64,000 nucleotides of DNA, from contig OZ024747.1 of NCBI GenBank assembly GCA_964016885.1, forward strand, positions 17,670,001 to 17,734,000, read 5' to 3'. Source of the stretch: Eledone cirrhosa (taxonomy: Eukaryota). Positions 1 to 64,000 of the stretch are shown here, piece by piece (position 1 is the stretch's first letter; each line of letters opens with the position of its first letter). The position numbers and the translations under genes were made by a program. Under the pieces are notes generated by a model, which was not told where the DNA came from, made no database searches, and saw only the letters and a list, made by a program, of their open reading frames with translations.

Positions 1-129
1 GTGTTTTTTTTTTTTTTTATTAGGCTCTTTCTTTCAGGAAAACCTGTACTGAATTTTTATTGACTTGTCTACAGCCCACATGTATATGAATATTAAATGT
101 ACCTTTTGATCAGTGGAGTTGAAAAAGTG

Positions 130-295
130 AAAGCCTAAGCGTGAATGTTTTACCAGCTAGAAACAACGAGTAAATCGCCCTCAAATAAAGAAACAATAGG
201 GCGATTACATGGACGATGTGACCCTAGATACATTACGTAAGGCTAGGGTTACTTTGATCACAGGCCTACTCAATCAGGGCTGATAAAAACTAAAA
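130..295 (+). mobile_element. Degenerate copy of a dispersed repeat carrying the GCTAGAAA(T/C)A(G/A)CAG...AAATCTCCCTCAAAT motif (candidate HDV-like ribozyme family)
   Basis: Matches 5265-5468 in both the 5' motif and the 3' TTGATCA...ATCAG segment; reverse-complement copies at 52358-52830 and 63613-63926. Confidence 0.55.
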
Positions 296-1421
296 TTTTC
301 ACTGGCAAATGAAAAGAATTTGCACCGATATCTTTGGTTTTGCTGTTTATTTATTTGTAGTTCCACAATGTCTATTCACTACAAGACAGACATGACAGGC
401 ATAAAGACATTCAGACATTCATCGTGTTTTGTATATGTGTTTGTTTGTCTTTGTTTGTGTATTCGTGTATACATACACACACACATACATATATATATAT
501 ATACACACATATATATATACACATACAATATAGACACAAACACATATATATAGTTTACATAATTTACATAAATCTTTCGTTGCACATCTGCAACATCATC
601 AGTGGTGTTATATTCATTGTTCCTCCTGTTGTGTTGTATGTCTACGCCATTTTTTATTCAGTCTGTATATATACACACATATATATATACACACATACAC
701 ACATATATATACACACACACATACATATATATATATATACACACAGAGGTATCCACAAAGTGCACATATCCACCTCTCACTATATATGGTGCGGATATGT
801 CCACTTTGTAATCTATAAAATGTATGTGTTTTAACTATGCCAACATGTATTTATCTGAGGTTGATTATTTATGCATAAACATACTTGATAGTATTTTAGA
901 GCGTATCATATGCTGTATTATACTAAGTTCAATTTACCACACCGTACTATATTGTGTTGGTTAAGTTGTATATTATCGCATGTATTTCATTATCTTATTA
1001 TAATTTTCATCTTTTAATATACTATCTTTCCTAGCCATAACTTTAATTTATATTCACCTAAAAACTCAATACAACACTAATCACCATTTATTTTGACATT
1101 CTTTTTAACTTCACTATACCAGATACATTCAACTATCAGTTTGACAATCCCTTTCCTCCTAATAGATTTGTATGCCAATTCTACTATTGACACCATTCAA
1201 CCATTCCTTTCAAAGGGTCATGACCTCAACTAAAGTGTATTACTTTTCATCTGAACACCATATGAAAAAAACAATTTGATTCGTTAGTTCTTCAACAACC
1301 TCCAAATAAGGACATGATACTAACATACTACTAATTCTGAATAAAATTATTATTGCTTTTGAAAACAGCTGGTGATATGCATGTAAGTAAATATTCTCTT
1401 TATCTGATATTTTGTAACTAA

Positions 1422-1490
1422 CCTTACATAGATGAATAACGGAGTATAGCTACAATGTATTATCATTAGCTAGAAACGATCGTAAAGCAG
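1422..1490 (+). ncRNA. Degenerate minimal hammerhead-like motif in a probable Penelope-like terminal repeat remnant
   Basis: TAGATGA (decayed CTGATGA), a TAGCTA...TAGCTA stem, then GAAAC-GATC-GTA with a palindromic stem III; lies just before a (TA)n tract. Confidence 0.35.
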
Positions 1491-1566
1491 TGAAGTATAT
1501 CTCTAATGACTTGATTTTTTATTTCATTGTTTTAACTTATATATATATATAGAGAGAGAGAGAGAG

Positions 1567-1648
<82 letters not shown>

Positions 1649-1715
1649 TTATATATATATATAGAGAGAGAGAGAGAAAGAGATTATATACATGTACATA
1701 TATATGTGTGTATGC

Positions 1716-1809
<94 letters not shown>

Positions 1810-2409
1810 GTTTGTGTGATTGTGATTGTGTGTGTGGGGGGGTGCGAGTGGGCGGGTGGTATATGAGGTTTTGTGAAAAATATCAACATGTATTTATCTC
1901 TTTAATGCCAAGTTCTGGTGAGATAAGTTAGTTTCTAGAATTTTCAATCATCAGCACATCTAACAAATATGTCATTATCTTTCTTAACATGTCCGCTCAA
2001 ATATGTTTTATCGCCGATAGCTACAGAAAATAGGTAATTTAGAAAATAAGTGAACAACTAATGCTAAAATGCATGACGAAACACCTGAAGTGAATTTTAA
2101 TTCCCGATCTCTGAACAGGTTATTCAATATACCCTACGTTCGGCTACTTCAAGTTTAGGATGGAGAGTTGTGTCAAAAATAAGCTATTGTTTTTTTTTTG
2201 TTGTTGTATTTTTGTTTGTTTTTTTCTTTTTAGTATACTTGGTTATAGTGTGTGTTTTTCCAACGTCACAGATCGCTGATCTGTGCATCCTAAGCACGTG
2301 TTGTTGTTTTGTTTGTTTCTTTGTTTTTTAGTTTTACATATTTTCTATATTAAAAGTACTCTACGTAATATGTATGTAATGTCTAGTTTTATTATTTTCT
2401 ATATGTTGT

Positions 2410-2630
2410 TAGTGCGGTGGATTGGCAATATCGGTAGAGGGTCGGACGCTGTGCTTTGTAGCATAGAGTTGCGGCCCTTTATGATCTGAGTTCAAATCCC
2501 ACCGAGGTTAATTTTGCCTTTCATCCTTACGGGTTCGATAAAATAAAGTACCAGTCACGCAGTGGGGTCGATTTAATCGACTTTCCCCTCCCCCCAAATT
2601 GCTGGCCTTGTGCTATATAAGAAACCATTA
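2410..2630 (+). mobile_element. Full-length tRNA-derived SINE (dominant family, Meta-domain-like core)
   Basis: A-box-like TGGCAATATCGG, B-box GAGTTCAAATCC, core TTTGCCTTTCATCCTTACGGG-TCGATAAAATAAAGTACCAG; 19-bp TSD ATTATTTTCTATATGTTGT at 2391-2409 and 2627-2645. Confidence 0.9.
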
Positions 2631-3074
2631 TTTTCTATATGTTGTACATATTTGTATGCCCTGGGTTTTGTGTTATATATTTGTATTTTTTTAATCATTC
2701 CCATTACAGAATTTATTTGTGTTCAGTCCCACATTCGGCTTATTTCTATTTACAGATTTGTATGTTTATAATATTTCTGTTTTGTATGTGAATACAGAGG
2801 ATGGACTCGGATCAGTTTTCTGATGCGATTGAAACTTGGATTCAGTATCAATTTCTAGTGTTCGTTGAGAACAATATCCACCTGACAGACCTTAACCTGT
2901 TTGTCGGTACGAATTGGCAAATACGAGAATACGATCGCTTTGTCATTCTCTGGGATACATTGGGCTTTTTGTTTGTAGCATCTCTTCTCTATTAATATTT
3001 TATTATGCTGGCATGAATTACAGTAAATAAAAACCCAAATCTCTGACCATTCCGACAAATGTGATTTTGTTTCT

Positions 3075-3362
3075 TCATCTCCACATCATTATGAGGTCAA
3101 TAAAATAGAGTACCAGTCATGTATTAAGGTCGATTAAATTAAATTTCCTTTTTCTGAAATTGCTGTCTTTGCGTCTAAATTCGAACCCTTTTGGCAGTAT
3201 CGGTAGAGGGTCGGATGCCATGCTTTGCAGCATAGAGTTAGGTTCTGAGTTCAAATCCCGCCGAGGTTAGCTTTGCCTTTCATCCTTAAGGGATCGATAA
3301 AATAAAGCACCAGCAATGCACTGGGGAAATTGCTGGCCTTGTATCAAAAGTAAAAACAATTA
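3075..3362 (+). mobile_element. Two adjacent SINE copies (older 3' part plus a younger copy)
   Basis: Same B-box and core as 2410-2630. Confidence 0.8.
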
Positions 3363-5264
3363 TTGTTGGTGTATTTATTGCTTCTGCAACTAATCCTCGC
3401 ACTATGAAACCTCAACCGACTCTCAGTGTAGGACTAGCACTTATATTATTGACCCAGGATATGTGAAGGGTGGAGTTGAAGTAAGCAGGATTTCAATTCA
3501 GAGCGTAACCAACGTAATGAAAAATTGTATTGCAGTTTATCTAACAAACTTCTGACCCCACCATCCATCGCCCTTAAATCAGCATTAAAAATGAACACGC
3601 AAATGTCACCGATCGCAATACACTTTTCAGAGTTTGAAACACAATTTAATCATTGTGCCCTTTCCGAATTCTTTCCATTATCTACTGTGAGAGAATTATG
3701 TCGTAATGTATTTCAATGTATTTGGAGTTTACAAGCAGTGAAGGAACTGAAAATGCCATTTGTCATTTGTCATTTTCTACTTACATAAAAGCATTCTAGA
3801 ACGTTCCTGTTTGTTTATTAGTTTATCATTGTAGTACTTATTTCTTACCTAAGCAAAAGACCCTCAAGCATATATATTTGATTGAAAATTGAATTGTGTG
3901 ACATTCATGTCATTCTCAATATTAGTTCAGTGAAAGCGATTGGTAGAGCAAACGAGAAAATGACTTGTGTGTAGTTGCATTCCTCTAAGTTCTGATTTCG
4001 ATTTCCAATGAATTTGATTGTGCCTCTCATCTTGAGGATCACATTTTGACTAAATACTTTCCAAAAGTCCGTGGATTCGCCCATATGCCACAACTCAATG
4101 TGTCGTGTGTAGTATAAATTATATCAAATAGCTACATAAATGAATTAACTCCATTTAACAAACTCGTTTGTCCAGGATATTCCTGCTTTTTATAATACAT
4201 ACTCATCTGTGTTATGTAATTTTTTTTTGTATTTGGTGATAGTGGAGCAATGTCACCAAATATTTCACGTCACTTTTTTAAGCAGAATTTTATAACGTTC
4301 TCGCACACTAAAGTCACTGCACCTTAACAACGTCTTGCTTGTAACTACCGATGCCATGGATAAGGTAACTGAGTTATATATCACACATTTACTAATAAAA
4401 TTTGAAGTAATCATAGTAGTTAAAAACGGACTGATATTATTGGCAGGAATATAATAGGACAAGAACCTCTTTTTGCTGCGTATCTTGCAACTGAATCAAA
4501 TGAAAGAATTCCTCAATATATTGTCAAGATGTCAGCTTTGGACCATAAGCGAAGAACAAAATTAATGTTACACCAGAGATACTTTTTATCAATGGTCTGA
4601 AGCTGTACTTATATGTAAAATTCATTGCATTGATGGGCATTGTTGTTCAAAATGTTCTGTAGGAATCTAATCAACCCTGGATAAATTCCTTTAGTCAGTA
4701 CACAATACTGACACAAGCAAGGTCAATGTATTTTATGCCTATCCATCAACTTTTCTTCGCTGTAATAAAGTAATTAGCTCTACTTATACTATTAATACAT
4801 CCAATAGTATACAGAAAGGTAAAGGTACATTGTAAAATATGTGACCTTTTTGTTTGTATTATACTTCAGCAAACATGATAAAACAAATAGCTAACTTATG
4901 GTAACTTGAAACCTTAGTATGGATTCTATTATTTTCCTTGGTCCACAAATGTTCTTCGTGAATGTAATGGACTTCATAAATTCTACGATATTGACTTTCA
5001 AATGTATATGGCTGTTGTGTGTGATCAGAAGGAAACAAAATTAGTAAATTATATTTATACATTATTTATACTGTAGCCTGTATATTTGCTGCATTACAAT
5101 AGGCCTAAAGTCAGTTCTCACAATACATAGTTATAGTCGCTGCAGGCAAGTGCATTACTGGTACATATTTTGCCGATGCATAGATAAATGTGTACAAAGT
5201 AAAGCTTCGCCTAACCTGAAGTAGAAATACTGTAATTTAGGATCATTGTAATCTATTCAAGTTG

Positions 5265-5468
5265 CTGAGCAACTTCTATGTGGTCATTCGGTAGAAACAG
5301 CAGTTAAATCTGCTTCAAGTCACACACTCCCGTCTTGGGAAAAGAAAGGATGCATTAGATAATGTAATCCTGCAAACCCATAAAAATACGGAAATTTTAT
5401 GGCGCAGATTTCCTTGATCATAGATATGCTCTATCAGTGTTGTTCTGAGGCTAAACAACAACAACAAT
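5265..5468 (+). mobile_element. Degenerate copy of the GCTAGAAATAGCAG repeat family with an (AAC)n tail
   Basis: ACTTCTATGTGGTCATTCGGTAGAAACAGCAGTTAAATC 5' motif; ends GGCTAAACAACAACAACAA, which defines the sense strand. Confidence 0.55.
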
Positions 5469-5929
5469 GATGTATAATGGTGACTTCCTTTCCCCTGGGC
5501 ATTAGCATCTTATATTCTAAGAGTAAAGAGATGAAACGACAGTTGTGATGTTCATAGGTTTCCCATGTATCTGAATGGTTTAAATAGCTTCAAACCCAAA
5601 ATGAAAACGGCTAATTTCCCTACGCTCATATTAATTAGCAATGGCTTTTATCTATTTAGAATTGATTGAATATTGTGGTTCTGGTATTAATGACGTCAGT
5701 GAAGAGTCTTGGAGACCAAGAATCGAAATAGGTTGTTTTTTTTCTGCATCATATATCATTATCCTAATGGAGTCGTAGGGATGCTGCCCTGACATGCGGC
5801 GTACCTTGGACAGTTAAAGCTAGCAGAATCCATCCCTTACCAGTTCTAAACAGCCGCTCTCTTAACGAGAAAGGTAGAAAGGGGATGTGAAAAAGACATA
5901 TAGAGGAAGAAGGATCGACCGCAGTATTA

Positions 5930-6660
5930 AGCTTGTACTTAATTTATCGACTTCAGAAGGATGAAAATAAAATGTGACCTCTACTACGTGATTTGAACTC
6001 AGAGCGCAAAGAGCAGGAATGAATACCAAAAATCATTCCCGACATACTAACGTTTTGGTCGATTTGCCGACTTCTATCATATATAATCATTTCTAATTTA
6101 AGTTCAACAACACAAATATTAGTTGAATAACGCACCCCAGTTTATTTTTATTGCTACTTTTCTCAATCTCCGACGGAAAAAGACAAACAAAATCAATATA
6201 AGGGAAGATTTAAATTCAGAATGCTATGTGACACAACTAACTATAACCTATTAGGCCAGCAATTCGGGAGAAGGGGTAAGTCGATTATATTGAATCCAAT
6301 ACATGATTGGTAACTTATTTTATCGAGCCAGAATGATGACAAGTAAAGTTGACCTCAAAGGGATTTGCTCTCAGAACGTAATGAGCTGGAATATATACCT
6401 TAAGATATTTTCGCCGGAAGCTACTTATTCTCTTAATCGACTGCCTAGCTATTGCATATAATGATTTCAACTTTAGGTACAAGGCTAGTCATTTGGGAAG
6501 GAAAATTCAATGATATCGAACACAGTATTTGACTGGTGCCTTTTTATCATCGACTCTAGAATGTTTAAAATCAAAGTTGACACCACTGGTATTTGAACTC
6601 ATATTTTAAATAGCCATTACATAGTAGCGACACTCTAATGATTCCGCCAATCCATCGAAC
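5930..6660 (-). mobile_element. Cluster of old, diverged SINE copies
   Basis: Repeated TTTATCGA...AAAGTTGAC...ATTTGAACTC reverse-complement core and B-box remnants. Confidence 0.6.
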
Positions 6661-6984
6661 CTTAACTATAATCTGTAATATAATTATATCTAAGATACCA
6701 TAAATAGACACCCAGATATAAAGATAGAAAAAATATAAGAACTATATTATGGAAAACAAGTATAATTTACAAACACAAATGCTTTTGAGCAGTGTGAATA
6801 TATTGCAGGTCATTTATTGTTCGCTCTGCGCTATGCATCTGCCTTATACAAACCAATAACCTACAAGGAAATGCTTGCAATTGAGTTGAAATTCTAACTA
6901 GCTCATTAACAATACATCGTTTCAGCATGTCATATAAAAGCCATGACGGTCGAAATGAGGTAATCTGTCATGTACACACACGTA

Positions 6985-8446
<1,462 letters not shown>

Positions 8447-8788
8447 GAGAAAATGATAGCGGCAGAGGTGAATACCAATATGCATATACATGTATCGTAT
8501 AGACCGAGCGATAAACACATATCTATACATATAAGTTTATGAATGTATAGGTAGGTATATGTGAGTATATACGAATACATATGTCTGTGTGTATGTGTGT
8601 CTGTGTGTCTGTGTGTACATATAGGATGGTGTATCTGTGAAGGCATATTTATATATTTATTTTGGAGATATAAAGCTGCACTTTATGGTATGGAATTTTA
8701 AGATGTATGAATATAATGGAATTTTGATAACTTTCTATCCATTCTTTTTTAGTTAGGGTATTTTTAGTAAGGATATCCAGGTAGCAGA

Positions 8789-10300
8789 CGTCCCCTCTGT
8801 CATGTCAGTTAACACTTTCTCTCTACTGACCTCTTCCTCACTCTTCTACTCACTCACTCACTCACTGTTTCTCCCCTTCTCACTTCACCCCGTTCGCGAT
8901 GTTAACGATTTTCCTTCTTTCTTACATTGGATTCATCTCGAAAGGTCTATTTTCTACTCGCTCATATATTCACCCAGCTTATACTGATAGAATAACTATG
9001 TAGCTTGTGTCTTTCCTATCTTTGGTTCGCTTTCCTCTGTGTTGTTTACTTGTCTCACTCGCTTTACGCGTTTTAATTGTCCTAATAACTTATTTTAGTT
9101 ATTATTGCGCCAACGTGAGGTATATGATTTTTAATGCAATGAAATACCTATGACCGTTGGTAAATCACTGATGAGGGACTCATTTTATAACATGTTATCC
9201 ATGTGCAACCATGCAGTATTCTTCTCCCCATTTTTTCACATATATTTACCTAAACTGCGATTCTGTTTTTCTCTCTCTCTCTCTTACTGCTCCCTCGTTC
9301 TCTCTGTTTCTCTTACTTTCTTTCGTCCCCTCTGTCATGTCAGTTAACACTTTCTCTCTACTGACCTCTTCCTCACTCTTCTACCCACTCACTCACTGTT
9401 TCTCCCCTTCTCACTTCACCCCGTTCGCGATGTTAACGATTTTCCTTCTTTCTTACATTGGAATCATCTCGAAAGGTCTATTTTCTACTCGCTCATATAT
9501 TCACCCAGCTTATACTGATAGAATAACTATGTAGCTTGTGTCTTTCCTATCTTTGGTTAGCTTTCCTCTGTGTTGTTTACTTGTCTCACTCGCTTTACGC
9601 GTTTTAATTGTCCTAATAACTTATTTTAGTTATTATTGCGCCAACGTGAGGTATATGATTTTTAATGCAATGAAATACCTATGACCGTTGGTAAATCACT
9701 GATGAGGGACTCATTTTATAACATGTTATCCATGTGCAACCATGCAGTATTCTTCTCCCCAATTTTTCACATATTTACCTAAACTGCGATTCTGTTTTTC
9801 TCTCTCTCTCTCTTACTGCTCCCTCGTTCTCTCTGTTTCTCTTACTTTCTTTCGTCCCCTCTGTCATGTCAGTTAACACTTTCTCTCTACTGACCTCTTC
9901 CTCACTCTTCTACTCACTCACTCACTGTTTCTCCCCTTCTCACTTCACCCGTTCGCGATGTTAACGATTTTCCTTCTTTCTTATATTGGATTCATCTCGA
10001 AAGGTCTATTTTCTACTCGCCCATATATTCACCCAGCTTATACTGATAGAATAACTATGTAGCTTGTGTCTTTCCTATCTTTGGTTAGCTTTCCTCTGTG
10101 TTGTTTACTTGTCTCACTCGCTTTACGCGTTTTAATTGTCCTAATAACTTATTTTAGTTATTATTGCGCCAACGTGAGGTATATGATTTTTAATGCAATG
10201 AAATACCTATGACCGTTGGTAAATCACTGATGAAGGACTCATTTTATAACATGTTATCCATGTGCAACCATGCAGTATTCTTCTCCCCATTTTTTCACAT
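8789..10300 (+). repeat. Head-to-tail tandem repeat, unit ~530-535 bp, ~2.85 copies; Penelope-LTR/retrozyme-like
   Basis: Units start CGTCCCCTCTGTC at 8789, 9324 and 9853 and are near-identical; each carries CACTGATGA; diverged homologue at ~22000-22298. Confidence 0.9.
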
Positions 10301-10307
10301 ATATATA

Positions 10308-10430
10308 CGTCGAAACGGCTTGAGCTCAGCTGTCGGGGTCTTACTGGTTCCTATTACCCACTCTACTACCTCAAGTATTGAGTACTTTGGTGCGTTATGG
10401 TCCACCTGGTTCCTTACCACATTTCCTTCG

Positions 10431-10432
<2 letters not shown>
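10308..10432 (+). mobile_element. Short (TA)n-embedded Penelope-like terminal module (family A)
   Basis: Near-identical to the reverse complement of 61913-62037; TA runs on both sides; begins CGTCGAAACGG. Confidence 0.75.
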
Positions 10433-10516
<84 letters not shown>

Positions 10517-11142
10517 TCATTCGATCGACTTTCGTCAAATCGCACCGAGGAAACAATGTTTCCGTTGGTCTTTCCAATTGCTAATACTTTCTCTCGGTCG
10601 CAACTCCAGGTAGAAGGAGCAACGGTGTGTGTATATGTGTACTTCGTGTTTTGGTTCACGTACGTCTCCGAATATATGTGTATTTACATGTAGGTATGTG
10701 TGTGCGCTTGTTATATACGTATTTATTTATTTATATACGTTTATTTAATTATATGTATACACGCACACACACACATATATATATATATTAATATATATTT
10801 TTTTATATATATTTTTATGTGTATTTGGTGTATACATTCGTATGCGTGCGGGTACAGGCGTTGCGTGGGTTCTGTATGTGCGTGTGGGTTTTTTGGGGGG
10901 GTTTTCTTTTGTGTACGTGCGTGTTTTTGTATACCTATGGCGAGTGTTTTCGCATATGCTTGTGTATGTACGTATATGGATGCGTGTATGTATTTATTTC
11001 AATTACCTCGGTATTTTATTTACCTTACTCTTAACTCTGAAGCCGAGAATCATTCGGTTTCCTAGTTAGAATTTTAGTCTACGATTTCAGTTATACCATT
11101 TACGTGGTTTTGTCTTTGCGTGCAATTGTTCTCCCCGCTCCA

Positions 11143-12223
11143 CAGGCAACAGGCCACTTTATCGGTCACACTAGCTTTGCCGGCGTATCTTTCATCGGTA
11201 ACCTCGTGCCGCGTCCTCGTCAGCAGGGTTCTTCAAAACACAATAGAACCCTCTGTGTTCAGAGAACGTGAGGCCGCCTGTGAGACGTGGGACCGGCTGG
11301 GACTTAGCCCAGTAGACGTCCCCCCTCCTTCTCCTCCTGTTGACGTCAAGTCCCCCCCCCCCCCAACGCACTTGGGATGCCATCCAGTGCAGCCTGGCCT
11401 CAGACAGGCTCACGCGCCAGCTCGACCAGCACCGCCTTGCTTGTTTTCGTGCGGCCTCCAAACGCCACAGTGGTGGCTGGCTCCATGCTCTGCCCTCCTT
11501 CTCCACTGGCACGCAGCTAGACAACCATAGCCTGCGAATCGGCGTTTCCCTGAGGCTCGGCCTCCGGATCTGCCATCCACACCAATGTCGCTGCGATTCC
11601 ACCGTGGACTCTTTCGGCCTCCACTCGCTTTCCTGTCGCCACAGTGCCGGCCGCATTCCACGCCATACTGCTCTCAACGAGGTCATTAAGCATGGCTTGG
11701 ACGCTGCAGGCTTCCCTTCCCAGCTCGAGCCGGTGGGGCTGGATCGAGGGGACGGCAAAAGGTCAGATGGCATGACCATCTTCCCGTTCCGCGGTGGAAA
11801 ACCCCTCGTCTGTGATGCCACTTGCACCAATACTTTCTGCAGCCGCAACCTGGGGCAGTCTGCGCCTGACCCAGGTTCTGCTGCACGTCGGGCTGAGGGG
11901 GCCAAACTCCTCAAATACCGGTCGCTCTCTGACAGGTTTGCGGTCGTTCCCTTGGCAGTGGAAACTTCTGGTGTCCTCGGCCCTAGGGCTACCTCCTTAC
12001 TCACCACCATAGTCGCTGAGCTAGCCAGCCGCAGGTGTGAGCCCCGCGAGTTGGAGTGGCTTTTCCAGCGTGTCTCCCTTGCCGTCCACCGGGGAAGCGC
12101 CTTCTCCATTCTGTCCGCCGGGGCTGTGGGTGGGCCCCATCGCGTACTAATACATTAGTTAAATACCATTCTTTCATCTGATACAACACAATAAAGACAG
12201 TGTGAAATATTTTTTTAAAAAAA
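11143..12223 (+). mobile_element. 5'-truncated CRE-clade non-LTR retrotransposon (zinc knuckle plus restriction-like endonuclease), pseudogenised
   Basis: ORF 11340-12158: WLHALP...LRLG, CxC...HSLSC...RH, EP...DGKRSDG (RPDG-like)...DATC...AE..K..KY...PLAVETSG...QRVSLAVHRG; upstream frame QATL..LALPAYLSS; AATAAA and A-tail at the 3' end; high GC. Confidence 0.88.
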
Positions 12224-12367
12224 GGTATGACGTATTATCTTCGTTTTTTCCGTCTCAATGAGCCACCTAATAGAATATTAGTCTACAACTTCTTTTATAC
12301 CATAAACGTGGTTTTGTCTTTGCGTGTAATTGTTTTTCACCGCTCCAAATAATGACGTATTATATTC

Positions 12368-12556
12368 GGGCGGTGAATTGGCAGTGTCAGTAGAGGGTTG
12401 GACGCTATGCTTTGTAGCATAGTTACGTCCCTTTACAGTCTGAGTTCAAATCCCGCCGTGGTTAACTTTGCCTTTCATCCTTACGGGGTCTATAAAATAA
12501 AGTACCAGTAATGTACTGGAAATTGGTGGTCTTGTGCCAAAAGTAGAAACAATTAT
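12368..12556 (+). mobile_element. tRNA-derived SINE (dominant family)
   Basis: A/B boxes and core. Confidence 0.88.
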
Positions 12557-12679
12557 ATTCGTTTTTTCCCGTTCTTTGCCAGGGAACGTTTCCATGAACC
12601 AAAGTATCGTCTTCCTGTCTTCCTCCGATTGCAACTTTTTTTGAAATATTCACTTCTGTGTTCACAGATTGACTTTGTT

Positions 12680-12730
12680 AGTTTCAGAAGAACCCGTTAA
12701 GGGTGAAAGCAGCGATTCTTTGCTTAAACT
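12680..12730 (+). ncRNA. Type I hammerhead-like motif with non-canonical CAGAAGA core
   Basis: Stem I AGTTT/AAACT, CAGAAGA, stem II ACCC/GGGT, GAAA, stem III GCA/TGC, CUU triplet; followed by AATAAA and (TA)n; second copy at 25488-25538. Confidence 0.55.
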
Positions 12731-12746
12731 TTAATCTGTTATTTTA

Positions 12747-13454
<708 letters not shown>

Positions 13455-13458
13455 ATAT

Positions 13459-13545
<87 letters not shown>

Positions 13546-13772
13546 CTCTGTGAGATTTACATTAGGGATACGCATATATCTGGAGTGTTCGGTCACGTAC
13601 ACGTTAACGTTATTGGCAGGTTCTTCCTTAGACGAATAACTAGAACTCTCAATCTCAAAACCGACGGATTTCCATTACACACACACGCACATACTCACAT
13701 ACACACATTCAGACACACTAACACACACTCACATACACACATACACACGCACTCGCACCTATATATATATAT

Positions 13773-14115
<343 letters not shown>

Positions 14116-14621
14116 GGAAATTAGGAAGTATTTAACAAAGCTAATCCATAAAAAGCACAAAGAAATATTGAACTCATATGTGAACTCAATCACTTCTGTT
14201 TCAAACAAATAAACTAGCGAACAAGGAATTATAAAACTAAAACAATTTGTCTACAGAAAATCAAACGAAGTTGATATACAACTGATGAATAGAGATCTAA
14301 TGGGGATAATTAAATACAACGTACATTGCACCAACTCTGAAAACTAGTTATATTTAATTGCTTGCCATAAAAACTAATCTTTGTGTGCCTGTTTGCTCGA
14401 TAAACAAAGATTTTTCTGAAACTAAGAGCAACAACTATATATTTGTCATACTAAACAACACTAAATCTCATAGCAACACCACACCTCAAAGGAGAAACAT
14501 TAAAAAATACATACATGAAACCATTAGATTACTAATGTAACCAATTAGGTGAATTAATTTACCTAACTGGTTGAAATTTCTTAATTAATCAGAGGTATAT
14601 CAGTTATTGGGTTATATACTG

Positions 14622-14810
14622 AAGGCCGTGAGGTGGCTGATTGGCAGAATTGTTAGAACATTGAAAGAAATGCTTTGAAGTATCACCCGCGGAGGTCAAC
14701 GCTGCTTTTCATCTTTCAAGAGTCGATAAAATAAATTAACAGTCAAGTTCGATTTAATTGACTTATATCTTTCTCTAAATTGCTGATCTTGTGCCTAAAT
14801 TCAAAATCAT
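14622..14810 (+). mobile_element. Old SINE copy
   Basis: TTGGCAGAATTGTTAGA head; GAGGTCAAC...TTTCATC...GTCGATAAAATAA core. Confidence 0.7.
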
Positions 14811-15643
14811 TTACTGAATGCTATGCGCAAAAACAATTATAATATATAAAGAATTTTTTTAATCAGAAATAATGAAATAAAATTAAAGCTTTGCAGGAAT
14901 TTATCTCCTCTTTACAAAGCAAAGTGGTGATAATTACAAATAATTCAGAAATACGTCTTCACAGTTTATATATAATGGAGAAGGAAAGTTTCATCTTCGT
15001 AACAATAGACGACATTGGAGATACTCATAAATGTATGACCTCATTCGTATAGGGACTAATCTGCTTTGTGGGTTGACAAATATTTTATGTATAGCAAGAG
15101 GGATGCTAACCTAATCTGCTAAAACTATAAGTTAACGGTATAAATTCAAATGAAGCAATGGTATTATAAACTTAGATAATATGTTAAAGAGTACTGAACT
15201 GAACTCATATGCATTGAATTCTTAATTTATTTAATTTGATTTCTTAATTGTAGATAGAAAATAAAAACACAGCGTTACATATCAGTGACTCTCAAACAAA
15301 ATGGAGGATAATTTCAAGAAATTCAATATTAAATAGTCAAAGGAATAAATCTAAGATAGACTATGTTCAACACATTTTCCACATCAGAACACACGTTTTA
15401 AAGATAGAAAGAAAAAAAACATTTAAGCTGTGTGATGACGGATTGGCAAAGTCATTTGGACATAGGAAAGAATGCTTTGTGGTATTTTCCCGACACTCCT
15501 TGCTCTAAGTCAGATCCCTCCGAGGTCAATTAGACCTTTCAACCGTTAGTGGTTGTTCATTAAAGTATCTTTCAAGAGATGATAAAGTTCAACACCAATC
15601 TCCAAAAAATGATGAGACTTCTACCAACGGCTAGTATCGGTGA

Positions 15644-15690
<47 letters not shown>

Positions 15691-16237
15691 TATATATACT
15701 TATTTATTTATTTATTCATATATGTATTTATACTTTTGCTAAATTACCTGCCCCTGCGTGAACTCTTTTGTTATATCCCGATAGGGAAAGCACAATCAAC
15801 CATAGGCGGTCATCTTTGTTTTTCATTTTTCTCATGACAGGCTAAAGAAATTGGGGCCCAGAACCGAACGAAACTCAAATACCTGCTTATGTTACTGTTG
15901 TAATTATATATATATATATATATATATATGCGTATATACATATATATGCATATGTATCTATGCTTGTGTATATATGTATATATAAAGATATATTCATACA
16001 AGCATAGATACGCAAGTAATTAGAAGAACGCATGTATATGTAAATATAAACATATATATGTATGTATGTGTATGCGTATGTGCATAAATACACATATATA
16101 CATGCATATACATACATTTCTGTAATCTCTTCTATTTTTACATTTAAATTAAGCGTGTAATTTGCTAAATTAAATGAATCCTGTTAATTAGCCATAAATG
16201 TAACGATATCTATTTCCTACTTTCTTAACTGTCTTTT

Positions 16238-16293
<56 letters not shown>

Positions 16294-17049
16294 TCACTCA
16301 CTGTCTCTATGTCTTTCCCTCTCACTCACACAGCGGCACATACATACATATTCCGAAATCTTTAATTACGCTCGCACTCATATGCACATACGTAGACATG
16401 GAGAGATACCAACATAAACACACATGCAGACGCACACACACGCATACACACACAAGAACCCACATATAGTACACGCGTGCGCGCACACTTATACACATTA
16501 TAACTGCAGTTTTTCAATCACATTCCTCACCTCATTCTGCGTCACATCTGCCGGTCATATCTTTGTTGGATGATGCAGAGATAGTTTAAGATGATATCGA
16601 AACCAAAAGTGACAATCTAGAACAAATTTCAAGACTTTGCGAATATTTTATTTTTCCGTACGTCATTCATTCAACTTTCTGTATAGCACCACCTAGCTGA
16701 ATTATTTAATTGTATGGTATTCAGCCAATCGAGTTACGTCCCTTAGATTCCTTATAAAGACTGATCTTAATTTATCTCTTTTTCTGAAATCAACTGAAAC
16801 GCCACTAGCTACCTTGAAAAATCGTTTGTGATTGATAATTAAGTAATTACAGGCTAATGAAACATTTACACTGGTTCTGTCGTCGCTAGAGTGTTTTATT
16901 TTACAGGATAGCCGATTATTGTCCGTAGGCGAAGTGGAAGACAATGAATTAATTCTAATCGTCATTAGTTCCGAAATTTGCCATAGTTGAATTCCGTTTG
17001 TAATTTTGTGATTGGTTAAAGAAATTTCTTATTGTTATAAGTTTCATTG

Positions 17050-17552
17050 TTTGTTGTTTTCATTATTTGTAGGGAGGTGGGGGCGGTGGATTGGCAGTAT
17101 CGGTAGAGGGTCGGACTCCATGCTTTGCAGCATAGAGTTACGGTCCTTTATGATCTGAGTTCAAATCCCGCCGAGGTTAACTTTGCCTTTCGTCCTTACG
17201 GGGTCGATAAAATAAAGTACCAGTCACACACTGGGGCCGATTTAATCGACTTTCCCTTCCCCTCAAATGACTGGCCTTGTGCCTATATAAGAAACCATTA
17301 TTTGTTGTTTTCATTATTTGTAGGGAGATGGGGGCGGTGGATTGGCAGTATCGGTAGAGGGTCGGACGCCATGCTTTGCAGCATAGAGTTACGGTCCTTT
17401 ATGATCTTAGTTCAAATCCCGCCGAGGTTAACTTTGCCTTTCGTCCTTACGGGCTCGATAAAATAAAGTACCAGTCACGCACAGGGGTAGATTTAATCGA
17501 CTTTCCCCTCCCCCTCCAAATTACTGGCCTTGTGCCTATATAAGAAACCATT
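17050..17552 (+). mobile_element. Tandem pair of full-length SINEs separated by a duplicated flank
   Basis: TTGTTGTTTTCATTATTTGTAGGGAG precedes both copies. Confidence 0.9.
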
Positions 17553-17711
17553 ATTTATTGTTTTCGTTTTATTTGCATAGGAGAGAAATTGGTGGGAAAT
17601 CTATTTTCCCTTTAACAATTAAAACACTTTTATTTTTCGTCACCTAGTTATTTCTGGGAGGGTCGTGAAGGCAAAGTCCTCAGGGACGCCTTTCGAAGTT
17701 CCAATCACAAA

Positions 17712-17900
17712 TAACTGTTTCTACTTTAGGCACAAGGCCAGCATTTACCCAGTGCATTACTGGTACTTTATTTTATCGACCCCGTAAGGATGAAAGGCAA
17801 AGTCAACCTCGGCGGGATTTGAACTCAGATCGTAAAGGGACGTAACTATGCTGGAAAGCATGGCGTCCGACCCTTTACCGATACTGCCAATCTACCGCAC
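17712..17900 (-). mobile_element. tRNA-derived SINE (dominant family, short variant)
   Basis: Reverse-complement core and B-box GGATTTGAACTC. Confidence 0.9.
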
Positions 17901-18110
17901 CGTATCCAATTGATCCGGCTGGATTCCCAAGGGAGATGCACCGGGATCATGGATTTTATCCAACCTCATCTCGCTTGTGGTCCACCTCTAGGTCTCCTGT
18001 CGATTGGCTCTGCTCATAAAATCTGTCCATCTATTCTTTCTTTATATATTCCAGCCACATGTCCAAAGTAGCGGAGATGTGATATCTCGATTCGGGATAA
18101 GTAGCAGCAT
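17901..18110 (-). pseudogene. Decayed 3' fragment of an RTE-type LINE ORF
   Basis: Minus strand reads SRIEISHLRYFGHVAG...IL*AEPIDRRPRGGPQAR, resembling the LRWFGHV...RRPRGRP..RW C-terminal motif. Confidence 0.65.
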
Positions 18111-18112
18111 AT

Positions 18113-18128
18113 AGCCTTGAATGATACC

Positions 18129-18178
<50 letters not shown>

Positions 18179-18526
18179 CTCTCTCGCCTGGAAAGAAGAT
18201 GAGCTGTGTCAGATTTAAACTAACCAAGACATGTATGTAATGACATTGACCTTACGACTCCTACAGTAGTTACTGACATACATACAATATTGTTGTACTG
18301 TGAGCCTTGAATGATACCTAATCTCTCTCTCTATCTATCTATCTATCTATCTATCTCTCTCTCTATCTATCTATCTATCTATCTCTCTCTCGCCTGGAAA
18401 GAGGATGAGCTGTGTCATATTTAAACAAACCAAGACATGTATGTAATGACATTGACCTTACGACTCCTGTGGTTACTGACATACATACAATATAGCCTTG
18501 AATGATACCTAATCTCTCTCTATATC

Positions 18527-18609
<83 letters not shown>

Positions 18610-18825
18610 CTATCTATCTATCTATCTATCTCTCTCTATCTATCTATCTCTCTCTCTCTCGCCTGGAAAGAAGATGAGCTGTGTCAGATTTAAACTAACC
18701 AAGACATGTATGTAATGACATTGACCTTACGACTCCTCCAGTAGTTACTGACATACATACAATATTGTTGTACTGTGAGCCTTGAATGATACCTAATCTC
18801 TCTCTCTATCTATCTATCTATCTAT

Positions 18826-18859
<34 letters not shown>

Positions 18860-18898
18860 CTATCTCTCTCTCTCTCTCTCTATTTATCTATCTATCTA

Positions 18899-18929
<31 letters not shown>

Positions 18930-19057
18930 CTCTCTCTCTCGCCTGGAAAGAGGATGAGCTGTGTCAGATTTAAACTAACCAAGACATGTATGTAATGACA
19001 TTGACCTTACGACTCCTCCAGTAGTTACTGACATACATACAATATTGTTGTACTGTG
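18113..19057. repeat. Four-copy tandem repeat with a constant core and a variable internal (TC)n/(TATC)n tract
   Basis: AGCCTTGAATGATACCTAA at ~18113, 18303, 18494 and 18778, each followed by a microsatellite and then CGCCTGGAAAGA...GACATACATACAATA. Confidence 0.92.
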
Positions 19058-19214
19058 GTTTGTGTTACTTCGTGCTTCTTCAGTGATAATTAACTGGAAC
19101 TATATAATGAAATGCGTTGTAATTTTCAACACAATAGAAGGATGGGGGGTTGCTATTTCTTTTAGGTGATGTGACCATGTAATAGATCCCTCATTAAAAA
19201 CGATTAAAAGAGCA

Positions 19215-19221
19215 ATAACAA

Positions 19222-19315
<94 letters not shown>

Positions 19316-19319
19316 GGTA

Positions 19320-19396
<77 letters not shown>

Positions 19397-19670
19397 ATTT
19401 AGTTGCTATTGTTCATTTTGATTCTGACACATGGTTGTAGCAGTACTAGCGTACAATTACTACTATTACTACTACTACTACTACTACTACTGATGATGAT
19501 GATGATGATGATGATGTTGTTATTGAGGATGATGCAACTACTACTACTACTACTATTACTACTACTATTACTACTGCTACTGCAACTTCTACTGCTGCTC
19601 CTATTACTATTACTGTTGCAGCTACTGCTACTGTTGCTATTACATCTACTATTACAGGTAGTACTACTGT
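19215..19670. repeat. Trinucleotide repeat field (CAG, TAG, CTA, GAT)
   Basis: Directly visible. Confidence 0.95.
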
Positions 19671-20064
19671 TCTTTAAGTGCCACATCTTGTAAACGCTGT
19701 TTCTTCTAATACAAAGAATATGTCAACATAACTTTCGAGAGTATCACACGTTTTTAACCTAATATTTAACTTAGTTTCGATCAGAAAATTATGTCTTCGA
19801 TCGGAATGTTGATATTTAAGCGACAAATTGATTGAGTCGTTACATCCTCAGATATGAGATCTAATCGCTTCCTGGCCAACTTTGCTTTTCATTTCTCCAG
19901 GATCGATAGCGGTAGAAGTTCGTAGCTCCGGATTTCTAAACGAGTGGGTATGTACGTACCAACTTTTCTTTAAAATGTTGGATGTTGAGCCCACATAATT
20001 AAATATCCCATGGTTTGATGTAACTTATGTTGAATTATCAGCCGCTCACTGATAGGTTTGGCGT

Positions 20065-20440
20065 CGAACTTGAACCCGCCGGAGTTAGCTTTGCCTTTCA
20101 TCCTTAGGGGGTCGATGAAATAAAGCACCGGTAATGCTCACGGGTCGATTTAATTGACTTTTCCCTCCCCTAAAATTGTTGGCCTTCTGCCTAAATCAGA
20201 AACCCTTATTATTTTATATTTAAGAGTGTTGGATTGGTAGTATCGGTAGAGCGTCGAACAACATGCTTTGTGGCATATGCTTACGTCTCGTTACGTTCTG
20301 GATTCAAACCCCGCCGAGCTAAGATTTGCCTTTCATTCTTACGGGGTTGATAAAACAAAGTACTGATAACGAGCTGGAGTCAATTTAAACGACATTTCTC
20401 TCCCAAAAATGGTTGGCCTTGTGCCTAAAGCAGAAACCAT
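20065..20440 (+). mobile_element. Two diverged SINE copies
   Basis: Core TTTGCCTTTCAT.CTTA.GGGGT.GAT.AAA appears twice. Confidence 0.8.
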
Positions 20441-20823
20441 TTCATATTTTATGAGTAATATATAATTATACGTTTAAGAATGGCTTTGTTTGTTGATAAA
20501 TTGTCTTACTTAATATCTTCACTGTTGTTCTATAAATGAATATATATTTATATTGATACATACATACTTATATTCACACATACAGTCATACATACATACA
20601 TACATACATACATACATACATACATACATACATACATACATACATACATACATACATACACACACACGCGCACATATACATACATATGTAGGTAAGTGTG
20701 GAGGATAGGGGTGTAGGGGGTATGGAAGTAAGGAGGTAGGTAGACAAATAAAATATTTAGATAGATAGATAGACAGACAGACCGACCGACAGATATACAG
20801 ACAGGCAGATAGATAGATAGATG

Positions 20824-20873
<50 letters not shown>

Positions 20874-20875
20874 GA

Positions 20876-20940
<65 letters not shown>

Positions 20941-21399
20941 ATGAATATTGACTGCAATTCAGTTACATCTTCGTACTACGTGATTCCATGTTCATGAGAA
21001 AAACAAAGAGGCAGAGAGAATGAGATAGTGATAGGGGGAGGGAAGAGATGAGTGAGCTAAAAACCAGTTAAATACAAATAGCAATGCGTATACAAAGCAA
21101 AGAAGAAGATGTATACGGAAGTAAAAATATCTGATTAATTTGCTGCAGAGCTATATTGAAAAATATAATTCAATTTCCCTTGAAACGTCTATCAACATAT
21201 TTTTTCGATTATTAATTAATTTAATTATCTAATGTGACGGTCTTTTTGTGTTAATTACCTGTATTAATGATGACAACAACAATTCCATAAGTATAATTGA
21301 GTAGTTTCACATCCTCCAGAGTGCTGTGAATTCGTGTGGAATTTCAATGAGATTCTTGCAAAATATATACACAAACACACACAGAAATGCACATACACA

Positions 21400-21433
<34 letters not shown>

Positions 21434-21534
21434 ATACAGAGAGACAGACAGACAGAGAGAGAGGGGGAGAGAGAGGGAGAGAGATAATTTTATATTCATT
21501 TATATATTTGCATTATATATTATTTTATATTAAT

Positions 21535-21722
21535 AATTGTTTCTACATTTGGCACAAGGCCAGCAATTATCCAGTACATTACTGGTACTTTATTTTATCG
21601 ACCTCGTAAGGATGAAAGGTAAAGTTAACCTCGGCGGGATTTGAACTCAGATCGTAAAGGGACGTAACTATGCTGGAAAGCATGGCGTCCGACTCTCTAC
21701 CTATACTGCCAATCCACCGCCC
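21535..21722 (-). mobile_element. tRNA-derived SINE
   Basis: Reverse-complement core; TATTTTATAT.AATAAT on both flanks. Confidence 0.9.
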
Positions 21723-21981
21723 TATTATTTTATATAAATAATGATAATAATAATGGTTGCTACTTTAGGCACAAGGCCAGCAATTTAGATGTGTGTATGT
21801 GTGTGTGTGTATGTATATACATGCACGGAACGAAGACGTTACCCAAGGTTTCAAAGCATAAATTTGACTATACCTCCAGTAAGCAAAAAACATGAAATTA
21901 GTGACCTCACTTCAAGCGCTTATACCAGTTCCAAGAGCATAAATAAATAATATAATATATATATATATATATACATATATA

Positions 21982-22294
21982 GATCCCTTCTTCCTCCAGT
22001 TAGACATGTACGGAATTCCTTCCTTGCTCATATTCCAACCAGGTTTGATGGTCTTTATTCTCTCTCGTTCACGATTTCACCGAACTTATATTCATGGAAA
22101 TTTGGGACTTGACTCCTTCTTCCTCACTTTTCGTTGCTTCACCATCTTTGTTTGTTTACACTCTCGTGTCCCCTTTATTTACGTGTCCCAACGACATTTT
22201 TTAGCCGTTGCTCGCACCAACCGGAGGTATATGGTCTTTAAAGCGATGAAATACCAATGATGGTTGGAAGATCACTGATGAAGGACTAACTTTA

Positions 22295-22298
<4 letters not shown>
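21982..22298 (+). mobile_element. (TA)n-embedded diverged monomer related to the 8789-10300 tandem unit
   Basis: GAGGTATATG.T.TTTAA.GC.ATGAAATACC.ATGA..GTTGG.A.ATCACTGATGA.GGACT is shared. Confidence 0.7.
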
Positions 22299-22353
<55 letters not shown>

Positions 22354-22499
22354 GGGCGGTGCAGCTGGAAGACTTGACGCCCCCCCCCCCCCCAATAATT
22401 ATAATTTCCTCCCCAAACTTCCAAAACACAGATCTATTTGTATATGCGCTACAATTTATGTACATGTAGAGACAGATGGGAGATGTATATATAGAGAGA

Positions 22500-23165
22500 G
22501 GGGGGAGGTAGTGAGATTGGTGTTTATTGATATAGAAAGGGGTATTCGAAGAGAGTACCGAGTAGTAGATATAGAGAGGATGATAGTTTGGTGCTAATTG
22601 ATATAGAAAGGAGGATTGGAGGAGAGTTCCGAGTAGTAGATATAGAGAGGATGATAGTTTGGTGCTAATTGATATAGAAAGGAGGATTGGAGGAGAGTTC
22701 CGAGTAGTAGGTATGGAGAGGATGATAGTGTGGTGCTAATTGATATAGAAAGGAGGATTGGAGGAGAGTTCCGAGTAGTAGGTATGGAGAGGATGATAGT
22801 GTGGTGCTAATTGATATAGAAAGGAGGATTGGAGGAGAGTTCCGAGTAGTAGGTATGGAGAGGATGATAGTGTGGTGTTAATTGAAATAGAGAACGGGAT
22901 TGAAAGAGAGTTCCGTGTAGTAGTTATAGAGGGGGGAGAGTTTGGTGTTAATTGATATAGAGGGGAGGATTGGAAGAGAGTTCCGTGTAGTAGTTATAGA
23001 GGGAGGGAGAGTTTGGTGTTAATTGATATAGAGAGGAGGATTGGAAGAGAGTTCCGTGTAGTAGTTATAGAGTGAGGGAGAGTTTGGTGTTAATTGATAT
23101 AGAGAGGAGGATTGGAAGAGAGTTCCGTGTAGTAGTTATAGAGGGAGGGAGAGTTTGGTGTTAAT
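22500..23165. repeat. ~71-bp purine-rich minisatellite, ~9 copies
   Basis: AGAGTTCCG(A/T)GTAGTAG...TGGTG(C/T)TAATTGATATAGA recurs at ~71-bp spacing. Confidence 0.92.
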
Positions 23166-24168
23166 TGGATGTATTAGAAGACGGTGTTGTTATGGTTAAT
23201 GGGGAGAAGTTGATTAGTTCGATAGATATATGAAAGATCTCAAAGCTACATCATGTGATACATATTGAGAAAACACAGTATGGACTGTTTACTCTTAGCT
23301 GGATCATAGAAGCTTTTTGCAGTTGATGATTACTGTGAATGCTCTGGTGATATAATAGGAGGGAGTAGAATTAAAGTTGGCGTTGAAGAAGGGTTTGTGT
23401 TGTGAGATTGTTTTGTGTGTGTAATGTAGATAATGAAGTAAGAAATGCTATATTATATGGATGTAGATTTTAAACGAACTGTAAATGCATGCGCATGCAT
23501 TAAACCATCCCGTCCCCCTCACGCTTCCATATATAAATATGTACAAACGTAAAACACACATGTACTTGCTAATAACCAAGCAAGCAGCGGACTACCATGG
23601 CAACAGACCAATAATTGAAACCAATAATGCAAAATAAAATAAATGTATGGATATTCATAAAAAAAGAAATAGAAAGTTATACAAACACGCAATCATGCAG
23701 TTAGCTGGATAGAAATATGTGTATGTATCTTTAGTGCATTGATGATTGAGAGACCAAGCAATTAACTAAGAATACTTATGTAAAATCTTAGCCTGTTGTC
23801 TTTTGAGCTAAATATCTCTATTGGGGGCCTGGCAGAATATGTAGAAATTGTTAATAAGTAGAAATGGAGGAGAATGTAACTATACGAATAATTTGTATCT
23901 CAGTACAATGTACTTAGCGGCAATATAAATATAATATAAATTGAGCAGCAGCTACACGATTACTAACATGAATATATATATATAATTTACTCTAAAAACA
24001 TAAATAAATATAAATAAAAATAAAAATAAAAATAAACTATAGCTTTGTAGAATTAGCTTTTAATGAATTCCCTTTTCTATCAACCAATGACCTGCACCCA
24101 TCCCACTCCCCACCCTCTCCTACCACTTGTAGAGATCTATAAATACCATATTTATTTTTTTGATACCC

Positions 24169-24219
24169 AGATTCCTGATGATTTCTAATGAATGAAACAG
24201 TTCTAGTCCTGTAGAATCT
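24169..24219 (+). ncRNA. Type I hammerhead ribozyme motif (copy 1)
   Basis: Stem I AGATTC/GAATCT, CTGATGA, short stem II TTC/GAA, GAAAC, stem III ACAG/CTGT, GUA triplet. Confidence 0.75.
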
Positions 24220-24407
24220 CTTCTATATTAAAACTGTTATACTCTGCTATGTATTGAGTACCTTACTTACTGTGGTTACCTCCGATTCAACCCGGAATAA
24301 CGTATATATATATATATATATATACGTTATTCCGGGTTGAATAGGAGGTAACCACAGTAAGTAAGGTACTCAATACATAGCAGAGTATAACAGTTTTAAT
24401 ATAGATG

Positions 24408-24458
24408 AGATTCTACAGGACTAGAACTGTTTCATTCATTAGAAATCATCAGGAATCT
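24408..24458 (-). ncRNA. Type I hammerhead ribozyme motif (copy 2, inverted)
   Basis: Reverse complement of 24169-24219. Confidence 0.75.
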
Positions 24459-24520
24459 GGGTATCAAAAGATAAATAAATTGTAGAGACCTATAAATACC
24501 ATATTTATTTTTTGATACCC

Positions 24521-24571
24521 AGATTCCTGATGATTTCTAATGAATGAAACAGTTCTAGTCCTGTAGAATCT
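24521..24571 (+). ncRNA. Type I hammerhead ribozyme motif (copy 3)
   Basis: Same sequence as 24169-24219. Confidence 0.75.
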
Positions 24572-24583
24572 CATCTATATTAA

Positions 24584-24644
<61 letters not shown>

Positions 24645-24646
<2 letters not shown>

Positions 24647-24801
24647 AAGAGGGTGTGGGAAGATACCAGGTGGATCATAACGCAGCAGAGTACTCAATAC
24701 TTAGGGTAGTAGAGTGGGTAAGAGCAAAAGAGTCAGGACCCCGACGGATGAGCGCCGGCCGTTTCGACAGAGCTCAGCCGACGAGGTCCTGACTCTTTTC
24801 C
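24645..24801 (-). mobile_element. Family A Penelope-like module with fold-back end
   Basis: Homologous to 61913-62113; AAAAGAGTCAGGACC...GGTCCTGACTCTTTT inverted arms; TA runs on both sides. Confidence 0.75.
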
Positions 24802-25047
<246 letters not shown>

Positions 25048-25052
25048 ATACG

Positions 25053-25140
<88 letters not shown>

Positions 25141-25155
25141 TATATACATATATAT

Positions 25156-25439
<284 letters not shown>

Positions 25440-25487
25440 ATAATAATAAATTTGAAGACTAAAATCCAAAGAGGGCGCGATGAGGTT

Positions 25488-25538
25488 GGTTTCAGAAGAT
25501 CCCGTTAAGGGTGAAAGCAGCGATTCTTTGCTTAACTT
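25488..25538 (+). ncRNA. Second copy of the CAGAAGA hammerhead-like motif
   Basis: Near-identical to 12680-12750, including the AATAAA-(TA)n end. Confidence 0.5.
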
Positions 25539-25561
25539 TAATCTGTTATTTTAATAAATAA

Positions 25562-25619
<58 letters not shown>

Positions 25620-25625
<6 letters not shown>

Positions 25626-26033
25626 GTGAGGTTTTATTTTTACAAAATGAAAAATAACCGAGGTGTCCTACACGAGTGAAAGTATTAGGAAAAAAGATGA
25701 AATCAAAAATGCAACTGGAGTCTTTAAGAGATCCAGTTCGTCTTTTTCAAGACTTGGTATGTGTTTGAGAATTGGTTTTAGTAGTATGTCTATAAAGTTG
25801 CTTAGTCTGTGTGTTTCACATTGTGGGCCCGCTACAAGTGGTCTTAATTTAAGGTCTGTGGGGTATTGTGTGTTCACGCAGGTTGAGGTGGATTGTTTAC
25901 AGGCATTGTTAATTATTTTACACTTGTGGGTCTTCGGAAGTCCGTAAAGGCTGCTGGTTTTGTATTCAAAATGTGTCAAATAATCGCGTTTTTAAAAGAA
26001 GACTCCAGTTGCATTTTCGGTTTCATCTTTTTT

Positions 26034-26037
<4 letters not shown>
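25620..26037 (-). mobile_element. Penelope-like element fragment: RT N-terminal motifs bracketed by short inverted repeats, inside (TA)n
   Basis: ORF 25668-25979(-): LYGLPKTHK...LKLRPLVAGP.CETHRLSNFIDILLKPI...IPS, the Penelope RT YGLPKIHK/RPIV signature; AAAAGATGAAA..AAAATGCAACTGGAGTCTT inverted at ~25692 and ~26000-26031. Confidence 0.88.
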
Positions 26038-26107
<70 letters not shown>

Positions 26108-26159
26108 AACATGTACGTCCCAACGCAAATGGTCAGAATAATGATTTCTAAGTTAGGGA

Positions 26160-27071
26160 GTTTGGCACAAAGCTAGCAATTTTAGAGGAGGGTAAAATTC
26201 GATTAAATAAACCCATGTACATGATTTGTACTTCATATTATTGACCCAACATGATAAAAGACAAAGTACCTCGATGGGATTCATATCCAAAATATAAGGA
26301 ACCGGAACAAATACTATTACTCATTTGTTTGACGCACTAATGATTCTGCTAATCCTCTACCCTAACATATATCCATAATAATTGTTTCTACTTTTGTCAC
26401 AAGGCCAGTAATTATCCCAGTGCGTTACTGGTACTTTATTTTTATCGACCCCGTAAGGATAAAAGTAAAAGTTAAGCTGAGCGGGATTTGAACTCAGAAC
26501 GTAAAGGACCGTAACTCAATGCCACGATGCATGTTGTCTGACGCTCTACCGATACTGCCAAATCCATAATAATAGTCGATCAACATAAATAATATTTGAG
26601 AAAATAGGGTAACAGTACCCCTAGAGACGGAAAAACAGATCTCTATTAGAGAATGTAGCTCCAGATATATTATATCAGGAAAAATTATGAGAGAGGTGGT
26701 GATGGCTTAAATATAAGCTGTGGTGACAATCCTTCAATTGTATTTCCTATTTGATCATAAATCTGTTCGATCAGAGATGATTTTGAGATGAACAACTATT
26801 TTACCTCAAATTACGAAGCTAATACAACTAGAATTTCTTCCCTACACTTACAAATCTCTATTCCTGTAGTCATAGGTATAATTGTTTCTACTTTTGGCAC
26901 AAGGCCAGGAATTATCCCAGTGCGTTACTGGTACTTTATTTTATCGACCCCGTAAGGATGAAAGGCAAAGTTAACCTCAGCGCGATTTGAACTCTGACCA
27001 TAAAGGACCGTAACTCTATGCTGCAAAGCATGGTGTCTGGCTCTCTACCGATATTGCCAATCCACCGCCCT
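26160..27071 (-). mobile_element. Three SINE copies (old 26160-26360; 26380-26565; 26880-27071)
   Basis: Reverse-complement cores; ATCCATAATAAT TSD around the second copy. Confidence 0.85.
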
Positions 27072-27408
27072 ATAGACATAATGCACAGAAACATTATGCA
27101 ATAATATATACCATATGAAACCTTCTGTTTCCATATGTGTAGCACATAGTTAACAAATTATTAGCTGAATTCCTTCTTTCTTTCCTTTCACTGTCAACTG
27201 GCGGAGCATATCACTCTCCAGGGTTTGCAACAGTTGATTTCTTCCAAAGAGTAACAAACAAACAAACAAAAACATGTTAGATCCTAGTACAGATACGAAA
27301 AATGAAAAGCACAACAAATTATGAGAGCGCAGAAAGCGAAAAATACACTGAGAGTCTTTGTATACGGCGCTCTAAATATATAAATTCTCTTGTATTTAGT
27401 TTACATAT

Positions 27409-27490
<82 letters not shown>

Positions 27491-27957
27491 TTTATTCATT
27501 CATTCATTTATTCATTCATTCATTTATTCATTACATCATCAATCCTTCTATGTGTTTCTTTTCATGTGTCATTTCTCGTCATTTGACGTAGTCTATAAAC
27601 TAGTTGAATGTGTTGTATCTCATGAAATATGGTGTTTGAGAAATGACAAGAAAGAAGGTCTATTCCACAATTGTGTTATAAGCAAACGTTATCTTTTAAC
27701 ACAAGACAATACATATATCTTATTCAATGCTATTCCAATAGTTATATCATGTTTTATCTTACATAATAAGATGGAATGTTAATTTTACCAAGTGCTACGA
27801 CTTGAAAAGCACTATTCTGTTTTACTAGATCTAGCTATATCTATCTAAAACTTGCCCTCTCTCACTCTCTCTTTCTCCTTTTATCTGTCTCTCACTCTCT
27901 CTCTTCTCTCTCTCTCTCTCACTCTTTCTCTCATTCTGTCTTTCACTCTCTCTATCC

Positions 27958-28023
<66 letters not shown>

Positions 28024-28226
28024 TTCTCTATCTCTCTATATATCTCTCTGGTTCTTTCTCTCATTCTCTCTCTCACTCTCTCTCTCTATCCTTTTCTCTC
28101 TCATTATATATACAACATATAAACACACACGCACACTATATTCTAGTAAATTTATATTTATGTATATATATATATAGAGAGAGAGAGAGGGAAAGAAAAT
28201 AAGTGAAAGAAAGATATATATATATA

Positions 28227-28335
<109 letters not shown>

Positions 28336-28857
28336 GCATGCATATATACACACATACATACAAATATATACATATATGTATATGCATTTCTGCATATATA
28401 TATATATATGTATATGTGTGTGTGTGTATATATGTGTGTGTGCGTGTGTGTTTGTATGTGTGTTGTGCGTGTATATATACTTATGTGGAGTGTATTCGTT
28501 ACAAATGCATATTCTATAACTATTTATGAGAGAAACATGTTAAGCTTTTATATGTTAATACCTTCTATGTAGGATTTTTTATATAAATACTCATCTTTCA
28601 TTTTTACTAACTTGTTAAAATATAACCACGTAAATATAATCTATCTTTGCTCCATACTCTATTCGGGCGTCTGATATATTCGGACTATATTGACAAGGTA
28701 TAAATCATCAGGCGTGCCTGTTTGTGTTATTTCTATTTATATTATTTATTGGAAATATTCTTTCAATTCAGTTTTACATGTCTGCAGACAATCTGATCAA
28801 TTGCTCCTTTGTAGCCCATGAATTTAAAATTAATAATAATAGCAATAATAATAATAA

Positions 28858-30121
28858 TAATTGTTTCTACTTTTAGGCACAAGGCCAGCAATTACCCAGT
28901 GCATTACTGGTAATAATAATGCTTTCTTTATTAACCACAAGGGTTTACATAAAGTAGACATTAAGGACAGTACAGGATAATACAGGACGGTACAAATGGG
29001 CATTTCTGCGTGTAAAAAAAAAAAAAACAGAGGATGTAACAAAAAAATAACAATGAAAAATTCCCCAATACGGGGGAGACTTCCGAGGGACATTCGTGGA
29101 GAAAGCCCATTAAAAATCCACAGTGACCCTGACCGCCAGGGCAAGTGCCCTCTCCCAGTTTTCCACCTTTAATTTACAGACACATACTCAGAGTAGGCCC
29201 ATTCACTCCTCGGGCCATTCTTGCCTCTCTCACCCATCTTTCAACAAAATGCTGGGAAGAGAGCACTTCCCTCTCTACCCTGATTTTCCTTGTCAAATGA
29301 AATTTGAAAAAGTTAATCAGGGCATCACCGAAGAGGTAAGTGCTCGTCTTCAGCCCTTTCACACGTGTCCACCATACTATCTATTTCGCCATGGCCACCA
29401 GACAGATAAAAACTGCCTGCCCTTCCCGGCTAAAGGAAGGAGGCGGCAATCCTCACGATGGACTTAGCTGATAGCTGGATCCGTCCTACACGCGACAGCA
29501 GGTGTTCGACATAAACCCACAAGTCAGCAATGCTCGGACACTGGACGAGTGCGTGCAGGACGGTTTCGTCGCCCTGCGGGCATCTCGGACATGCCCGGCT
29601 GACGGCACCTCCATGCCTGTAGAGTTTATCCCGAACTGGCAAAGCTCCTCGGTAGCACTGCCAGGCCAGGGATTTCTGGAAGTTGTCCATAGGCCCCGGC
29701 CCGAAAGTTCTTCCGAAGAGATTGGCTAGTTGATTTTCGTCAACGCCTAGAGTTTCCCCAAGTACGTCGTCGCTCTTCCCCTCCACTAATCCTCTATAGA
29801 ACGCAAAGGTGGAGTTTCCACCGATCACATTGCCCGATTGGTCGAGGGCTGTGAGCGCCTGAAGACATTCCAGTCTCCAAGCGCTCCCTCTCGGTCTTCG
29901 CTTGACCCAGGACTGCAGCTCTGTCAAGGAGACGAGCTGGGGAAAGACGCGTCTAGCAAACGGCGACCACACCTTTACACATTACTGGTACTTTATTTTA
30001 TCGACCGCGTAAGGATGAAAGGCAAAGTTAACTCCGGCGGGATTTGAACTCAGAATGGCAAGGGCCGTAACTCTATACGTCAAAGCATGGCGTCCGACCC
30101 TCTGCCGATACTGCCAATCCA
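28858..30121 (-). mobile_element. SINE split by a Tx1 LINE insertion (parts 28858-28912 and 29980-30121)
   Basis: The halves join to give a complete SINE; CATTACTGGTA is duplicated at 28902-28912 and 29980-29990. Confidence 0.88.
28913..29979 (-). mobile_element. 5'-truncated Tx1 (L1-group) retrotransposon, zf-RVT region plus 3' UTR
   Basis: ORF 29430-29972(-): LAWQCYRGALPVRDKL...CPRC...ETVLHALVQC...LW; homologous to 44417-45966; AATAAA plus (ATT)n tail; 11-bp TSD. Confidence 0.9.
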
Positions 30122-30138
30122 CAATAATAATAATAATA

Positions 30139-31071
30139 AGTAAGGAGCCAATGCTCAAAATTGTACTGAAGGTGAAGACAACAGACCAGGCGATGTCAAA
30201 GGAGGAAATAACAAGGAAGAAGAGCAACCTTCATGAAAAATCCCTTCATAGTACCTTCTTTAGGAAAACTGAATTTAGAGATCCACAGACATGAAACTGG
30301 TTAAAAAGAGGAGAACTTAAAAAAGCTACAGAAGGAATGCTAATGGCTGCGCAAGAGCAAGTCCTCAGAACGAAGTGGGTGAAACACCATATTGACAAGG
30401 AGTAGGCTCACTGTGTAGGATCTGTGGAGAGAGAGAGAGGAGACTGTGGATCACATTGTATCCGAGTGTGAACACCTAGCCCAGACTCACTATAAAGGCT
30501 GGAGACATGATGTGATAGGCAGGGTGATCCACTGGCATCTATGCAAAGTAAACAATTTACCACATTCTGAGAAGTGGTATGAGCATAAGCTAGATTCGGT
30601 AATAGAAAACGATCAGGTGAAGGTGCTGTGGGATTTTAGGATACAGACGGACAAGAAATTAGAACACAATAAGCCTGACCTGGTGGTTTTGGACAAGGAA
30701 AACAGATCGTGTCTGATTGTAGATGTAGCCTGCCCATTTGACACGAGAGTGCAAGAAAAGGAGAGGGAGAAAATTAACCGATACCAGGATTTAAAGTGGG
30801 AGTTAAAAAAGTTAAAAAGGATTTGGAACTGCCATGAAATCAAGGTCGTCCCGATTGTCATAGGCGCACTAGGTACTATCTCAAAGAGTTTCCAATGATG
30901 GTTAAAGAAGATTAGTCCAGCCCCGCTTTTTGGAACACTTCAAAAGGCATGCTTGCTGGGAACAGCAAGAACCCTCTGATACGTCCTGAATATCTGAGGC
31001 TGCAGGTAGCGGCTTGATATTCATTTCAACAAACTTCCCAGTTAAATAACATCAATGACTGAGACTCAAAG
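30139..31071 (+). mobile_element. 5'-truncated R4/Dong-clade retrotransposon (CCHC plus restriction-like endonuclease), pseudogenised
   Basis: TEGMLMAAQEQ, C..C...ETVDHIVSEC...Y...RHD, WDFRIQTD...NKPDLVVLDK...IVDVACPFD...KE.EK...Y..L...VVPIVIGALG; flanked by (AAT)n and (AAC)n. Confidence 0.9.
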
Positions 31072-31117
<46 letters not shown>

Positions 31118-31119
<2 letters not shown>

Positions 31120-31310
31120 AATTGTTTCTACTTTTGGTACAAGGCCAGCAATTATCTCAGTGTATTACTGGTACTTTATTTTATCGACCCCGTAAGGATG
31201 AAAGGCAAAGTTAACCTCGGCGGGATTTGAACTCAGACCATAAAGGGCCGTAACCCTTTGCTGCAAGGCATGGCGTCCGACCCTCTACCGATACTGCTAA
31301 TGCATCGCCC
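31118..31310 (-). mobile_element. tRNA-derived SINE
   Basis: Reverse-complement core and boxes. Confidence 0.9.
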
Positions 31311-31344
<34 letters not shown>

Positions 31345-31440
31345 CCGACGAAAGCAACATGATATTGAAATAATCGTTGTTACTGTAATCGTTCTTATTG
31401 TTCTTCACTTCTTTTTCTTCGTCGTCGTCTTATTGTATAT

Positions 31441-31642
31441 TTAGAGCGTCAGACACCATGTTTTGCAGCATAGAGTTATGGCCCTTTGCGTTCTGAGTTC
31501 AAATTCTGCCGAGGTTAACTTTGCCTTTCATCCTTACGGGGTCGATAAAATAAAGTACCAGTGACACACTGGGGTCGTTTTGATCGACTTTCCCTTCATC
31601 CCCAAATTGCTGGCCTTGTACCTAAATCAGAAACCATTATTA
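31441..31642 (+). mobile_element. tRNA-derived SINE followed by a (TAG)n/(TGG)n field
   Basis: B-box and core. Confidence 0.88.
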
Positions 31643-31646
31643 TTGT

Positions 31647-31683
<37 letters not shown>

Positions 31684-31699
31684 GGTGGTGGTGGTGGTG

Positions 31700-31755
<56 letters not shown>

Positions 31756-31823
31756 GGTGGTGATGGTGGTGGTGGTGGTGGTGTTGGTAGTAGTACTAGT
31801 AGTGGTGGTGGTGGTGGTGGTGA

Positions 31824-31892
<69 letters not shown>

Positions 31893-32652
31893 CAGTAGTA
31901 GTAGTAACAACAACAATAATGGTAATTATAATAATAAAAACAACAACAACAATAATATTAAAAGAAAAGACAAAAATTTAGCGTAAAAAAAAAATAATGT
32001 TAAGAAATGAATAGTTTTTATGACCAGGGTTGTGTTTCTTTCAAGATATGCTATCTATTGAAAGTAATAATATGCTAACACGTTAAAGTTATGTCGCCAT
32101 TTTATAAAGCAAATTGCGGCAAAAAAAAATAGTTAAATGAAAATGGCGGATAATATTAAAAGTTTTGAGATAAAATAAGCAACAAATGATAAAGTTCTTT
32201 CTGGATTGTATACAATTATCTTTAAAGGACACTTAGCTGGACGTGAATGTTTCATAAAACATATATAGCTTGATTAATAAGATGCTGTTTCAAATCTTCA
32301 ATTCAAAGTCGTTTGTAGATACCAGAGTTGCTTTGTATATTCAACTAAAAGAAAGATAGACAGAATGATGGAAAGAAAGTAAAAACAACTAAAATTTAAA
32401 TAAAACAAAAACTCCGTGGCAAAAGATAAAAACCGTTTCTCTTCTATGGAGACTGAAATCTTACCATTTTGGTTTTAGTAACTTTCTGAAGCAATGTTTT
32501 GTGGTTAAATGGATATTGTTGAGTTTTTAAAGTACAAAAGCTAATCACACAACTATCTGAATATGAAAACTGCAGACGAAAGACGAGAAATCGGTGAAAA
32601 AATAAAGAAAGAAAGAAATGGTTATATATGTGTATATGTATATATTTATATT

Positions 32653-32700
<48 letters not shown>

Positions 32701-32717
32701 CATAAATATATATATAT

Positions 32718-33678
32718 ACTAGCTGCTGTACCCAGCGTTGCCTGGGTAGGTAAAATAATATCTGCTTTGATGAAAAGGTGTTGATCTTAATGACTGCGAG
32801 TTTCTTGAAAATCGGTCGTAAGGTGTAGCAAATGGCGAAATGTTGAGTGAAATCGTATGGAATATGTGGGAGGTGGAAAAAATCGTATTTTGAAGAGTTA
32901 AACGGCTGCCACGCCGTCCCTGAACAAGAAATGCAAAGTGTAAAGCTACTATAAGATGTAAAATGATAGGTTCTATCGTAGTATAAAAGTTGAACCAAAT
33001 AAATTGATTTATGTGTGAGGTGGAGCCGAAGTTTCGAATTTGAACGAAATCGGTTGAAAAATGTGGGAGCTAGAGCAGAAAAGGCGGAAATTTGAGCGAA
33101 AAGGTGGTATTTTCGAATATTTAAGCGGCTGTCACGCCGTTCCTGAACAAAAAGTCCAAAATGTAAAGCTACTTTAAGACGTGGAATAATCCGATCTAGC
33201 GTAGTGTAAAATTTGAACAAAGTAGGTAGATTAATGTGGGAGCTAGAGCCGAAAAAGTGGAAATTTGAGTCTAAAAGTGGTATTTTTGAATATTTAAGCG
33301 GCTGCCACGCCGTCCCTGAACAACAAATGCAAAATATAAAGCCATTACAGGATGTGCAATGATAAATTTAATTTTGCTTTAAAGTTTGAACGAAATCGGT
33401 GGCAAAATGTGGGAGCTAGAGCCAAAAATCTTATTTTTCGATACCTAAAAAAAGGTGACCCCCCCCCCCCCCCTATCGATTTTTATCTGCAGAATGACCA
33501 CTGAATAAAAAAAAAAACGATACGCTGATATATAGAAAACACTCGCCGATGACTAATCTATGAGCCTGTAAAGTTTCATGAAAATCAGTCGTAAGATGTA
33601 GGCCCCTATAAGTAATACACAGACACACAGACACACACACACACACACACACATACTTAATTTTAAATATATACAGAT
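32718..33678 (+). mobile_element. Non-autonomous Helitron/Helentron-like (DINE-1/HINE-type) element with internal tandem subrepeats
   Basis: Starts ACTAG..CCCAG-CGTTGC-CTGGG (hairpin); three subrepeats containing CGGCTG.CACGCCGT.CCTGAACAA; ends AAAGTTTCATGAAAATC...(CA)n...ATATATACAGAT; similar start at 63324. Confidence 0.65.
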
Positions 33679-33821
33679 ATAGGTATGTATTCTTGTATGT
33701 ATGCATGCATGTATGTATCTATGCATGTATGTATGTGTATTTGTATGTTTGTATGTATGTATCCATGCATGTATGTATGTATGTATGTATGTTTGTATGT
33801 CTGTATGTATGTATGTTTTAT

Positions 33822-34412
33822 GTCAGGTCACCAGTTGGTGCTACTGGTAACATGTATCCCAGTACAACCTGTCTCATGGTCCGGTCGTTGGCGTCTAAAC
33901 TGGCAACCCCACCAAGGTTTCTTGGTGAGGAGGGTGACTTTGGACATCCTGCAAGACTAAAAACAAAACCTGTCAAAGGGCAAAGGAGCTCTTAAGAGTC
34001 AATGGCCATCCAAAATGACCGGGAGAGATAACCCCTTAGCCTTTGTGAAGGCAGAATTCTAGGAGAAGGAAAACTCTGATATAACACCTGCAACTCTGAT
34101 GGTATCCAATGATGTTGACTTGTTCTTCTTTTTGGTTAAGAGAGTGGAACTGGCTTTGTGCAGTGCCTTTGCTCACTATAAAAGCTTCACGGCACAGGCA
34201 TTGCTTTATATCTGGAGATCTCTCTGCACTTGTCATCACATGGTACCATGGGCCCAGCACTGTGTCAATAATTGTCACAAGTGTAGTGTTTGTACCAGAG
34301 TTTTCAAGTCGCTGGCTGGACTAAAAAGTCACACTCGTTCAGCGCATCGGTAGGGGTTCTCCTACATGGATATAAAGTAGTGGCCGTACTCGAAAACGAG
34401 TTGGCAGCCACC
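33822..34412 (+). mobile_element. Internally deleted RTE-derived element (5' UTR fused to 3' end) within (ATGT)n
   Basis: C-terminal C2H2 finger HKCSVCTRVFKSLAGLKSHTRSAH*; 5' part has CCTGTCAAAGGGC...CTAGGAGAAGGAAAACTCTGA, which I recall as typical of RTE 5' UTRs. Confidence 0.6.
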
Positions 34413-35611
34413 ATGTATGTATGTTTGTATGTATGCATGTATGTATGTATGTATGTATGTATGTATGTATGTATGTATGTATGTATGTTTATTTGTATGT
34501 TTGTATGTATATTTGAATGCATGTATTATGTATATATGTGTGTATGCATGTATGCATGTGTGTATGTACATATGTATGAATGTAGGTATCTATGATTGTA
34601 TGTAGTCTGTATGCATGTATATGTATATGTCAGCGCCTCTTAGTGGTCGATCTATGCTGTTGTGGTGTAAGATAAAATATTCTGTTTCGCATTGCAGTTT
34701 AAGCAAACGATGCGTGGATCAAACAAACTAAAAAGAAAAGTCATTCTAATTTATGGTTAGTTGCAATAATCTTTGCTTATATCTTTTGATATCATTGAAA
34801 GAAGTGATTACGCTTTCGTTTCCAGCAGAAACCTAACGAAGTGGCAGTGAACCAGTGCAAAGAAATGGAAGAAGCTCTTCTATTGAACCAAACCCCTACA
34901 ATGCATAACAAACAAATCTCGCCATTCAAAGAAGTAATAAATAGATAGATAAATCATAATAATTATAAAAGTTAAACAAACAAAAGAAAGCCACAGGAAG
35001 CAAACCGTATGATGTGTAATGTCTTTTAAAAAAACGAATGACATATTAATGATGGCCGATCAGGGAATCTCTTTAGGAAATAAAATAAAAGATAACTAAA
35101 GCCAACCATCACACCACACAACACAAACACAAACACAACAAATAAAACCTTGATTGTATGAAGGAAAGTAAAATAGTTAGATTGGAATTGCCATGGTGAA
35201 ACGGAAAGGAACACAAAACAGCAAGATACATTAAAGAAGAGAAAAAGATGTCGTATATACGTAAGGAGGGAGAAATAATTGGATTTTTATAGTTTATTCA
35301 AATATTTACTGTTGTGTGCTTGGAATACATTCACTGGTATTTCAATGCTAAATGACAAAAATTAACCGGTGATATAAGTATCTTTCTATCTTTGGCAAGC
35401 TTTTAATTTATTTATATTTACATACCTCCCTCCCTGTCTATCTATCTATCTATCTATATATATATATATATATGTGGGGGGGGGCGTATGTGTATCAGGG
35501 AAAAGGCTCAAATCAATTCAAACCCGAATCTTCTTTTAGTGGGTGATCGAATATGACTGATACAAATTTAAGAGTGTAGCTTGTTTATAAATCAGTTTGG
35601 TGAAAGCAACT

Positions 35612-35686
<75 letters not shown>

Positions 35687-36237
35687 ACTGCCGAATAGCT
35701 TTGTTATATTTAACCACTCTGTCGAGAGCTTCATTCGATTTGTGATATTTTGCATTTTCGCAATATTATACACATGAATTCATTCGCCTAATTTAGGTGT
35801 TGCCTCCCTTGCTGAACCCCACGTGGGGTCAGTTACAGACACATCTATGTGGTCTTTAGAACTGAATCCTGTTGATAACGCGCACTCCTAGTTCAGTCAG
35901 GATACGAGAAACTTAACATCCTTTATGTAAGTGGACAGTAAATGACTTATGGAGACGCAGAAACCCCAACACTGGACTTTACCATCATTCCAGGGGTCCG
36001 GTGAGTAAAAAACATTTATGCTTTCATATATTTTTATATCTGTATATCTGTTTGACCCGAAATAGGAGATCGAATCTTCGCTGTGTGGATAATTAGTTCA
36101 ACCACCATCTCAGTGTGTTTGGCCTTTAACGTAAGTTGTAAGCTCTAATTCTTTTGAATTATTGAGCGCTTGCCTCACAATTCGAAAGTGTTTTTTCGGT
36201 ATTTCATAGGCTGAAATTCGATTCTCGCTAATTTTTA

Positions 36238-36345
<108 letters not shown>

Positions 36346-36480
36346 GAGAAAGATCCTAAGTAAAAAAGGTGCAGTGATTAAAAGATAAATTTCTACATTC
36401 TACTCAGTTGTAATGGGTGGGTGCTCATTAAGTTAATGTGCAAATGTTTGAAACAGTACGGTATTTTCTACATACATACA

Positions 36481-36515
<35 letters not shown>

Positions 36516-36683
36516 TCACACATATGGTAACAAAGAATAATTCTGAACTTCAATAAAACACAAATTACAATTATAATTAACTAATTATAATATAACCAAT
36601 CTAATAATTGTACAGTACATAAAATAATGAATATGCAGAAAGAAAAATATTTTATTTTATACATATCATTAATAGAAGAGTGT

Positions 36684-36900
36684 AAGGCGGTGGATTGGCA
36701 GTATCGGTAGAGAGTCGGACGCCATGCTTTGCAGCACAGAGTTACGGTCCTTTACGATCTGAATTCAAATCCCGCCGAGGTTAACTTTGCCTTTCATCCT
36801 TACGGGGTCGATAAAATAAAGCACCAGTAACGTACTGAGGTCGATTTAATCGACTTTCCCCTCCTCCCAAATTACTGGCCTTGTGCATATACTAGAAATC
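36684..36900 (+). mobile_element. Full-length SINE with 19-bp TSD
   Basis: ATCATTAATAGAAGAGTGT at 36665-36683 and 36898-36916. Confidence 0.92.
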
Positions 36901-37766
36901 ATTAATAGAAGAGTGTCAACTTATTTACCTGTTGCCAAATTATTTGAGGGGCAAAAACGAGAGCATATGTAAAGTGAAACCAAACGAGTGATCCTTAGTT
37001 TTATGATCACAGAGAAATTTTGAATATCTTCGTATGTCTTCGGCGTTAACCATAGCCTACATTTTGTCAAGCCAAATGATGCATGAATTCGCACAAACAC
37101 GGTAGTACGTGGATCAGAGTGAAACAAAAATATTACGTAATGCATAAGTTATGAAAATACTACGCAATACATAGATCATTGAACATTCTATATCTAACGT
37201 ATCATCAGGAATTTACCTGATGTAGTTACTATTGACACAAGACATTCATATGTCAGAGTCGAATTCTACTACATTTTGATGGAAATTTTAGCCAGCTTGT
37301 TTAAAATTAAATCACTCTATGTTAATCACTTTTTGTTTCATATTTCATGTTATTTGACATTTTTATTATAATACATCAGTTGGAATATATTATTAGACAG
37401 ATAAATCGGCTAGCGTTCACTTTTGTTTCTCCACTTTTCATTTCATTTACGATTATTACCTATTCTTGTCAATTTTTATCATTTTCAGTGGAAGATGTCT
37501 GTGATGTTAAAACGAAAGATTACCACCAAAAGAATATAAAACCTACGCAAATAAACACTAATAAACCAGCACACGGAATACTTGCATGAGAGAAACCAGG
37601 CGACCTTCAGTAATCTTAGTTTTTAGTTTATTTTGTGTTGTAATTGTTTGTTATCATGATTTTATTCATTAACAAATCACTCGTTAAAGAATTTACTTTG
37701 CGCGTGTGTGTTTGTTTGTGTGTGTGTGTGTGTGTGCTTTTGTGTTTGTGTGTGTATGAGAGAGAG

Positions 37767-37847
<81 letters not shown>

Positions 37848-40800
37848 GTGTGTGTGCGCGCGTGTGTGTGTGTGTGTGTGTTAGAGTAATTATAGAAGCA
37901 ACATGATGTACGAGTGTTTGCGCCATTGGGAATAATTCCACTGCAAATCGTTGAAGAGCATACTTAATTATGCATGTCTCAGTTCATTTAACGAAAGGAG
38001 ATGTCAATGACCATAAAAATACTTTAGGTGTAGCAAAACCTTTTAATTTATAAAAGTATCTCCAATGGAATTGAATACAAAATGAATCAGAAACTTGTAG
38101 CCTGAGTGTTCACATTGTGCAAACGTTATAATTGTATATGTCCTGTAATATAGTGACTGGTCGTTCATTATTTATGTGTCTGTGTGCTGAACCCTTGGCA
38201 TGAGCTGCCTCAAGCTCCTAGCGGACAGAATGAAGTGAACGTTACCTTGGAGGATAGCGAGAAAGACCAACCTAAGCAGCACATGAATCGCTTGGGTGAC
38301 TTGGGAGTGTCTGTTTGGGTTATGTGTGAGGTGCGGAGAAACACGCTTAAAAGATTTATTTTAGTACCACACCTAGCTGTTTCTGATGGATCTGGGAGGA
38401 AATCATATATATATCCTGTCAAGAATAGTTTAGCATATAACTAGCGGACGGTGTAATCAGACCAGTCAGATGACTTGAAGTGCCATAGAATCCGAAAGGT
38501 GGAATGTGTTGTACATCAATTGACTGTGTGATGCCTAGTCACGATGTGACAGTGAGAAGAGGACTCGATGTGTGTAAATACTGTAATAGTGTTGTATTTG
38601 GAGGGATTAGAAATGAGAAAAAGATCAATGTTGTATTGAACGTCAATATACATATTGAAGAAGAAACTTGTTAATGTAGAGAGTTCAATATAGCAATAGA
38701 TTATTACTTTTCGTAAATAAATATTATGTATCTGAATCAATTTCGAAATATATCAGGATCAATTACTGAGTATTCACCTAGAGTGTCAGCAATACATAGA
38801 ATTTTAGGAGAAAAAGTATTCGTCTTTCATTGCTTTTTTGTTTTGTTTTCATTTTCATATTGCTCTTTTAGTATTTCAATTTTTTGTGTGGCGGCGGGGG
38901 GGGGGGGGGGGTTATCTGGCATCTTTCTTTTTAAGAATATCTGTAGAGTAGCCTAATAATTCCCCCAGAACGTCATGGGATATATAAAATATTATCTCTG
39001 TCAGCAAGTGATTATTTTTGCATAGAATATAATTCTTATAATTCAAGCACAATGTACGCAAATGCTTTTAGGCAAACCAGTATTTTATTTCCTATGCTTT
39101 ACACGTACGCACATAAAACACGAACAGAAAACTATTTCTAAAGTTCTCCAAACTATTTACAGCCCCGAAAGTCAGTGTTATCAAATCAAGTAGTCTTTTA
39201 TTCAAAGCCAAACCATTTTTCATTCCTTACATTGACTCCATAAAGTAAATTATTTCCAATTTCAACATGTATACTTCCAATTCGTGCCAAAAGCCTTGCA
39301 GAATGATTTCAAGTCAGCTTTGATCGAAGGTAATATTTCAAGTATTCTTTTCACTATTTATATACCTGAACAGAGTGAACAGAAGAAAGTGATTTTGGAG
39401 AAAAGAAAACATGATTGATGCGTTCTTTCCAAGATACCGAAATGTATTTTAGTTGCTGAACCTAATTCCCAAGGATTACAAAAGTCTATTTGTTTTGCGC
39501 CTCTCCAGAGACGATAATATAGTGCTCTAATACATTCATCAAACGAAATCTGATTAATGTTTGTTTCATAGTTTCTTCCTCTTTTGTGTTTGATATCGCC
39601 ACCATATCATTACCAACAACACATTAATGCTGATATACCGTTATCAAACTAACCCAATACATCAAGTACGTCGAGTGAGTGAGACTAAAGATGGTGGCGT
39701 CGTAAGATAGTAGACAACAAGTAGAGTAGAAGTTCTTTCGTGGTTCGTATTTCATGATTGTGATCGCGGCTAAAAAATGTAATCCTCTACTGACATGTCC
39801 CCCAATTTCTGAATATGTACCTCTCAGGTAGGTCAGATTCCTGAAAACAAAGTAAGTTTAGTAAAACAGAATTACAGAATGTTCTTTTCTTTGATAACTG
39901 ACCACTTGATGTGGTGTGTAGACGCACCATTAACTGATCGTTCGATGTCAGTAAGCGATCAGTGACCAACCAATCAGCGTGAAGTTTTATTGTTATGTTG
40001 ACAGTTCAAACTATAAATAGTGTAAGCATCCGTTGGAGAAGGGGTTTTCTCATTTCAGTGTATATTGCTGTGTTGCTATGACATTTTTACATACTCTTTT
40101 CTGAGGTTTCTTTCCTCATTACTAATAAGGGATTTGGTATTATGACAACAAATTGACGACGAGAAACTCACTCAACATTGCAATAACTGCAGAAGAATTA
40201 ATATCTCCGTTCGACGCAGTTCAATTACAGCTGATAGAAAACTTGACCGAGCAAATGTCACTTCAGTCATCAGATACATAGTTCGATTTATAATTTCATT
40301 CAACAATATTCGGTCCTTATAACGCCATTTCAATGCCTTTACGTATATTCCTTTTCCTTTTATTTTTTGTCTCTGCTGTTCTTCAATAAAGGACCATTGT
40401 CTGAAACACTGAAGTCTCCTTTCAGACTTTCTCCTTTGAGACGTAATTACCTTATAATCTTATTTTTCAGGGGAAGTGATATCAAATTGATAGTAAACAA
40501 CCATATGTTTTAATAGGGTAATATAAATGTCTAAAGTTTACTCGTACTTGCAACCCCAAGTAATGGAGTAGACTTCTAAACGCTCCGGAAATACCTTGTT
40601 TACCAAATGAAGTAAATCGTTGAGAAATTCAACTTCTCGCAGAGCTATCTTGCCGACATACGTGCACTTCAACAACAACAACAACAATAATTATAATAAT
40701 AATGATAATAATAATAACGGCAGCAAATAAAGGAATGAAGCAAATATGGCAAATTATATCGTGTCACTTCATTTAAGTAGAATTCATTTGGATTTATAGT

Positions 40801-41995
40801 TTGTTACAGAACCATACAAACTATTTCTAAACAAGCCAAACAAACACTCGATTCAAGATAGATGCCGAAAGCAATCGGATTGATTCAATCAAAAATCTTA
40901 TCATTCATATCAGAATATTCAAGTAGAAAAATAGTAACAAAACATAAAATTTCATCCATCTAGATAATTCTTTATCCTTCAGGAGAACACAGCAACAGTA
41001 TTCTTTTAAATAATATAATTGTTTTTTCACAAATACTTTCTTCTTTCGGTGTCAGTAATATGAGAGACATAATTCAATGGAATGTGTTGGTGTGCGATAG
41101 GAATGGGAAATATTTAATGTCTTTGTGACAGTCCTTCTTTCCATTATCGAAAATGTTTTGAAAATGTAAATTAAAGATTTACTAACCACCGTAAGGTGCA
41201 CTATGTTACAAGTATTCAGAACAAGTCTTCATTGTTGGTATAACTGTTGTACCTTTATCCGCTGGTATACTCTACTTCAACAACCTATGAGTCGTAGATT
41301 TTCCTGAAATTAGTTCCAAGGGCTCTGCTGAGATCCGAAACATTGCCTTTCATCCGTCGACAAAGTAAGCATATTTTTTTACAATGCGGAAGAGAAATGT
41401 CTAATAATTTGGATACGATTCTTCTTTCTTTCCTACGCGGGAAAATTAATGAATAAGTGAAATAAAGGTTAAATAATTTCGTGGCAGATTTATTCTACCG
41501 CTCGGCTTAACACCACTGAATGATGCTTGAATGACTTAAGCGAAGTCAATTCGGAACAGGTGTCCAGTCTAGGAATCACTCAATATCCTAATGCGCTGCT
41601 TCCTTCGACGGTTACCCACCAATCATGGCTTCTTTCTCCATTCTTGCAATTAATTCTGTGGTTCATGCCAAAATCCTGCGTACTGCCCTTCTTCCTCTGG
41701 CAAATAATCGATGACGCTGATGATTCTGTAGTGTCAGGCTAATAAAGGATAAATCTTTCTCCATATCAAGAGCACTGATGTTCTGAATGTAACTACGTTT
41801 TTGTTTGATTTTTGTTGGAGTTGTTATTTACTCCACCAAGGGAATTATATGAGGCGCGGATTAACAGAACATCGGGCCACAAGGGTAGAACGTCGAGTGG
41901 ATACTTCAAATTCTGATGAGGTTAACTTTGCCTTTCATCCTTTCGAAGTCGATAAAAAAAATACCAGTTCAGGACTGGGGTCAATTCTTGCTCCA

Positions 41996-42079
<84 letters not shown>

Positions 42080-42105
42080 ACTCCCTCTCTCTATCCCTCT
42101 ATCTA

Positions 42106-42183
<78 letters not shown>

Positions 42184-42212
42184 TCCCTCTCTCTATCCCT
42201 CTCTCTCTCTCC

Positions 42213-42246
<34 letters not shown>

Positions 42247-42884
42247 TTATCTCTTTCCTTTTTCTTTCTGGAAGAAATTGGCTGTGTTCAGACCTGGAGA
42301 GAGATGGGCTCCACTAGGTTTCGGGTGCACAAAATACATCGCATGTCCCTACGGCACTACTACAACTGAAGAAGGAGTTACGAATCCATACATACATAGG
42401 AATTATAATCATAACTGCACGACAATAAACTCTTCTTTAATTCCATGTTTAATTTTTTTTTAGCGTATAGTGGAGAATTTAACCAGTGTAACATATGTAA
42501 TTAGAAATATGTGAACTTTGCTGTTGAGAGTCCAGAATCGTTGTTATGAGCATTCTAATTTGTTCTCAATTCATTTGACTCTTCTCTCTCCTGATTTGAA
42601 AACAAGTTCACAGTAAGCAGCCATCCCACAAACACTTTCCATCATCTCTTCATCTTTCTCTCTTATATTGTCTTACTTATTTTCCTCCTGATACCTCATT
42701 CTCTTTCTCTTCTGTGTTTCTCCTTCGTATCTATAGTGAATAAAAATGAGTAGGAAATTTACAATTTGTTTTTTTGTTTTTTTAGTTCAGAAGGGGAGAA
42801 AAAGGAAGACAAATTATCAGACGATCGATATAATTTCTTACATCGTTTATCTATTGATGCCTTTTTCATTGACATTTTTCCTAG

Positions 42885-43006
<122 letters not shown>

Positions 43007-44084
43007 AATATATACACTGTACTATGTTAGTCTTACAAATTTCGCTTTTGAATTCTGTGAACATTTTCACCCATTTTCTTAGAAATTTTCTTAGAAATGT
43101 TATCGTTTATAAATATTATCATCGTAGTTATTGTTGCTGTTGCTGATGTTATTGTTGATGCTATTGTTTTTGTTTTTATTGTTATTGTTAATCGTCACCG
43201 GCGTGATTAACTACCAGCAAAGGATGTAATAGAAGTTTCTAGAAAACTACGCATGATCACGATAGGTGGTATAAGCATGAAAGAAAAACTGACATTAAAC
43301 CTCTGTGGATGTCTCAGAAGAAACAGAGTAATAAAAAAGGAAAGAAAGAAAGAAAGAAAAAAATGAATGAATGAATGAATGAATGAATGAATGAATGAAT
43401 GAATGAAAGAAATTAAGTAGAAAGAAAGAAAAAATGAATGAGATAAAAAGAAAGAAAGACAGTGGAGGGAAGTGAGAAAAGATATAAATCAAGAGTCTTT
43501 CTTTCCGAAGATTTTAAAATGAAAACATTTCAGACGAATAAGTTGTACTTAAGCAAAATAAAGCTGCATTCAAAATATCCTTTGATGTCATTTCCTATCT
43601 CATACACTGTGTCGGCCTCATTACTCAGAGATAGATCTTTTGATTAATTTTTCAATTTCGCTTTTTCACCAAAGTAGACCGAAGCAAGACGCGTGACTTT
43701 ACTTGACACAGAGATTATTTTTAATTCATGTGGGAAGCAGCTGTCTTTGAAAAAGATGTATCAAGCTTGGCAACTTGAAGAATTTACTTAATAAGTAGAT
43801 CGATGTTGCAGAAGGTGGAAATGAGACAGAGGTGATCTCCTCTGTGATTCAAAGTAGTTCAATTTTCTATATTAAAAAAATATATATATATATATTTATA
43901 TATTTCACTCGTGTAAATCCGATGTTGAATTTATGGTGGATTAATAATATATTCACCTCTTTCCTTGGTAATCTAGGATTTTAAAAATGTTTTAATCAAG
44001 TATTCGTTGTTTTTTTTTTTGTTGATTTTTTGTTTTTTTTTTGCGCTTTTAGTTTCTGCACTGGTGTGCACCATTTATCTATCT

Positions 44085-44217
44085 ATAAGCGGTTCGATAA
44101 AATATGTACCAGACTGAATAGATACGTAGTTAAGTCAATATAATTGACTAAGTCTTTGAAGGTGGTGTCGCAGTATGGTGGCAATTCAATGACTGAAACC
44201 GACAAAAGAATATAAGA

Positions 44218-44220
<3 letters not shown>
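44085..44220 (+). mobile_element. 3' part of another SINE family sharing the TCGATAAAATA.GTACCAG core
   Basis: Core followed by a distinct tail AAGGTGGTG..GCAGTATGG...AATGACTGAAAC..AAAAGAATA. Confidence 0.6.
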
Positions 44221-44304
<84 letters not shown>

Positions 44305-44351
44305 CATATATATTTTTCTGTCTCTCTCTCGACCTATCTGTTTATACATCC

Positions 44352-44416
<65 letters not shown>

Positions 44417-44419
<3 letters not shown>

Positions 44420-45966
44420 CAGGAATACGAAAGGTTCACAGGAGCAAAACTGAACCCGGACAAGTCTGTCGGTTTGCAACTCGATACGTGGAGAGGCAAA
44501 CCGATGCCGTCCGACAGCGTCGTCGGACGCTGGACGGAAGGACCGGTGAAATTGCTCGGGGTCTGGTTCGGTCCAGACCTCCAGGTGGAGAAAAACTGCA
44601 ACGAGGTCAAGGCGAAGGTATTTGCGCTCACCCAGAAGTGGGCAGAGTGCAAACTGTCTTTAAAAGGTCGAGCGGAGGTGGTGAACACTTTCGTAGCGTC
44701 CGTCATCTACTACCGCTTGACTGTCGTGCCTTGTCCCCGTGAATACTTCCCCAAGATAGAACGCATGCTCTTCCAGTTCCTGTGGAAGAAACAGGCTCCA
44801 CTGGTGAGGAGATCCGTCTGCTATCAACACCCTTCCAACGGAGGGCTGGGCATGCCGTGGCTAATGATGCGCAAACATGCGCTGAGGTTACGGCATCTCC
44901 AGGTATTCCTCACCGACCAACCGGTGTGGGCACCGTTTGTGAGACAGGCCTTCCCACAACTTCTCTCGCTGACGGAGCTGCAGTCCTGGGTGAAGCGAAG
45001 ACCGAAGAAGATGGGCACTTGGCACATTGAATGCGCCCAGCCGCTCACAGTCCTCTGTCAAGCGAGCACAGCAATCAGTGGAGACTCCACTTCGACATTC
45101 TATAGAGGGTTAGTACTTTACAAGTGAGACGACGTGCTCGGGGAGTCTCTAGGCGTCGAAGACGACGAGCTCACCAGTCTGTTCGGTAGGACTTTCCGCC
45201 CGGTAACTATGGACAACTTCCAGAGGTTCCTGGCCTGGCAGTGCTACCGAGGAGCTCTACCCATTCGAGATAAGATCTACAGACACAGACGCCCGGCATG
45301 GATCCTTCCAAGAGGACGTGTCCAAGATGCGAGCAAGACATTGAAACCGTCTTGTACGCAATTGTACACTGCCTGGGCGTAACCGACCTGTGGAACTATG
45401 CAGAACAACTGCTGCCGTGTATGGGACAAATCCAGTTGACTGCCGAGTCCATAGTAAGGATCAAACCGCCAGCCTCTTTCAAAAACGAAAGAGAGGCGGT
45501 TTTCCTCTGTACAGTGGCTATGGTGAAAGAGGTTATATGCTGGACGAGATTGAGAGGACTGAGGACAGATGCCTTTCTCTCCGGACAACAATTGATTCCC
45601 TTCTTTAAGTATCACTTTAGAAGGAAAATCAGAGTGGAGAGAGAGGCACTGCACCCCAGTAAATTTACTGAAAGGTGTGTGAATGAAGCGAAAATGGCCC
45701 GAGTGATTGGGCCTTCTCTGTTTATAAGCCTGTAGGTTAAAGAAGAAAGCAAAAGGAATAACGGAGCACTTGCACAACACGCTCCTGAAGCTGAGGGTTG
45801 TTCTATCGACGGGGTATTAAACAACCCATTTGTGGCGCCTCCCCGCTATTGGGGATTTCGATTGTTATAATTGTTTGTTTATATTTTTTACACGACTGTA
45901 TGTAAAATCCCCGACATGTCTTTGTATTGTCCCCTTTTCTTGTGCGCCCTTGTGGCAAATAAAGAA
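44417..45966 (+). mobile_element. 5'-truncated Tx1 retrotransposon (end of RT, zf-RVT, 3' UTR) inserted in (TC)n
   Basis: YERFTGAKLNPDKS...VKLLGVWFG...W....LSLKGRAEVVN...GGLGMP...CPRC...ETVLYAIVHC; stops and frameshifts; (TC)n on both sides. Confidence 0.92.
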
Positions 45967-45994
45967 ATCTATCTATCTCTCCCTCTCTCGCTCG

Positions 45995-46078
<84 letters not shown>

Positions 46079-47155
46079 GGTCGGATAAACAGATAGGTAG
46101 AGAGACAGACAGACAGATAGATAGATTTCACTTCATTTCATCCAAATGCAATATTTATTTTACACGAGATCTTTTGGTATTTTGGATGGTTATATATATA
46201 TATTGAAACAAGCTCATTCTTTTGTTTAAGATTATCGTTTTCATTGGTTGGGTCTTCATATTGTTTTGCCAATAATTGTCGGTTCATTTACTGATTCGTT
46301 GACTGTTCTATTTACTCATTGGTTGGCATCATTATTTTTTATCTGTATATCGATTGTTAAACCTTGTTCTATTTCTGAAGTTGTATATCTGCGTATCATT
46401 TCCAATTAGCCAATCAAGTATTTGTGCTTTTGTCAAATCTATGCCGGGTTTTATAGGGTTCTATATCTTTTAATACTTATTCATTGGTTGCTTCAGTATG
46501 TGTCGTGTGTCGTATTATATCTGCCTATTGATTATGCCATTTATATCCTGTTTTGTTACATTGGTCGTTCTGTGTATTTCTTTTACATGTTTATTATGCT
46601 GTAGCTAATGCTGCTAAAGATGTTTTTAATAAATTCATATTTTTACAGATAAATTTCATTCGCTGTTGTTTATCGATGTATTGTTCTTTAAATTTCATTC
46701 TTCTTTTTCTGAAACTTTGTATCCATGTCATACTCTTATTCTAACATTCTTTATAGGTCAAAGCGACCATTTTAAATATATCACTCTCATGTGTGAATGT
46801 GTGTGTGAGAGAGAGAAGAGAGGTTTATGAATTTCACATATATATATTTAAATTTTTGATTCCCAAAGTACAGTGCAGAAAATATTTTCTGTATTTGAAT
46901 ATTTCTTTCTTTTCTTTTCTTTCTTTTTCTTTACTTCTTTTCTCTCTTTAATTTTGCTTCTTTTTTTCCGCAAAAAGCTTATACAACTTATAACATTATG
47001 ATACAGAAATTAAGCTACCAACCTATATCGGTCATTTATTTATTTTTAAAATACTTCCAATCGTAACCTCCAAATTTTATTAACCTTTACTAAAAGTCAA
47101 ACACATATACATAAATTCACACCACACACAGACACATATACTAACACTTACATCA

Positions 47156-47343
47156 TAATTGTTTCTACTTTAGGCACAAGGCCAACAACATACCCAGTGC
47201 ATTACTGGTACTTTATTTTATCGACCCCGTAAGGATGAAAGGCAAAGTCAACCTCGGCGGGATTTGAACTCAGATCGTAAAGGGACGTAACTATGCTGGA
47301 AAGCATGGCGTCCGACTCTCTACCGATACTTCCAATCCACCGT
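47156..47343 (-). mobile_element. tRNA-derived SINE with TSD CTTACATCATAAT
   Basis: Reverse-complement core; duplicated flank. Confidence 0.9.
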
Positions 47344-47693
47344 CCTTACATCATAATGATGATTTCTCCGACATTACCGTAGCTAGTGTAAAAATACCAC
47401 GCAGTAGGTTTAAACTCATGATTCCGCAATGACATTCTGAACCACTCAGCCATTTGGTGTCCACACTTACATATATACATACTTTCATACGTTCGTTTTT
47501 AACTAGCTTGATAACAACTACCCCTAAACTGCCTCTGGTTCTATTAAACAAAGCCAACCATTTGCAAGGATTCCACTTAAATTAAAACTTTCCAACAGGA
47601 TTTAATATAAGAACCATTTGATAGGTTATGTTTCAAGTACTGTCTTAATATAGAAATAATTAATAATTCCGGTAAACACCTGCGAATGTTTCA

Positions 47694-48324
47694 TTATTTA
47701 ATACAAATACGGCGGTGGTGGATTGGCAGTATCGGTAGAGGATCAGACGCCATGCATTCCAGCATAGTTATATCCCTTTACGATCTGAGTTCAAATCCCG
47801 CTGAGGTTGACTTTGCCTTTCATCCTTACGGAGTCGATAAAATAAAGTACCAGTAATACACTGAGTAATTTGCTTGCCTTGTGCCTAAAGTAGAAACAAT
47901 TATTTAATACAAAGGCGGTGGATTGGCAGTATTGGTAGAGTGTCGGATGCCATGCTTTGGCGCATAGAGTTACGGCCCTTGCCATTCTGAGTTCAAATCC
48001 CGCCGAGGTTAACTTTGCCTTTCATCCTTACGGGGGTCGATAAAATAAAGTACCAGTAATACACTGAGTAATTTGCTGGCCTTGTGCCTAACGTAGAAAC
48101 AATTATTTAATACAAATACGACGGTGGTGGATTGGCAGTATCGGTAGAGGATCGAACGCCATGCATTCCAGCATAGTTACGTCCCTTTACGATCTGAGTT
48201 CAAATCCCGCTGAGGTTGACTTTGCCTTTCATCCTTACGGGGTCGATAAAATAAAGTACCAGTAATACACTGGGTAATTGCTGGCCTTGTGCCTAAAGTA
48301 GAAACAATTATTTAATACAAATAC
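47694..48324 (+). mobile_element. Head-to-tail SINE trimer (subfamily order A-B-A)
   Basis: Three complete copies; ATTATTTAATACAAA at all four junctions. Confidence 0.92.
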
Positions 48325-48683
48325 AGTGTATCTCATTAGATATAGGGTAATAAATTGGTGAACATTGCTTTCTCAGCCTGTTGATATCATATAATCTTCA
48401 CCTCTGTACTATTTTTATATATTTTTCTTGTCAAAAACCCACCATCCTTTGAGTCATATTATCAGCTTCTATGAGTAGCTAACCTCTAACTTCTTTCCTG
48501 GTTATAAGCTAAGTTTTTTTTACTTTCAAACTAGAGCTTCAGTGAGCTAGTACAGCGATACTTATAAGTAACTGTCTCTTTCTTATGATCCGAAAATGCA
48601 CGAATTCACACTCAAACATATACACATATACTCTCACACACAAGTAAACACACATACACGCATTCACACACGCATTCACACAC

Positions 48684-48769
<86 letters not shown>

Positions 48770-49270
48770 GTATGTATGTGTGTATGTATGAGTGTATGTA
48801 TGTAAATGTGTATGCATGTGTGTGTGTAGTGTATGTATATATATGTATATGCATACAGATTTTCATACATGTGTGTAGGTGTGTGCGTGCATAGGTAGAT
48901 GTGTAAAGATGATTCTGTACAATTATATTTTTCTATCTTTATACACGGTAATATTCTTCTTCGTCAGTATGTGTGTGTCTCTCTATTCTCAGTGTGTCAG
49001 CGTAATTTCATGTAAACAGAAAACGCACGAAATACTTTTAAACTAATTTTCTTACGAGATTTTTATCTCTATAGATAATAATCTTTATGTCTGAGAAAGT
49101 TATGCCGTGACTCTTCAAAATTTACGAATAATTTCTACAATCCAGCCTACAGTGTTGCTGTTTACTTTTACTTGTCTGATTTTACTATATTTATACAAGT
49201 GATTTGCATGCTCTAAATATTACAGTAAAAATCGATATTTGATGCTGGTTTTATAGCAATATATATATAT

Positions 49271-49302
<32 letters not shown>

Positions 49303-49446
49303 TAAGTTGTTAAACAATATTCGATGATTATGTCAAAGAATGTGTTTATATTTATATTTTGTCAGGTGAGGACGTACTGTTGTACATCCGAAATATGTAT
49401 AATAAAATGTAATTGATCAAAAGAACATTTATTTTATTAATACTTA

Positions 49447-50324
<878 letters not shown>

Positions 50325-50494
50325 CATATATTTACATATATTTATTTATATACATACACACATACATACATATATACATGCATATATATATATATATATA
50401 TAAATATATAAATATATAAATATATATATATTTTCATATATTTATTTATATATATATGTGTGTATTTAATGCATATATGTATATATATGTGAAC

Positions 50495-50580
<86 letters not shown>

Positions 50581-50787
50581 GAACTTTCTGTTAATGCTTT
50601 CCATTCTTTACTCTTCATACTTTCTTTCTTTCTACTTCATCTTTTATTTCTCATTCTATCTATCTTCTGATGAAGAAAGAATGGTGGGGGAAACAAAGAC
50701 TCTTTACCTACTATGCCAAGCATTAAACTAATATATTTCTTCGTGTACTGTGTGGTTTGTTTTGTTGTTTCCGTTTACCTTTTGTTT

Positions 50788-50841
<54 letters not shown>

Positions 50842-51022
50842 CATATATATATATACTAAGGAAAATTAACAAAAAGGGGACAAAGCAACGAACAAAAACA
50901 AGGCAAAACGAAAAACAATTTCAAAAATTATCTTTTTAAAATTAAAATAAAAACGAAAGACACAGAACTCCAAGATCATCGACTGTTGAGATGGACTTTG
51001 GCAGTTTCGACGCCTACCAACG

Positions 51023-51245
<223 letters not shown>

Positions 51246-52357
51246 TAACAATGCTAACAGATACTGTGTGAGGCGGAGAGAAGTACAAGAATCTAGAATG
51301 GAGGAACAAAAAACATTATTGTAACACAGGAGAGACAAGGATAGTGACATGAAGAGGACAAACAACTCCCTAAACCTCAGCTATCGACATAGACTGAGAC
51401 AGTTTTAACGCCAATCGATAGAACAGCTGGACTATCGTAGTTAAACACTGGTAGTTAAAATAAGATAGTTAAACACTGTGCTGTAATATTTTAAAGGATA
51501 TCGAACGAGACAAAAACACTGTACAGAATGCATACAGGAACGATAAAGTAAACAAAAATGAGAAACAGAACCTATCTGAAATTGCTGGAAACCAATGTAT
51601 AACGAAGAACAGAAAGATCTGTCACGATTAGACGGACAAAAGACAAACAAGAGATACGGCGTGTGGGTGACAGGGAGAAAAAATAACTAGATGCGCTTTC
51701 GGCAAAAAAAGAGTGTTGGCAAGACAGTGACTGCCTACAACTGAACGATTGAAGTCAGCTGTTGAAAAGAAAAGTGTTGATATTTCTGAAAAGCACTTGA
51801 TTTCGTTTTTATTTATTAATTCATTTTAGTATATACATGTGTATGCTGTCAGTTATACAACAGAAACAGAGAAATAAATTACTTGTTCTTAGAACACGGT
51901 AAAATAGCTGTTACCATGAATAAATTGAGACTGCCTGTAACTATAAGCACAAAATTACTCATATCTTGTTTTATATGCGGGTGACATAGCTGAATTATTT
52001 AGTATCTAAATATTTCTAATTTCCTGTGCAATATATATCCATGCTTATATATTTATTTAGGGTGTAAATAGAACAGAAATTTGTTGGATGTGTTTCTCTA
52101 TTTCTATGAAGACATGTATCGTTGAGTGTTTAAGCATGTGGTTTGATCCCACTGCATGGCATCTTGGATAAGTGATTTTACTATATAATCAATTGTAGAT
52201 ACAATTCATTTAACGGGCTTCCCTTCACAAAGTTTCTGTTCACCTAATTTTACCCACAAGGCTGACATGTGATCAAAATACATTCGATGCATAGCGATTT
52301 TGTTTTTATTTCCAAACTAAATGTACCTCTGACTATAATATTCAATCTGTTCACTTT

Positions 52358-52830
52358 TGTGATCTGAGAGCATAGTTCGACTGTTATTTCAAACAGATCA
52401 AGCGACCGTATACGACAATAAAGGTGTGATATGTGGAAAGATTTTAGCAGCTATTTCTAGCATATAGAGCGACCGCATTAATAGTCTCTTTTAGACAGTA
52501 AGAATGTGATCTGAAGGAAGGAAGATTCTATTAGATAGAGTAACCGCATTAAGCCTTTCTTTAGACCAGACATGAGGAATCATTTTGTAGCAGTAGACCA
52601 CGTAAGATATGGTTCATCACATGGTATGCCGGCCGCACTACTAAAAAAGATTCACTTGATTTTTTGGTAGGTATACCATTCAGAAAGCCAGATGGGAAGT
52701 ATGTAGTCCATGTACCGAAAGATTTCTCATGCCTTCTTTAGAGAGTGATAGTAGGGTCTGGGGTAAGAGTTCGGTCGCTATTTCCCGCAGAAGGAGCTAA
52801 CACGTTAAGGTACCTTTGTTGACTCCAAGT
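52358..52830 (-). repeat. Cluster of degenerate GCTAGAAATAGCAG-family copies
   Basis: GTGAT.TG....AGA.TT.G...CTATTTC.AGCA...AGCGACC recurs 3-4 times. Confidence 0.6.
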
Positions 52831-53072
52831 CATCAATTTAATTAGGAGAGGCGATCTTGAGATGTTGTAGTGTTCATGTTCTTCTATCCTTTCTTTTTCG
52901 TTTCAAAGAAAACTAGTGACGATGGTGAATACCTGCTATTTTTTTCTGTAACAACAATGCTTTGAGATACGGAAGATAGAAGTAAATCAACTGAAATAAA
53001 ATATCTTTGAAATAACGTCTACAAAAATAGAGAAAAAAAAATATTTCCTTAGCTCCAAGAAACAAGAGAGAT

Positions 53073-53110
<38 letters not shown>

Positions 53111-53201
53111 AACAATGACAATAACAATAACATCAATAGAAGGAAGTGGTGTTCAGGGAGATAACTTGGAAGTGTAACCAGCTTGACGATAGGATAGAAA
53201 C

Positions 53202-53251
<50 letters not shown>

Positions 53252-53292
53252 AGAAGAAGAAGAAGAAGAAGAAGAAATAAAAAAAGAAAGAC

Positions 53293-53363
<71 letters not shown>

Positions 53364-53778
53364 AAAAGAAGAAGAAAAAAGAGGAGGAGGAGGAGGAGGA
53401 GGAGTAGGAGAATGAGGAGAATGGGGGGAGGAGGAGAACAGGAAGAGGAGTAACAACAAACAAGAAAACATGAAGTTACTGGTGGAATTAGAAGGAAGAA
53501 GCTATTTTGAAATATGAGGAAGAATGTCGAACAAACATAACGCAACTCATAATGAGGTGTGTGCATAGAATAGAGCTACTTGTGTGTAGGATGAGAGAGA
53601 AGGGGGAGATACTTTCTCAGACATGAAAGAGGAATAAGAATAATTATAAGATATGAAAGGCTAGATGAAACGGAATTAGTGGGGAAATCTGTAAGGTCAG
53701 ATATTTTCTGGCAAAGCAACATTTATGTTCGTGTTTGTGTGCATTTTTTGCATATGGTGGTATGGTGGTATGCATGTG

Positions 53779-53919
<141 letters not shown>

Positions 53920-53970
53920 GTGTATATTTATATATATGTATATATATATGTGTATATATATGTGTATATG

Positions 53971-54005
<35 letters not shown>

Positions 54006-54064
54006 GTATATATATATATGTGTATAGATATATATATGTATATATATATGTGTATATGTATATG

Positions 54065-54146
<82 letters not shown>

Positions 54147-54153
54147 CATATAA

Positions 54154-54206
<53 letters not shown>

Positions 54207-54273
54207 AACATATATATATATATGTATGTATTATGCGTGTTGGTATATATATATATATATATATGTGTGTGTA

Positions 54274-54319
<46 letters not shown>

Positions 54320-54537
54320 AGTCGGTTTTTTTTGTTGTTCTGGTCCTAGCGGCTCGGCTTTTCGGTCGCTGGCTTCAATTTGCCAAGCTGTCTAAACGTA
54401 ATGTTATAACTCTAAGGTAAAATTCCTTATTGAGTGCTTTTGGCTGCACTTCCCGACACCATTCGTTAGCTTGCTCGCAACCAGAACTTCGATTATGGTG
54501 TACTACCTTCTTGTATATATATATATATATATATATA

Positions 54538-55456
<919 letters not shown>

Positions 55457-55481
55457 TAAATATATATATGTATATATATAT

Positions 55482-55544
<63 letters not shown>

Positions 55545-55558
55545 GAGAGAGCGAGAGC

Positions 55559-55589
<31 letters not shown>

Positions 55590-55594
55590 AGAGA

Positions 55595-55688
<94 letters not shown>

Positions 55689-56014
55689 CCAACACGTGTA
55701 ATACGTACATATATACATATACACATGTATGAGTGTATATTTAAACTTATATACTTATATATTCATATATCTGTGTGTATGTTTGTGTGTGCGTGTGTGT
55801 GTATGTGTGTATGTGTAAGTGTGTATGTGTGTGCGCGCGTCTGTGTGTGTGTGTGTGTTATGTGTGTGTACAGGGAGAGGATGAATTAACACTGAATATT
55901 AAATAAACGGGGCGTTTTTTTTTCTCGTGTTTTCCTTCTCTAACCGTACGAAAAACTATTCTTTTCAGTGAAATCACCTCTTTGCCAGAGACATCTATCT
56001 GTCTTCACACACGT

Positions 56015-56540
56015 GGATTAACAGTATAGGTAGAGAGTCGGACACCATGCTTTGAAGCATAGAGTTACGTCCCTTTATGATCTGAGTTCAAATCCCGCCG
56101 AGGTTAACTTTGCCGTTCATCCTTACGGAGTCGATACAATGAAGTACCAGTAATAATTTCATTTCATTTCATTTTACGTCCGCTTTTCCCTGCTTGCAAG
56201 GGTGGGACGGGAACTAATGCTGGCTTGATTTCTACAGCTGGATGCCCTTCCTAACACCAACCTCATTTACAGTGAGTGCTGGGTGCTTTTTTGCCGTGGC
56301 ACCTCCACGACCACTTTGCAGTGGAATGATAGGGGCCCCAGTCCCTATCATCTCATTTCTACAGCTGAGTAAACTGGAGCAATGTGAAATAAAGTGTCTT
56401 GCTCAAGGAAACAACACATCACCCGGTCTGAGAATTGAACTCACAACCTTTCGAATGCAAGGCCAATGCTCTAACCACTAAGCCATGTGCCTCCATGTAG
56501 TGGGTAATTGCTGGCCTTGTGCCTAAAATAGAAACAATTA
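56015..56540 (+). mobile_element. Dominant-family SINE interrupted by another SINE
   Basis: Head and core to ~56153; tail resumes at ~56496 (ATGTAGTGGGTAATTGCTGGCC). Confidence 0.85.
56154..56495 (-). mobile_element. Second tRNA-derived SINE family with an (AAATG)n tail
   Basis: Minus strand: A-box TGGCTTAGTGG, B-box GAGTTCAATTC, CCTTGAGCAAGACACTT body, GGTTGGTGTTAGGAAGGGCATCCAGC 3' domain. Confidence 0.85.
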
Positions 56541-56861
56541 TATTTTACTTGCTTGTTGGACCAAGCATGCGTGACGTATCTATTATGATAAAAGTTTACT
56601 CATTTCAAAGCGAGTCAAAGTACTGCGAAGCGGGCCTTATATCCTGTTGTACGTGGATATTAGTGCACATGTATGTATAACTATGTTTTGTATGTATGTT
56701 TGGATGGATGGATGGTAGTTATATATATATATATTTCAGTGCGGTATGTAATGTAGTGATGTAGTCTAGAGTATCCTTACGTCTATATCTCTCTCTCTAA
56801 TTCCTCTTATTAATATAATCTTCTATACACAATCATACACACCCGTGTATATTTATCTATC

Positions 56862-56907
<46 letters not shown>

Positions 56908-56975
56908 TATTGTTAGATAGATAGATATATTATATATATAGATAGATGCGTGTCTGTGTGCGTGTGTTTATATAT

Positions 56976-57013
<38 letters not shown>

Positions 57014-57085
57014 ATATTTATTTATATTTATATATATATATATAGATGCGTATGTGTGTGTGCGTGTGCGTGTTTTTTATATATA

Positions 57086-57173
<88 letters not shown>

Positions 57174-57549
57174 CGTATACCTGTCTTTCTATGTATGCAT
57201 GTTTGTATATTTATGTGAGGCGTGTGTGTACTTATGATATCTTTAAAAAAATATTATTTTCTATATTGCTTCTTCAACGACGCCTGCTTGTCTGGATATT
57301 TTCTCTGTGGTGGGCTGGTGTTTCTCACCATTAAAACGTTATCAAACAAGCAATGAAAGATAGCTAGTCACACGATCTAGTAATGCAGAATTTCTGTTTT
57401 ACAGATATTTTCCCCTGGGACACACATACGAATATCATCGTAACAGATCTACAATAACCTACTGATGGTGAACCCTGTCCCGTATTCCATCGGATCGTAA
57501 GGTCAACTCGGAAATCTTCGTTTTGTTCTTCTTAAACTTGCATATATAC

Positions 57550-57580
<31 letters not shown>

Positions 57581-57674
57581 ATTATATATAAATACATTGA
57601 ATTGGCCGAGTGGTTAGAACACCGGATCGAATAGTTTACAATATTTGTTACAGTTATCAAATCCCATCTCTCTC

Positions 57675-57705
<31 letters not shown>

Positions 57706-59839
57706 CTGTGTGTGTCTGTGTGTGTGTGTGTGTTGACTTTGGTAGGATTTGAACTCAGAAAGTAATGAGTTAGAATATATTCTGCAATAACAATTTATCC
57801 GACGCTCTCCCAATTCTACCAATGCACCACCCTTAAGTACATATATACTTACATGTATGTATATAAATATATATATTTCCCCTCACATTGTTTCATAACC
57901 ACAAATGCATTAATATACACCTCTGTATCAATGCCTCACATTTTTTTTATTATTTAGTATTATTTATCAAACATGATACGATTATACACACGTTCCTTTT
58001 TTTACACATATTGTATGTGAAGACATCTATGCAACCATCTCTTATATATAGATGAAACTCGCATAGTATGTCAAGGGAATGTTTTAAAAACGAGTTATAA
58101 CACGCACGTTATATAACCTGATACCGTTTCAATGATTTGCGATATATAGATATAATACGTATTCTGTGTCAAGATAACGCTCCAACGGATTAAGATATAT
58201 AGATGCCGAACATAATCGAGTGCCCTTAATATTCAGAAAATGACCTTTACTCAACACAATACAACCTGACTCTTTCAAATTGATACATCATCAGGAAACT
58301 ACTGCAGAAAACTGAGAACGCTATGTAACGAAGATTCCATTCAATTCTATAATACGGCATTGCGTTCAAAACTAATTTTGAACAACGTATAAAACATTTG
58401 TTTCCCCTTTTTGCCTCATATTTTCTTTATTTCATTTTCTTTGCTTTTTCTACCTCTCTCTTGTTTTTGTTTCTTAGATACCCCTCTCATTCTTCTCAGT
58501 TTTCTAAAGACGTTTAAATTGATTAAATAAATGAATAAATTAATGAATAATGAACCGCTAACTATTTCTCTCAAAACTAGAAACCCGGATGAAATATACA
58601 AGATGCTACTCAACAGCTACTCAACAATGACATTACGGAAAGCTATATAAAAAGAGGTCAGCTGAGACATGATGATGAGACATGACTTCACAATCGTAAG
58701 ATTCTGGTTTCGATTCGATCTAGATTTAGAAGATTCAGTAAATCTCTTTTACAGTAGTTTTGAGTTGAGCCAAAACTTTTTAAATAAATCGGTTTCCCAG
58801 AAACTCTATGGAAGCTCATCAGGTAAATTATACCTGGATTTAAATGTCCAACTATGTCACATATTGTTGTTGTTACCTGTCGGGAAGCCTGAATCTTTAT
58901 TTCAACAGTCCAGCGTTGTCACACAACATGAAATCCTCCTCGGATGACAAACCTTTCAGATGAATTGAACATGTTATTTAAACAGCCATCTTTGTTACAC
59001 AGTGTCACGTTGATAATTCTCGCCCGAAATATTATTTTAAAGATACAAGTGTATATAGAATACTCAGTCACGTAAACTATCATTATGAGTGAGTAGTTCA
59101 GTTGATTAAAAACTAGAATAATCATCGTCAAAGCATATACGGAGTGGGAAGGAGATTAGATTTTTTTTCTACACAGCGTTCTAAATAATGAACCGTCTTT
59201 TAGAGTTCACTTCTAATAAATCTGTTTGTCTTTTCTTGTTACTGCGGTTTTTTTTTTTTGTGAGTGCTGATGTGGTATTTAGTTGGGTGTGGGACTTCTG
59301 TTATACGTGAGTTTTTGAATTATCAACAGTAAATTCTGTGACACTATATTGAGAATTCCGTGTACTGAGCGCCATTCATGAGATAACTGCAGAATTGAAT
59401 TGATTTTCATTTTGTAATTTGTATAATAATTCTTTGACAACAGGAGTTCTATAATTTACAAGTAAAGGTCGTCCATCTGGTGTCGGTGGTCTTTATGAAA
59501 AGTATCTTCTTTTATAATCTTTCTTCGAAATGTTAAATCAAATACTTTTGCTTTTTTTCACTTATTTTTGTCACTTAAACTGCAAAGAGAAAAGGTGTTA
59601 TAGTGAAGGTCATGGTTCTTCTGTAAGCACGAATTGATGCTGTGTTACTGTCAGGATTATGGTAATTCAAGCCAACAATCTTCAGCTTTATATTCAAATT
59701 TCTATTAAGATCTAGAATGAGATAATATAAATTCCATGCAGATATTTTTAAAACCAAACATGCACCACATACAGTCACATACACACACATATACATCAAA
59801 TATATGCGTGCACATATATATATGTAGGTATATATATAT

Positions 59840-59871
<32 letters not shown>

Positions 59872-60045
59872 CCGTGTGGTGTCGACGAACGTGAGATGGG
59901 GTGCTCAATACCGAAGTAGAGTATATATATTCTATATTATGGCTCGCTCTAACATGAAGTTTGTTTCACTGTCTGTACTCTCGGGGTCAACTTTAATTAT
60001 CATGTTAGGCGAAACTCCAGATTAATAAGACTCAATACTTAGCCA

Positions 60046-60118
<73 letters not shown>

Positions 60119-60126
60119 ATATATGG

Positions 60127-60746
60127 GTAAATATCTTTAAGTCGTTTGGAAGCCTCGACAATGCAAATGGGTAAATCTCCGGGTAACAAGATCCGGTGGT
60201 GGAGAGAGAGATGTAAGTGGGTGTACGTTGAGATGCGTGGTGTGTATAAGACGTGTAGAAGAATTAAGGAAAGAGTATAAAGGATAAAATTAAAATAAGA
60301 ACACGAGAGAGAGTTACCTTGGGAGAGATTTAATTGTCCGTATATATTTCGGATTCACACGTCCTCCGCTGTTTGTTGTTTTGAATATCAGATATTCAAA
60401 ACAACAAACAGCGGAGGACGCGTTTCGTACCTTTCCGACAGACAACCTTTCCCCCACCCCGGAAAAAAACCCCAGTTGATGGATGTGAATCCGAAATATA
60501 TACGGACAATTAAATCTCTCCCAAGTAACTCTCTCTCGTGTTCTTATTTTAATTTTATCCTTTATACTCTTTCCTTCATGTCTTATACACGCCACGCATC
60601 TCAATGTACACCCACTTACATCTCTCTCTCCACCACCGGATCTTGTTACCCGGAGATTTACCCATTTGCATTGTCGACGCTTCCAAACGACTTAAAGATA
60701 TTTACTTATTGTTCCACAATGCTTCAAGCAAACTTCAATACTCTCA
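60127..60746. mobile_element. (TA)n-embedded fold-back element: ~230-bp inverted arms plus an internal perfect 30-bp hairpin
   Basis: 60127-60359 is the near-perfect reverse complement of 60484-60705; 60360-60420 is a perfect hairpin with a 1-nt loop. Confidence 0.88.
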
Positions 60747-60768
60747 TATATATATATATTTATATACA

Positions 60769-60921
<153 letters not shown>

Positions 60922-61030
60922 ATATATATATATGCGTATGTATGTCTGTGTCTTTATGTAGGTGTAGTACAAGAGGGGCGTAGCTCATCTGTCTCACATG
61001 ACTTCTCACTGGTTGATCGTATTCAGAATG

Positions 61031-61064
<34 letters not shown>

Positions 61065-61588
61065 ATATTGTTGTTCTTGTTTCATATATATATTTCTGGT
61101 GGCTCGTTCAAATCCTCGTGCAGCCTTGCTCAGTAGTATGCAATCCTATTCTTATGCAAGAAATTCCATTGCTTAATTGATGGTCGAGAAGAAAGATAGA
61201 CGCCTTTGTTCAGTCGTCCCACATGTTTCGTTTTTCATATGTACAATATATCTTTCCGTATAAAAAGAAAATGCTTTGGTTACTATATATATATATTTGT
61301 TCCTTTTACTATATATATATTTTGTTCCTTTAACACCTTGTCCCTTCTACCATTTTATCAATTTTTAAGCTAACTCCAACAATAACAACACTTAGAATGA
61401 GGAATGTTCTAATAACTGACCAATGAGAGGAGAAGAGGAACTTTGACACTGAAATTCGTTTGTTTGAATTCATATGACTCCAGTTCCTCAGTGAATTAAC
61501 AACCCAACAAGGAACTGGGCATATCAGAGTATTGACTAAATTATACACCTAAACAACATATGTACTTGTCTATACCACACTAATTCAA

Positions 61589-61643
61589 ACTGCCTGAAGA
61601 GGTCACAGCCAAAGATGGCTGTCACTGAAATATATATAGCAGT
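61589..61643 (+). ncRNA. Minimal type I hammerhead ribozyme of Penelope type
   Basis: Stem I ACTGC/GCAGT, CTGAAGA, stem II ACAGCCA/TGGCTGT, GAAA, palindromic TATATATA stem III with AUA triplet, then AATAAA. Confidence 0.8.
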
Positions 61644-61878
61644 AATAAACGAAGCTAAATTTTAATCATTTGACTTTTATTTAACTTTAATTTATATATA
61701 TATATATATATTTAATACATTAACAGAGAAAGCTTTAAGCAATACTCCGACCGGCTTCCGTCTCACTCAACAAACATTAGGATATACCTTAGTATAATCC
61801 CAATTATACGTTTGGGGTGCTAACTATACGTATTTTGCGGATAGCCAGTTGTATTATTTTATATGAGACATAATTAAA

Positions 61879-61912
<34 letters not shown>

Positions 61913-61914
<2 letters not shown>

Positions 61915-62109
61915 CGAAGGAAATGTGATAAGGAACCAGGTGGACCATAACGCACCAAAGTACTCAATACTTGAGGTAGTAGAGTGGGTGATAGGAACCA
62001 GTAAGACCCCGACAGCTGAGCTCAAGCCGTTTCGACGGCTAATTCTGGACTAATGTCCAGAATTAGCCGTCGAAACGGCTTGAGCTCAGCTGTCGGGGTC
62101 TTACTGGTT

Positions 62110-62113
<4 letters not shown>
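61913..62113 (-). mobile_element. Family A module ending in a perfect ~59-bp-arm palindrome
   Basis: Arms 61992-62050 and 62055-62113, loop TAAT; TA runs on both sides. Confidence 0.88.
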
Positions 62114-62144
<31 letters not shown>

Positions 62145-62344
62145 ACCAAAGCATTTCCAATTTACCTACTTGTCAAAGCATCATTCATTAAATTATATTT
62201 ACTCTCATGTAAATCAGCGTAACTCGATCTATATAGCAGCCAGATTTACTCAAAACGCCTCAGAAATTTATATTACGAAACAACACGTTTGTATATGTTC
62301 TATATATACGAAAATACACCATACATATATTTCCAGCGGCACAC

Positions 62345-62394
<50 letters not shown>

Positions 62395-62666
62395 GATTAT
62401 ATCCGTATTTGTGGTTACATATACACAAATATACTTGCCCTCATATATGTACTTACGCACACATTTTCACCATACACACGCATTTGTACATACATATGTA
62501 CATTTGTGAGTGTATATACATACATATACACACAGCTAACTATATTTCCTTATATTTTTTTATATATTTATATGTCTATTGCATTACCTTTATTTATATA
62601 TATATATTTTTTTTTTTTTGCATTTCTTGAGGAGACTTTCCAAATTTTTCACTATGTTTTATATTG

Positions 62667-62744
62667 CCTTGTCCGACGAACGAATGAGGACGTTTCTTTC
62701 GTATTCGTCTTATTCGGGAAACCTCTGGTAATGAGGTAATTATA
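62667..62744 (+). ncRNA. Degenerate hammerhead-like motif (CCGACGA core)
   Basis: CCGACGA, stem II CGAATGAG..ACG/CGTCTTATTCG, GAAAC, stem III ACCTC/GAGGT, GUA; stem I is poor. Confidence 0.45.
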
Positions 62745-62888
62745 TTGTATTGTTTACTATACATTAAATTTTGCTCTGGTACTTACATAGAGCACTCTTC
62801 ACTCCTATGACTTTTTCAATTCCAACGGAAACTTCAATACATATATATATATATATATACATATGTGTGTATATATATATATATGTGT

Positions 62889-62956
<68 letters not shown>

Positions 62957-62977
62957 CATATATATATATATATATAT

Positions 62978-63221
62978 AACAAAGAACGTGTGGTAAGATA
63001 CCAGGTGGACCATAATGCACCAGAGTACTCGCAGAGTACTCGATACTTAGGGTAGTAGAGTGGGTAATAGGAAAAGAGTCAGGACCCCGATGGCTGAGCT
63101 CCGTTTCGACGGCTAGATCTGAACTAAGCCGCCAGTATTAGTACGGCGGGAATCTAGCTGAACACATCAAGGGGTACAGTCCATTTATGGGCATTCAGCC
63201 ATCGGGTTCCTGACTCTTTTC
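62978..63221 (-). mobile_element. Family A module with a longer spacer between the inverted arms
   Basis: AAAAGAGTCAGGACCCCGATGGCTGA ... TCAGCCATCGGGTTCCTGACTCTTTT; TA runs on both sides. Confidence 0.8.
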
Positions 63222-63323
63222 ATATATATATATATATATATATGAAATGTATGCATATTCTTGTGTTACGTCGATGTTTGACTTTGGCATGTCAAATAGT
63301 TTTTCATTGCTCAAATTTATCCA

Positions 63324-64000
63324 AGACTAGCATTAAAGCCCGGCGTTGCTCGGGGTCATTAAGTTACCAAAGTTAGGTTGCACCACCCATTTTATGGCAC
63401 CATTTTTTTGTCTGCCGGGCACTGGGTGAATGAATTGCAGACCTGGAAGCATGAGCTGCGCCAGCAGTGACAATTGTAGTTTCGCCTATGGATATTATCT
63501 CTGTGCAAAAAAGTGTTGAAATTTATTGTTTCACAGTACTTGCGCAACACGCGCGTAGACGATGCCAGCCGAACAACAGAGCTGCGATGGAGTTGTTCTG
63601 TTGGGTTGTCTGTGTGTTTTCTAAATTTAAGACAGTAGGGAGGGTTGTGATATGAGGGAGAGTTAGCTGTTGTTTCTAGCAGGTTTAGTGACCTCATAGA
63701 GGATATGTGTTTTCTAAATTTAAGACAGTAAGGAGTGGTGTGATATGGGGGAGAGTTAGCTGCTATTTCTAGCAGGTTTAGTGACCTCATAGAAGATATG
63801 TTTTCTAAATTTAAGACAGTAGGGAGGGGTGTGATATGGGGGAGAGTTAGTTGCTGTTTCTAGCAGGTTTAGTAACCTCATAGAGGATATGTGTTTTCTA
63901 AATTTAAGACAGTAGGGAGTGGTGTGAACGGACAGTATCACCATCAAGCTTGGAAAGAGAAAGTAGCAGAAAGTATGAAGTTGTATAGATTTTGAATGGT
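63324..64000 (+). mobile_element. Probable start of a Helitron-like element (extent uncertain)
   Basis: ACTAG..CCCGG-CGTTGC-TCGGG start, as at 32718. Confidence 0.45.
63613..63926 (-). repeat. ~91-93-bp tandem repeat (3.3 copies) built from the GCTAGAAATAGCAG family
   Basis: TGTTTTCTAAATTTAAGACAGTAGGGAG...GAGAGTTAGCTGCTATTTCTAGCAGGTTTAGTGACCTCATAGAGG is repeated. Confidence 0.9.

What the first reader, a model, noticed from the sequence alone, without database searches (positions are those of the whole stretch)
63647..63890. Dispersed repeat family whose consensus follows HDV-like (delta) ribozyme topology
Seen: copies at 130-190(+), 5265-5320(+), 52358-52830(-) and 63647-63890(-) keep the same module order on the strand that ends in the (AAC)n tail. 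The order is (A/G)CC, a 7-nt loop (TCTATGT, TCTATGA, TTAACGT), GGT, C(G/A)CT(C/A), hairpin CTGCTA-GAAA-TAGCAG, GCTAA/CCGAA, then TCTCCCTC. Established: HDV-like ribozymes run P3-L3(UYCHCGY)-P3'-P1'-P4-J4/2(GCNAA, catalytic C)-P2', and they process the 5' ends of R2, RTE and other non-LTR transcripts. Inference: this is a ribozyme-headed SINE-like family. The 52765-52830 copy also has a possible P1 (GGAGT/GCTCC). No copy here is intact, so the claim rests on a hand-built consensus.
Basis: partly seen in the sequence, partly recalled or inferred. Interest (0 to 1): 0.75.

Follow-up and report, generated by a model that had tools for sequence, protein, structure and literature searches.

The report
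Ribozyme-headed mini-retroposon, now fossil
These repeats are decayed copies of a very abundant short jumping gene whose rebuilt front end is predicted to fold into a hepatitis-delta-type self-cutting RNA that likely fixed where each copy began; the flagged stretch itself is a headless piece repeated inside an unrelated DNA transposon.

Summary
The family is real: an old ~212-nt (AAC)n-tailed element, roughly 1-2 x 10^5 copies, on average 72% identical to its consensus. It passes a strict HDV-like descriptor (0 of 100,000 shuffles; in 1.41 Mb of natural DNA only Ingi and Vingi LINE 5' ends pass). Family-specific sequence starts exactly at the predicted cleavage site, C1. There are no Pol III boxes. 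Best reading: a NARTc/SIDE-type non-autonomous retroposon whose ribozyme freed it from read-through and tandem transcripts, probably moved by an Ingi-clade LINE. Against it: no genomic copy passes, there is no covariation among copies, P1 has a C-C mismatch, P2 has two competing registers, no parent LINE was found, and cleavage is untested. The focal 63647-63890 stretch is a 93-bp tandem array inside a young non-autonomous Helitron and lacks the P1 and P2 5' strands. This scan found ribozyme-headed Vingi mini-retroposons before on other DNA (fish, skate). A Penelope-like family in the same window shares a 17-nt block and the crossing-helix layout, which is unexplained.

The parts
63327..64000 (-). 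Young non-autonomous Helitron-like element (~900 bp; its 5' ~220 bp lie beyond the window). It starts A|TC and ends with a subterminal hairpin and CTAG|T at 63327.
   Evidence: 39 other loci 99% identical over 296-297 nt among 40 scored of 1200 candidates. A|TC start in 20 of 20 loci where the start motif was found (30 examined), CTAG|T end in 25 of 25 where the end was found.
63613..63927 (-). 93-bp tandem array (3.4 units) inside the Helitron. Each unit is a captured piece of the retroposon (about positions 16-105: P3, L3, P1', P4, J4/2, P2' and body), without the P1 and P2 5' strands. It contains the focal coordinates.
   Evidence: TRF. (units match model 16/18-105 at E 1e-18 to 1e-20). (3-7 units per Helitron copy). 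(descriptor not passed).
63760..63775 (-). Best-kept P4 hairpin (6 bp, GAAA loop) of the middle unit, followed by the J4/2-like segment
   Evidence: Sequence
5257..5464 (+). Near full-length decayed copy of the retroposon, with (AAC)n tail; head damaged
   Evidence: (E 9e-32), alignment
124..283 (+). Decayed copy with internal deletions, no tail
52700..52826 (-).
   Evidence: alignment (element positions 2-133)
52260..52490 (-). Two head-to-tail decayed fragments (about 52416-52490 and 52260-52414)
19085..19195 (-). Further decayed copy (5' part)
   Evidence: (E 1e-7)
26641..26798 (+). Further decayed copy (3' part, with an insertion)
12903..12984 (-). Not this family: pseudoknot motif of a young Penelope-like element (subfamily A) that shares a 17-nt block and the crossing-helix layout with the family head
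49669..49747 (-). Not this family: the same Penelope-like motif, subfamily B, with a different but still paired crossing stem

Best explanation
The repeats are dead copies of a ~212-nt non-coding retroposon whose first ~65 nucleotides are predicted to have folded as an HDV-like ribozyme that likely cut the RNA just before nucleotide 1, and the focal stretch is a headless fragment of it amplified in tandem inside a young Helitron. The ribozyme released a unit-length RNA with a defined 5' end. A LINE enzyme, most likely of the Ingi clade, recognised the 3' stem-loop and (AAC)n tail and inserted it by target-primed reverse transcription. Shown: family, size, age, sharp 5' boundary, consensus pairing, tandem pairs, Helitron context. 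Inferred: folding, catalysis, transcription route, Ingi partner (about 45% by itself).
For: Consensus of 148 copies: P1 five WC pairs from C1, P2 seven WC pairs, 3-bp P3, 7-nt L3 with U first and G sixth, one U-A P1.1 pair, 6-bp P4, C-N-A-A in J4/2. A strict-junction descriptor is passed by the consensus, by 0 of 100,000 full shuffles and by 212 of 100,000 when only the unseen positions 1-15 are shuffled; 1 of 200,000 pass with both crossing helices fixed and the inner loops shuffled. In 1.41 Mb of natural loci on both strands it hits only 4 distinct sequences, all Ingi or Vingi LINE 5' ends. Blind boundary test (51 of 160 copies with a clean 5' part): positions +1/+2, left out of the alignment, show CpG or its decay products in 36 of 51, and positions -1 to -10 are background. 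Contigs from runs of four labelled organisms rebuild much the same head in their loose-end consensus. No A/B boxes or tRNA. 11 of 90 loci hold true head-to-tail copies, the arrangement that L1TcRz is said to resolve (PMC3383444, part 1 read). Ingi LINEs of this genome end in a hairpin plus (AAC)n, and Ingi-B begins with a C1, 6-bp-P1 HDV-like head. R2 ribozymes tolerate 6-bp P1, top mismatches and P2 mismatches (PMC3774820 passages).
Against: No genomic copy passes the descriptor, and only 1 of 178 keeps P1, P3 and the canonical P2 paired. No covariation among copies: two-sided changes 84 vs 84.9 expected in P1 and 53 vs 49.3 in P2. The descriptor was written after seeing the consensus and misses RTE heads, Ingi-A and some Ingi-B/Vingi copies. 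The canonical junction needs a weaker P2 (5 of 6 pairs); the perfect 7-bp P2 is slid by 2 nt and takes G16 from P3. The minimum-energy nested fold keeps that P2 and P4 and puts a small hairpin over the P1' strand. P1 ends in C-C, a mismatch suggested to silence one mosquito ribozyme. 3'-end similarity to Ingi is not significant (999 and 738 of 1000 shuffles score as high), and tblastn found no Ingi/Vingi coding sequence joined to a head. Target-site duplications are unclear (9 of 62 vs 13 of 300 controls). Rfam matched none of 8 family loci. A Penelope-like family shares part of the head.
Confidence: 0.7

Rival explanations
1. The family is a non-autonomous derivative of a Penelope-like element (retrozyme-like), moved by a Penelope enzyme. 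Its head is the same structured module as in the Penelope-like family at 12903-12984 and 49669-49747, with or without HDV-type catalysis.
For: Both heads have a similar 5' hexamer, a crossing stem that differs in sequence but pairs in subfamily A, subfamily B and this family, and a 16-of-17-nt shared block. 11 of 90 loci are tandem. Penelope RT fragments lie on the same strand as that motif (L415 and L418). Animal retrozymes are reported to come from PLEs (bioRxiv 10.64898/2026.07.22.740005, passages).
Against: The similarity is limited to 17-24 nt: scores 26-36 against a shuffle mean of about 22 and maxima of 33-38.5, and the downstream part is not significant. The Penelope motif is too short between its helices for P3-L3. 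This family has a sharp 5' start and an (AAC)n tail; 79 of 90 loci had no same-strand neighbour. P3/L3/P4/J4/2 are not explained by the crossing helices alone (1 of 200,000).
Confidence: 0.12
2. The master element was a real ribozyme-derived retroposon, but its head was already crippled (C-C in P1, slid P2) during the main amplification. It served only as a promoter or protective 5' structure, as in inactive SIDER heads.
For: The perfect 7-bp P2 lies in the non-canonical register. Several trypanosome SIDER heads with adequate predicted folds were inactive (PMC4035085 passages).
Against: The boundary is exactly at C1, and all core positions fit.
Confidence: 0.13
3. An ordinary Pol III SINE or MITE whose hairpins resemble an HDV ribozyme by chance.
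For: No Rfam match; no covariation.
Against: No A/B boxes with proper spacing and no tRNA; descriptor passed against 0 of 100,000 shuffles; boundary at C1; a microsatellite tail at one end only.
Confidence: 0.05

Closest known systems
NARTc/RIME/SIDER short elements of the L1Tc/ingi clade with L1TcRz (PMC3383444 part 1 of 4; PMC3185411 and PMC4035085 passages)
   Same: Short non-coding element (NARTc 263 nt) starting exactly at an HDV-like head; cleavage before a C1; single-pair P1.1; tandem copies; no Pol III head.
   Different: Animal genome; about 10^5 dispersed copies; (AAC)n tail; P1 of 6 positions with a C-C end (L1Tc has 7 pairs by its published primers); no parent LINE found; activity untested.
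R2 SIDEs of Drosophila (PMC3414825, abstract)
   Same: Ribozyme head joined to a 3' end, moved in trans.
   Different: R2 SIDEs are rare and confined to rDNA; this family is genome-wide and old.
Bipartite non-autonomous RTE/Ingi/Vingi LINEs (Kojima 2018, PMC5786205 passages)
   Same: Only RTE, Ingi, Vingi and R2 are reported to give such elements, and RTE, Ingi and R2 carry 5' ribozymes; the genome holds RTE, Ingi and Vingi.
   Different: Neither end matches a LINE found here, so the bipartite origin is inferred.
Mammalian CPEB3 ribozyme (Rfam RF00622)
   Same: Compact layout with a 2-nt J1/4 and single P1.1 pair (CPEB3 details recalled and as seen in the alignment).
   Different: Family copies do not match RF00622; a Vingi head of this genome does (60.6 bits, cut-off 35).
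Non-autonomous Helitrons with internal tandem repeats (hallmarks recalled)
   Same: The focal element has A|TC and hairpin-CTAG|T ends and a variable internal array.
   Different: Its array is made of a captured piece of the ribozyme-headed retroposon.

Membership tests
HDV-like ribozyme | P1 of 6-7 bp starting at the cleavage site, which is the element's 5' end | tested here: met
   Consensus only: 5 WC pairs plus a C-C at the top; boundary at C1; within the R2 range
HDV-like ribozyme | P2 crossing P1, its 3' strand directly after J4/2 | tested here: inconclusive
   The canonical register has 5 of 6 pairs; a perfect 7-bp register is slid by 2 nt
HDV-like ribozyme | 3-bp P3 with 7-nt L3 (U first, G sixth) | tested here: met
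   G.U, C-G, C-G; 903 of 200,000 loop shuffles pass
HDV-like ribozyme | P1.1 of 1-2 bp | tested here: inconclusive
   One U-A pair possible; too short to test
HDV-like ribozyme | P4 and catalytic C in J4/2 (C-N-A-A) | tested here: met
   6-bp P4; C53 or C54 fits
HDV-like ribozyme | Covariation of helices | tested here: not met
   None among 148 copies; uninformative for decayed copies of one master; no diverged active relatives were available
HDV-like ribozyme | Match to a curated model | tested here: not met
   0 of 8 family loci; the Vingi control is hit; the consensus itself was not scanned
HDV-like ribozyme | Mg2+-dependent self-cleavage | not testable with these tools
   Needs an in vitro assay
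HDV-like ribozyme (focal 63647-63890 units) | P1 and P2 5' strands present | tested here: not met
   Units start near element position 16; descriptor fails
Bipartite non-autonomous LINE (SIDE/NARTc type) | 5' end homologous to a LINE 5' end | tested here: inconclusive
   Same fold type and C1 start as Ingi-B, but no profile match to CR1, RTE, Ingi or Vingi bodies
Bipartite non-autonomous LINE (SIDE/NARTc type) | 3' end homologous to a LINE 3' end | tested here: not met
   Not significant against Ingi-A and Ingi-B; an older parent may be lost
Bipartite non-autonomous LINE (SIDE/NARTc type) | Microsatellite tail shared with a LINE | tested here: met
   (AAC)n in the family and in Ingi-A; RTE and Vingi tails differ
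Bipartite non-autonomous LINE (SIDE/NARTc type) | Target-site duplications | tested here: inconclusive
   9 of 62 vs 13 of 300 swapped controls; copies about 28% diverged
tRNA/5S/7SL SINE | Pol III A and B boxes or small-RNA head | tested here: not met
   (tRNA-type boxes and ARAGORN only)
Non-autonomous Helitron (focal element) | 5' TC, 3' hairpin + CTRR, insertion between A and T | tested here: met
   20 of 20 and 25 of 25 ends found among 30 loci
Penelope-derived retrozyme | Homology to a PLE pseudo-LTR | tested here: inconclusive
   17-24 nt only
Penelope-derived retrozyme | Type I hammerhead in each unit | not tested
   None seen by eye on either strand of the consensus; no descriptor run

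The most novel reading that the evidence does not exclude
The head is one RNA module shared between two unrelated retroelement classes. This family is an HDV-type counterpart of retrozymes, copied about 10^5 times, and the young Penelope-like family in the same window carries a conserved, shrunken form of the same fold (P3/L3 and one P4 arm lost) that does a job usually done by the hammerhead.
Probability: 0.12. Interest if true: 0.75.

Novelty: new member of a known kind. Interest (0 to 1): 0.45.

Why it matters
If the consensus cleaves, one of the commonest old repeats of this genome (about 10^5 copies, shared by at least four labelled organisms) spread with a ribozyme head instead of a Pol III promoter. 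In the papers I could search, that strategy is described only for trypanosome NARTc/SIDER and for rare rDNA-bound R2 SIDEs. It would also add a natural HDV-like variant (C1 start, U-A P1.1, two P2 registers) that can be tested directly. The kind of element is known, the copies are dead, and the focal coordinates are ordinary Helitron cargo, so the surprise for a specialist is moderate.

Tried and rejected
Parent search: top RT hits were a CR1-type LINE; a young RTE has a different tail and head; Ingi-A/B and Vingi were found, but none matches the family by profile. No young subfamily: 4 exact hits for a word keeping three CpGs and 10 for a 5' word. No match in metagenome or viral contigs. Sequencing-run search: no RNA holder listed, which says nothing on expression. 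Special conservation of the P4 block is mostly ascertainment: 83% vs 66-68% when chosen by the whole profile, 78% vs 65-74% when chosen by the 3' half. The copy estimate of 6 x 10^4 was rejected as biased for the same reason. A by-eye homology with the Penelope-like family downstream of the shared block, and with Ingi 3' ends, did not survive shuffling. An A at position -1 seen in 9 of 10 5'-anchored rows (two rows from one tandem) was not confirmed (24 of 51). A relaxed descriptor with long J1/2 missed the RTE heads and gave a chance hit. Paper searches with no description of this family: (0 papers). Ruminski 2011 is not held; Repbase/Dfam could not be searched, so the family may be catalogued under a repeat name. 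Supplements were not read; those of PMC5786205 list SINE sequences that may bear on this. Rows dropped before counts: the 30 Helitron loci and window 63301-64000, 12 duplicate loci and 3 duplicate hits; copies lacking a clean 5' part (109 of 160; 10 of 41; 13 of 191).

Full report
Observation. The window lies in a 3.0-Gb animal genome; earlier scan notes on the same genome call it an octopus (unchecked). Rfam shows no ribozyme among the best 150 of 291 weak window matches.

The focal stretch. 63613-63927 is a 93-bp tandem array of 3.4 units. The surrounding DNA recurs at 99% identity over 296-297 nt at 39 other loci among 40 scored candidates. It belongs to a ~900-bp element that starts A|TC (20 of 20 starts found) and ends with a hairpin and CTAG|T (25 of 25 ends found; 30 loci examined), with 3-7 units per copy. 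These are the hallmarks of a non-autonomous Helitron (hallmarks recalled). It is highly amplified in one labelled organism and thinly present in three others. Each unit covers about positions 16-105 of the older family, so the P1 and P2 5' strands are missing and the focal units cannot fold as the ribozyme. The Helitron is about 2% diverged and the family about 28%, so capture of a retroposon piece by the Helitron is the simple reading (inference).

The family. A 22-nt P4+J4/2 word has 685 exact copies and the reversed control none. Alignments of 100, 148 and 197 copies give a 212-nt element ending in (AAC)n; 127 long copies average 72% identity to the consensus, the best 80%. Copy number is about 1.2 x 10^5 from density (28 copies in about 0.70 Mb of loci not chosen for the family) and 2.2 x 10^5 from scaling the exact word. 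Contigs of runs from four labelled organisms hold the family, and their loose-end consensus rebuilds much the same head and body independently of my alignment; one contig of another organism matches locus L033 with its flank at 24 differences in 320 nt, so insertions predate those splits. There are no Pol III boxes and no tRNA. 11 of 90 loci hold true head-to-tail copies, against 3 with an inverted neighbour.

The head. The CpG-restored consensus (letters) pairs as follows: P1 positions 1-5 with 30-34, all Watson-Crick, then C6-C29; P2 10-16 with 59-65, all Watson-Crick; P3 16-18 with 26-28; L3 19-25; a possible single U21-A35 P1.1; P4 37-42 with 47-52; and C-C-A-A-A at 53-57. A descriptor with canonical junctions accepts the consensus in one parse only, with C54 as catalytic C and P2 10-15 against 58-63 (5 of 6 pairs). 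It accepts 0 of 100,000 full shuffles, 0 of 100,000 with P4/J4/2 fixed, 212 of 100,000 with only 1-15 shuffled, and 1 of 200,000 with both crossing helices fixed. On 1.41 Mb of natural loci, both strands, it found 4 distinct sequences, all 5' ends of Ingi-B or Vingi LINEs, which serves as positive and negative control at once. It was written after seeing the consensus and misses RTE heads, Ingi-A and damaged Ingi-B/Vingi copies. Family-specific sequence begins abruptly at C1 (a few upstream columns near -11 to -15 also deviate there, probably from alignment). In a blind test with +1/+2 left out of the alignment, 36 of 51 copies show CpG or its decay products there and -1 to -10 are background. 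A 5' boundary at the predicted cut site is what HDV-like heads of L1Tc/NARTc produce (PMC3185411, PMC4035085 passages).

Against. No copy examined passes the descriptor, and 1 of 178 keeps P1, P3 and P2 paired. Paired positions do not covary among 148 copies. That is expected for neutral decay of one master but leaves the fold without phylogenetic proof. The perfect P2 is slid by 2 nt from the canonical one and competes with P3 for G16. R2 ribozymes often have 6-bp P1, mismatches at its top and in P2, yet a C-C in P1 was suggested to silence a mosquito ribozyme (PMC3774820 passages), and some well-folded SIDER heads are inactive. Rfam matched none of 8 family loci, while the Vingi control scored 60.6 bits with CPEB3.

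Partner. CR1, RTE (tail of a different hexamer) and Vingi (different tail, CPEB3-like head) do not fit. Ingi-clade LINEs are present (2A-like peptide, endonuclease, RT, RNase H; clade assigned from domain order and recalled motifs). Ingi-A ends in a hairpin plus (AAC)n, and Ingi-B starts with a C1, 6-bp-P1 head. But the family's 3' end is no closer to them than shuffles, these LINEs are younger (about 90% alike), and target-site duplications are unclear. An older Ingi relative is therefore an inference.

An unexplained neighbour. Two window inserts (12903-12984 and 49669-49747, minus strand) belong to a young Penelope-like family (416 exact hits of a downstream word; RT fragments on the same strand, tandem units). 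Its two subfamilies share with our head a similar first hexamer, a crossing stem that differs in letters but pairs in all three, and 16 of 17 nt of the P4/J4/2 block. It is too short for P3-L3, and the similarity is marginal and does not extend. It is the basis of the first rival and of the novel case.

Comparison and novelty. It works like NARTc/RIME/SIDER and R2 SIDEs; Kojima 2018 lists RTE, Ingi, Vingi and R2 as the clades that give such elements. Membership of the HDV-like class is met for the consensus architecture but not shown by covariation or assay; bipartite origin is not shown. Nine paper searches gave no description of this family; repeat databases were not searchable. What I saw of papers: PMC3383444 part 1 of 4; passages of PMC5786205, PMC3185411, PMC4035085, PMC4748587, PMC13708176, PMC7761336, PMC4758252, PMC3774820 and two bioRxiv preprints; abstract of PMC3414825; the rest as listings; Ruminski 2011 not held. 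This scan noted Vingi mini-retroposons with HDV-type heads in fish and skate genomes, and Vingi, RTE and Helitron HDV-like folds in this genome; none matched this family by sequence.

Verdict. A real, old, very abundant retroposon family with a probable fossil HDV-like head (about 70%), a new member of a known kind; the focal coordinates are inert Helitron cargo. Interest 0.45.

Noticed in passing
window 12903-12984(-) and 49669-49747(-); L393-L422: Young Penelope-like family with a conserved H-type pseudoknot whose long stem differs between two subfamilies yet stays paired (also a compensatory change within subfamily A); function unknown; not matched by earlier notes.
   Followed up: partly
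L313:2511-2593(-); also L314, L316, L317, L321, L336: Vingi LINE 5' end matches the mammalian CPEB3 ribozyme model at 60.6 bits (cut-off 35); already noted by earlier scan reports on this genome.
   Followed up: yes
L262, L297, L309 (Ingi-B) and L261, L294-L296, L298 (Ingi-A) 5' ends: Ingi-B has a compact HDV-like head starting with C; Ingi-A appears by eye to have an HDV-like head with about 22 extra nt in L3. Both often sit at the same place inside another repeat or in AAC/AGC-rich DNA.
   Followed up: partly
L221, L223, L225, L226: Young RTE LINE (~3.5 kb) whose 5' UTR shows by eye a long-J1/2 HDV-like fold; L210 and L216 have a different upstream segment joined at the same point.
   Followed up: partly
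window 11316-12158(+): Fragment of a CRE-like restriction-endonuclease retrotransposon (motifs recalled).
   Followed up: no
window 30419-30898(+); 29430-29981(-); 44216-45735(+): R4/NeSL-like and Tx1/L1-like retrotransposon fragments (by eye).
   Followed up: no
window 17045-17565 and 47693-48321: Tandem copies (251 and 203 bp) of another abundant SINE with a B-box-like word.
   Followed up: no
window 22517-23167: 71-bp minisatellite, 9.2 copies.
   Followed up: no
L001 (first 400 bases of the oriented locus, beyond the window end): A second Helitron-like element with a similar terminal hairpin lies about 800 bases beyond the start of the focal Helitron, on the opposite strand.
   Followed up: no
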